DNA of 56,961 nucleotides, counting the filler, from Sphacelaria rigidula (Eukaryota), in the NCBI GenBank assembly GCA_964200075.2. It is 4 parts of 4 records of this genome, joined end to end, with 100 filler letters (N's around TTAATTAATTAA, not from the genome) between each part and the next. Parts side by side here need not be neighbours in the genome. Positions count along the whole stretch, not along the records: positions 42,800 to 56,961 come from CAXNAA020002419.1; 3 more parts are not named here. One strand, given 5' to 3'. Position numbers and translations under genes: made by a program. Under the pieces are notes generated by a model that worked only from the letters and a program-made list of their open reading frames with translations, did no database searches and was not told the DNA's origin. Every line of letters starts with the position of its first letter. Positions within the stretch are counted from its first letter, which is position 1. Positions 1 through 56,961 of the stretch are shown piece by piece.

Positions 1-19
1 GAACGGTTTTTAATGTGAA

Positions 20-61
20 GACAACGACAACAACAACGACAACAACAACAACAACAACAAC
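20..61. repeat. (ACA/ACG)n trinucleotide microsatellite
   Basis: Directly visible: gacaacgacaacaacaacgacaacaacaacaacaacaacaac. Confidence 0.9.
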
Positions 62-1287
62 GTGGCTGGCAGGAGGGTACTGCCAGTTGGTGTTGCCAGG
101 TTTTGTGAGCACTTACATTAGGGGGATATTGATATTTCCGAAAAATGCTCCCCTCCCCCACATCTGGCCAATTCGCGGCAGAGTTTTATTAACGTAAAGA
201 TTCGAAAGTTGGGTACATATATGACACGTTTTTCCTTTCGCCTCCTTTACGCGGGTTGTATGTTCCAGAAGAGGGCAGTAACTTCGCTGTTGCGAAGCTT
301 CTCATGAAGGGAAGCAGCGGCACTAATTTTTCATTTTCTGGGCGAAAATTTTCACGGAGAAAATGGCGAACCTGATTTTGTCACATACATATGACAAAAT
401 ACTATATTGTCGTACAGAGTAAAGGTCTAGAGGTGTTGCACAGAGAAGGCGCGGCATTGTCTACTGGTCACTGCTCTAGATCGGCTTGACTGCGAGTGAA
501 AAGCGCCCCACCTGACGCACCACACATAGCTGACACACACGTAGGAATAATGTGGGCGTGAGCAGGAATTAAAACGAAAGTAAAAACCTCAGCGGAGGGG
601 GTGGCAGAGCCTATGTCATCATCCATCGATCACGAGGTAGAGTCGACCAGACCCTCAATCACCGGCCAAAAGTAAAACCGGACGCACGAAAAATCGTAAA
701 GTACGCTAGAATTCTCTTGGAAAGCATTGCAAATCTTTTCGAGGAGGCCCAATCCGCCCAGGCCCGTATTCGGTCAAAACTCCGCGATGAAAGGCTCAAA
801 AAGGGCAGTTGTCAGAGAGTCCGTTTTCAGACTATAAGAAGCAGCCTCAGCACCCGTCCAAAATTGACGACCTGTTCAAAATCAGCCGAAGGAATAAAAT
901 ATGGGACTTGTCCTGTTTCACTGTACCGCAGATTAAACACACTCACGCCCTCTCTCATTTGTTGGAGCTATCACTGTCCTGTGGTGTGTTTACGTATCGC
1001 GAAGGCTTTGGATTGTCTGAGCTGCGGTATTGTCGATGTGTTCGTCTCTGTAGAAAATAGTGTTAGTCGGCACGCAGTGCAGTCTGCACGCTGTTGAAAA
1101 ATTCATGGCGTGCTGGCTGTTTCGTCTTCCGCAAAACGAGCGAGGCGATGGACCACTGCTGTGGCACTCTGTTTGGCTTGTGCTGTGCTTTGGGGCACTG
1201 TACTCGTACTACTGTCTGTATCGTCTTGGAATATGTGGTGTGGGCATGATCGGCCGTGACATTAGACCGCAACATTACCAGGTTTAA

Positions 1288-1385
1288 CCCTTAGACCGCG
1301 AGATTAGTCTTTCTGGATCATGCATACTTTTTTTCACTTGAAATTGATGCCGATTCAACAGAAGACTAACCTCGCGGTCTAAGGG
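1288..1385. mobile_element. Short piggyBac-like MITE (about 98 bp)
   Basis: Terminal inverted repeats CCCTTAGACCGCGAGATTAGTCT... and ...AGACTAACCTCGCGGTCTAAGGG. Flanked by TTAA (1284-1287) and TTCA (1386-1389). CCC/GGG termini with a TTAA target are piggyBac hallmarks. The internal sequence recurs at about 55449-55523. Confidence 0.7.
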
Positions 1386-1611
1386 TTCAGACTACTCCCC
1401 AAGTAGGTTCCAAGTAGAATGGAGCGATCTGATCGGTAGTTCCCAAGTAAATCTGTCGACGGGAAAGGATACCGGTGCACAGGTGCTCGTACGCCTACCA
1501 CCCACTAAAAACTTCTCGGGCTTTTCGGGACCTGCCGTGTGTTCCGTGGAAAAGTTGAGGGGACCTAAAGAAACGTCTGTAAACAATGGTTGGTACTACG
1601 GAGATGCCGCC

Positions 1612-1643
1612 AACCCTAATGCTACTAACCCTAACCCTAACCC
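1612..1643 (+). repeat. Short interstitial telomere-like (CCCTAA)n tract
   Basis: aaccctaatgctactaaccctaaccctaacccc. Confidence 0.6.
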
Positions 1644-1956
1644 CGACCAAGGCATACCGAGAACCCTCCGGCAAGAGGGGTGTAACTTGTTCCTTGAGCG
1701 AAGTTTGCATTGCGAGAGCTCCAATCGACGCCTTTGAGCCGATATGGACCAAAACACGTTTTGGACGAGCTGGATCTACTGCTCACCGATGCTCACCTGC
1801 CTAATGTCATGAATTTTCTCAGAACTTTCTTTAGTCTGAAATAAAGGAAAATCGAGTACCAACGATTGTTTACGTACATTTCCTCAATTCTGTTGGTAAT
1901 ATCACACCTGTCATCTCGATTAGGCCGTGTCTTGTTTATCTAGACCAAAAAAAGAA

Positions 1957-2073
1957 GCGGGGGAAGGAACAAGCGTCCAAAAGCAGCATGTTGACTATTA
2001 CAGTCGCCGCAACAATAGACTCGTCTGGGGCTCAATCAACATGCTGCTTTTGAACGCTTGTTCCTTTTCCCGC
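1957..2073. other. 38-bp near-perfect inverted repeat (hairpin; pre-miRNA or MITE candidate)
   Basis: Arms 1957-1994 (gcgggggaaggaacaagcgtccaaaagcagcatgttga) and 2036-2073 (tcaacatgctgcttttgaacgcttgttccttttcccgc), 3 mismatches, 41-nt loop. Confidence 0.8.
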
Positions 2074-2992
2074 ATATTTTTCTACTCTCGAAAAGACACG
2101 GCCTCTTACCGCGTTTTTTTCATTGTTATTCGGGGGTCCGCCCAAGATGCAAGATGGAGTGAGGATGAGCGCAGTTAGTAGTCGTGATGGTCTGTGGGGG
2201 AATCACGGGTTGATTCCAGCATGTAACTTGCACCATCAAATGCAACTGTAAAATCAACTCACACGGTTTCGTAAGAAACAGCCCGATTGTGGGGAAATGG
2301 CACAATGGAAGTTGGTAAGTACGCGAAAGTAATGAAATTGCCTAGTGGTGACGTGTATGTACATGCGATTTTTTTCGCTGTGTGTAGTGGACTGTTGTAC
2401 TGCCATCTAAAAAACTTGACGGCGAGCGGTCAAACGGACCCCACTGTCGTTTCCCGCCACCGTACTTGTACAGGCAAATAACAAAGTAATGGTGCTTGTC
2501 GCAAAAACACGCAACAGTGAGCATGATAAAAAGGTGCAACGTGTCAATAGTGCGCTGTCCTGCGACACTTCGTTGAGATGCAGTCCACAGGCCATGATTG
2601 TTCTATGGTAGACATGGACGGTTTTGTTTTCCCTTCGCATGGCGTTTTGCTCCCGTTTATTTGCTGTTCACGCGTTGTACTACTTGTACGAGTATGACAT
2701 ACACGCGTATTAATTGTTTCTCTCGTGTTCACCGGGGAATCACGAACCGCAGTACATATGGCCAAGAAGCCCACGCGCACGGCAACATTGGTGTTCTGCA
2801 GCACGCTTAAGATCTAGACATTGAAATAAAAAATCCCCTTAAACGACCCTGGGAAGTGCATCTCATTTGGCAACAACACCACCTATCCTTCATCTTCCCA
2901 GCCACCCCCCATCACCCCCACCAAGTATGTGCCTTTGAGTGAAACCTCAACTTCCATTGTTCGTGATGTGCAACCTCAACGGGGTCACTTAC

Positions 2993-3316
2993 CCAATAAG
3001 CTGCATACGCGGGCGGTTTATCCTTCAACCCAGATCCCAGCTCCTCTATAGTGCAAAACGCGGGGTACAGGCAAGCGCCGACGTTAAGGAGGAAAGCCTT
3101 GCCCCAAGGCGGCAGGTTCGATACGATGCCAAGAGCGACAAGGGCCGCGACAGTCAGGGCCAAGTAGAATAGGGTTCTAGTCTTCTTGTCCGGTGTGGAA
3201 GCGAAGTGCTTCAATTTGGAGAACACACAAGGAGTAGTATCCCGGCGCACTGCGGTGTTTGGGCCTCCGGCAGCATCGCTGTCTCTGGGAGGAGGAGGGG
3301 GGTAAAAGGAACTCAT
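2993..3316 (-). CDS. First coding exon of a TB2/DP1/HVA22 (REEP/Yop1)-family membrane protein (3'-partial)
   Basis: ATG at 3316. A hydrophobic segment is followed by FLLNVGACLYPAFCTIEELGSGLKDKPPAYAAYW, matching the family pattern G.lYPA..s..ai......d...wl.YW. A strong donor TGG|GTAAGT follows the YW. Downstream exons were not identified. Confidence 0.65.
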
Positions 3317-4612
3317 GAGCTTCCTTTTTCTGCAGCCAGTCCGTTGTCAGTGTTGCAACTCCCCAACCCACGGAGTTGTTGTACAGAGCACTGATGACAG
3401 TACAGCAAGAGTCGTCAGTATCGCTTGACTCCGCCCACCTCTGCTGTAAACTCGATTTGACAGGTAAGTTGAACAGGCACCGAACATGCCGCTTGCTTTG
3501 TAACGGTCGAAATGTCAACAGTTCGTCGACATCGCTGAATTCATAATTCATCGAAGGATGCTATCCTCTCCCTCAAGGGAACACACAGAATGTCAATTTG
3601 GAACGACTATAGGATACATGTTGCAGTCCCATAAGATGCTGATCGGTGCGGCTACGTAATCATAATGAAAAGTCCCGGACACCCTCCGCCTGATATGCAT
3701 AGTGCGAGAGGATCACCTGTAACCGGGACTATGTCGCAGACACGAACAGCTGGCAACGGCCCCACCGGTAGCAGTACGAAATGTTCCGTCGTGGTGCTGC
3801 AAGAGCTCGAAACATTGCTTGACCTCAAGCTATACCAGGAAGGTATGCGGCAACCTTCGTTCGCCAAAGTTTTGTCCTCGGCAAGAAGATCTAGGTAAGA
3901 ATCTCCCAAGCGACGAGCAGTGAGGCTCCCCAGGAGCGATACTTCGTAATTGTGGCGATCGTGATTGTGTGTGAATCGTGTTCCCTTTGTAGTACTGCAG
4001 CCAAATGATACCAAGCCGCTAGATTGTCCGGCAGAGGCTACAGTACGTGTTCCCTTTGTACGACGACGGTGGACAGGCACTATATAACGGCGACTGGGAC
4101 GGGTGCGAATATAGAGGCACTGTCATCATCGGCATCCACCCATGTCACTATGGTTGAGTGCCTTGTTCTCAGTAACGATAAATCAAAGTAGATTTGGCTC
4201 GCCGCGATGCCGGGACGTAAACACAAGCTCAGTAGGAGGCACATGATTTGAATGATCCATATGTGAAGGACTCCTCCAGCATGCAACAGGCACAGGAGAA
4301 GTAATGCAAGATCCGTTCATTTAGGCATACTTCGTACTGCACTACTGTACAAAACGTTGGCTGGCTACTCGTACCAATTGAAACTTTTCATAACTACGCA
4401 CGCTCCCCTCTCTCGTCCAGAGCACCATCGATGTGATGGTTAGAACTCCATCAACTCCAAGTTACGTGTCGATGTTAACGTCTCAGAAGAACAAGGGGAT
4501 TTAGAGACAGCGGGCAGGCCAGTCGTATCCATTGACGCGTCGCCACCTGCATTCGTGTGCATTGACTTGTTACCTCGTTACGACAAAAACCCAGTTGATC
4601 CCAACCCGGTCC

Positions 4613-7600
4613 ATGCTCCAATTCCAATTGAAACGTGACGATAGCTCTCCTGCTGCTGTTGGTGTGCGCGGGAGAGCAAGTGCAAGTGCGACAACAGCAA
4701 AGGCATCGGGAGAGAGTGGTCCTATATCTAGACGGTGCTCTTCATCGGGGCCCTACGGAACCCGAGCAAGGATTAAATCCGTAGCTGGTCAAGACGACGA
4801 CGGCGACAAAGGTGATGGTCGCAACAGCCTCGCTGCAGCTGCTGCTGCCGCTGTTTGTTGTCCTTCTGCTACATGTGCAAGTACCCAACTCAGTCTGGAA
4901 GTAGCGCCGACGTTACAGCAAGAGGACGGGGAGAGGGGCTTCGTGAGCAGCACCGACGATGTGGACGGTTGTGGAGGGCCGGTAGCGACGGGAGAAGACG
5001 ATCGAGCTACAGCAGACGGTGAAGAGTACCGTGAAGAGGACTGTGATGGTGATTCTGAAGGAGTGGATGGGGACAACGGGGTGGGAGAGAGAAAGGAAAT
5101 CGTTGTCCTGCGGGAATTACTCCGCAGCAGAGAGGAAGATCTGAAGATGGCAGCGATTATCGGGCAGAAGTTACTAGATGCGCAAGAAACACTCAACGCG
5201 GAGCTCGAGGTATACAATTTCCACTAGGGATTGAGTGTTTCTGTCCTCATATTCAACGGCAACGGTGACGGCTTCTCGGGTACAGTTAATATTATATTGC
5301 TTGCTACTCGTCACTCGGGCCCTCTTCATGATCGAATTGGCCATGCTAGTGGGTGGCCTGCCTGGAAATCATATTTTTCTGTAGTCTCAGACGGCATCTC
5401 AATTAAGTGGTTCGAACCCTTATAGCCTCCAAAATTGGCAAAAAAAGGGGGGGGGGGAGGACGCTAGGGATGTTACTGTGTCATTTTCCAGTACATCATA
5501 GAGGTACCAAGATGTTATCTAGGAGAAGACACAATGATGCTACATGACCTTAGTGGAGTCAACCGACGTCTCATCCGCCATTTTAGCGCAGGCATTGCGC
5601 CCTTATACAGTATGTGTGCGAATCAGAAACACACAGGTGCCTTCATGACTCGCCGGGTGAAGGTTCAATCAAGCGCTCGTCTCTAGAAGGCTGTGAAAAG
5701 CGCTTAGAAACAACTGCAAGAAATCCACATTTTTCGAGAAAAGCGGCGGGAGCCGGGCGGGCATCCCACTGCCATAGATAGCGCGTATTGTTCAAGAACC
5801 CGTCAATTGTAATGGTCTTAACTGCTTCAATGGCCTGTCACCAGTAATAGTATTTTCCCGGTAAAATCCATTATGTTCAGGATGCTGCCTAAACACCCAT
5901 CGGGTGCTACGTACATATTCAGGCCAATTGCATTCTTTCAATACGCCCTCCGATTCGTGATTTCTACTGGGTGTACCCCTGAAGAACATCCACACCTTCT
6001 TGGCTTTGCACCAGCACGTCGCTTACTGATGGACAGCTGGGCATCTCATCCACGCGGGAAAGCTTCCCCTACTGCATCTTTCTACACTAGTCAGCGTCAG
6101 AAGTATGCAGAATTCGTAATTTCTTAGTTTCTCAAAGATTTTCCAAATTTGCTTCGCTTGCCACCGCTCATCACAGTGACTGTTGGATGCCAAGAAATGG
6201 ACACCTGGAGTTATTTTGGTCCTCTTGACAAATATTGAAAGAAAAAATATCTGCGATCAGTATTGAGTGACTTACGGACTTGACCGATCTTCGGGGGTCC
6301 TGCGAAAGTGCAACCCCAGGTTCTAGCTTTTCGGTATTTTCGATGGACTGACTCGATCCCGATCATATAAGTCAAGACTCAAAAATGATTGTTTTTTAAA
6401 TTTCACCTATTCACTGCGCTAAAGCCGGAAAGCCATGTCTCTTGGACCATTCACGGTCAATAACACCCTCCTGATAAACGGGGTGTCTAGTCCGTATCGC
6501 CCCCACAACACAAACTTGGGCATTGTGAATTGAGCACGGTCTGCTTATTTTTCCAAGACTATCGACACTAGCACTTTCGAGTGCTCATGGAAAATGTCAT
6601 GCGAAAAAACCCCGAACAGAGGCCATCCGCAGAAAATGCTAGACTGAGGTCTGTGCAATATAGGAGGGAAACATGATTTTGATCGTTATTGTGAAGAATT
6701 TTATACGTCTTCATTCATCTGAATATTTACCGTTTCGTTGCGGAAGAGCCGGAAAACTGTTTATATTGGACCAAAAACGATCAATAACACCCTCCCGACA
6801 AACGGGGTACCTAGTCCATCCATATCGACCCAAAAACACCAACTTGAGCACTGCAGTTTGAGCGCGGCCTACGTTTTCCCCCTGAATCTACCGGCGCTAG
6901 CACTTTCAAGTAGTACTGAAGAGTAATGCTCACGAAAAATCAAAAACTACAACACTTACGATTTCTGAAAACTTCTGATGCTGACTACTATACTTTTCAA
7001 ACCCTCCCTGGCGTTACATGAATGCATGGGATGCCGATCTCCTCAGGCAGCACGAGAGGAGAAATGGGTCGCGGAATGCCAAGTAGACGCACTAAAGCGG
7101 GATCTTGAGCATGCTACTTCGCAAGTCGCCGAGCTTCAAGAAGCCGAAGACGATCGATCTCAGGCTGACATTGAGCATGAGAGGAGCACCGACGGTGAGT
7201 GGGGAATTCGCAGAGCATACGCTACGAACCTGCGGCTAGTAGCACCGGTGGATGTACGGCACGAAGAAATCTAAGTTATGGCTGTTCTGTTGACAGCACG
7301 CAGAATAAGAATTGCTAGAGACAACGAGCATTGCGCTCCGCGGAAAGCAAAGACGTTACGCGAAGACCAAAGTGAGCTGACATAAATAATGCTCCTGGAG
7401 TACAAGTACTAGCATATCCACGTCGACAATTTGTACAGGTGTTGAATGCAACGGAAAATACAAAAAGCACCCAACACCTTACCTCCCCTGACATGCCCCA
7501 ACCTGTCATGATACGAACATAGACGCCGCGGAACTTGAAAATCCATCGCTCGCATATTGGTCTCCTGGTGCGGGAGGCGTTTATGTGGGCCCCACCGACG

Positions 7601-9871
7601 ACTTGGGATGTCTGTGCGGCGCACGGCGCTCGTCCTCTATCGCGACCGCGGGGTCGAGCAATGTAGTGGCGGTGGCCGCTGCGGCTGCCGCAAGAAATGA
7701 GGTGGCCACACTGCGCCAGATAGTAAAAGCCCTCCAAACGACGAACAGCAGTCTGGAGGAGGAGCTGATGGAGGCAACGCTCGAGGCGACGGCTATGCGA
7801 CGCGCGTCTGTGGATTGGCAGAAACGAAGAGAATGTGCGAGTGAAGTAGATGGCCGGGCGCTGAAGCGCAGAAGTAGGTCAACGGGAGATGGCGACTTGG
7901 AAAATATGTGGCCCCGAGCTAGCGACAACTCGAGGACTGGCTGCGACGATACAGCTGGTGAAATGGGTAGGGCGGGTGAAACGGCACTGAGCGACGGAGA
8001 TGAGACTGTGCAGGGGGGCACGTCGGGCAGCAAATCATCTTCTCCGTGCGTGGAGAACGAAAGCATAGCTGGTGGCAAGGCGGAGGAGGTGCCGTTAGCA
8101 GTAGCGGGTGGTGAAGAGGTTGAAAGTACAGCAGAGGGGGCATCGATATTTATCACGCCGATCACGACTATAGAAGCAGCGACGTCAGAGTTGGCGGCAG
8201 CTGCCCCCGTGTCGACAGACGACACTCAGCGAGGAATACCGATGGATATGTTGGTGCCTGTGGACAGCATCGTCGTAGGACGACGAATACAGCAGCAGCA
8301 GCAGCAGCAGCAGCAAGAAGAAGAAGAAGAAGTACTACAACAACAACAACAACAACAACAATACCAAAGAGACAAGACGATCGAAACACTTCGTGCTGAA
8401 ATAACTGGTCTACGAAGGGAGCACCGAAGGGCTCGAACGGCACACCCCACAACGCTGGAGGCACTAGCGGGTGTTGGTGACAGAAAGAATCGCGGAGAAC
8501 CGCCCGCCGTTCCATTGCAGGCCCTGCGATCACCACCCGACCTCCTCGAACGGCGTGCGTCCGTACAATCTCCGTCGGAGAATGACGGTAGCCCCGACAA
8601 CAACGGTGGCAGTAGCGACGGCGACGAGCACACCGTTTCTGACAGTGGCGCCTCGTTTCGCCCCGCATTAATCGTCCAAGACGACAGAACACACCCGACC
8701 GTCGCCAGCAGCAGCGGCCGCGCCAGCCCAGGAGGAGGATCACGCAAAAGCGACACAGAGGTGATTAGCTCAACAGCGTTAGTCCTGTCTTTTTTTTCGT
8801 CACAACCGGCGCGGAACCGTGGCGTACACGGAAGGGCCAGAAGAAAACATACGTTGCGTTCACCCTTGGAAACGGGGGCAGGTTCGGAGCCACGCGCATA
8901 TTCTCGACCGCACAAACGTAGCATGGTGCTTCTTTTTAGTTCTGGTAGGTGCGGGGTCCCGTTTGACTTCTAGTATTACCCCCACTACGATGCACCATAT
9001 ACCCAATTGTTCAGTATCTCGCACCCGTCGACCCCCCCCCCACCCCGGCATGATGCATGCATGATCATGAGTACACCCCCCCCCTGGCGACATCATTAAA
9101 TGAAGCAACTCATTCCAGGCTGTCACTCAAATGCAAGATAATCAGTACGCTTCAGGCTGAACCATCTCAGCAGGATACAACCCACCCTCCGTGCGACTTG
9201 TTAAACACATCACGGCGTTTCGCGCTTGGTGGTTGATTGCGAGGCTGATCCGGCGAAAACCCGGCGTGGTCCATCCAGGCTTTGTAGAGATGCGAGGTAA
9301 ACGGCCATGTGACTACGGCATGCGAAATCATGAGTACACCCCCCACACACACAAACACACCCGCCCGCTCGTCACTCGGATGTTTGTGAAACAACAGTAT
9401 CAGGTGAAGGAGCTCTCCGCAAGCTTGTCGCGAATGGAACTGGCGTACTCGCAACTCCTCCGCTTGTATCAGGAGGAGCAAGCGGCGGGTCTCGAGCTGC
9501 AGAGGGAGGTTACATCCCTCCAAAGCTCAGCACAGCATGCCCCCGCCTACAAAAAAAATGTTGCTGTCGGTGTGGCTGTGGAAGCGGCAGCCGCAGCGGC
9601 AACCAGCCGTGCAATTGGTAGTAATGACAAGATGATGGTAGTCACGAGAGCAGGAGATGGTGGCGGTGTCGGTAGCGGTGGGGGTAGTGGTGGACGTGTC
9701 GGCGCCGAATCGACGAGAGCCAACGGAAATGAAGAAGTCCACGGGCGGGATGGATGGGGGCTTCGGTTTTGGAACGTTATGAGATTCGGGTGCGACAAGT
9801 TTGGCCGCGGGCAGACCACGTATTCGAATAGTGGCGGGAAAGCACGAGTAGACGGGTACGATAGCAGCTAG
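4613..9871 (+). CDS. 818-aa coiled-coil protein with HAP1_N/CC1-box-like motif and polyQ/polyE tract
   Basis: Exons 4613-5209, 7047-7194, 7523-8760 and 9398-9871 all have GT-AG introns with compatible phases (0,1,0) and total 2457 nt, an open frame to TAG. Contains LRSREEDLKMAAIIGQKLL and several heptad-like segments. Start codon choice and completeness are uncertain. Confidence 0.75.
6420..6935. repeat. Degenerate direct duplication (about 320-bp period) in intron 1
   Basis: agccggaaa...ttggacca...tcaataacaccctcc.ga.aaacggggt..ctagtcc...ctagcactttc occurs at about 6422-6600 and about 6746-6925. Confidence 0.65.
8290..8361 (+). repeat. Coding compound microsatellite (CAG)n(GAA)n..(CAA)n encoding polyQ-polyE-polyQ
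   Basis: QQQQQQQQQEEEEEVLQQQQQQQQ in exon 3 of the coiled-coil gene. Confidence 0.9.
9090..9344 (-). mobile_element. Dispersed repeat family A, long copy (plus a short copy at about 9055-9084)
   Basis: Reverse complement of about 16395-16655. Ends ...ATCATGAGTACAC followed by a C-run. Confidence 0.8.
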
Positions 9872-9913
9872 CCTAGGCTAGCCTGAACTCTGTGCAAATA
9901 CGCACGGTGGACA

Positions 9914-9917
9914 GTTG

Positions 9918-9951
<34 letters not shown>

Positions 9952-9974
9952 GCCGCTGCCTAGTGTGTGTGTGT

Positions 9975-10024
<50 letters not shown>

Positions 10025-10049
10025 TTGTGCGTGCGTGCGTGCGCGCGCG
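9914..10049. repeat. (GTT)n, (GT)n and (GTGC)n microsatellite cluster
   Basis: Directly visible, just 3' of the stop codon at 9871. Confidence 0.9.
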
Positions 10050-10572
10050 AGTGTACAGTAATTGTATCTCTGAAGAAATGATTTTACTGGTATGTTTGAT
10101 TGTGATCAGCTGAACGCTCGCGGTTCAAGTTCCAGCGTTTTCCCCCCGTCATACATGTGTTCACATACGTTCCCTATTCCGGTACAAATTTTGTGTCCCG
10201 TGCGATGTGTAATCTGGTAAAACTAACCATGACTGTTATTTGTCACCACGTGTTCGTCAGTGAATAGGAGGGCGGAGAGGAATAATAAAACGAAGCGGTC
10301 CGAGAAACGGGCGGTATTCACCGCTGCTGATACTAGATAGGGGTGTGTGCCCCTGTGTGCCCCTAAATGAAGAGGCGGGTGGGTGATGTCGTTGGCGTCG
10401 CAGATGATCGTGACCCAGCCAATTGCCATTTTTTTGGAGATCAGTCGTCGTGTAATCAAGAAGCAGAAATTTTACGCTGGTACGTTTCTTGCCCGCTTTC
10501 TTGATTTCCCCTTTTTCGGAAGTACGGAACGTTAAGATCAATATTTCACACAGAATTCTCCAGATTAAGGAC

Positions 10573-10937
10573 GGATTTTTTCGAGGATGAACCTTGGGAA
10601 CCTTCATAAGCATCGAAATATTTTCGAAATGAAACAGCAAATGTACTTTCCGGCCGTGATGTGTGGCCTCGCCATCCTGAAAACAAATCTTCCCTCGATT
10701 TGCAAAGCCACGCCTTCATACCGAACAATTTCGACCTACTTTCGTTCCCGTACAAAACAACTGCTCCCTTTTTATCAGAGTCCCCTTTTAACATGATATT
10801 TTACAATATGCGGGTGTTTTTCTTTTTAGGATTAACGAGGACACACATTACGGTCGGGTCGTGAATTCGCATTTTATATTCGAAAAATATTTCGATGCTT
10901 ATGCAGGTTCCGAAGGTTCATCCTCGAAACAAAACCC
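10573..10937. mobile_element. MITE-like element with about 55-bp inverted repeats
   Basis: tttcgaggatgaaccttgggaaccttcataagcatcgaaatattttcgaa (about 10578-10629) pairs with ttcgaaaaatatttcgatgcttatgcaggttccgaaggttcatcctcgaaa (about 10879-10929). Confidence 0.65.
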
Positions 10938-11099
10938 ACCCTCGACTTGCAAAATCCGTGCTATGTACCCCTCAATGTGCCCCTTCTGCCACCAACGCAT
11001 TTTTCACGTCGACATGATAATTTCCAGCAATGAGGGCACATGGTGTTCGGTGGCGTATGGTCACCGTCGGGTAGGCTCCACAATATACACGGAGTGTAC

Positions 11100-11950
11100 C
11101 TAGCAACGAAACCAAATATACCCACTAGAACGCTGCTAGGCTCACGTTGTAGGCCATGACTGTGGCTTCTTCCCCGCGGGGCACTGCCACGCCTTGAGCA
11201 GTTGAATGACCCTTGCGCTGCCGGCAAGGTCTGTTTGGTGTTGTCTGCGCAGCATGCGTCAATTGGTCGCAAACTTGAAGCACGGATGATACGTGGGGCA
11301 CCAGAATCTTAATCAGTACGCGCGTGCTGATGAGCGCCATCGCATTGAAGTAAGTTTTCCTGGATTTTGTTTTTCATTTGTCATCTACTATGGACCTCTA
11401 CGCCTTCCTTCCTCGGCATGAAAATAGTAGTCCCATGGTCTATCAACCCATATCGTCCCCGGCACTTGCCTTTTCCCCCCGTCACATGCTCAACCTCTTC
11501 CCCCTTTTTGTAGATTCATGGGGTGTTAGGTATCACAGGTGGCCACCGGACACGTTACCGGTAGGTTGTACATAAATCGAAACGTACTCGTAAAGTGCCA
11601 AGAAGTGGTCATTCCTATATCAACGACGAGCCGCACTGTGGAGCTGAATCCTCTCGTCGATGCTGGAGGCCACAGCTCCACAGTGTGGCTTGTTGATGTA
11701 CGGGTGGCCCCTGTGCACCGTACGAGCACGTCGCGAAATATGTGTACTCTACTCATGAGGTGCCCACATAGTGCCGTCTGCAGCTCGCTATCCCCCTCAA
11801 GGATGGTGTCTTTGATACGTGATTTTCCGGGAGTTCTGCACCATTTTTCGAACGCCGCTCTGAATACACGAGCCAAGTGGACGAAGGGCCAAAATGAGAG
11901 GGGGGGACGGGGGTTGTTACGCAAGGAAAGCTATTATTTCGGGTAGCGGT
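11100..11950 (-). pseudogene. Possible decayed DNA-transposon (pogo/DDE_1-like) coding remnant
   Basis: Fragmented frames. KILVPHVSSVLQVCD resembles the P..Ts.LQP.D motif around the third Asp of pogo-type transposases. Weak, a single motif only. Confidence 0.25.
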
Positions 11951-12322
11951 GTGTGATCATGAAGGGTCTCTGGCCATATACCAGGTGATGCACATAGTCA
12001 GGTACAGTACACCAATGAGGACACTGGAAGAGGAATCACCCGGAACCAGCCATGTGCGCTATCTACTGGCGCACGTACTACATACTTGACAAATTTAAAG
12101 GCACCGCAGAAGAGGAGAGGAAGAGGAAATGCCAGCAAGCAGTACGGATATCAAGTATGAATAGCAGCGTCTACGTGTGGACCCTACTGTAAGCCAGGTG
12201 ATGGCTATCATGAGGTCAGAAGGTGTTTATGGCCAAATCCGTGACAGTGAGATTGCAGGCTTATCACGCTTGATCAGATCGGGCGTGGGTTTGATAAAAG
12301 GGAATAGACAGCGATCATGTAC

Positions 12323-12934
12323 CCGTAGGTTGCATAAGATATCACACCCGTGTGATGACATTTCGGGCGTAAAACATAATCGTACAGGTGTGATGCTGCG
12401 CATGGGGTGTGATATCTTTGGTCACTGGTGTGATGAAGTGCGCACCCACAGGACCCTACATGCAGGGTGTGATAATATCGCCCGTGTAATGAAGGGCGCT
12501 ACGAGGATATGCCATACGGGTGTGTGGTGATAAAGGAGTGTGATAGACAAACTTTCCCCCGCAGCGAGTTGAAAAACACGACTCTGTGGATGGTGGAGCC
12601 GCCGCTGGAGTCTGACGCAAGGGCGCGGAGCTTTCTGCAGGGTTGTGTTCTGCATCCTTATTCATGATGTTATCGGTCTCCATGGCTGTGGCACGCAGAT
12701 TGCGTGCGCGTGTGTCCGTTGCCACGCGTTATACCATACCCGTGTGATGAGCCGGGGCTCCGTGAATGATATGTGCGACTCAACTCAGGGGGTGTGATAT
12801 CTTTTGTCACCGTGTGATAAATTGGCACTTTTTTCCGAGATTTTAAAAAATAGCACACGGGTGTGTGCTTTTGTGTAATTTTCTGAAGGGGGTGTGGTAT
12901 CCTTTGAAAATGTAGTATCTTATGCAACCTACGG
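12323..12934. mobile_element. Tc1/mariner-type MITE (about 610 bp) with 19-bp TIRs and internal GGGTGTGATAT subrepeats
   Basis: CCGTAGGTTGCATAAGATA (12323-12341) and TATCTTATGCAACCTACGG (12916-12934) form a perfect inverted pair. TA lies at 12935-12936 and 12320-12321. Many gtgtgat(at) motifs occur inside. Confidence 0.75.
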
Positions 12935-13552
12935 TAGTTACATCTGGGCCGCATGCGACTCTTGGCCTCGGAACGCTGACACAAGCTATTTATAGCCGGT
13001 GACGCACGTGAATGAGCATTGAGCAGAGCGATAAAGAATACAAGTGAACAAAAATCTCATAGATGAAGTTGGTATCAACCTATCTATTGCGTAATACTAC
13101 TGTACGGGCCTGGCGTGTTGATTCGCTGTAGATACGGAGAATACACATTTTGGGGCAGATTGCTACTGTCCCATCTATCCCGCCAGGCGTGTTTGCTTAT
13201 ACGCCTGCAACCTCTTGACATTTGGGGTCGACTTGGAGTGTCTACTTGATTCTTACGGGTTGATTTCCCCTTCCCTAAGTAGAGAAGTTGATTTCTTACT
13301 AGCTGTTTGTATTGCCTTCTTGTTGTGCCAGCCGTAGACGGTGTTTTGCATCTATTTGCTTTGGGAATAAGACAATAAAGGGTACACCCTGGTGCTTTTG
13401 GGACAAAAAAGGGTAATGCATTTTCGCTTTGGGGCGCGGCGCTGCACGTGGGTTGAACACCTCGAAACCACGTTCCAGCGCCTCAGTCCCACGCCCAAGG
13501 TGTCTGGGCGGTATGCTCGACCATTTTTTCATCTTCACAAGTGTTACTAGGC

Positions 13553-13880
13553 GTACTCATTTGTTGGTCGCCTTCGTCGTTTGACCATTGACCACGCATC
13601 CCTTTCGGGACGGAGCACCGTTCCTTCTCCTAGTAGAGACACCTCCAACATTCCGGTGCTCATTACGTTTCTTCCACACTTTGTACAAAAACCTTTTACA
13701 TATCTTATCCCCGTCCTGTTCCGCCGTCTCTGGCCATCATCTATCTCCTAGTATAGCCATCGTTTTCTCCCTACTGTCTAGTATATCAAAAGTTCTCATG
13801 CCACCTGCGTTTACGTTCCGCATTTCCCCCTCTAGCACGTCCCGTTCTTCCTTGCATGGTTCACATTCTACTACTTTATG
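13553..13880 (+). mobile_element. Dispersed repeat family B, long copy
   Basis: Begins GTACTCATTTGTTG...TTTGACCATTGACCACGCATCCCTTTCGGGACGGAGCACCGTTCC and aligns over about 280 bp with 28062-28340. Confidence 0.8.
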
Positions 13881-14168
13881 ATTTCTACTCTATATTGCTT
13901 TGCCACGAGGGTAATTCTGTGCATCTACTTCCTCCTCCTCCCGACGACTGGTATATATCTTTCTTCTTTCTGGCAGGTCCAGGGCCCCCACCCGAAATCG
14001 CAGTCTCAGATTTTTCGCCGCGTCCGTTGGGCAATGCAGATAGAGCTATGTTTTCATCCCTATCCCCTCTTTCAAACCCCCGTATATCTACGGGGATGGG
14101 GGGGGGGGGGGGGGGGCCCAATCATTCCCCCGCTGTTTGTCAGTTACCCCTTAACCCTCCCTCCCCCC

Positions 14169-14268
14169 NNNNNNNNNNNNNNNNNNNNNNNNNNNNNNNN
14201 NNNNNNNNNNNNTTAATTAATTAANNNNNNNNNNNNNNNNNNNNNNNNNNNNNNNNNNNNNNNNNNNN
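14169..14268. other. Artificial contig spacer N44-TTAATTAATTAA-N44
   Basis: Exactly 100 nt, a palindromic all-frame stop linker, identical at three positions. Confidence 0.98.
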
Positions 14269-15055
14269 ACGCCAACCCCATCGGGGGTCCGCCCCTACAA
14301 GGCCGGGACGGAGCACGCCGGGTTCTCGCCGGACCAGGCTATAAAGCAGGGTACAAATTGAAAATTGAATGGATCGTCTTATCGACAGGAAGAGACGGGC
14401 AGACAGACAAACTGACTTGACAGACAGACTGAATGACTTGACAGACAGGCAAGCAGATGGGGAGAGACTTTCACTCATGTGCGAATAGAAAGCATTGTAA
14501 CGTCCGTACGTATCTCAAGAAAAACACGAGAAGTGATCAAGTGCCACAGAATACGGTGTATATCACCCTCTGATGATACTCCCCGGCGAAAAAACGTGTT
14601 TTTAGCTTATTTTTAACGCCGTGCTAGTCAGAACCAACAGTACCGTATCGAGGTCCACATTATGTCACACCTCTCCCTGGATGATGACTGTTTGGGTTTC
14701 AGAAAATATCCCCTCACGGGGATGGGTGGTATACACCGTTTCTAATCTTATTCTCGTCATAGCTTCAATCCCTCCCAATCATCTCCGGGGCACACTGTAT
14801 TCTCAACGTAATCATCCATGCCTCCCCCGGTCCTGTTACACGCCTGACACTTTAGTATAGAGTATCGCAGGTCGGATCAGCACTCCCGCACCGGGTCGAT
14901 TACCGTCAATTTTTCATTCCCCTACTCACGTCCCCTCACTTTTTTAACGACGGAACTCAGACATTCACTATGTACTGAGGAAAATAAGGCACATAACTGT
15001 ATCCACTGGGAATCGACCCCCCTGCGGTATATATCACCCTCGGGACATCGCCGGT

Positions 15056-15164
15056 GATTGATTGCGAGCCTGGTCAGGCGAAAAACCGGCGTGCTCCGTG
15101 CCGGCTTTGCAGGGATGCGAGGTCAATGATCTCATGTCTACGGCATGAAAGATCATGAGTACAC
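15056..15164 (-). mobile_element. Dispersed repeat family A copy
   Basis: gattgcgagcctggtcaggcgaaaaaccggcgtgctccgtgccggctttgcagggatgcgaggtcaa...gatcatgagtacac. Confidence 0.8.
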
Positions 15165-15668
15165 ACTGAATTTCACCCCGTCCCTGGGGTGATGAAACAC
15201 CTCGATATTTCTGGTATCATTCCGGTCAGTACCTGCAGTAGTATTTGGCACGAAAACGTTTCACCGGTCGTGTTATACTTTGAACCGCAGCTAGAGTGTG
15301 CGGTATTGTAAGCAAGAGAGGTACAGCACAGACACACAGACACACACGCACACACGCACATGAGAGAAATGTACTGATGGATGTAGTGGTTTTCGTGGAG
15401 TATGACACGCAGAACCGTTGGGAATAATGGGCACGTACTGTCCATAGTACGGTAAAATCGGTTACACGTGAGCGTTACCCAGTAAAAGGTTGATCGTTCA
15501 GCAGTAGTACCACCACCACCACTAGTATTTCCGCACAAATTGGTCGCGTCCTTGGTCGATGATTCTGTGGCGCTCTCTGGTTGTGTGTTTGTATCTGCTT
15601 CACTGTACTGCGTCCTTGAACTTCATCACTTCTGTAGTTTCCTTCTTCTTTAGCCTCTCGTTACCTCC

Positions 15669-15671
<3 letters not shown>

Positions 15672-15741
<70 letters not shown>
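15672..15741. repeat. (CT)n microsatellite
   Basis: About 35 CT units, directly visible. Confidence 0.95.
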
Positions 15742-15748
<7 letters not shown>

Positions 15749-16387
15749 TTATTTCCTCCCGACGTACGTATGCAAGTCGCAGTTTGGTGCCTTGCTCCCG
15801 TAGGGTTCATGGGTGAGAGAGCCCATACCCCAAATAGCGTGGCCGAAATAGACGAGTCGCACTTTGTTTGTTCTCACTCACAGCTGTTTGCTTTTTTTTA
15901 CCGTTGGGTATGAGTGCATATGCTTCTATGCAAGATCCTTTGCACCTGAAACCATGCTGTAGAAGTCGACCATTTCTAGTCGTTTTCTGTTCGTTTCACA
16001 CCCTGGACAGTATATGGTAAATAGCTGCAATAGACGAGAAGTGTACTGCATAAAGTACATGTCTTGTCTATTGTAGCTATTGACCATATATTGGCCAAGG
16101 TGTGATTCGTTTCGTGTGTGCGTTTGTTTTGTACTCTCCCGTCTGCGAGTGATGCCGCGATCGCTCCCCTCAGGAAAGTGGTTGGTTTGAGGAGGTGAAA
16201 TCTACATGAAAAAAAAAAAAGATGAAATGCCGAGCCCACCGAGCAGCTGGGAACTCCCACGAATGGGATCGGTTTCGCCAATGTCACACATATGAGGCGC
16301 TTTATGCAGTCTGAAGTCACCTATCATGCGCTGTATCGTCATTTGCTTTGTGATAGTTCTAGGGCTGGTTTGTGTGTGTGTGTGTGT

Positions 16388-16830
16388 GGGGGGGGGGGGT
16401 GCACTGATGACGTTGCATGCCATAGTCATGAGACCGTTGACCTCGCATCCCTGCAAGCCGGGACGGACGACGGGTTTTCGCCGGAGCAGGCTCGCAATCA
16501 ATAACCAAGTACGAAGCGCCGTGATGTGGTCGGCGAGTCGCATGAAGAGTGAGCTGCATCCTGCTAAGATTGTCAGACGCGAAGCGCATTGATCATCTTT
16601 GCACAATGTGGATGGCGGCTTACAATGAGTTGCTTCATTTTCTAGTATCGCCACTTCCAGAGACAGCCACGGGTTCCACATTGCTTCACGGGTGTCTCTC
16701 CATTCGGTTTTTTTTGGGGGGGGAGGGGTACTCATATTTCTTGCTTGCCTTAGTCATTTGACCATTGACCATGCATCCCTTTCTGGACGGAGCACCGTTC
16801 CACTCCTAATAGAGACGCCTCAAACAACGG
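16388..16830 (+). mobile_element. Family A copy (about 16388-16655) followed by family B copy (about 16716-16830), each preceded by a G-run
   Basis: G-run then TGCACTGATGACGTTGCATGCCATAGTCATGAGACC...; G-run then TACTCATATTTCTTGCTTGCCTTAGTCATTTGACC... Confidence 0.8.
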
Positions 16831-19149
16831 TTTGGGGCATCACTTCTGTTGCGCTCGTCTATTATTCTACTTGCCTGTTCTTATTCGCCGATTCCATTAT
16901 CGCGGAGCAAGTGGGTGTCATGTAGATCAATATGACACAACCGCCGCGGCTATGGCGGCCTCATGGCACTAATGACGCCATTATATCGAAAAAATGCGGA
17001 TTCGATTTTCGCCAGATAGGCGTCTAGTGTGGCTTTTTCTTTTCAATCAGATGTGTCGATTCCGTCGTTAACACGTGAACACGTGAACACTGCACGAGCT
17101 GGGTCAGCTGACAGTGTTTTTTTTTCATGTTTCCGGGCTCGACTGTGGGTAATTCGAGAAGTTGGGCGCTGGAATCTTGACACGACATTTTCATCATCAA
17201 TACGCACAACCTTCCGGGGGATGCAACGAGAAAAAGAAAAAAACAGAAAGTTAGAGCGATTTGAAGTTTCTGCAAAAACTGGGAAAATGCTGTCAACTCC
17301 GTGGAGATAAAGAAATACGTCAGCATCCCTCGGGTTGTTGTGTTGGGCGTACTTGTGTGCAGGAGATCCTGGTGCAAAAACACCCCCAATTGGGCGCAGC
17401 AGGACACTTTTTGTGCAACACCGCTGCGCCCCTTTAATCCAAGGGATACCGGAGACTCCAGTTATGGAGGTCACGAGTTCGAACCCCGACGGATTCCTTT
17501 TCTTGTTCCGTCGGTAAGGTTATACATTATGCAGTACATTTTTCTTCCATTTTTTCTTCATTCAGCGGCGGTGCCGTGCCTTACCAGGTTGGTCTGCAGG
17601 TCACACCGACATGCTCAAGTCGGGCTGATTCGGTAAACTTGATAAGTTATGCTGTGACATGCAAATGCGGGATTTACTGCCGGCCCAGCTCTTAGAAAAA
17701 ATAGAGAATGTTTCGCTGAGTTTGCTACACGGCAGACAACGCGGTGCGGAGGAAGTGTTAGTCTTGATCCAATACGCGATACCAACTTACAAGGCATGTA
17801 ACGGGGGAAAATATGGGTTGATCGTTTGAGACCACGGACTCATCCCGCGGAAGGAGAGGGGTTGAGAGTGGGACAAAACGCACACACACACATACACACA
17901 CAGGGGGAAAAGACATGGATTATGAGGCACAGTGCGACCACGAGGTCGGCAAATCTCCTCCCCTCCCTTTGCCCCCGGTGCATGCTCGACATCTTCCGGC
18001 TTACGGCGTCACTTGTTCCCATATTTTTGCGTGCTGCCGCTTGTTTTCCTGCTGCTTGTTTACGGTGACGGTAATAATCAAAATAAATATCTTGCTGTGC
18101 ACAAGGTTTCATCTTTTGGCTGCAGGTAAAAGATTTGGATACAGAGGTGCTTACATTGTACTCATGTGTGAAAGGGGTGTTCAATCCCTGACTGTACAGA
18201 CTCTAGCGTGTGAAGTCGTATCATCTTCAATGCTATGATATTCCCCATACTTCGTATCCCTCCGAAGGATGAATATATATGTATATATATTTATCGTAAA
18301 AAAACGCAGCAAAAAACAATGTTGACGGCTGGCTCCGTGGGGCATTGCAATTAAACTTCCGAGGCCGTGAGTGTACTGTAGCGTCCCGAATGGATGTTTT
18401 TCCGTGAAGTGCATTCTGCCAGAAGCCTGTGGTGGAGAAGAACACATTGTTCCTGTTCTTGCTTTGCTTCTCATGTGCGGTTTCCTTGCTGAACAACAAG
18501 TGTCTGTCGTGTGTGTGTGTGTTCGGTACCGGCGGTGCTAGCTCTCAGCCAGGTGCTTCTCTTCTCCTCCTTTTCCCTCCCTTCCTTTCCTTCCTCTTCT
18601 CGTTCCGCTCTACCCTATGCCATGTTTTCCTTCTTCTCTGCATTTCCCCCCCACTTTCTCGACTTTTCATTCAGCGACTTTTCACTCAGAGCGACTTTCC
18701 GTTCAGCGGCTGTCCATTCAGCGATTTTCCTCTCCTTTCCTTTGTCCCTCCTTTTCTTTGTTTTCTCTGCGTTCCGTTCCGTTCTGCTCTTATCTTTTTC
18801 TTCCTCTTTTCCGTTTGCTCTACCCCCTTCCCTTTTTGTTGTTGTTGTTGTTGCTGCTGCATCAATCCCCTCTTCCTCGTGCCCCTCTTCAACGCGTTGT
18901 CATCCAGCGGCTGTTCCCGTACGTTTACCCTCGAGTACGCCTATATATATCAACCACGGCTGAATTCGCAGTGGATCGCCCCGTTCATGTTAATGTGCGA
19001 CAATCAATCAAACAACCATGGAACCAACCAACCAACCAACCCATGAAATAAACCAACCAATCAACTTGAACCAGCCAACACATATACATGTGCATCTATA
19101 GGAGGGAGAACGACAACCCCTTCAGTACTGGGCCATACTACGCTCTCAC

Positions 19150-22100
19150 CTTAGCTAGGGACTCTCTTTCAACCATCTCCGCCAGCAATCGCTCCCGCAG
19201 CTCGTCCACCCCCGCCCTTTCCACTGGAGAACGACTACAGACAGAAAAAAAAGAAGCAGAAAGGCCGGGAAAATCGGCAGGAGTACGTAGAGGAGCTCAT
19301 CACAAATATCAGCCCACAGCGATATCAATAATGGCATACATTTGTGAAAGTCACGCTACGGCACACACATGTAAACTGGAGAGGAGTACGGCGCAGGAAG
19401 TCGGTCCGCCAGTGACATGAGCGAGGGGTTCCGAAACCTCAATCCCTCACACCTAAACAGACGAACTCCTGGTGCCCTAGGTAACGGGGTCCTTCGGTAG
19501 AAGAAGCTCACTGCCTAGGGGCGAAACTCACAAGAGAAGGGCGGCGCGTGCACTGCGTCAAGTTGACAGAGGGTTTTAGTGGGTTTAACCCCCACACTGC
19601 CTTGAGGAAAGCTTTCCGAAAGCTCGAGGTGCCTACCCCACATGACTGCCGCGAGGCGGTCTAGCCAAGCCTCAGGGTAATCGACACACGAAACCGGTTC
19701 CCGGGGTGAGTGTTGGGTGAGGTTTTTCCCTTCCTTTCGATGAAAATGCTCAGGAGATTGGAGCCACCGTAAGAACCCAGAAGGATACACTCTACAAGCT
19801 CTGTCCACTACTGCCTACCACCCAGGCTCACGGCGAACCCTTGCTCCGAGTATCCAGAGAGAAAATGCGTCTTGCTATGGAGGTCCTGCGGCAGCGGGGC
19901 TACGCCGGCGACCTTCGTCAGGAGGCACGGGAGACTATTACCCCCTTCGGCCGCAGCACGTAGTCGCACCGTACGAACCTAGTGAAGTCCTTTTTTGTAT
20001 ATATGTTTTTGTTATTATCAACTGTATTATTATATCAGGCCAATTTTTGGGTCTTCTAGCTAGCTTTACCCCCAAGCCGTACTTTAGTTTTTGTTTCTTT
20101 CCCAACCCCCGCCCTCCCCCCCCCCCCAAATATATATATATAATACAACAACGAAGAAAAAAGTTGGACCATACATAATGGCTCATCAGGACTCTCCCCC
20201 GGGTGAAGGTCAACTAAACGGCCAGTCAAACTGCCGTAGCGCCCCAGATCATAGCCGGCGTCTCCAAGTCACGAGAGCTAATGGACTCAACCAACACGGA
20301 AAAATATCCCAGGTTTATCTTTTCACATCGGTCACAACAACTAAATATTTACAGTATGTATAGCAGAAGACGTCAACGAAACTCCGGTCGTCATCGACTG
20401 AAGTGACGTCATCCACAGTTGTTTTTCGAGTGTGGCATAACTTCCTCCTACCACGAATGACGTCATCTTCCAACGAAAGGAGAGAACTACTTGTAGAACG
20501 TACAATACGTATTCGAGGAAAACAAATAGGGGAGAAATGTTGAGGTCGTGTTCTGTCTGTGAAAAAACGAAACAAAATAGCAAGAGATCCATGAAGCATT
20601 TATCAGGGGGGAAACGTATCTTGTGTCACGGCCGACGAGAAATCTAGGAGTTCTGCATTCGTCACGATGGAAGAGATTGACGAGTGTCACCTGCACGCAG
20701 TGTGTGCTTGACTGTGGCAGTGAAGCTCTTGATGACAAAATTTAGCGTTTTCGATTCGATGCCTACCCGACACCACGTACAGCTAAAAAAATCTGCCAAA
20801 ATCTCGCATTTGCTTCGTCACGCATCCCGACAGACCGGGAAAATATCATGACCAAGTGCACACCTAGTATATCCCAATCCCTTTCTTATTTCCCTGTCAC
20901 GTGCGCTTCCACGACGTGGTCGATGTACGGAACTGGCAATGTTGGCAACATACACACATCAACACACACACATGCTACACAGAACAAATATCTCACCGCC
21001 CTTTCTATGCGAAGATCGCCGCAACAGCAGCAGGAGTAACAGCAGCGCAAACAACAACAACATCATCATAACCATAATCACCACCGCCACAACCAAAAAA
21101 ACATGTGATAGGTGACAAGTGACAGCAACAGCATCGGCAGTTCCAGATATCTACTCTTCTTCTGTCTCACCTACGACCCGCCGCTCTCGGCTCCTTGTCC
21201 CTCGACGACGACGACAAGCACGTCGTCGCATACACCGGAGGAGACACACTCCTTCCCGAGCTCCCCAACATCTCTTCCACGCCTTCCCTGCCTCCCCCGC
21301 CACCTCCGCCCTTCGGCATCCCCTTGCTGCCAACCTGCAGCGTCCTGCGTGTCGGCGACAGCATCGAGGACACCCGAGACGTTCCCGCCGACTGTTGCGG
21401 AAACACATAGGAGCCCGAAGCCGGCGCAGTGAGCGGCCGTTCAATAGCGGACGAACCAAGGCGCCCAGCGGCGCTTTGGGTTAGGCGGGTACCTGGTTGT
21501 CGTCGATCTCCATGTCGAAGATTAGGTCGGCTGTACTGGGAAATATTTGGGGGGCTACAACGACCGGTAGCGGCGGGAGCGGCACTATGTGAGGAGCGGG
21601 TGGCCGCGGCGGTAGCGGGGATGGAGGAGAAGCCGGCATATGAGCCACGGGAGGCGCCGGAGGTTCTTGCTGAGCCGCCGCCGCCACTACCGCCGATGGT
21701 TATTTTTTGTCGGCCATCAGTGGTGATGGGAGAGGAGGAGGGAGGGGGTACGGCGTAGCCGAAACTGGAGAAGAAGTCTTCTTGTACCTGCGAGAGTTCC
21801 TCCAGCAGTTTCGCCTGGGGCGGAGAGAAGGAAAGGTGGGTGGGGGCAATAGACAGCAGGACCCCGCCCGCCCCGCGGTCAGTCTCGCGGCGACTTGAGA
21901 TTGGCCCTTCTCCCCGACTAATATTTTGTGCTGTTGCAAGTTTGACACAAGCTTATGTCTCTCTAAAACTCGCAACAACAGCAGGGTGTGTCGTATATTC
22001 CACCTACACACCAAGCACTAGACAATACCATACCCGAAATAGAACGAGTCGAAAAACGCGAGGGAGACCAAAACGTCGTAGTCGGTAGCCGACCCAGGAG

Positions 22101-24393
22101 CTTGCAGACTGGCTGCACTAAAGCAGGTGCACCAGGGACATACAGGCACTCCTGATGTGATCGTGCATTAGGCAGAAGGGCACATCCAGCTCTTCGGCTA
22201 TTTTTTGTCACGCGGTGTATCGTCTGAGTCCGTCCGTATGTTTCCACAGAAACGAGGCATGAGTCGCATGAATTGAGTTATTCGGTGTGACTCTTTTCGG
22301 AATTGCAGGAGCGCACGCTACAGGTACCGCGCGGGCGTCGGGATACTTCGTCACTCACAAACCACAAGGGCCGACGCACCACGGTGGCATCTCTAAGCAC
22401 CGTACAATTCGTTCACGCGGTGCGGACTGCATGACGCAATATACACATACTTACATATACAAAAGGGGAAACGTCGCCTCTTCAGGTAGTCTAACACACA
22501 GAAAATTGCGTAGGCCGAATTCAAAACATGTTCAGCACCTGCGACGTCTCTATCGCGGCGCCGAGATCAGCCGCGTGCTCTCGGACCTTCTCCAGCTCTC
22601 CGCCCCGCAACTCGCCGTCGGCGACGGTGGACGATGCGCCCGACGCTGTAGAGAATCGTAAAGGTGACTTTTCACTCCTGCTCCCAGCCCCAACCCCACT
22701 GGATCTTCCCGCCGCCGAAGTCCCCACACCTCCCGAACGCAGCCCTTTTACCCCAGCACCGCCGTCCCTGAGACTGCTACTACTATTTCGGCCTTCCGCC
22801 TTGGGTGCCGTTACCGTCCTCTTTCTTCGCGGTAGTGAGGAAGATGATAGCCGTTTGTGTTGTCGCCCGCCACCGCCGTTGCTACCGCCACGTTTCCCGG
22901 CTGGTCCATCGCTCTGATACACCATCGGTTCTGATTCTTGCCAGGTTGGACCGGCCGCTGCGGCTGCGGCGGCCGCACTGCGAGGTTTGACAGCGGGAGC
23001 GGCGAATTGAGAATCGCGTAGTAGAGGCGGGGGTACTTCCCCCCCCCGTTCATGCCGCGGTCGTAAGTTGCTCGTCGGATTGTTGCGAACGTAGGCGGCA
23101 GCGGCGGCGGCAGCGGTGGCAGAGAGGGCGGGATTACTGAGATGATCATCGCCCTCTGCGGTCCATCGCACCAGGTCATCATCGTCGCCGTCGTTATCAT
23201 TGTCTTGCTCGTCGAAGAGTCGTGCTCCTTGCTCATTTGTGCTGTTATCGCCGGTTTGAGGAATTGTGTCATTTATTTTTTTATTTTTTCGTGGGCAGGG
23301 GGCGGGGGGGGGGGGCAGGCATGAAGTAGATTAGAAATCATGCGTATTCAAAGCGTATGCACCACGGACGGTACCAAAACGTTTCCCCAACAAACACCGA
23401 TGAAAGGTACGCTTTCTGAGGATATCGACACGCTAAGGACCAGGTGAACACGACGAAGACTACTTCGACGTACGTATGTGTAGGACAAGAGCATCGGAGT
23501 GTAGGTAAGAGATAGACGCAACGGCTTGGTTCATTTATCCAGTAATTGAGGTCCTGCGGAGTATTTACGTCTGGTCCCCGCATGTACAGTACCCGTGGCG
23601 GGTAGTCCATCGACTTCAAACTTGGGCCACCCTTTACTGACGTTGTTCATCCTGAACCTAGTAGGTAATGGCATCCTTGCTGCATGCTTCTCATGTTTCG
23701 AAATTTGCTGGCTTGCACAGTAGTATTCCCGCAACACAGACAGTACAGCACAGTACAGCACGGCACGGCACCGCATTCACCATATCTACCGAAGTCTCCC
23801 CGCAATTTGTGTTCACCCCGCAGAACAGTACGGTACCGTTTACTGCTGTTGATGGTCATGTTGAGTTCAGAATACTAAACGATGACTGTCACATGACAAG
23901 CAAGCTGAAGATTTCCGGTGCTCTCTCGTCAGTTCCTCTCGAGTATGATAGAGCCACCTGCGGAAGACACTGAACATCTAGTTCGCGGTCTCGTTTCTCT
24001 TATGCTGCACCAACACCACCGTATTGCTGCAAGTCCATCCCCAGTCCGAGACCCGCGAAGAGAGCACCACTTCATCTCGCTTTACAACACACCCCACCTT
24101 CCATGGCTTGCCCAATTGCATTCTCTACAACAGCAGCAGCAACCATCGCGAAGTACATCACGACTACGACTATAACTACAACAAGGACGACGACAGCGAT
24201 ACAACCACCAGGAATGGCAGCAACACCGACTACGACAACATCGGCAACACCTGAGCATGCGTGCCATCTCATCTCGCTGTCTCTCGCTCTCCGCCAGGGC
24301 TTCGTGCAGGCCGTTCACTACCAGAGCCGATCGCCAATTCCCGGCCAAGGCGTCATGCTGCAGCTCGCCTTCTTCAGCGCCGCAACAATCCAT
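19150..24393 (-). CDS. Hypothetical low-complexity protein with short coiled-coil segments (3' end uncertain)
   Basis: Exons 24393-24251, 23241-22539, 21814-21171 and 19234-19150 splice GT-AG with matching phases (2,0,2) into one frame: MDCCGAEEG...LHEALAESERQRDEMARML/STNEQG...ELEKVREHAADLGAAIETSQ/AKLLEELSQVQEDFF.../SRSPVERAGVDELRERLLAEMVERESLAK. A possible next exon ENKRQHAKIWEQ lies near 18048-18013. No domain recognised. Confidence 0.65.
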
Positions 24394-25223
24394 TATCTCA
24401 CCTAAACTATCACAGGGCCTACAGTAAGCTCCCGCCACCAAGGCCTACCCTACAGTTCCGGGCTACCGTGCTGCGTACTCCTGCAGGCGTGTTACCGGAG
24501 AGTTCAAACATGTAACGGCTGAAAAGTGTGCGCACCAGAAAAATGTGGATTGTGCCGTGAGCACGGGCGCAACGGCAGCCAGAAAGGATCACGGGGAGGG
24601 CGTTCTGTTAATCAAGTCCGTGGTGAATCATACCCGATATTGCGGCTAGCTGTATGGCCAAGCCAGCCCTGGGCATGCCTACAAGTTGGGATCGCAGTCT
24701 GACGGGGATTGATCCGCTATTGAAATCCTTTGAATGCCCCCCTTGAACAGTAGTCGTTATCTATACGCCTGCTATTGATAAGATTTTTCAGCTCAAGATG
24801 TGAACCCTTTCCCTTAAAACATCAGGGAATTATGTTCTTTAGCTAGCGATTGAAAGAAAAAGTCCCCATTACAAGAAGTAACATTTCGTTCGAGTGTTGG
24901 TTTTAAATCTGCACATTCTCCGACTGTTGGCTGCGGGTCTCAACAAGGAGGAGAAAACGTTTTTGCCTTCTTGGGAGACAACGGACAATGGTATTTTCGT
25001 TTGACGAGGCAGTACACGTCATGTTGCTGCCGACAGACAAAATCACGATAATATTGTGTATTGGATATGCCTACAGTTGTTCACATTTTGGCATGCATGC
25101 CCTGTTACCGCGTTGGGGGCGGATATTGTTGGTTGATCGCGGATCTGAAATATGGCATATGTGACACTGAAATCAACATCAGAGAGAGCCATACATCATA
25201 TATCTATCCACCCGTAGCCTTGA

Positions 25224-25451
25224 ATGTTGTACCGCGCAACAATGCCAACGCATGTACTACTTGCGAGAGGCATCGGTAGATCTCTTATTGCAAGCCGTTC
25301 TTGGGTAATTGGTAGTGGCGGGGGAAGCGTCGGCGGCATAAATATCTCGCGGTGTTTGAGCGCTGCTCCCAGGAAGAACGATGTGGCTTTGATCAGGGAG
25401 CTCCGGGAGGCCTCCGGTGCGCCCATGGTGGACTGCAAGAAGGCCTTGGCG
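25224..25451 (+). CDS. TSFM: Mitochondrial translation elongation factor Ts, exon 1 (3'-partial)
   Basis: Arg/Ser-rich presequence lacking acidic residues, then VALIRELREASGAPMVDCKKALA, the EF-Ts N-terminal signature (lvkeLR..tGa.mmdCKkAL). Donor GCG|GTACGT at 25452. Later exons were not found on this contig. Confidence 0.85.
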
Positions 25452-28061
25452 GTACGTAGTATGGGTAGAACTGGGTTTAGGACGATGAAAGATCATGTTT
25501 TGACCGTGGGCTCTGCGGTACATGGTGGTGTTCGGATCTGAATCTTTGTTGTTACCATGCTATATCGTATACCGTCGTGCGACATCATCTTGACCCACCG
25601 TCAGTACTGTAGGTGACGGGGTATAACACCCCCGACTTTTTCCGAAGAGAGCCAAAGAAACCTAATTTCAGTTACAACCCCGCAACAACTGGCGGTCCAC
25701 AAGCAGTACACGTTGCCACTCGAATTGAACACCTATTTTTTCGGTGCAGGCATATACGCCAAGCATGTATGAGCCCACCTGACTCCGGTGGTGGCCCCAC
25801 CACGGGTCGTAGTGAGCATGTTGGGCCATATGTTGAATGTTACCATTAGTGTTAAGCCCTTGATCGTCATGGCGGTCCCTTTGGGCCTTGTACCCGTCTT
25901 GTAGTGAAGATAATGACACACACGCGTTTTCAAATGAAATGATCTCGTCTCAATAGATGACCACCCCTGGCCGTCAACGAGTTGACTGTTGTGCCGGAAG
26001 TTTGGTATGTTTTTTGGACAGGGGGCGCAGAAATTGGTGACTGGTACACAGATGAACCCTTTTGGAGCTCACAATGGAGAAATGATCATTTTCAATTGAT
26101 GGTTTTTGAGCAAGACATGGTTGATGGTTCACAGCTCAGACGCAACGATACGCGCCAAATGCGTATTTTTTAGACTCGGGAACCCATTGCTGTTTTTTTT
26201 ATAGAATGTTTCATAAGGTTCTTGCTAATTATTGTCGATGGATACAGTTGGTTGGACACAACTCATCCGTTGCGTGGTATGATTGAACAAACCTCACCCG
26301 ACCTCTCCAGGGAGGACACTTTTACTGCACCCGCCGCGTGTGCTACTGGACTATTCTTCGGTGTTCCATTGCTGCCGTCGGCCTCTTCTGTTTCCATCTC
26401 TTCCTCCTTGTCAGGGCTTTTGAAGCATTTGGCCCGGGGACAGGAGGGGAGGGTTCCAAAAGGATTAAACGAACTCACGGGACGGTCTTGTGCGGCGATT
26501 GCCGGCTTGGCAATCCAACACGCGCAGAAAACATTGAAAGAAAGGTGTACGAATATGCTCACCGCTAGCCCGTGTGAAAGTTAACTCTACAGACCTTCCC
26601 CTCGAAAAACTTACGCAGAGGCTCGTGCATGATGGAGTTGGTGCGGATACAGAAATACCACATGGGAGGGGAGAAATCCCACGAATGCCTGTCAAGGAGA
26701 TCATATGTTCACAGTTCCGTTTTTTCAACCTTAGCTATTCCCTGCAAATTAAAATACAGTACGGATAATAGCACCCTTCCAGGATGGGGTTTCGCCATGT
26801 ATCGCCCTGACACAACAAAAAATTGGGAAAATGTATGTTTTCTGTGATGGACCTGTTTCTTGTACCAATATCCGTACATTCTAGGTATGTCGAGTGAAAA
26901 TGACAAAGAAGCTCGTCTACTCGTACACGAAAAATTCCAGAAGAAATTATATATTTGTTTGGAAACGTGAACTGCTGTACGTATTACGGGCGAGCGGGCG
27001 CTGTGGGCTCCGCTTTACAGGCTAGATCGCTTTTTCCTTCCACCATGAGCGTCCGCGCGTTCGGAGTGAAATTTCTTCACCGTGTTGCAAGCTTGATCGG
27101 AATCCCTAGTCTCGCCCGGGGGCTTATTGCTGTCCCGACAGGACAACAAAATTCTTATTTTTTTCGCTCGTGAGAACTTCAAACTCGTCCCCTTTTTCGG
27201 AACGATGCCATGGTGTCCAAGGCGATCGATGGACCCATACCCCCGTCCCCGGTACATACGGTATAACACACGCCCTACATTCGGGTCAATCGTGGGATTG
27301 ATTGGATCGCAAAAGAAAGGAGCTCCCATCGTACCGCGTCAACTCTCGTCAAATGAAGTTTCTTTCCGACTCACGTCTTCTCACTTTTTCAACGACGGGA
27401 ATCAGATATACTGTACTTGTCGCACACACACACACGCACGCACACACACACACGCACAAATTAATCTGCACTCTGCCGGAATTCCAACCCGCGCAATCTG
27501 CCGTCCTACAGTAACAGGTACGTGTTGTACTAGTTGTGCGATCGAGGCGCGGCGGTGAGGTGTTTTCCCCAATGCTCTTACGCACGTCAAGCGACGCATA
27601 AGAAATAATGCCATTCACTCAGCGTGGGCGCTTTGCGGGTAACAGTTCCGCGTGTCACCCAAACCTCTCACATCAGTCAAGCAGCATCATGGGGTAGCAG
27701 TGTATTTACCTTAACCCCCGTTTTGAGCATGTGGCGCTATCGCACAGGAGCGCCCTTCACTTCGCCCTCTCGGAGAGAGTGGAACCGAAGCGCGCAGCAT
27801 CTGAGTGCTTCGCTTCTTTTTTTGGGAGAAAGTGTCTTGCTACGTACAGCACCGTGCTGCAGAGCGAGAGAAGAAGAGTTCGATTTGTTGGAAAGGGAGC
27901 GACGATTGATCGACCGGAAGGGCCAGCCACGTTATGTATGTATTGTATGTATACGGAGGTGTGCAACAATGATCATCATCTCGGAAGGGGAGTGCCTTGC
28001 CCCTTGCGAACAGACTGGAGAGCAAAATTGGGCTGGAATATGGGGAAGGGGTGTGGGTGGG

Positions 28062-28340
28062 GTGCACTCGTTTGTTGCTTGCCTTGGTTATTTGACCGTT
28101 GACCACGCATCCCTTTCGAGGCGGAGCACCGTTCCTACTCCTAGTGGTGACACCTTCAAGATTTGACCGCTCACTACGTTTCTTCCATGCATTACACAAG
28201 GACCTTTTTTCATATCTTATCCCCGTCCTGTTTCGCCGTGTGTGGCCACCATCTATCTCGTAGTATAGAGATCGTCATCTCGCTGTCTAATGTACCAAAC
28301 GATTACATGCCAACTTCGTTTACTTCCCACAGTTGCCCTG
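28062..28340 (+). mobile_element. Dispersed repeat family B, long copy
   Basis: G-rich run then GTGCACTCGTTTGTTGCTTGCCTTGGTTATTTGACCGTTGACCACGCATCCC...; homologous to 13553-13880. Confidence 0.8.
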
Positions 28341-28435
28341 GGGGAGTATATCGATCGTTTCATCGCTACTATATAACGCACCTCACGATTACATGCCACC
28401 TTCGTTTACTTCCGGCATACCCCCTGGGGGGGGGA

Positions 28436-28535
28436 NNNNNNNNNNNNNNNNNNNNNNNNNNNNNNNNNNNNNNNNNNNNTTAATTAATTAANNNNNNNNN
28501 NNNNNNNNNNNNNNNNNNNNNNNNNNNNNNNNNNN
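28436..28535. other. Artificial contig spacer N44-TTAATTAATTAA-N44
   Basis: Same 100-nt linker. Confidence 0.98.
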
Positions 28536-28607
<72 letters not shown>

Positions 28608-28839
28608 CGAGATGGCGGCATTCTTAGGGGTGATACGTTGTGGGCATTTTGTTAGTGCGTGAATTGAAAGTCTATGAGGATGCCATTGCATGCGTATGGT
28701 AGACATCGACATAACCTCGCTGTCATTTGTCGTAGAAGAAAACAAACTGCGGAACCAGAGCACCGAAACACCGCTTGTCACGTCGCAACATTGGTTATAT
28801 GCATTGTGCGCGAACGATAAAAACCATGAGTTACAGTAC

Positions 28840-30246
28840 CTTGACACCCAGCGTTTGGGCGTCATGCCCCCAGCCACTGCCTCCGCCATGCTCGTTTCAG
28901 CTCGCCCAATCTCGTGCCTGCACCACTGTGAGTTTTTAACCTCTGCCATATCAATCTGTGCCGTGCGATGATCAAGAGACCAACCCACCGTCCATTTCGC
29001 CGTAGCAGTCGACATGTCAGTCAGAAGCGGTCACCACATCGTGATTGCTTCCAAGACGAACGCGCCACGACAACATACACGTTATTCAAATATATATCAA
29101 AAGTGATGCTACGGCAGGGGGTGCAAGAATATTTTCTGAGATTAGAATTTTCAGGAGCATTTCATCTCATCCAAAACACGACTTATGAAATATGTTAGAG
29201 TACGCCAGGATTACTCTTCCAAGGTGCTAAGGATACTATCCCGAACGAATTGGCAAACGGGGATGCCCTGATCCATATTCGTGTGCATCTAGAATCGTTA
29301 GGAGCCCCTGAACCGGACAAGATTTTGGGCAAAACGTGCACCCCTACCATATAGCACTGCTGTCAACGTGTGCTACAAGGCTGTGTGACATTGTGATGAC
29401 ATGATATACCAGTATTTGTACCTTCGCTTTTTCGGTTACACGCTTGTAGCGCGATACCCCCATGACCGGAGCCCGGCAGTCCGGGCACAGCTTTAGCACG
29501 CTGCAGTCAGATTGCAGCGGCCTGGGCATGATCCATTCCCCGCTTTGCTTATCCTGCCATCGGCAATAGGGGTGGAGAAAGGAGGCAAACGTTTATGCGA
29601 GTGTTTTCGGCGTCTTTTGGAAAGTAGCGGCACGGATCGAGACACTTTCAAGCAGCCCACTATCTCTGAAGTGCACAAACCTTGACGTAGACTGACTCGA
29701 GGCCCATGAACCCGTCGAGTGTGGACAGCGTGTAGGCATGCCCGCAATCCAACACGATGATGGGCTCGAGCGACGGATCATGTTCCTTGAGCCTGGTTCG
29801 TCCACATGGCATATATATGATGGCGACGATCCGGATGTCCGGCACAATGGACAGGCCGAACCATCCCAGCACGAACGATGGCAAGGGCGGGGCAGGGACA
29901 CAAAAAAGGCGCCAAAGGCATCGACCATGATCGTCTTAGATTGCAGACAACAGCTCTCGACTGTGTTCCGTCGAAGATGAGGAGCAGCTATTTCAATGAC
30001 GTTTACTAGAACAACTAAGTGTCAAGGTAACCCGGTACCTCTCGAGCATGAACGCAAATACACGCACGTGGTGAACTCGAGCATGTCGACGACCTGGTCC
30101 ATCGCGCCACCAGATGTACTGCATTCCCTGCAGTAACCTGGGCCCGGACAACCTTCCCCACACACCGACGGACAGCGGTGCCCGCACGACAGCTGGCGCT
30201 CGCAACGCCTGAAACAGGATGCAAATGAGCGACCACGGGGGGAAGA

Positions 30247-30286
<40 letters not shown>

Positions 30287-33200
30287 CGTCATCTCAGGTC
30301 ACCCTGACAAGCCACGATAAAAATGTAGCATGACGTAGAATAGTTACATATGTCAGAGTTTTGAAAGTCTGTGCGGATTGAAAGCGATACACTTGGCCCG
30401 TCATGCCTCTCTCTCGACTCGGTGGGGGAACATTTCGGCTTTATGGCACGTCGCAATTTTTGGGCACCCCAAAACCCACTATTTTGGGCACCTTGAAGTC
30501 GACGCAGTCACAACGCTGATATCACGTAGACATTACTGAGTCCACGCTAAACCCCCACCAGATATGCAGCCCACAGTGAAACCGAAGTAGATGCTGACCC
30601 GAAACGAAAACATAAAACCGGATCATCTCGTCGCGACACTACACTGAGAGCTAGCGTACTGACATCGATATCATGGCTGAAACTTGTGATTTTTCGCATT
30701 TAATCAATGACGAATGAAGTGCCATTTCGACATCACACGCCTTCTAGTATGTCATGATATCGTATTCACCCGAGGAATCGAATAGTCTCATTTCATCGGT
30801 TACACCCAAAGAATTCCAGGTAGAACGCCATCTGAAATAGAGCAGTTCTTCACCCCTGCCCCTTTCCAACCTTTAAGTAGATGCTAACTCCAAAAGGTCT
30901 AGGTGTCTTCATCACAATGTGCGGGCACGTTAAGGTATTATAAAGAGTAATGTTATATCCAAGTCGCGACGTGTCAATAGCATTACCCTATTATAAACAT
31001 GAGAAAAAAGTGTCTACTTTCGATGTGCCATGAGGATATCTGTTTGCCTTCGGCTAACCCCTAGCTCGCGGGACTTCACGCGAGAGAAGCGTTTACACAG
31101 CCCACAGCGCAGAAGCTGTTGCTTGTACGGATGGGCCAATGCACACGGTGTCAAAACCGCATTATCCCGTGTCCTCCTGCGCATCATATATGCCGTCGAA
31201 CATATGACAAATCCAGGGCAGCTCACCTGTCGCAGGGTAGGCGAACACAAGGTGCTCCACAAGGTAGACGGCATGGACCCGCTAGGTGCGGACAGTTCCA
31301 AGTGCAGCTTTCCGCGCATGGAGCGCATGGATCTGAACGAGACCCCGCAGAATCGAGAATAACGCGTGCGGTAGAAGGACAGCATAAAGGCAAGTTATGC
31401 GCTTGACTTGTTGACCTTGAGCCGCCCCATGTATGGTCGCGATACACGCATTTGATGACGCCATGTACGTTTTGAACACAAGCGACTCACCCAAAGCACT
31501 ACTGCTAGGATTCCCCTCCCTGCCATTTGTCAAAAGGCGGCGTGATGGGATGTGTGTCGGAAAACTCGAAGGGAATAGACAGACTCGCGGGGGATGCACC
31601 TCGCGAGACCCCACTTGCGCTGCCCAGCAAAAGATAGAAACACAAGGATACGTTAGGACGCCAATTCTCCGCCCCGGACACGATAAACGCCACGAGCACC
31701 TTCACTAAGGATCTGTAAAAAAATGGAACCTGGAAAAGTATCGTCTGGGAGAATGATGCCCGGAGAGGCATTATTTTCGAGCCGGTTTTTTATCCTAAAA
31801 AATGCGTTTCAACCGTCACAGCCGTATCTCATCGACACTGATGAGTTGGGCTGTGATCCACATGTCTTATTAATCGCCTAGTCAAGGGGCAGATATGCTC
31901 ATTTGCTCTACAGCGTGGGCAAAGTTTTTCTCGTCGACCAAACGCTGTGTCGAGTAAATTTTATGACGTACGGGTATTATGGTACTTGGAGGCGCTCTTG
32001 TAGAGCGTAAAATGCCTCTACGTCCGAGCCAGGTATGAAACTGTTTTGTGTACGGTATACACCCAGACAATATATGGTCAAAATATGTAATCAACTAAAA
32101 ATGTACTGATTCAAGTGTAGGCCACTATGGGTCTATACCTAACTCAGTATATATATTGTCTATTGCATCTATTGACCATACTTGTCGAGGGTGTAGTACG
32201 GTGCAGACTTGATCGAGTTGGATATCACGATCCCGACCTGTGCAGGTCAATGTGTCTATTGGAAAATAGTTGGATATGGATCGTGGGTCAACTCGGGATT
32301 GTTCGGCAGAGTATCGTTTTGTATTGGGCGGGTTAGAAGACCCCAGATTACTGGTCAGAGGCTTGAACCCTGCCATGGATATTTCTTGCCTCGGTTATTC
32401 CGCAGAGCACCGTTCTGTGTTGGGCAGGTTGGAAAAGCGGCCGGATTACCTGTCAGGTGCTGAGACAGACTTTTCCATGCATGTTTCTTGTTTTTGATCC
32501 CGTTGGTGTTGACCGATGACGATACGTATAAAGTTTGTTTTTCTGAGGCAAGATAGTGAGGTGAGCATCGCGTCTGTCTCAGTCTGTATTTGGTCGCCAC
32601 AGCCACTTTGTCCTAGCCATGTAGCTAATCAACAGCTTCCGGGACAACATAATCTCTCTTGCTCCTGTTGACTAGTCGAGCATCTCCGGGTGAGCCTTCG
32701 TTGCGGTGAAGGCTTGTTCGATTGTACGGTGCCACATAGTTGGTTATTCTCATTGCTCTGAAGTTTGTTTGGTGCATCATAAATGTTTTGAGGCAAACCC
32801 GGACAAGGGCAACCCCATCGTACACTCCTTCTCTGGTGCGATCCAGGACACGATTTAGTTCAAAGAGTTGGCAAACCTCCTTCACGGGAATACGCTACAT
32901 TCCTTAATATTGAGATAGGGTCCATACTAAAGTCTATACGGAAACCCGAACGATACATTCAGCGGATGATCATGAATTTCGGTGTCAACATTATCTGGAA
33001 AACGGGGAAACGATGGATGCCCTCACCTTCACCTGTTCCGTTATCTTTCTGGAGATATGGCGGCGCGAATAACATTCCACACTAAACTCAAAGTGTTGTA
33101 CGCACAGGCACTAAATGCAATAATCTGATATTTTGACCTCGATGAATTGTGCTTTGATATTCGGTATGGGGTATCACAAGGACATATTGGAAGACAAACT

Positions 33201-36200
33201 GTGTGGAGCATTGTTTTTCTTTCACATGAGCTGTGAAACGTTGATATTGTTTTTTTGTCCTTGACTCAGCTTATCAGCTCGAGTTTTAGAGGTGCGCGTT
33301 TTCAATTCCAGTATTGAGAATCGCAATAGCAGAGCGGATTTAGCAATGCGTGGAACATGATTTCTTTCGTGAGTTGAGGACATTATCGTGAGAAATGGTC
33401 CTCATTACACTAAAACGTCCTTGACTCACAAAGTAGACAATATCCCGCAGATTTTTCCGTTTTTTCTCCTGCCCTTGCGATTCTCCCCTGGAGTACTTTT
33501 GAGCATGAGTCTCAAAACTGAGCTGCTAAACTACCTGCAACATACACTCCGCTTGTAGACTGGCGTAGCCTGTAAACCTGGGATTTTCACCTCATCTTGG
33601 GAGTTGCAATTCCAGACTTGGTGTGGGACTTTGGTAGGACATAACAAAAAGATCCCACCCTGTTTTGTTTCATGAGTTGGAGACGTTTTGGTGAAAAACG
33701 GTTATAGAAACCAGGATGGGGGAAGTGGTTTTTTCCTGATGCCCTGCCGATTCTGCGTACCAAATTTATTTATCACGACTCTCAAAATTGAGGTGGAGAT
33801 CCGCCAGTTCATAGGAGAGTGAGAGAGAAGGGGCTTTACATTTCCTGACCGCATGAAGAAGCGTTTTCACGGATCAGATTGATCCAGTTCAACGTGACCA
33901 GGTTATCGAACCCAATAGCTCGCTACGAGACACGTTTTACAGGTGCATATATATCTTGCCTTTCTGTTTGTTTTTTTTTCATTTTATTTTGTCGTACTTT
34001 GAACCACCTCTCTTCTTCGAGAAGAGCCTGCATTCTCAAGTGATCAGCCCATCGCCTCTCCCCGGTACACGCCTTGCATTTTGGTCTCGCGGATTGGATC
34101 ATGACCACCACTCCCACACCGCGTCAACTATCGCCACACAAACTCAGTCAACTTCCTTTTTGTTTTCTGGCGTACTCACGCTTTTTGACGTTTTTCATTC
34201 GCGCGGGGTCCAACCGAAACAAGAGATTACACCACATATAGCTGCACAGCCGAATATTGGAAATGAACACAGCACAACGTCGTCAGCCCTGTCAACACGT
34301 CAAGGATGGTTCTACCGTTCAAGGGTCTCCCGTTCGACCCCCCCCCCCCCCCCCCCCCCCACCCCCCCCCCCCCCCACCCACACACCCCCGCCCACACCC
34401 CCCCGCCCGACACGAGCTCNNNNNNNNNNAAGCTGCACACGCGCGCCGCCGGCATCACCGGGAAGGGCATCGCCTACGTGTCGGCGATGCCCGGCTTCCC
34501 CCCCCCCCCCCCCCCCCCCCCAAGGGGTCCTCACCGTGATCAAGATTAACGTGCAGCACACGTACCTGTGCAAGGCTGGGCGCACGATGAGTGCTCGCAC
34601 GTTAGCGCGCACCGTTCCGGACAGGGAGGACACACGCTCCCGTCGTGACATGGTCTCCTGCATCTATGCCCACACGGACGAGAACGACCGCACTCCTGGA
34701 GTGTTGAGTAGAGAGGGGGTGGCAAGGAGAGAATAAGGAAGAGTTGATCTGCCGGAGCGCTCTCGCTACACGGCTGCACGATACCTGACGGCGAAAAATA
34801 CGCTACAACAAGTGAAATAAGTCTACAGCACCCGTAACGTGGGTATGCAGCAAAACAGCGATGGCGCCAAGGGTATGAATCTGCGGAATCACCGACAAAT
34901 ATATTCGCACGCACATTCGAAATGAATTCGGCCCAGCATGCCATCACAGCAACGTATGCTGAAAATATTCGTCTGACTCACAGCTGTACAGGGCTCGTGG
35001 TGAGTTCTGGTCTTGGCTGCTGTGGTCACTGCCGCCGTGGCGCTCACCGCCCTTTCTACCCCCTCCAATGACGCTCCACCATCAGCCTCATCGGGCGTAC
35101 CAGAGCTGCTTGCCGCCCACACCCCCCCTCCAGCACCGGCGGTGGTGGAGGATATTTTCTGCACTTGCTCTTTTGTCGCCTCGAGAGTACGGCGTGTACA
35201 GCTCCCACAAGTGGCCAAGCACGCGTGGCCACACGGTAAAGGCCTGCGGCACCTGAAGCAAGTCACGAATTTTGCACGAAAAATGGTGGGACACCATCCC
35301 CACGATGATTTAGACATGTCCACAGCGCGGTCTTTCTCCCGTGACGCTACGCGCTGTATACCGTCGTCCACCGTTGCTGTGTTGTTTCTCTTAACGCTAC
35401 ACAGCACAAATATTCTTGAGGTATTTCAGGAGGGGAAATACACCGGGCCAGTCAAACGTTCGGGCCGATCCACAGTTCTGATAAATCTACAGCGGGCGTT
35501 TGTAGTAGCTTGAGACTACCTGTAGCTTCTAAGGAACTACGTAGATCTACGTCGATTTCATGTATCTACAGGGTTTCGACCGGTCAGTTAATAATTGAAT
35601 ACCAAAATGCGAGCTCAATACCCCACCCCCTCCCTGCATAGTCATCCGTTGTAGTGCATGGTGCCAGAAGCACCTGGTACGTGCCAGCGGTACGTGCCAC
35701 GGGCACCTGAAGACGCAATTCAGCGCCGGAACCACTCGAAAAATAGCAAGATATGCAGCGGTTAGCGCTAGCGTCAGGATTCGAGTCAGGGATAGGGTTC
35801 CCCCGGTATGGCCTTCACTCAAGTTTCACTACGAAGGTGCAGTGTAGTGATAGATTGCTCCGGACAGCGCTCCAGTTTCCCGAATGGATCAATTCCAGCA
35901 AATTGACCTAATTTTATAACATTCATTGGAATATCGTGAGAAATTACCTTTATTTAAGCTTAAACACATTATGGATCGAGACGGATCACCGAGCAGTGAA
36001 CATCTCATCCCCCTGCCATCAGTCAGGTGCCCCCGTGCTATCCTCAACGCCCATCCCCACTCGATCGTGGTGCAGTCACGTTTCCGGTTCCTTCACCGTG
36101 ATCGAATGCGCATCAACTTTCGATCTCCCCTCTCAAAACACGGAAGTTGCCAGTGCCTCATCCGGCCGGGACCTAAGGTGCCATTGAGGCGTGCCCGTGG

Positions 36201-39200
36201 AACGTGCCAATAAAACGTGCCAATGGCTCTGGCACCATGCACGATAATGTAAGGCATACCGCCCCCCCCCGGCCTCTACGAGCCTGGTCCGGCGAAAACC
36301 CGGCGTACTCCGTCCCGGCTTTATAGGAATGCGAGGTCAATGGTCCGATGACTATGGCATGCAAGATCATGAGTACACCACCCTCCTCCCCCCCCGGCCT
36401 CTTCTTTTTTAGTATGCACCTATTGGGGCAGCGCGTCGGATCATTGACTATAGCCCTCATAGCCGTGCATTCGCCTTTTACCATGTCCCCGCACCCAGGG
36501 ACTTCAAGCTTCACCGTTGCCCAGCATCTGTACATTGTCGGATAGTCGTGCAAGGAGTGTGGGTGGTTGAAGGGACAAGTCATGGAAAGACAAAGCATGC
36601 TTGTGATTTTGCAATGACTAAGCTGTTCGAGCTACCGTGCGCGAGGGACATCTCAAATTTACGTGGATGGCTTGGCAGTCTACGAGTCGCAGCGCAGTCT
36701 CTCACGCGTAGAAAATACGGCACGGTGGAAGCATCCTAGCCTGGGTGCATCAATTAACATACGTTGACTTCGGAATGTTCCTTCGTCAAAAGGGTACGTT
36801 GGGCTACCGTCTGGTCGGAAAAGGTGTCGCGATTTTGATAACGTCTTTTTACCCACCGTAAGTGCACCCATATCACACTTGCGAGTGTACGTTCTCCAAG
36901 AGAATAATCCTACGATAGGGGTGTGCTTGCCTCGAGCCACCTTTTGCACGAAGGAGGCAATTTACGGCGTCGAGGAATGCAGGGATTTTCAGTTAAATCT
37001 ATCTCGGCACGAAGAGGACACGCTTTTGTACACGTACAAGCCCATAAAGAACTTGCGAAAGAACTTGCGGCGGCGTCGAAGGCCCCCCATAAACCAACGT
37101 TTATCGTACAATCTCCCCCCCCCCTCCCTCTCGTAGCGTCACTGAAGAACGCTTCGGTGATGGTCAGGCGTTCGTCGCCAGCGGATAACCGAAACTGACA
37201 CATCGCGTAATGAATATTGCGATAGCTTCCGGAAATGGCACCCGAACAGCTCAATAAACGATCGGTGTACCGGCACAAGTGCACCCCGCCCCGTACTCGA
37301 GGCTCTCCTCACCTGATGGTCTTGGGGTTCCGAGAGGCAGCGCAACTCACGTTCTTCGCCTCATGTCCACACGGGAGATCGACCGTATCCACACGCTGGG
37401 TGCACGGACCGCATTCGTCCCCGCAAAGACTTCGGCAGTGTCGCAGATTTGGAGCCAATCCCCACATAGCGAGATCATATTCCATCATTTTCCCGGTTTA
37501 TCAGACATGAGTAGCAAGAACAAGTGTGGTGGCATGAAATATGTGCGGTGGGGGGAGAGGGGGGGGGGGCACGGTGGCGTTGACGTTATTTTCGCTCCTG
37601 GAGGACACCTTCAATGGCAAACAACAAAGGGTAGCGTTCGACGGATGCTCATTTCCCTCCAATGACAGTGTTCCCGCGGCAATACCAATTGTTTTTGTGG
37701 AATGAGTATGACGCTCTGTTGTTCCTCGCAACAGCAAACGATCTCGAAAACATCTTTGTTCCACGCGTAGCGTACATGTTCGCTGGCTGGTACGGGGGCG
37801 GATCTTATGACTCATGAAATCCTTCTTGGTCACGATGTGGTGCCGCATATGTGCAAGATACTGTAGTGCGGTTTCATCGTTCCCAAATATTTCGTATCCA
37901 TATCTTGAACCACAACGATATGTTCAACTGTCACATGGATCTTCAAAACACTCACCGAGTGCAAGGGTGCTCGCAGGGTTGAAGCAATCTCGGACACGGC
38001 TCGCTGCAGTGTACGCCGTGGTGCTCGGGATCATCGGGATGGCACCTGCACCGTGCAGCAGTGGTACGTCTTCAGGCATACAAAACGATACAGGAACCCA
38101 GACACTGCGCACGGGGCTCCGGCCTGGCACGTCAGACAGGCTCTGCTGACATCACAGGCCAAGGTACACCCAGGGAATCACGCCATAGAGCATGAGCAAA
38201 CGGAGACTAGGCCTGCCGGAGATGAACGAAGTCGAGACATTGCACTCTTTATCAGCACGAACGTAAGGGTGTACATTCTAAACTGTGGATATCCACGAAC
38301 CAACCCGTAGGCAACAAAGTCACACGTGAATGGGCTCGACGACCCACGGTCTATCATCGCAAGACGTGATGACCTGTAATCAATCGTGTCAGCGCCCGTG
38401 GCGTTGTCGTGGGTGGCCGTGGCCGCGTACGGAAGCTCGTGTGCAGTCAATCGCCTACGCCCAACCAAACGTATCCGGCTTGATTGATGGATTGATTGAT
38501 TAATTGATGGATTGTCGCACTTTAACTGACCCCCCGGGGGTCCAGCCGGGGTGTCATGATAGACGTCCCCAAGAAAAGCAAAAGTGAAACACTCGCTGAA
38601 AAAGAGGTTGCGACCCATATGTCTAATGAGCGATGTTCATTCGTGCATTTGTTGCCACTGGAACATTCATCGATGGGTCGTGGGTCGCCGCCATCAACAG
38701 ATGATCGACAATCGTCTACTCGCTGCACGGTCAGCAGATATCAGTTCTGTTATGAAAGTCAGAGAGTATACATACATGACTAGAAATATGAAGTTCCCCC
38801 GATTTGCGGTCAATTGAAAAACAAATCCCATGTTCGTGACGGTGACACCAACCATCTATGCCAGTAGCCGTCGGTTTAAGGGGACCACTGCGAAACAGCA
38901 CAGGACAGTTGTACGCCGAATTGATTCGATTTTGTCTATTTCCACATATTAACTGATCCCCGAGGTTGTCATGATGCAGCAATAGTCATTATCCGCACGA
39001 TAGACGTACCCGAAATGTAAAAAATAATCGCCGAAACAATATCGAAGAAAAACAGATAGGTAGAACATAAAACAGAGTAGACCTAGAGGGGGGACACAAA
39101 TAATCGCGTAACAAAGACAGAAACGAAGACAGCGAAATTAACTACTACAAATGTCCGGCCTCTGCAACATGGCTTCTGTCAAGAAGATCTTGCGTTCAAA

Positions 39201-42099
39201 GCTCATACTCATGGCCAATCGTAAGAAGCGAAAAACGCCGCGGGAACATGTTGTGGCTCCACTATTTCAACCTCACTATTTCGGGTACGAAGCTCTCATC
39301 CATGAACCCTCTACGGAAACAAAGTGTTCATAGAGCGAGCCCCAGAGCTTTGTCAGTTCTGCCCAACAGCTATATTTGTGTCAAGAATGACGATGAAACG
39401 TGTATCTAGCCATAGTCGACGATGGCGACAAACAACCAGATAGATGGCCTCATGGGTAGTTGTGCGTCGCGCTCAGTACTAGCAGTTCTCTCGCGCGAAG
39501 GCGAGGGCAACGCAACGAGGCAGAGTAATTGCACTGCAGCACACCAGGCCCGCTATACCTTCGAACGCATGCATGACCGCAGGGGAGACGGAAGGAACAC
39601 GGGCGGCTGCAGCCACCGTCTCCTGCAAGCGAGTCGAATTCCTCTGGCTTGGTGATGGTCGTCACCGTATCCTTTGAATTGATTGAGCAACGGAGCGAGG
39701 GCGAGGGCGAGGGCGAGGGCGGTGGGGAGGGGGGGCGTACTCATTTGTTGCTTGCCTGGAGTCATTTGACCATCGACCACGCATCCCTTTCTAAACGGAA
39801 AGCGAGTGCAGGGGGCCAGGGGAGACACGTGCTCGAGAAACTAAGCATATGGTGAGTGTGAGGATGCCTTCAGCTGTCAATCGGGCGTCCCCCGCTACAG
39901 AACGAGCTTCACACGTGGACACGTAGCACCCTGTAGGACGAGCTGCACAGGGTTCTCCACAGTCTTTGTGAAAACTCCTGTGCAGCATTTGCAAACCCTA
40001 GTGCCTCTAATAGCATGTTGCATAGCGTTTTTGTCGAAACCCTGCAAGCAACCCTGTGGAGAGGCCTTCCCAACTTGAATTATTCCGAACATTTTTGGTA
40101 CAAAATCTGTAAATTTATTTTTTTGGAATAGTTTCTCCTGCTGTCCGAGATAAATGCTTTTCTGCCCGATTTGAATCGGGCAAAAAATCATGTATCTCGG
40201 ACAGCAGGACAGGAGAAGCTATTCAAAACAGATCCTTTTTTCGCCCAATTTATTTGGGCAAAAACAGGATCTATTTCGAACAGCTTCTTTTGCTGCGCAA
40301 ATCCCATGCACACTAGCATATTTGGAATTTGAACAGCAGAAGAAGAAGCTCGAAATAAATCTTCACCTTGCCCTCCATTTCATCCGGAGATTGAGGGAAA
40401 AGATATTTATTGCGAACAGCGACAGCGACAGCTGGGCATATCCCGCTTACTCCAACGTTATGAGCATATGGGATCCGACAAGCAGGGAAAATTGTTGAAA
40501 ATAATTCATCCTTTTGCACCCCGATCCGTGCACATGTGCTGGAGGATGAAATATTCTCAACAGCGTTTGCTGAATGGAGATCCGGCACACTGATTGCGAT
40601 CGAGTGTATGTCCCCACGCCTACGAGTTTAGATACCAAGCTTCTGCGTAAGACGTGTGTTCTTGGACGGGGATGTATACCTCGCATATGACTCCACATTG
40701 TTTTTGAAAACCCCGTGGTTCACAGTCTACCAACATCATTCAACCGAGTATGCTTTTGTTTAGAGAGTTTTTCCTTTAATAGGTATTAGAGGCACCGAAC
40801 ACGACTGTTGCGCATGATGACAACTCAGGTGGCTCGATGGGCAACCTGCCTTACTTTCTTCCTGATGGTGCAAGTACAATCCTCACTCCTGCCACTTCTC
40901 GACCATTTTTTCTGCCAGTACCATTCCCATGTTGTATGGAGTATAGTGTATGCGTGCTATAAGGCTGCACAGCACATTACCAGCGATGAACTCTAACCCT
41001 AACCATAGAGATGTTCAGGTTCTGGTGCGGTCCTCTAAGCACGCGGTCCTCTCACGCATACCAATGTTGTCCAAGCACGCCAGTGTCCGTCATTAGTGAG
41101 GGGAAAAGCGACCGTGGTGCAGCAGTATAGAACGTGATAGTGCCAACGAATACGCGCGGGGGTGTATGTTATCACCTCGTGTCGGGCACACTGCAGCTCG
41201 ATCGTCGATCCGATGGCACCCTTGGCTTGAAGGGTGGGGATCACCGATTCTGACCAGATCGTCCCGTTTTTAGCGCGCAACATACCTGCCGCAGTGGTGT
41301 TTTGTTTTCAATGGGAGGGCATATTATGGCGAATGTAGCCGATCTAAACGAACGAGAGGAGAGCCATGCAGGGTCCAGAAGAAGACGGAGGGAGTACTCG
41401 GTATCAACGGGGGTCAGACACGTACGGGAATGAAGAATGTGCGGGCTTCAGGGTACCTGGCATAATGTGAGGGAGGGCATAGGGAGGGGAGCGGGCGAGC
41501 TTAGTACTCAACTGGAGTTGACGTAAAAGCACTGTGACTGTTTCTAGTCTAGAAACAATGGTGTCGGGTCTTACCGGCATTTCCGATGATGTACATGCCG
41601 TGTTGCGCACGCGACAGCAGCACGTTTACACTGCACGCAGAATCAAAGGCGTCGGTTTCGCACAAAGTAAAAAATCGACGTGGGCATATGGAAGATGTTT
41701 GTCATGTCCGAGTCGCAGGGATAGTGTATCATGTGCGTATCTCAGGTTTGGGCCCTGCGTGAAAATTCCCATCGACATATATAGCAGGACAAGGTAGCAT
41801 TGCGGTGCACTGCCGCAACTTGCTGCTACTGACTGAATAAGATACCTTCGATTTCGGGCGATCGATTGACTGGTTGGTTGATTGTCTCACATAAGCTGAT
41901 TGCAACAATCCAGCCCATGGTCAGGAGCAGCAAAAAATATGCAGAATAAGATAGCTACGTTCGCTTAGTACATATACAGGACTGCGGTGGGCAAGGCACG
42001 GAAGCGTACCGATTCGAGGAGCGCAGGAAACCGATGTCACCGTTGGAGTTTGAACGGACAAGGCTGACGATGACGATCTTGCTCTCTTCTCCTTGGAAG
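28840..42099 (-). CDS. ZNFX1: ZNFX1-like UPF1-family SF1 RNA helicase with NF-X1 zinc fingers (internal portion; 5'- and 3'-partial)
   Basis: Fourteen phase-compatible GT-AG exons: 42099-42010, 41630-41575, 41285-41176, 39671-39559, 38045-37956, 37429-37313, 36527-36420, 35252-34982, 34695-34566, 31332-31227, 30208-30068, 29792-29681, 29553-29422, 28955-28840. They encode helicase motifs V/VI (FQGEESKIVIVSLVRSNSNGDIGFLRSSNRVNVLLSRAQHGMYIIGN), IGSTIELQCARH, GGCSRPCSFRLPCGHAC, repeated C..L.CGH.C fingers, CAPCAESCTWNCPH, LDCGHAY and CPDCRAPVMGVSRY, in the ZNFX1 order. Confidence 0.9.
30250..30282. repeat. (CA)n microsatellite
   Basis: Directly visible, in a ZNFX1 intron. Confidence 0.9.
35654..36242. 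mobile_element. MITE-like element (about 590 bp) with about 55-bp imperfect TIRs
   Basis: GTGCATGGTGCCAGA...CGTGCCACGGGCAC at the left pairs with GTGCCCGTGGAACG...TCTGGCACCATGCAC at the right. Confidence 0.65.
36279..36379 (-). mobile_element. Dispersed repeat family A copy
   Basis: cgagcctggtccggcgaaaacccggcgtactccgtcccggc...gcatgcaagatcatgagtacacc, with C-runs on both sides. Confidence 0.8.
39730..39797 (+). mobile_element. Dispersed repeat family B copy (short)
   Basis: ggggggcgtactcatttgttgcttgcctggagtcatttgaccatcgaccacgcatccctttc. Confidence 0.8.
40126..40287. other. Two overlapping long palindromes (foldback) in a ZNFX1 intron
   Basis: Hairpin 1 spans 40126-40224, centred on TGCCCGATT-TG-AATCGGGCA. 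Hairpin 2 spans 40215-40287, centred on GCCCAA-TTTAT-TTGGGC. Confidence 0.7.
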
Positions 42100-42237
42100 C
42101 TGAGCAACGCAACGGCGGAGGAAAGCAAGGTGCAAACAGTTGAGTGGCAACCAAGTGCAAGCAGTTTGCGTACCATAGTTTGCTATCTACATGAAAAATA
42201 TTAAGGATGCTCGCCGTAACTGACTTTTAGGAGGGGT

Positions 42238-42446
42238 GTAATGCGTGAGAGGACCGCGTGCTTAGAGGGCCGCGCCGTAGTTCAAAACACCTCAGGATCG
42301 ACGTTTTTCAAAACCAATCGGGTAAGTCCCTGGAGGTACCACGCCCCTGACCTCAACCTCAACCCTAACCGTAACCCTAACCCTGACCATAGGAAGGTTC
42401 AAATTCCGATGCGGTCCTCTAAGCACGCGGTCCTCTCACGCAGTAC
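42238..42446. mobile_element. MITE (about 209 bp) with 36-bp TIRs carrying internal CCCTAA telomere-like repeats; truncated second copy at about 40993-41058
   Basis: GTAATGCGTGAGAGGACCGCGTGCTTAGAGGGCCGC (42238-42273) versus GCGGTCCTCTAAGCACGCGGTCCTCTCACGCAGTAC (42411-42446), 2 mismatches. Internal aaccctaaccgtaaccctaaccctgacc. Confidence 0.8.
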
Positions 42447-42699
42447 GAGGGGGCACCAGCATCCCGTGCCACCCCTTGGAGTGGCGGCTCCAGCATGTGT
42501 GAGAGTATGCGCCTAGTGATGAGCCAGTCATCAGACAACGCCGGGCCATGGAATTGTACCGGGATATCTACCGAATGTTTCCCCGAGACAGTGATTAGTC
42601 CGGTTTCTCCTTCGCCGTGAGTACTCATCTCCTAGCATGATTGCGGGGGGGGGGGGGGGGGGGGTTTTTTGTCTATGCGGCTTACAAAAAACAAGAGGG

Positions 42700-42799
42700 N
42701 NNNNNNNNNNNNNNNNNNNNNNNNNNNNNNNNNNNNNNNNNNNTTAATTAATTAANNNNNNNNNNNNNNNNNNNNNNNNNNNNNNNNNNNNNNNNNNNN
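42700..42799. other. Artificial contig spacer N44-TTAATTAATTAA-N44
   Basis: Same 100-nt linker. Confidence 0.98.
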
Positions 42800-43025
42800 G
42801 CCTATGCCATGCCTGATCATGAGAACACCCCCCCCCCCTGCACATTGATTGTCATGCCCTTTCCGTCGCTAGCGAATCTGGCTACCTTTCAGAATTAGTT
42901 ATTGCCCGTGGCTAGGGTATCGCGTGACGTCAACCGCTACCCTCCTCCCGCGCACGGCAGACTGGTTGATGAACCCACCACCCATACCCCCCCCTCCTCT
43001 TATGAAAATATTTCCTGTGTCGTAG

Positions 43026-46000
43026 GCGCTGTCCGATCCTGCTTGCTACAACACCGCGGGAATTTTCTCGGAAGAAGCTTCGGAGTCAGAGCTGTTCAGA
43101 GTTGTGAAGAGCCTCGAAAAATCTAACCAAGTTCCAGATAGTTCCGCTGCGATTGGCCCGCCGGCTTGGCTAGTGTCCCTTGCGGGGGGTGGAGGTAGCG
43201 GCCATACTGCGGGGGGTGATACTGATGGGAGCGGGCGTACAGACAATGGAAAGGGCGGGGGTGGAGGTCACGGGCGGGGGGGGGGGGGGTCCGCGCATGC
43301 CCTCGCTATGGCGCTTCTTTTTTTTTTGCACAGGTTACCTGAGCCGCTGCTGACTTTTAGGAGACGGGAAGCTTTTTTGTCGTGCGAGGTAGGTCACAGG
43401 GTGTGTCATTTGCAATCGACGCAAGAGTTTTGTTATGTTGTTTTCAGCTTTCGGGTGCTGTATGTTCTGTTGAGTGTCTACTAGCTTGCAAGGGTTTTTG
43501 ACGGAGGGGGAAGCAGTGCAAGATATGCCGTACGCTTGGAACGAACGTGTGTTGATTTTTTAACCTTCCGCACCTCTCCATAGAATGCTGCTCACGCACT
43601 GATCGCGTTATTACCAAGGTACTAGCAAGAGCCCGAAACACAAGATTGTCTAGTTTCGAGAGTAGACTGTGTAATTAATGTGCGGGTTGGGCTTGCGGTG
43701 GGCAATAGCCATGTCATGAAGGTATTGACATATTGTCATTTGGAGGCATAACAGAACGTCACAACCCTCAGCCGCCATCCTACTGATAGCCTAACCAGCA
43801 TGTACCTGGTGCAAGCAGGGTTGTGGTCATCGTCTGCTGCGCAGGCAATGTGCGAGATCCACGCTAATATGACACAAAACGCTGCAAAGGTTCCTCTACC
43901 GAATACACCTTACTCGTGAGCTGTTGGCGTGATCACAATATTCGATTCAACGAATAACAGGTGATACCAGACGTGAAGGCAAGAGTCCGCAACGTAAAAC
44001 TTCTGGTGGAAGACTTGCCGTGGGCGCACAAACCGCTCTTGCTCGCTCTGATCGACCTCTTGGCCACGATGACGTCATCAACGGCATCTCCTAACGACCA
44101 TTCTTCCGAAACGGCACCTGTGGCCGTCGGCGGGGTAGCGATCATAGACGAAACGGATCTTTTCCATTCTGCCATTGAAGCAACTGGTGGGGTAACCGCT
44201 CGTGACGCGGCGGAATCTTTTGCTCCTGCATTACTCCGCCCCCCACCCGTGCCCAGCAACAGCCGCGGGCGCGGTGGTCACGGCAGCGGTACCGGATCGG
44301 CTAGTGACGGGGTGAGCCGAGGCGGTGAAACTAGTGTCGGTTGGGAAGAGGAGCTTGCGGCTACCAGCGTGGTGGAGTTGCTCTTGAGCGAACGGGATTC
44401 CGTTTTCAAGGATTTGAGAGCGGAGCAAGCTAATAGGTAGTGTGTCTTGTCCTCCTGGTGGTTTTTGCTGTGGTTTGGGGGGTGGTCCAGGCTGGAGGAA
44501 CGCTAGTGGCTGTCGAGGTGTCTCATTTGCTTGTTGTATTTTGTGCGGTATTGACGCAGGTGAAGTATGTCCGTTCTTGGTCTGCTCCCTCATACGGTGG
44601 ACATCAAGTAAACACAACGATGGAAATAACAATTTCCTGGCTGCTTCCGTCTGCTTGATTCCCCAATAGGCGCTCTTGCTTTTTCGTAAGCCCTCTGCGA
44701 TTGATGTACCGGAATAGTGGGGTGAACACTGCTCGGGAAAACTAACAACGCCTTTTGGCGCGGTGTCCCACCCTCCCTTTTCCTTCATTTTTTCGAAATT
44801 CCCCTCCCATGCACAGTGCTCCGTGTCGAAAGGGATGCGTGTTCAACGGTCAAATGACCAAGGCAAGCAACAAATGAGTATACCTTTCCCCCCTCCCCCC
44901 TGACGTCTGCGCCCCTGCTGACATTACTGAGCAGAGAGGAGAAGCTGTCCCAGAAAGTGAAGCGCTTGGGTCAGCTCCAGAGAATGCTAGCTGCGAAGGT
45001 GTTGCTGGAGCGCCGCGCGCACTTGGCCGTTGTCATCTCCATCTGGCGCAGGTTAAGTGTTCGAGCTGTAGCGGCCAGGCCTCACGCTTGACCCCTTTTT
45101 GCGCAATGTTGTTGTCATCGTGCCGTGGTCCATTCGTAATAAGCATGGAAATAGTATTAATAACAACGACAATAATAAGAATGAGAAAAAGAATAATAAG
45201 CACGGCCGTGCGTTGAATCGAAAGGCTGTCGTTCCATACCATGTTGAGCTACACTTTTCGGGCAGAGAGGCCTTGCGCAAGACATTATGCATAGAAGTTC
45301 ACGTTGCAGTTTGTAGCGGATGTCCTTTCCCCAAAACAGGATGTCAGACACCGCCTGATTCCTGGTCCAAGAGCGAAACGTCGGCCAGAGCACATCCTTA
45401 TGATGTAACCCTGCTACATGGTGGTCATCGTGTTTTGCGGAACTACTTCCATGAAGTTCTCAAGTGGAAAGCACACTGAAAATATCACGAATCCACATTT
45501 AGCCACGAAAAATGGCGATTTCAGAAAAATGAAGCGACAGTGGCATGAATACACAAAAAATTGCCACGGATGTCACCGGTCATCACCGCTGCTTGCAGGC
45601 GGGAAAGCACAGCAGGTTTTGAGTGCAATGGTCGATTTGAAGAGCATGGGCTCCACAGACCAAACAAGAGTGCGTGTGGTGAGGGCTGAGCACAAGAATA
45701 CCGCTGTACCGTAGCAGCACAGCAAAATCGTAGCACGACAGCTAAGTGCAGGACATGGCACTGCAACAGCGCACACAAGGATACGGTGCTACGGATATCG
45801 CTGGCCATCCCCACTCGCAGGGTGTTTAGTGCAAAACTACTCCAAGGCTCAAAACAAAAACGCACGGCAATAATCGAGCGTAGAAAAAATGTTCGGTAGA
45901 AACTGAGCAGAGGAAACCGTACCGTAACAGCTGAGTGCAGTACAGAACACCGCAGACGTCGCAGAGCACACAGTGCTGTGTGTGCAGCGTGACAACTGTT

Positions 46001-49000
46001 ACCTCAGCATGGTCGGGAACGAAGACGAATCACGAACGAGTTTCGTTCTGGTGTGTTACAGTGCCAAGAGCCGCCGGACTGGAAACAGAAGGCACTCATC
46101 ACACTCGACAGACAGGCACCCCAATCCGGTACATCATGCATGCAGCAGACAGCATACAGCGTGCTTATAGCAAAACCGTATCGCAACAGCTAAGTGCAGT
46201 ACGTAGCATTGCAGGCAGTGCAGTTTAGTAGCTAACGACCTCAAGTGCGACTGGCAGGTCCACCAACTCGCGTGGCCCGAAGTTTTGTTCATCGCGCCGC
46301 GTAGCGACACCTGAACCCCCAAGCCCGCGGCAACAGTTTGCTCTGAACTGTGACTGTCCGAGTAGACAAGAGCGCTGTGCCTTGTTTGAAGTCCATGCCG
46401 TTCACAGATACATGCTGCTGTAAATTTCCGCGCGCCTCTGCCATGGTAAACCTGTTTTCCGTTCGTACGTCGGCATGACGTCCATCAATAAGGGGTGGGT
46501 GCGTGCGTGCGTGGGGAACCAAAGTTGGGGATGATGACGTGTGCGAACAAATGACTCTGTGACCCACACATGTATGTACTGCGTGTACACGGAGTGAGAT
46601 TGAAGAGGTTGCTTGGGGCTGACTTGGCAAATACGACGACCACACGTACGGGTCGCCGAATTTGCGTGACCCGAGTTTGTTTCACGGCGCCACGTATCGG
46701 CGCTTGACCCCTCTTGCCCGCGGAAACACTCTCGTCGGTGTGATACTGCGGTTGTCTCTGCGGTAGGCGGGGACGTTGTACACTTGCTTGCGGTACATGA
46801 GAGCGAAACGCGCTGCTGTGAATTTCCACGGAAGTCGTCTGCTGTACAGTAGTGGGCGGTCTGACTATCCAGCGGGGTTTGGGGGTTTCCTCGCGTACTA
46901 CTCTTCTATAGAACTCGGAATTGCTAGCGTCGGGAAATTTAGATTTTGGTACAATAAACAGATCATCTTCGAAATACAGTGCCCAAGTTAGTGCTAGTTG
47001 GTGTTATCGGGCGAAACGAGTAGATACACCGTTCATCAGGAGGATGTTATTGACCGTGAAACACAGTTTTTCGGCTCTAGTGCAATGAGTAGGCAGAATT
47101 TCGATGAAATAAAACTTTACATTTTTTTGGAAATATGATCCGGACAGGCTCGATCGACCGAAAATACCGAAGAGTAAGAATCTGGACTGAAACTTCGCAG
47201 GACCCCCGATGAACGGTCAGCCCGTAAGTCACTCAATATTGAGTACAGATGTATTTTTTTTCTTGGGATGTGGAGCGGATACAAATATCTTGAGATCGCC
47301 AATTACGAAGAAATCACAAAATGCCTCAAAATGAATAGTTAAACCGCCCACTGCTGTACACGTCTTCTTCATCTTGTACGGCAGCATGACGTCAATCACT
47401 GGGTGCACTTTGGTTTTTTCAAAAATCTCGTCCATGCATGCCTCGTCACAGAGGAGTGCGGAAGTGATTTACTGTATTTTGAACACAGCTCTTCTAAAAT
47501 ACACCTCTTGTCCTTTTTCATTCGGGAGCATGAGATCAACCGATTGGTGGGGGCGGTATAGTTTTGGTGGCCCATCACCGATCACCGCGGATGAGTGCGA
47601 CCGCGGGTGATTTACTGCGCACTCTATATAGCTTTCAGCACACACTTTTCAGTCACTTCCCCTGTGGTACAAACGCGTATTGGAAGGTTTTGGGGCTGAG
47701 CTTTCATTATCCGGAACATTCACTAAACAAGCGTGACCCATCCTTTTTCGATTGTCAACCCTCCCAAACTCACGAGTCAATATCAAATCGCTTATTACGG
47801 TGACATGACATGCTACTGGCATAGCCGTTGATTGCTGCGTACTAATCCTACACAGAAGTATGAGGGCAACCTAGGCAGCAACCTTGGACACTTTGTTATC
47901 GGTAAGCGGACCAGCACTGTGGCACCCTGTCGACTCTTGCCGGATGTCCGTTGCTCTCCGCATCCTCACGCTGTCGAAGGCGAAAACCACGTTCTGCTCC
48001 AAAATACTTGTATCTGTAGGCATTCGAATCCACACCCTTCTGCCCTGACTGACGTACTGCTGTACCACTTGGACCACCAGAGCGCAGCGGTAAATCAACT
48101 TTGATGGAATTTGTCAAAATTTTCCCCATCGCACCGCACGGTGTCTCCCAACGCAGGCTAGAAACTGCCGAAAAAAAACTGCTACAGGGAGCAACTGCAG
48201 AAGACGAAGCTAGTGTTGGGCTACAGCCGATCTCGGACACGAAGGGACCCGGCCGCGGCTACGAACCAACCGAGTCGTCGGCATCTAAGAGCGTAGGTGT
48301 CGGGATTCCATCCAATCTCTCTGGGGGGGGGGGCGGTTTGAAAACCACCGGACCGTGTGGACCGCGGTCCCCTATGAACGTAGACGAAGACGTTCGTGAG
48401 TTGGAGAATATGTTTCTCGGGATTGAAGGAGATGATCCTTCTTGGGCCGACGGAGACACCAAGAGCGTTTCCAACAACGACGTTCCCGGCGATGACGCCA
48501 CCTCTGCTGCAGCAAGGGAATTGCGAGAACAAATCGACCACGACATGCAGGGAACAAGCGTAAGCATGGAAGGTGAAGGTGCTGCCGAAACAGGTGCGGG
48601 TTCGGACATTGCGGGAAAGGTGTTTGATGCCGGTAAAAGCACGATGCAAGCGTTCTCCATCGAAGAAGACGAAGGCGAAGGAGCGGCAGCAGAGAAGCTG
48701 GCGGTGGGCCACGGCAACAGCACTGCCGTACGAGACGAACACGGTACGCTGGTGACGACAAGCAGGAGGGGTGGTAGTAGACGCGATGTTGACAGTGACT
48801 TCGAAGACACGGAGAAACTCTTGGGATCCATTGCGGAGTCGCTGACGCCTACTCCTGGAGCTACTCCGCTTGAAAAGGGCGCTAATGGTAGCAACACCGA
48901 CCACGTGTCATCATCTCTGGCCATCACAAAATCGGAGCTAGCGCTGGTGAACCTCATGGTCGAGGCCGGGGAAGAGTCTGGAGAAATGCTCGCCACAGCT

Positions 49001-52000
49001 GGTGCGGGGTGCTCCTCGACGAAGTCGAGCACAGCGGTCAATTTTGGCAGTAGTGATAATATTGATACTAGCGCCCTGGGTGGCAGGAGCGAAAAAACGA
49101 AAGCGCCCTTGAGTCGAGGTTACCGGCGCGCTAACTCCGGCTTTGACGACGTCCTCATAGAGGGCTCAACGTCTCACGGGTCAAGTAGTAGCATTAACGC
49201 TGAGGATGGGAGCGGGGCAGTTGACGCCGGTGTCCGGGGGGATACACGAACGCGGGATACACCGCAAGTTGTGCGGGATGATCCCGCGTCTTCGTCGATC
49301 GCCGCTGAAACGGTGATGGATTCTGATTCAAAAAGCGCCATCGTTTCTTCGTCCCCTGCAGGAGAAACAGACGTGAAGGCTACGAAGAACGCAACATCGA
49401 CGCTAGCAGCTACGGACACGCTCGAAGACATTGCGCTAACGGGGGTCGTTGCTGATGCGCCGCCCGTCGCGAGATCTCCTCGAACGGTTCTCCGATCCGA
49501 GGTCGTTGTCGGGAATTCGACTGAAGCAACACGAACTTCGCTTGCCGAACGACACGAGGGGACGATGAAACAAGTATTTTCTTTGGAACACCAGAGATGG
49601 GTGTCATGCGGATTCAAGTCCGGGCTGGTCGTGGATATGCTCGGACCCGCTTCGTCCGTCCGTGCGGCTTTAGTTGACGCTGGCAGTGTGCTTGCCTTGG
49701 ACAGCCTCAACTACTTCTTGTGGAGGTACTTATCCCACAATCCGAAGACTAGTAACATCTGCCTTTGGTCATCGTTTAAAATATATTTTTCTTGCACCCG
49801 CAGTACCCAGGATTGCAAAGGAGGTATCATACGAGTTCCATCCTTTCAGAGGGTTCCCAGCACACAAATGATGGAATTTTCGCACAGCCTACCGACGACA
49901 CCTTGCGACACACGATTGTTTTTCCCTCACTTTCCTTTGGGTTAATTTTATACATCTCCAGATCTTTTGTCTTCGTTCGCAGCAATAATTCTACGGTTCA
50001 ATGCTCTGAGTCGAGATCTCTTCACCAGATATCACTGCTGGGAATAGAATATGTTTCTTGGAACCGGCCTCTGTCCTTCCCCCACACCTCTCCCATCGCT
50101 CCGCAGATATCCACAGTCGGCAACGAGAGTGGTGACAACGTTCGTGCGACGACAACACACCCCGCCGATCTACGCCGGAGAGGCCGGCTCTGGTGGCGGA
50201 GGAGATTTCTGCCCATTTCCCAGCCATGTCGGTCACCTGACGCGCTTGGTAGCGGACCTTTTGTGCCTCCCGCCGGTGGGATCGGCGGGAAATAAGACGT
50301 CATTTTCAGAAGAGGGCAAGGATGATGGCTCAGAACCCGGGGATATCTGCGCGCTTAGACTGGCAAGGCTCGAGGCGTGGAAACTACTGGACTCTCCGTA
50401 TGCGTTCCAGGAAATGGTTTCGTGTGCAGTGCTCGCTATGGACGCTGCGCAGCTCTACGCTCAGGGTCGGGGGCACCATCCTCACCTAGTGAGTTTTGAT
50501 ATTTTTGCAACATTGCGTGGACTTTCCATGGATAGATGAAACTGAGTGACGAGGGAGGTAACTATGATTCAGGGCATGCATCTGCGACATGGTGGTTTTT
50601 AGGGAATTGTCTCATGAACGGATGTATCTTCGACAAAGTTGTAAGCCTGAGGTGGCCAAGGAAAATAAAGTAACCCCCGTTGTTGTATACTTCAAAACCA
50701 TGTATCTGCAAGGTGCACCTGAGACGAGGACACCCTCCTGTTATGTACACATACTGGTCTATATATATATATATATATGTATCCCTCGTACTTCGTACCA
50801 TTCTTGCTTGTGCTATAGTATTGAGATCTTGCACCCCGCAACCTGAACGAGAGACTAAAAACCAATTCATCGGCAGAGCTGAGGTCGCGATTGCTGAACT
50901 CGCAACTAATTATTTTTCTCAACTTGGGAGGGGCATTTAGTCCGCGACGCAGTTGTCTGCGGAAGCGGGAGAATGTGCTCGAAATAGGATACTACTGTCG
51001 ATTCCAACCTTGTCAAGTTGCTCCCCGTCGTTCCCCACTACATAGTCATGTATGCAGGCATCCTAACACTTCCCATCGTCGTCGGAACATATAGTCGTCA
51101 GCTGTGAGACTAGAGGAGTGAAAAGAGGAAAATATATATATCATTGTCTTCAGGTGTGCGCGGTGGTTTGTTGTTGAGTTTGCGTTTTTGGGAGCTGCAG
51201 TATTAGTACGTTGCCCTGGGTCGAAGCCTTCGGGTATATGTTGGCGAATAGCACCCCAGTTCTACTTGTGGGTGAGTGTCTACAATGTGTGATGTAGGTA
51301 GTGGATGGGCTGCGAAACTGATGGGTTCAACGGTTTTTTCGCCATTTTTAGGGTTAACACGGCCGAGAGGATTCGTGAAAATCCTGAAGATGCCGCGGGA
51401 TACTTTTTGTGATATATTCCAGAACAGGTTTGTGACTGTTGGTATTTATGTCCCACTTCTTTTATTTACTTCCATTAGCGCGTAGCACGCCCCCCACAAA
51501 AAAACCCAAAGCTATCCACAAGCAAAACACCATCGCTGGCAGACAATGACATCTCGGGCATAGGGTCGGTGTCAATCCAGGGTTCTCTTCTTTTTGTGCG
51601 TTCGCAGGAGACGCCTCGCTTTCTATGGTATCCCAAAGGCGTTTCGAGGAACTTTCCTGGGAATGGTTATGCTGGTGTGGATCCCCTGTCTGAAGAGCTA
51701 TAATAGTGGTGGAGCTTGAACACCTGTACTGACGCGCATACACCGTCTCGCACTTGCTTTCCAATTTCGTTGATTTCTCATCATATGCACATGATAGTAC
51801 CAGGAAAGTCTCGTGGAAACCCGACGCATATTGCAAACCTGCCTACGTCACACCCCGGACAGCGTTGACTCCTTGTGGGCAGCGGCTACCGTCGAGGGAG
51901 GCATCTCTCTCGACCCAGCTGACACATCACCACCACCTGCTGCTGCAGATAGCACTGGCGGTAAAGTAGGTACGCGGGGTGGAGGGTTGGAAGATCCTAA

Positions 52001-54187
52001 CTTTGGTGGACAGGAAAGGGGGAATGCGGCACGAGAATCTGCAGCCGAGGAGTTGATGAGAGTCCTGGGATTGAGTGACCTTGCCGTGGAAGACGAAGAG
52101 CTGGGAAAGGGTAGATTCGGGTGAGATGGTTGATTTTCCAAAGGTCCCGACGGCGTGTTCGATGAGAGCGTGTTTTCGATGCGCTGCTCTTCAGTGGGGC
52201 ACTTTTGTCAACAGGCGACGGGATATCTTTTTATCCAAGATGGGGCAATCAAGTGAACCCGTCATGGATCATGGAATGCCACAGTATGCCGATATTGTTG
52301 GCAATTGCAGTACAGGTCAACGCACTGTCGTACTGTTGCTTGGGGTGCTTTGGGTATCCAGTGCACACCATGCATGTACAGCTTTAGCAAGGATCCCGGC
52401 AATTTCCTCTCCGACTGTGTATCCAAGAACGCGTACACGGCGTTACATTACCTACATGAAGACTGAGCACTATCGTGTTGTATATCTTCTTCCAACCATA
52501 CTTGCTGTCGGTCAAATGAAGACTTGGATGGCCAGGACGGTTCTACTTCCAGTCGCACACCGTCCAACCTCGCTTCGCATCACCGTTTCTTATTTTGCTG
52601 TCCACAACAGTGCAAGCCGTGGCATCCAACCTGAACATGCACGCAAGCCATCCTTCGCCAGTAGCAGCTATAACCGCACATCGTCCTATGGCGGATTGGA
52701 CAACATGTTGTCTGACAATCGCCTACCATCGGACGGGGTTCAGGGGGCTGGCGGCATCTCTCGAGGAGGCAGCGCAATGTCTCGGGACCCTAGCGGCGGT
52801 AATTGGTTACTCGGCGGCGAAGAGGGACGTACCGGGATGATTGACAGTATTGCGGGGGAGAACAATGGATTGCCGGGTCCGCTGGTGCTTGATATCGATG
52901 GATTCCGGGCCCAGCTTCTTCGTCCTTCTCAGGTGAGCTCACATGATGACTGGTGGTATGGTGTTAAGGTACCCTCAACTGCAGCGCAGGTGACCTCAGA
53001 AGCGATATATATAGCACCGAAAGGCCAAGCATGCGTACCACTTGTTGGGACATTATCTTTTGTGGCGGTGGCTCCAGCGCTTGCACGAGCACCATGAGAA
53101 AGTCCGTTGTCAGCGACAAGACTGTAGCTTAATGCGCGTGGGGCAGTATCCTGCTTGCCTACGAAGCACATGTTGTGCGGGTCTTCCTCTCTACCACGTC
53201 GAATGCTCGCGTACTTGAGCCCCGTTCTTTCGTGTCGGCATGTCTCTATGGTAGTGTCAACTTCCGCCACGACCCCAAAGATGTCCGTCCTTCATATACT
53301 GCACTAGTGTCTTACCTACCACGCGCGGATCGAACCGGTAATGCTGCCCGCAGATCCTCTCGGACGACAACGCCCGCGCACTCGCTGGGCGCCTACCCGA
53401 CACCGTATCTAGTTGCGATTGGGTAAACCTATACTCCGACGCTAGGCACGGTACCTCCCTCCAGACATTGCTGGCACGCTGCGACGGCTGGCAGCCCACT
53501 CTCGTCATCATAGGAGCTCGCTACTCCACAAGAGACCCCGCAGCGGCGGCCATCCCAGGATCTAGTGGGGAGGAAAAGATGATACCTCCAGGGGGGACGA
53601 GGGAGATGCCGGAGCGGGTGGCTACAAGGGTAATCGGTGACACTGTTGAAACTGCTGTGTTTGGTGGATTTGCGTCGGGTGCACCGTGGCAGCATGGTAA
53701 GGGCTTCTCCGGTGACGGCCGCAGTTTCCTCTTCTCGTTCAACGGCTCTTCTTCTACTAATATGTCATTATCGACGTCGTCATCGAGCCACGCGCGACCG
53801 CCGCAGGGATCAGTCACTACTTTTCACAGTCGAGCAGAAGCTGGTGGTGAAGGTAATCAAAATCTGCGAACGTACGCTTGGAGTGGCACGAACCGTTTCT
53901 TTATGATGTCAGACGAAAACGCGGGGCTCGGCATGGGAAGCGGGGGCAAATCGGGAGAGTTCGGATTCTTTGTGCAGAGTGATTTGAGGAAAGGCACCAC
54001 TGGGAGGTGCGAGACTTTCAACAATGACCCTTTGATCCCGACTCAAACGTCAACAGTAGAAACATCAGCCGGTAGTGGTGGCGGTGGCGGCGGTGGTACC
54101 TTTGACGTGACGTCAATTGAGGTTTGGGGCTTCCGGCACGCGCAGAGAAGCGCCTACGACGATTCTTCCTTGAGAACTGCCCTTTGA
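43026..54187 (+). CDS. Multidomain protein: RhoGAP-like + ELMO/CED-12-like + C-terminal TLDc domain (5'-partial, at least 1459 aa)
   Basis: Exons 43026-43388, 43961-44436, 44935-45051, 48157-49725, 50107-50488, 51804-52120, 52611-52932 and 53354-54187 splice GT-AG into 4380 nt with no stop until TGA. RhoGAP-like motifs: TAGIFS, HALAMALLFFLHRLPEPLLTF, LPWAHKPLLLALIDLL, FAPALLRP. ELMO-like motifs: HLAVVISIW, WVSCGFK...GSVLALDSLNYF, CPFPSHVGHLTRLVADLL, AFQEM. TLDc motifs: WVNLYSDARHGTSLQTL, VFGGFAS, GDGRSFLFSF, YAWSGTNRFF, CETFNNDPL, FDVTSIEVWGF. Confidence 0.8.
44816..44900 (-). mobile_element. Dispersed repeat family B copy
   Basis: gtgctccgtgtcgaaagggatgcgtgttcaacggtcaaatgaccaaggcaagcaacaaatgagtatac followed by a C-run. 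Confidence 0.8.
45715..46225 (+). repeat. Three degenerate about 55-bp direct repeats separated by about 140-200 bp of unique sequence
   Basis: agcaaaatcgtagcacgacagctaagtgcagga (about 45721), aggaaaccgtaccgtaacagctgagtgcagta (about 45911), agcaaaaccgtatcgcaacagctaagtgcagta (about 46169). Confidence 0.6.
53354..54187 (+). CDS. Terminal exon encoding a complete TLDc (OXR1/NCOA7/TBC1D24-type) domain
   Basis: All canonical TLDc motifs occur in order within one exon. Acceptor cgcag| at 53353, stop at 54185-54187. Confidence 0.92.
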   Translation: MLSDDNARALAGRLPDTVSSCDWVNLYSDARHGTSLQTLLARCDGWQPTLVIIGARYSTRDPAAAAIPGSSGEEKMIPPGGTREMPERVATRVIGDTVETAVFGGFASGAPWQHGKGFSGDGRSFLFSFNGSSSTNMSLSTSSSSHARPPQGSVTTFHSRAEAGGEGNQNLRTYAWSGTNRFFMMSDENAGLGMGSGGKSGEFGFFVQSDLRKGTTGRCETFNNDPLIPTQTSTVETSAGSGGGGGGGTFDVTSIEVWGFRHAQRSAYDDSSLRTAL

Positions 54188-55448
54188 AAAATAGGGAGGG
54201 TGTTGCGCGCAGTTCCAGAGAGCGCGAGTTTGTTGTGTGAACCCCGCGTCTATGCACCATGCTCTGTAGGATCATTTTAGCGTCCGGTTCTTCGTTTTGC
54301 CCGTAGTGACGGTGACAAAGTCTTGGTGAGTTTGAACACGGGCTGGAAACGTGCGGTTTGGGTGCATTGACCGCCATGCATTTTCTCCTCAAATTCAGTA
54401 AACCGCTACAATGAAGAAAGGGGTGTGACATGATTGGATAGTTAGCCATTTTTGAAGTCTTGTCCTTGTCCGTGACGCTCCGCGTGGGTCTAGCCCTCTA
54501 GTAATTTCCAGGTGATGGTCGCGTGTGCTACGTCTATGCACTTGATGCTCGAGGATGCTGGGTCGTATTATAGTAGTCTGCCCAAGGAAGAGGATGATGA
54601 ATAGTTCGTGCGTCGGTTCTCTATAAAATAGAATTTGGAGGGTAGTGTGGTGTGGAGCTGTCGCACTAGACTGACTCGCAGCGGATGCACTGTGGATGTC
54701 AACTTCTTGTCGTGCAGCAAAATGTCAAGGTCGTGTGGTTTTCACAGGTGGTTTTTTGGCCAAGGCAGGATTTACAGTATCTTTTGAACGCAGAGACCTA
54801 CGAGTACAAGGTCAAGATATTCCCTGGGGTATGGGACAGAGGGGTGTCGACTTCTCTTCGTATAATGTACAGCTTACCTACGGACTGGGGTGATCCACTT
54901 CAATTCCCGGAGTCTGGGCGCTGGGTATCAGGATGCGAGAAGTGAGGGTCCCAAGCTGAGTTCGTCCATGTGTGGTGTCACCCGAGGCCGATCACATGCA
55001 TGGAAACCCTCGCAATTCGATCAGTCACATCCCCAACGACCACTACCTCTCACGTATACGTTGCTGAGGGTGAGTGTAGGAACGTGCCGTGCATGTATGT
55101 TCCGTCCATGGGTTCTGCAGCGTAACGTATCCACGGCTGAGGATATGAATGTATCGAGTGTCCCGGACACGTGCCGGGCATGATTGTCCAGAAGGCGGAA
55201 GGGTGACAGGTGGTGCGCATGTATATTTGCCGATGGATAAGCACCCCTGAAGTACAGGTAACTGCAATGAATTAAAGCAATTAAATACTTGAAAGTTGTG
55301 CCCGTGTTGCCTACAAACGTTATCTACTTGCTGGGCGCAGAGTACAGTCGACACAGACAGTGCTACGTGACTTCAAGATGGATGGATTTTCTCCGACGCA
55401 GCAAATGAACAGTCATTTATTCATTGCATGGGTCTTAGATGAACGCGT

Positions 55449-55523
55449 TTAACCCTGACGCGAGGAGGGTTGGCCATCTGGATCATGCATACTTTTCTCA
55501 ATGGAAATTCATGCTTATTCAAC
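55449..55523 (+). mobile_element. Partial relative of the piggyBac-like MITE at 1288-1385
   Basis: TTAACCCT...ctggatcatgcatacttttctcaatggaaattcatgcttattcaac matches ctggatcatgcatacttttttttcacttgaaattgatgccgattcaac. Confidence 0.6.
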
Positions 55524-56961
55524 GGACATGCGTTCGTGATATGGGAGTCAAGAAGCTCATCGAACGACAGTTAACCATATGGGTTTCATTGGTTAACTAA
55601 AGAGTCCGCACTGAGTGTAAAACTGCGCTGCTGCCGTCATGGCTGGCACCTACGGATTTCTCCTTGAAAGAAGAAAACACCACCCCCACACGTTTCGAAA
55701 ATCAAAGAGAGGAGGGGGGTGATAATGGGTGGGGTCAGATTCGTACTAGGTGGTGGTGAGTATTTGGCTTCTACCATCAACTTGAGCTTATTCTGACTTG
55801 CATCAATAAGTTTGAGTGTAGTGTGTGCCGTGTATAACTGCTGCACGAGTCTAGTGTAGGTATGACAACTAGCTGACTCAACCTACTCCTTGGGCGCGCG
55901 GTTTCGATGAATGTCGACCTCTGAAAATTCTACACTTTTCGATGAGTTTGTGGCTGCTCAAGGCTCCCGCCGTAGCAGGAAGTCAAGGTACCGTCCAGTT
56001 GTCTCTACGCGCTGATGGTGGGCAAGCGAAGTGAGGGTGTACATAAATATGTGTGGGTGTGTGCGCACGTGCGCTTCTAAGGCAAAACTATCGAAGGAAA
56101 GCCCGCCCACCAAGTTGTACGTGCTGATTGAATTTTGCGAGTATATGCCTGACAGTGTGGTACGAACCAGGGAGGAAGTTAGTGGGCGCCCGGAGAATCA
56201 GGGCGCTTCGGGGTGCAGCGAAGATATTTCGGATGATCGCCCACTTGCCGCTGAGTTTGACCTTGAAGGCTGCCGATCATGTTGCACTGGGGATTGGGGC
56301 CAATGATTCAGGGGGAAACGGCACTGAGATGCTACCTGACAGCGGGTCAGATGTGGGACAAGGCAGCGAGGAGCCAAGAGGGCGAAGGCGGGGTTGCCAG
56401 AGAACTAAACGGAGTCAAACTTGTAGAGCGGTAGCGTATCAGATCTGTGGATACTCCTCCTGTACCTGATGTACAGTAATTGGGCTTGGTTGTGCTGTAG
56501 GTTGGGTTGGGCACAATGTACATAGTCTAAGGGCTTCAATCAATGTAGGAATACCTTTTCTGAAAAAAAATCGAAGGTACTTGTCACAAGCATCATGGCT
56601 AACATACGTGTTGAACCCATCAAGTGCAGCGTTCCCCGCATGAAATCCATGTTTTCGGAAGGCGTCCACGCGCCAGGATTGAGGGTAAAACGGTCCAAAA
56701 TAGCGTGTGATCCTCAAACATAGTGCCCTCGGGAGGTCCCCACGGCTAGCTCGTTGCTGCCTTCGGACGGATTGGCGCGTGCCGATAGATAAGACTCTTC
56801 CAGAAAACCGCTCTCACTGCAATCTTCTCCAGCAGCGGTTGGTTGGTGCTTGATTGTTGCCACGCATTTATACCAGCATGTTCACTTGAGGTATAAACAG
56901 CCAATCATCTATGTTGAGGATGGTGCTTTTGATTGAGGATGAGAACCCGAAGGATTAAAAT

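Follow-up and report, generated by a model that had tools for sequence, protein, structure and literature searches.

A DNA stretch of 56,961 nucleotides from the brown alga Sphacelaria rigidula (assembly GCA_964200075.2; hereafter the window) contains, on its + strand at 43026-54187, eight exons (1,461 codons) that make up the 3' three-quarters of a brown-algal ortholog of a RUN-RhoGAP-ELMO-TLDc protein. What the window holds of the gene is intact, and a single spliced mRNA is expressed from it. By analogy with characterised TLDc proteins, its product is most likely a TLDc adaptor of the V-ATPase that is positioned by small GTPases. Taken together, this identity, the adaptor function, and the reading of the RhoGAP-type domain as a pseudo-GAP provide the best explanation of the locus, one that we regard as somewhat better than evenly probable.

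The eight exons form a single phase-consistent frame that is 4,386 nt long when spliced, has no internal stop, and closes with its sole, terminal stop codon. The window consists of four pieces of 14168, 14167, 14164, and 14162 nt, separated by identical linkers at 14169-14268, 28436-28535, and 42700-42799. As the contig that carries the gene begins at 42800, the 5' end of the gene is missing. The features of the locus are as follows:

42700..42799, no strand: artificial linker (N44-TTAATTAATTAA-N44) between two unrelated contigs; the contig with the gene runs from 42800
42800..43025, + strand: 3' end of an intron; upstream exon(s) lie outside the window
43026..43388, + strand: first exon within the window (exon 1, phase 0 to 0), encoding the middle of the RhoGAP-like domain
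43961..44436, + strand: exon 2, completing the RhoGAP-like domain with its C-terminal half, which ends at about 44410
44935..45051, + strand: exon 3, conserved helix past the RhoGAP domain ('LAVVISIWRR'), 71% identity to Ectocarpus over 41 aa
48157..49725, + strand: exon 4, long low-complexity linker; the ELMO-like domain starts from about 49619
50107..50488, + strand: exon 5, encoding the centre of the ELMO-like domain; matches Ectocarpus 1316-1447 at E 7.7e-21
51798..52120, + strand: exon 6, in which the ELMO-like domain ends at about 51902 and is followed by linker
52611..52932, + strand: exon 7, linker; a conserved 'WLL.GE..R.GMIDS' block precedes the TLDc domain
53354..54187, + strand: exon 8, encoding the TLDc domain, which contains two insertions; stop codon at 54185-54187
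54188..55546, + strand: 3' untranslated region, to the extent reached by RNA contigs (55370 in X8, 55546 in X7)

Position 43026 is an internal acceptor, and the start of the gene lies further upstream. In an X7 RNA contig, position 43025 is preceded by at least 255 loose nucleotides that are absent from the window; only the final 30 nt of this stretch are visible, and these read into exon 1 in frame as VPDAVSNLMA, which matches 'VPDAVLSLIEALSEEGC' of Ectocarpus. Judging from the orthologs, the missing exons should encode the remainder of the RhoGAP domain and a RUN domain. A deposited "unnamed protein product [Sphacelaria rigidula]" of 1,367 aa (P0167), encoded on a 14162-nt contig, is 100% identical and gap-free to residues 95-1461 of the model.

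Splicing is documented by contigs of three runs, all belonging to a single study (X6, X7, and X8, for which the label 'RNA?' is the guess of the tool), which skip seven GT..AG introns (43389-43960, 44437-44934, 45052-48156, 49726-50106, 50489-51797, 52121-52610, and 52933-53353). Six of the seven joints are found in each run and the 43388/43961 joint in X8 only; contigs of the DNA-like run X1, which are colinear across 42828-46933 and 47327-56916, display none of the seven intron skips. A single X8 contig of 5,236 nt takes in the final 28 nt of exon 1, all later exons up to exon 8, and part of the 3' untranslated region, and depth is about 50-110 in exons versus about 1-5 in non-repeat intron bins. 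The eight-exon, phase-consistent frame proposed in the initial annotation is thus borne out by RNA joints at all seven introns, and the spliced contigs, together with Pfam matches on the spliced protein, place RhoGAP-type and TLDc domains on one transcript as had been envisaged. Two of the three junctions queried there (45051/48157 and 52932/53354) are those used, whereas the third, given as 50488/51804, was 6 nt off: X6, X7, and X8 all use the acceptor at 51798 (joint 50488/51798, GT..AG), as does P0167.

The architecture recurs in two Ectocarpus orthologs (P0002 and P0004, unnamed protein products), which carry four domains in the order RUN-RhoGAP-ELMO-TLDc, and in 15 of 27 matches from eight oomycete genera; an ELMO and TLDc fragment is found in Chrysoparadoxa. 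All four Pfam domains exceed their cut-offs in the 870-aa ortholog of Aphanomyces euteiches (P0127), the predicted structure of which matches RhoGAP at Z 24.9, RUN at Z 20.6 (FYCO1) and 20.4 (the SKIP RUN domain with Arl8b), TLDc at Z 16.6, and ELMO2 at Z 15.9, the next unrelated match being at Z 6.1. A family HMM that left out the window sequence is matched colinearly by the window exons and by the spliced protein in one envelope (positions 338-1049, 452 bits); exon 1 has 50% identity to Ectocarpus residues 549-661 (tblastn), and exon 2 has 45% identity to residues 661-824 and matches HMM positions 404-517 (E 2e-21). The window protein shares conserved blocks (40-49% identity) with its counterparts in Ectocarpus, Scytosiphon, and Hapterophycus. 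Compared with the oomycete and Ectocarpus proteins, the window copy has the same domain order and homologous RhoGAP, ELMO, and TLDc regions, but is without the RUN domain and the start of the RhoGAP domain owing to the contig edge. Brown-algal copies are about twice as long as those of oomycetes (about 1,900 aa in Ectocarpus vs 870 aa in Aphanomyces), the surplus being mostly low-complexity inserts. The orthologs' N-terminal RUN domain, known here only from those orthologs and absent from the window, is matched by the RUN effectors PLEKHM1, PLEKHM2/SKIP, FYCO1, and RUFY3 (Z 17-20.6, E 9e-15 to 5e-11); in the PLEKHM1 and SKIP structures, the RUN domain is bound to the lysosomal GTPase Arl8b.

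Since the same architecture, RUN domain included, occurs in Ectocarpus and oomycetes and has already received machine-assigned database names ('Oxidation resistance protein 1', 'Rho-GAP domain-containing protein', and 'ELMO domain-containing protein'), it is neither lineage-restricted, as had been thought possible, nor unannotated, and the claim to novelty is weakened. The statement that the combination is not a characterised one holds in so far as the literature searched yielded no paper describing it and no characterisation of the oomycete or Ectocarpus proteins. The window protein, deposited without a name, is therefore uncharacterised yet not unique.

In the proposed mechanism, the C-terminal TLDc domain would probably follow characterised TLDc proteins in docking on the V1 sector of the V-ATPase, and the RUN, RhoGAP-type, and ELMO-type domains would probably bind small GTPases (Rab/Arl, Rho/Rac, and Arf/Arl kinds), thereby placing the protein on particular endomembranes or gating it there. 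The TLDc domain that the initial annotation called clear is so by Pfam (exon 8, E 2.1e-30; 102.3 bits on spliced P0167, above the cut-off). It aligns with that of NCOA7 in three blocks (HMMER, E 5.6e-13), interrupted by two insertions, one of about 45 residues and one of about 38, and the residues matching NCOA7 G815, S817, G845, G896, and L926 are conserved, as counted by hand along the alignment. The solved structures with the closest TLDc domains are complexes of the V-ATPase (7uzg, 7une, and 7fde). TLDc is likewise common to the V1-binding proteins OXR1, NCOA7, yeast Oxr1 and Rtc5, and mEAK7, which the predicted structure of the Scytosiphon ortholog P0005 matches at Z 14.9; these differ in having other kinds of partner domain (a LysM and TLD match was seen), and the window TLDc in its two long insertions. 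According to the available part of one study, V-ATPase co-precipitates with all five mammalian TLDc proteins, and Ncoa7 G815, G845, and G896 are required for the interaction, but TLDc domains from Tbc1d24 and Tldc1 that were purified in isolation do not pull down V-ATPase (PMC8608904); possession of a TLDc domain thus does not ensure that a protein binds directly.

These last two cases, out of five mammalian proteins, lend some weight to a different role for the domain, in oxidative-stress protection or another process unrelated to the V-ATPase, with the GTPase-type domains serving actin or trafficking functions independent of acidification. The earliest descriptions of TLDc proteins were as oxidation-resistance factors, as the accessible text of PMC5614904 has it, and oomycete orthologs bear the corresponding database name. 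That name, however, is automatic and based on TLDc alone, the Ncoa7 residues required for binding are conserved in exon 8, and the five full-length mammalian proteins as well as yeast Oxr1 and Rtc5 associate with V-ATPase (PMC8608904, as far as its available text goes; PDB 7fde, 9moy, and 7une), so that we hold such a role to be a minor possibility.

For the middle region, the ELMO-type assignment is supported only indirectly, by orthologs and by the predicted fold of one of them. Two brown-algal orthologs pass the Pfam ELMO threshold; that of Scytosiphon (P0005) has 49% identity to the ELMO-like region of the window and scores 27.0 bits against a cut-off of 23.3, and its predicted structure has a match to ELMO2 (residues 309-504) at Z 10.7, with an rmsd of 3.6 across 167 residues (next unrelated match Z 6.3). 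P0167 itself gives no Pfam ELMO match, even with E values of up to 10 allowed, the window protein is not matched by an ELMO HMM built from oomycetes only, and a PDB search with an ochrophyte-only profile found no ELMO1/2 chain; ochrophyte and oomycete ELMO regions align moderately (hhalign, E 3.5e-4, probability 37%). ELMO-like motifs had been placed in exons 3-6, but the region comprises the 3' end of exon 4 ('QRWVSCGF...LALDSLNYFLWR'; hhalign query columns 28-225) and exons 5-6, while exon 3 and most of exon 4 are helical linker and low-complexity sequence.

The RhoGAP assignment to exons 1-2 stands on the spliced protein, with 32.4 bits against the Pfam cut-off of 24.5, although taken exon by exon the matches (21.9 and 13.1 bits) fall below threshold. 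The motif 'LHRLPEPLLTF' is present in exon 1. In the arginine-finger column, where 'GLFRKSG' of ARHGAP11A aligns with oomycete 'LFR', Arg is kept in 10/10 oomycete rows and in the distant relative P0006, whereas the brown algae have lost it: both Ectocarpus rows have Leu, and the window has Ser followed by Glu-Glu ('AGIFSEE'). The Asn of the 'NLA' motif is absent from 14/14 rows and is Asp in the window and Ectocarpus. As its finger is Ser, the window RhoGAP domain probably lacks GAP function, although the Arg that Ectocarpus has one residue past the column may leave residual activity. The position of the catalytic arginine in ELMOD proteins was reportedly described by East and colleagues in 2012. 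In the column that we take to hold it within the ELMO motif, mapped by eye, no Arg is present in any of 14 rows, P0006 being misaligned there. With the finger lost and no conserved ELMO-motif arginine, a non-catalytic adaptor, or pseudo-GAP, is proposed for S. rigidula, and coupling to GTPases through GAP activity is doubtful here.

The same residues weigh on a reading of the protein as an active double GAP, close to the initial interpretation, in which the RhoGAP domain turns off Rho/Rac, the ELMO domain turns off Arf/Arl, and TLDc links this catalysis to the V-ATPase. The oomycete fold (Z 24.9 to solved GAPs) with its finger, the displaced Arg of Ectocarpus, and a 'PRGSGLLGL' stretch of P0006 that by eye resembles what is presumably the ELMOD motif are all in keeping with it; set against the Ser-Glu-Glu of S. 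rigidula, the replaced 'NLA' Asn, and the ELMO column devoid of Arg, they leave it quite improbable. It is more improbable still that the brown-algal copy is a relic losing its function: the lost finger, an ELMO region too diverged for Pfam, and the large low-complexity insertions would fit decay, but the 1,461-codon frame stays open over eight exons, spliced RNA contigs reach a depth of about 80-110, and the blocks shared with the other brown algae are conserved. Read-through of neighbouring RhoGAP and ELMO-TLDc genes, or misassembly, as the 3.1-kb intron and long low-complexity exon between the two parts and the concatenated nature of the window might suggest, is effectively refuted by the RNA contig spanning every junction in frame, the colinear X1 DNA contigs, and the identical domain order in orthologs of two distant stramenopile groups.

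TBC1D24 joins a TBC domain without a catalytic finger to TLDc, and the putative pseudo-GAP adaptor of the window resembles this design. Both TBC1D24 and Drosophila Skywalker likewise have a GTPase-regulator-type domain N-terminal of a C-terminal TLDc domain (that of Skywalker matches the P0005 model at Z 12.9), and TBC1D24 co-precipitates with V-ATPase (available part of PMC8608904); their partner, however, is a TBC/RabGAP fold instead of RUN, RhoGAP, and ELMO, and homology is confined to TLDc. The ELMO fold is common to the Arf/Arl GAPs of the ELMOD group and the DOCK partners ELMO1-3 (ELMO2 at Z 10.7 and 15.9 for the brown-algal and oomycete models, respectively; Pfam ELMO_CED12 in orthologs), but the present family differs in being without PH or RBD context, a stand-alone ELMOD-like form, or a conserved motif arginine. 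The ELMO-domain classes given in the accessible portion of a 2025 paper are only ELMO, ELMOD, and DIX-ELMO 'ARAMIS' (PMC12077222), to which RUN-RhoGAP-ELMO-TLDc would add a further class.

Spliced contigs show that a single mRNA of Sphacelaria rigidula encodes RhoGAP-type, predicted ELMO-type, and TLDc domains. The locus, or part of it, is present in nine of 11 listed sequencing runs from three studies, and four of these runs were examined. Contigs from one run (X1) cover 42828-46933 and 47327-56916 with no skips and are DNA-like; those from three further runs of one study (X6, X7, and X8) skip seven GT..AG introns. The RNA label of the latter three is a guess ("RNA?"), their RNA-like status being read from the spliced contigs alone. 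Six of the seven intron joints were found in each of X6, X7, and X8, and the remaining one (43388/43961) in X8 only, while summed depth in the three runs is approximately 50-110 in exon bins versus 1-5 in non-repeat intron bins. The exons and introns are as follows.

Exons (from RNA-like joints) and introns (from RNA-like contigs, bounds after alignment cut shifts) of the locus
43026-43388, + strand, exon 1
43389-43960, + strand, intron 1
43961-44436, + strand, exon 2
44437-44934, + strand, intron 2
44935-45051, + strand, exon 3
45052-48156, + strand, intron 3
48157-49725, + strand, exon 4
49726-50106, + strand, intron 4
50107-50488, + strand, exon 5
50489-51797, + strand, intron 5
51798-52120, + strand, exon 6
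52121-52610, + strand, intron 6
52611-52932, + strand, exon 7
52933-53353, + strand, intron 7
53354-54187, + strand, exon 8

The spliced model amounts to 4,386 nt, or 1,461 codons, with a stop at its terminus only, and one X8 contig of 5,236 nt joins the last 28 nt of exon 1 to exons 2-8 and a 3'UTR extending to 55370, which reaches 55546 in an X7 contig. The initial annotation had placed an eight-exon RhoGAP-like, ELMO-like, and TLDc fusion at 43026..54187, and stop-to-stop ORFs on the + strand contain the segments that it named. The spliced RNA-like contigs and an identical deposited protein confirm this frame with two coordinate corrections, one at each of exons 1 and 6. The junctions 45051/48157 and 52932/53354 had been predicted exactly (RNA-like contigs), and that given as 50488/51804 was 6 nt off, the acceptor used in all three RNA-like runs being the upstream one with an exon start of 51798; 51804 is unused among the joints listed. 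Tandem candidate acceptors, TAG then CAG and 6 nt apart, are found at 51795-51803 at the start of exon 6.

The exon-4 ORF shares a 90% cluster with NCBI CAM9311705.1 (P0167), an "unnamed protein product [Sphacelaria rigidula]" of 1,367 aa that matches residues 95-1461 of the spliced model at 100% identity and with no gaps; the deposited annotation therefore has the same junctions. The contig of this protein measures 14,162 nt, exactly as the last piece of the window does. P0167 starts at the first Met in exon 1 (codon at 43308), within the RhoGAP domain, owing to the cut in the contig at this point, and the deposited annotation is N-terminally truncated. The gene is a partial, already deposited but unnamed member of an uncharacterised family.

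Among longer proteins, the TLDc exon had seven matches at E <=0.001, two of them Ectocarpus proteins of approximately 1,900 aa that carry, in domain order, RUN (60 bits), RhoGAP (38-40 bits), ELMO_CED12 (18.4-18.6 bits, sub-threshold), and TLD (88-90 bits). Residues 549-1920 of the Ectocarpus protein P0002 are placed by tblastn on the window as eight colinear blocks. With the Scytosiphon ortholog P0005 as query, exhaustive phmmer searching returned 125 representatives at E <=0.001, mostly short exon-sized fragments; among the 27 covered by a Pfam scan, for which the longer ones were chosen, ELMO_CED12 occurs in five, four of these also with TLD. All four domains score above their cut-offs in one of the 27, P0127, an 870-aa ortholog from the oomycete Aphanomyces euteiches (RUN 45.7 bits, RhoGAP 78.4, ELMO_CED12 32.2, and TLD 157.1). 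A word-based search with P0127 found 27 proteins, 15 of which have all four Pfam families precomputed, the four-domain genera being Aphanomyces, Saprolegnia, Achlya, Lagenidium, Globisporangium, Pythium, Phytophthora, and Nothophytophthora; the other 12 have mostly two or three of the families and, in three cases, one only. In the ESM Atlas, these domain sets occur in two oomycete clusters, one with 62 and the other with 71 members. Three Aphanomyces proteins (P0146, P0148, and P0149) and an Atlas cluster named "ELMO domain-containing protein" have RUN, RhoGAP, and ELMO without TLD, and may represent incomplete gene models, isoforms, or a TLDc-less paralog.

The family HMM (A1), the profile that defines the stramenopile RUN-RhoGAP-ELMO-TLDc proteins and was built without the window sequence, spans ELMO and TLDc in a Chrysoparadoxa protein and several unnamed ochrophyte fragments, and all four regions in the metagenome protein P0006. 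A query with residues 640-1501 of P0006 recovered, apart from P0006 itself, a single further protein, its relatives having probably been crowded out by low-complexity words. The spliced Sphacelaria protein matches the family HMM in one envelope (positions 338-1049, 452.1 bits) with the window exons in order, and is approximately 40% identical to the Ectocarpus proteins. The window gene is orthologous to the four-domain proteins of oomycetes and brown algae. Databases label the family by its TLDc domain alone, and the machine-assigned UniRef name of P0127, "Oxidation resistance protein 1", gives no hint of the architecture.

The second coordinate correction concerns position 43026, at which the initial annotation begins the frame. 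This position is directly 3' of an AG acceptor, and in an X7 RNA contig it is preceded by at least 255 letters that match nothing in the window; the last 30 nt of these, in frame with exon 1, read VPDAVSNLMA-ALSDPAC, paralleled by VPDAVLSLIE-ALSEEGC in Ectocarpus. The contig edge at 42800 cuts the gene, the 5' end of which is absent from the window, and the first third of the RhoGAP domain falls outside it. Neither a RUN domain nor the RhoGAP N-terminus was found elsewhere in the window by tblastn, and Ectocarpus residues 1-560 under relaxed tblastn settings gave nothing credible on the window. Similarly, Pfam gave no RUN (PF02759) match on 150 ORFs of >=90 aa outside the locus, and the family HMM gave nothing significant for its positions 1-337 on 1,559 six-frame ORFs of the window. 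Because the orthologs carry RUN, a RUN domain would be expected in the Sphacelaria protein on the absent 5' exons. In the structural model of P0127, the RUN domain matches those of FYCO1, SKIP/PLEKHM2 bound to Arl8b, and PLEKHM1 bound to Arl8b at Z 17-20.6.

The RhoGAP-like assignment of exons 1-2 was upheld for the joined protein, RhoGAP (PF00620) scoring 32.4 bits in P0167 (profile positions 60-126) against a cut-off of 24.5, versus 21.9 and 13.1 bits, both below the cut-off, on single exons. P0167 also retrieved weak RhoGAP chains from the PDB; exon 1 alone retrieved only glycine-run artefacts and weak RacGAP1 matches and was uninformative for the position of the arginine finger. The P0127 model (mean pLDDT 74.7) matched RhoGAP domains at Z 24-25. 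HMMER aligned the oomycete segment "prLFRttvs" to "teGLFRksGs" of ARHGAP11A and "dgiyRvsGn" of ARHGAP15, which fixes the arginine-finger column. In a MAFFT alignment of 14 sequences, this column holds Arg in all ten oomycete rows and in P0006, and Leu in both Ectocarpus rows ("GLFLRE"); the catalytic finger ("GxFR") is absent from the window RhoGAP, where the column is Ser ("GIFSEE"). The Asn of the "NLA" motif was found in none of the 14 rows and is replaced by Asp in brown algae. The arginine finger has, as this alignment shows, been lost in the brown-alga copies.

The claim of an ELMO-like middle region stands on the Pfam scores and folds of orthologs, but finds no profile match in P0167. 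ELMO_CED12 (PF04727) gave no Pfam match in P0167 even at E <=10 and none in single exons, and Pfam gave nothing relevant for the middle ORFs at the locus. An oomycete-only ELMO HMM did not match the spliced protein, P0167 retrieved no ELMO chain from the PDB, and the ochrophyte-only profile A3 retrieved TLDc chains only and no ELMO chain. The brown-alga orthologs P0005 (27.0 bits) and P0010 (24.4 bits) score above the ELMO_CED12 cut-off of 23.3, three Ectocarpus proteins fall below it (18.4-18.6 bits), and the window middle region is 47-49% identical to P0005 and P0010 over 216-222 residues (P0005: 49%). The A1 profile matches ELMO1 residues 332-514 (E 0.0023), and hhalign joined the ochrophyte ELMO alignment (eight sequences, window included) to its oomycete counterpart with E 3.5e-4 over 149 colinear columns, at a probability of only 37%. 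Most of residues 90-280 in the AlphaFold2 model of P0005 have a pLDDT of 80-96, and a loop at approximately 151-178 is of low confidence. This model superposes on the ELMO domain of ELMO2 (6ie1_A 309-504) with Z 10.7 and an rmsd of 3.6 across 167 residues, and the unrelated chain that ranks next has Z 6.3. In Foldseek, ELMO2 was the first non-TLDc match to this model, but with only E 0.21 (probability 0.97). For the P0127 model, the match to ELMO2 has Z 15.9, and the first unrelated chain below it Z 6.1. We conclude that the middle region, at approximately residues 700-920 of P0167, represents a diverged ELMO domain, predicted for the window's own sequence by orthology.

The GAP arginine of ELMODs was reportedly described by East et al. 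in 2012; in the presumed corresponding column, a weak mapping by eye at which P0006 is misaligned, Arg is found in 0 of the 14 rows. Two classes of protein, ELMO and ELMOD, are described as carrying ELMO domains, with DIX-ELMO "ARAMIS" proposed as a third (PMC12077222, 2025, mBio); in the available portion of that article, TLD and RUN each have 0 occurrences.

The TLDc domain claimed as clear in exon 8 was readily recovered, with a TLD (PF07534) E-value of 2.1e-30 for the ORF at 53342-54187 and scores of 106.3 bits for exon 8 alone and 102.3 bits for P0167 (cut-off 24.5). P0167 retrieved the TLDc chains of NCOA7, OXR2, and Skywalker from the PDB, and the TLDc domain of the P0127 model was matched at Z 16.6. 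In one study, the V-ATPase co-precipitated with all five TLDc proteins of the mouse; V-ATPase binding by Ncoa7 was abolished by the substitutions G815A, G845A, and G896A and weakened by S817A, L926A, and E938A; and the TLDc domains of Tbc1d24 and Tldc1, when purified and used on their own, did not bind the V-ATPase (PMC8608904). Aligned by HMMER to the NCOA7 chain 7uzg_T and counted by hand, exon 8 is identical at five of these six positions (G815, S817, G845, G896, and L926), the equivalent of E938 being beyond the aligned blocks. The window TLDc contains the motif "IEVWGF" and has two insertions between the three blocks aligned to NCOA7.

To our knowledge, V-ATPase assembly has no class of dedicated protein regulators other than the TLDc proteins. 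In the animal protein TBC1D24, TLDc is paired with one GTPase-regulator-type domain, whereas the stramenopile family joins it to three, a pairing that points to the testable rule that small GTPases position TLDc regulators. Mechanistically, the TLDc domain would dock on V1, and the RUN, RhoGAP, and ELMO modules would bind GTP-loaded small GTPases, thereby localising or gating the protein; in brown algae, these modules would act without GAP catalysis. The interpretation in the initial annotation, a candidate scaffold linking small GTPases to the V-ATPase, is supported in part, in that the domains are carried on one spliced mRNA, but the arginine finger has been lost. A broader reading, which we advance tentatively and consider rather doubtful, is that RUN-RhoGAP-ELMO-TLDc proteins could constitute an undescribed oomycete/ochrophyte subfamily, new among TLDc proteins and at the same time an additional ELMO class, that might read up to three small-GTPase families per polypeptide and so control the site of V-ATPase assembly or activity, the brown-alga RhoGAP having changed from enzyme to pure binding module (pseudo-GAP). 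The finger, kept in oomycetes versus absent in brown algae, provides a natural comparison that could separate binding from catalysis. Full-text literature searching found no paper describing the RUN-RhoGAP-ELMO-TLDc architecture, although supplementary tables could still list the combination; the only one with TLDc, ELMO, and RhoGAP together is, from its available text, a large mouse gene-list study.

The window is divided by three identical linkers.

Linkers in the window
14169-14268, 100 nt, N44-TTAATTAATTAA-N44
28436-28535, 100 nt, N44-TTAATTAATTAA-N44
42700-42799, 100 nt, N44-TTAATTAATTAA-N44

The pieces between them measure 14168, 14167, 14164, and 14162 nt, a pattern that fits length-sorted contigs joined with a six-frame-stop spacer. 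As represented here, the gene lies entirely within the last piece (42800-56961), and since the linkers split the window into separate contigs, DNA before 42700 is not its genomic neighbourhood. Homopolymer runs at or near piece ends, of approximately 70 G (28536-28607), 19 G (42647-42665), and 10 C (42829-42838), are probably assembly break points. At the locus, 12 ORFs from introns or the antisense strand matched no credible Pfam family, and repeat detection yielded only one weak family of 45 nt, located in intron 3. At 44692-45164, 46584-47529, and 56517-56961, summed contig depth in all four runs exceeds that of flanking bins by factors of hundreds to thousands, and many non-GT..AG joints occur in these regions in the DNA-like X1, which points to high-copy repeated DNA within intron 2, within intron 3, and at the end of the contig; no Pfam domain was detected in ORFs inside these regions. 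Among the 150 ORFs outside the locus, the only Pfam match was a weak, sub-threshold HAP1_N (20.3 bits versus a cut-off of 33.9) in the + strand ORF at 4505-5224 of the first piece.
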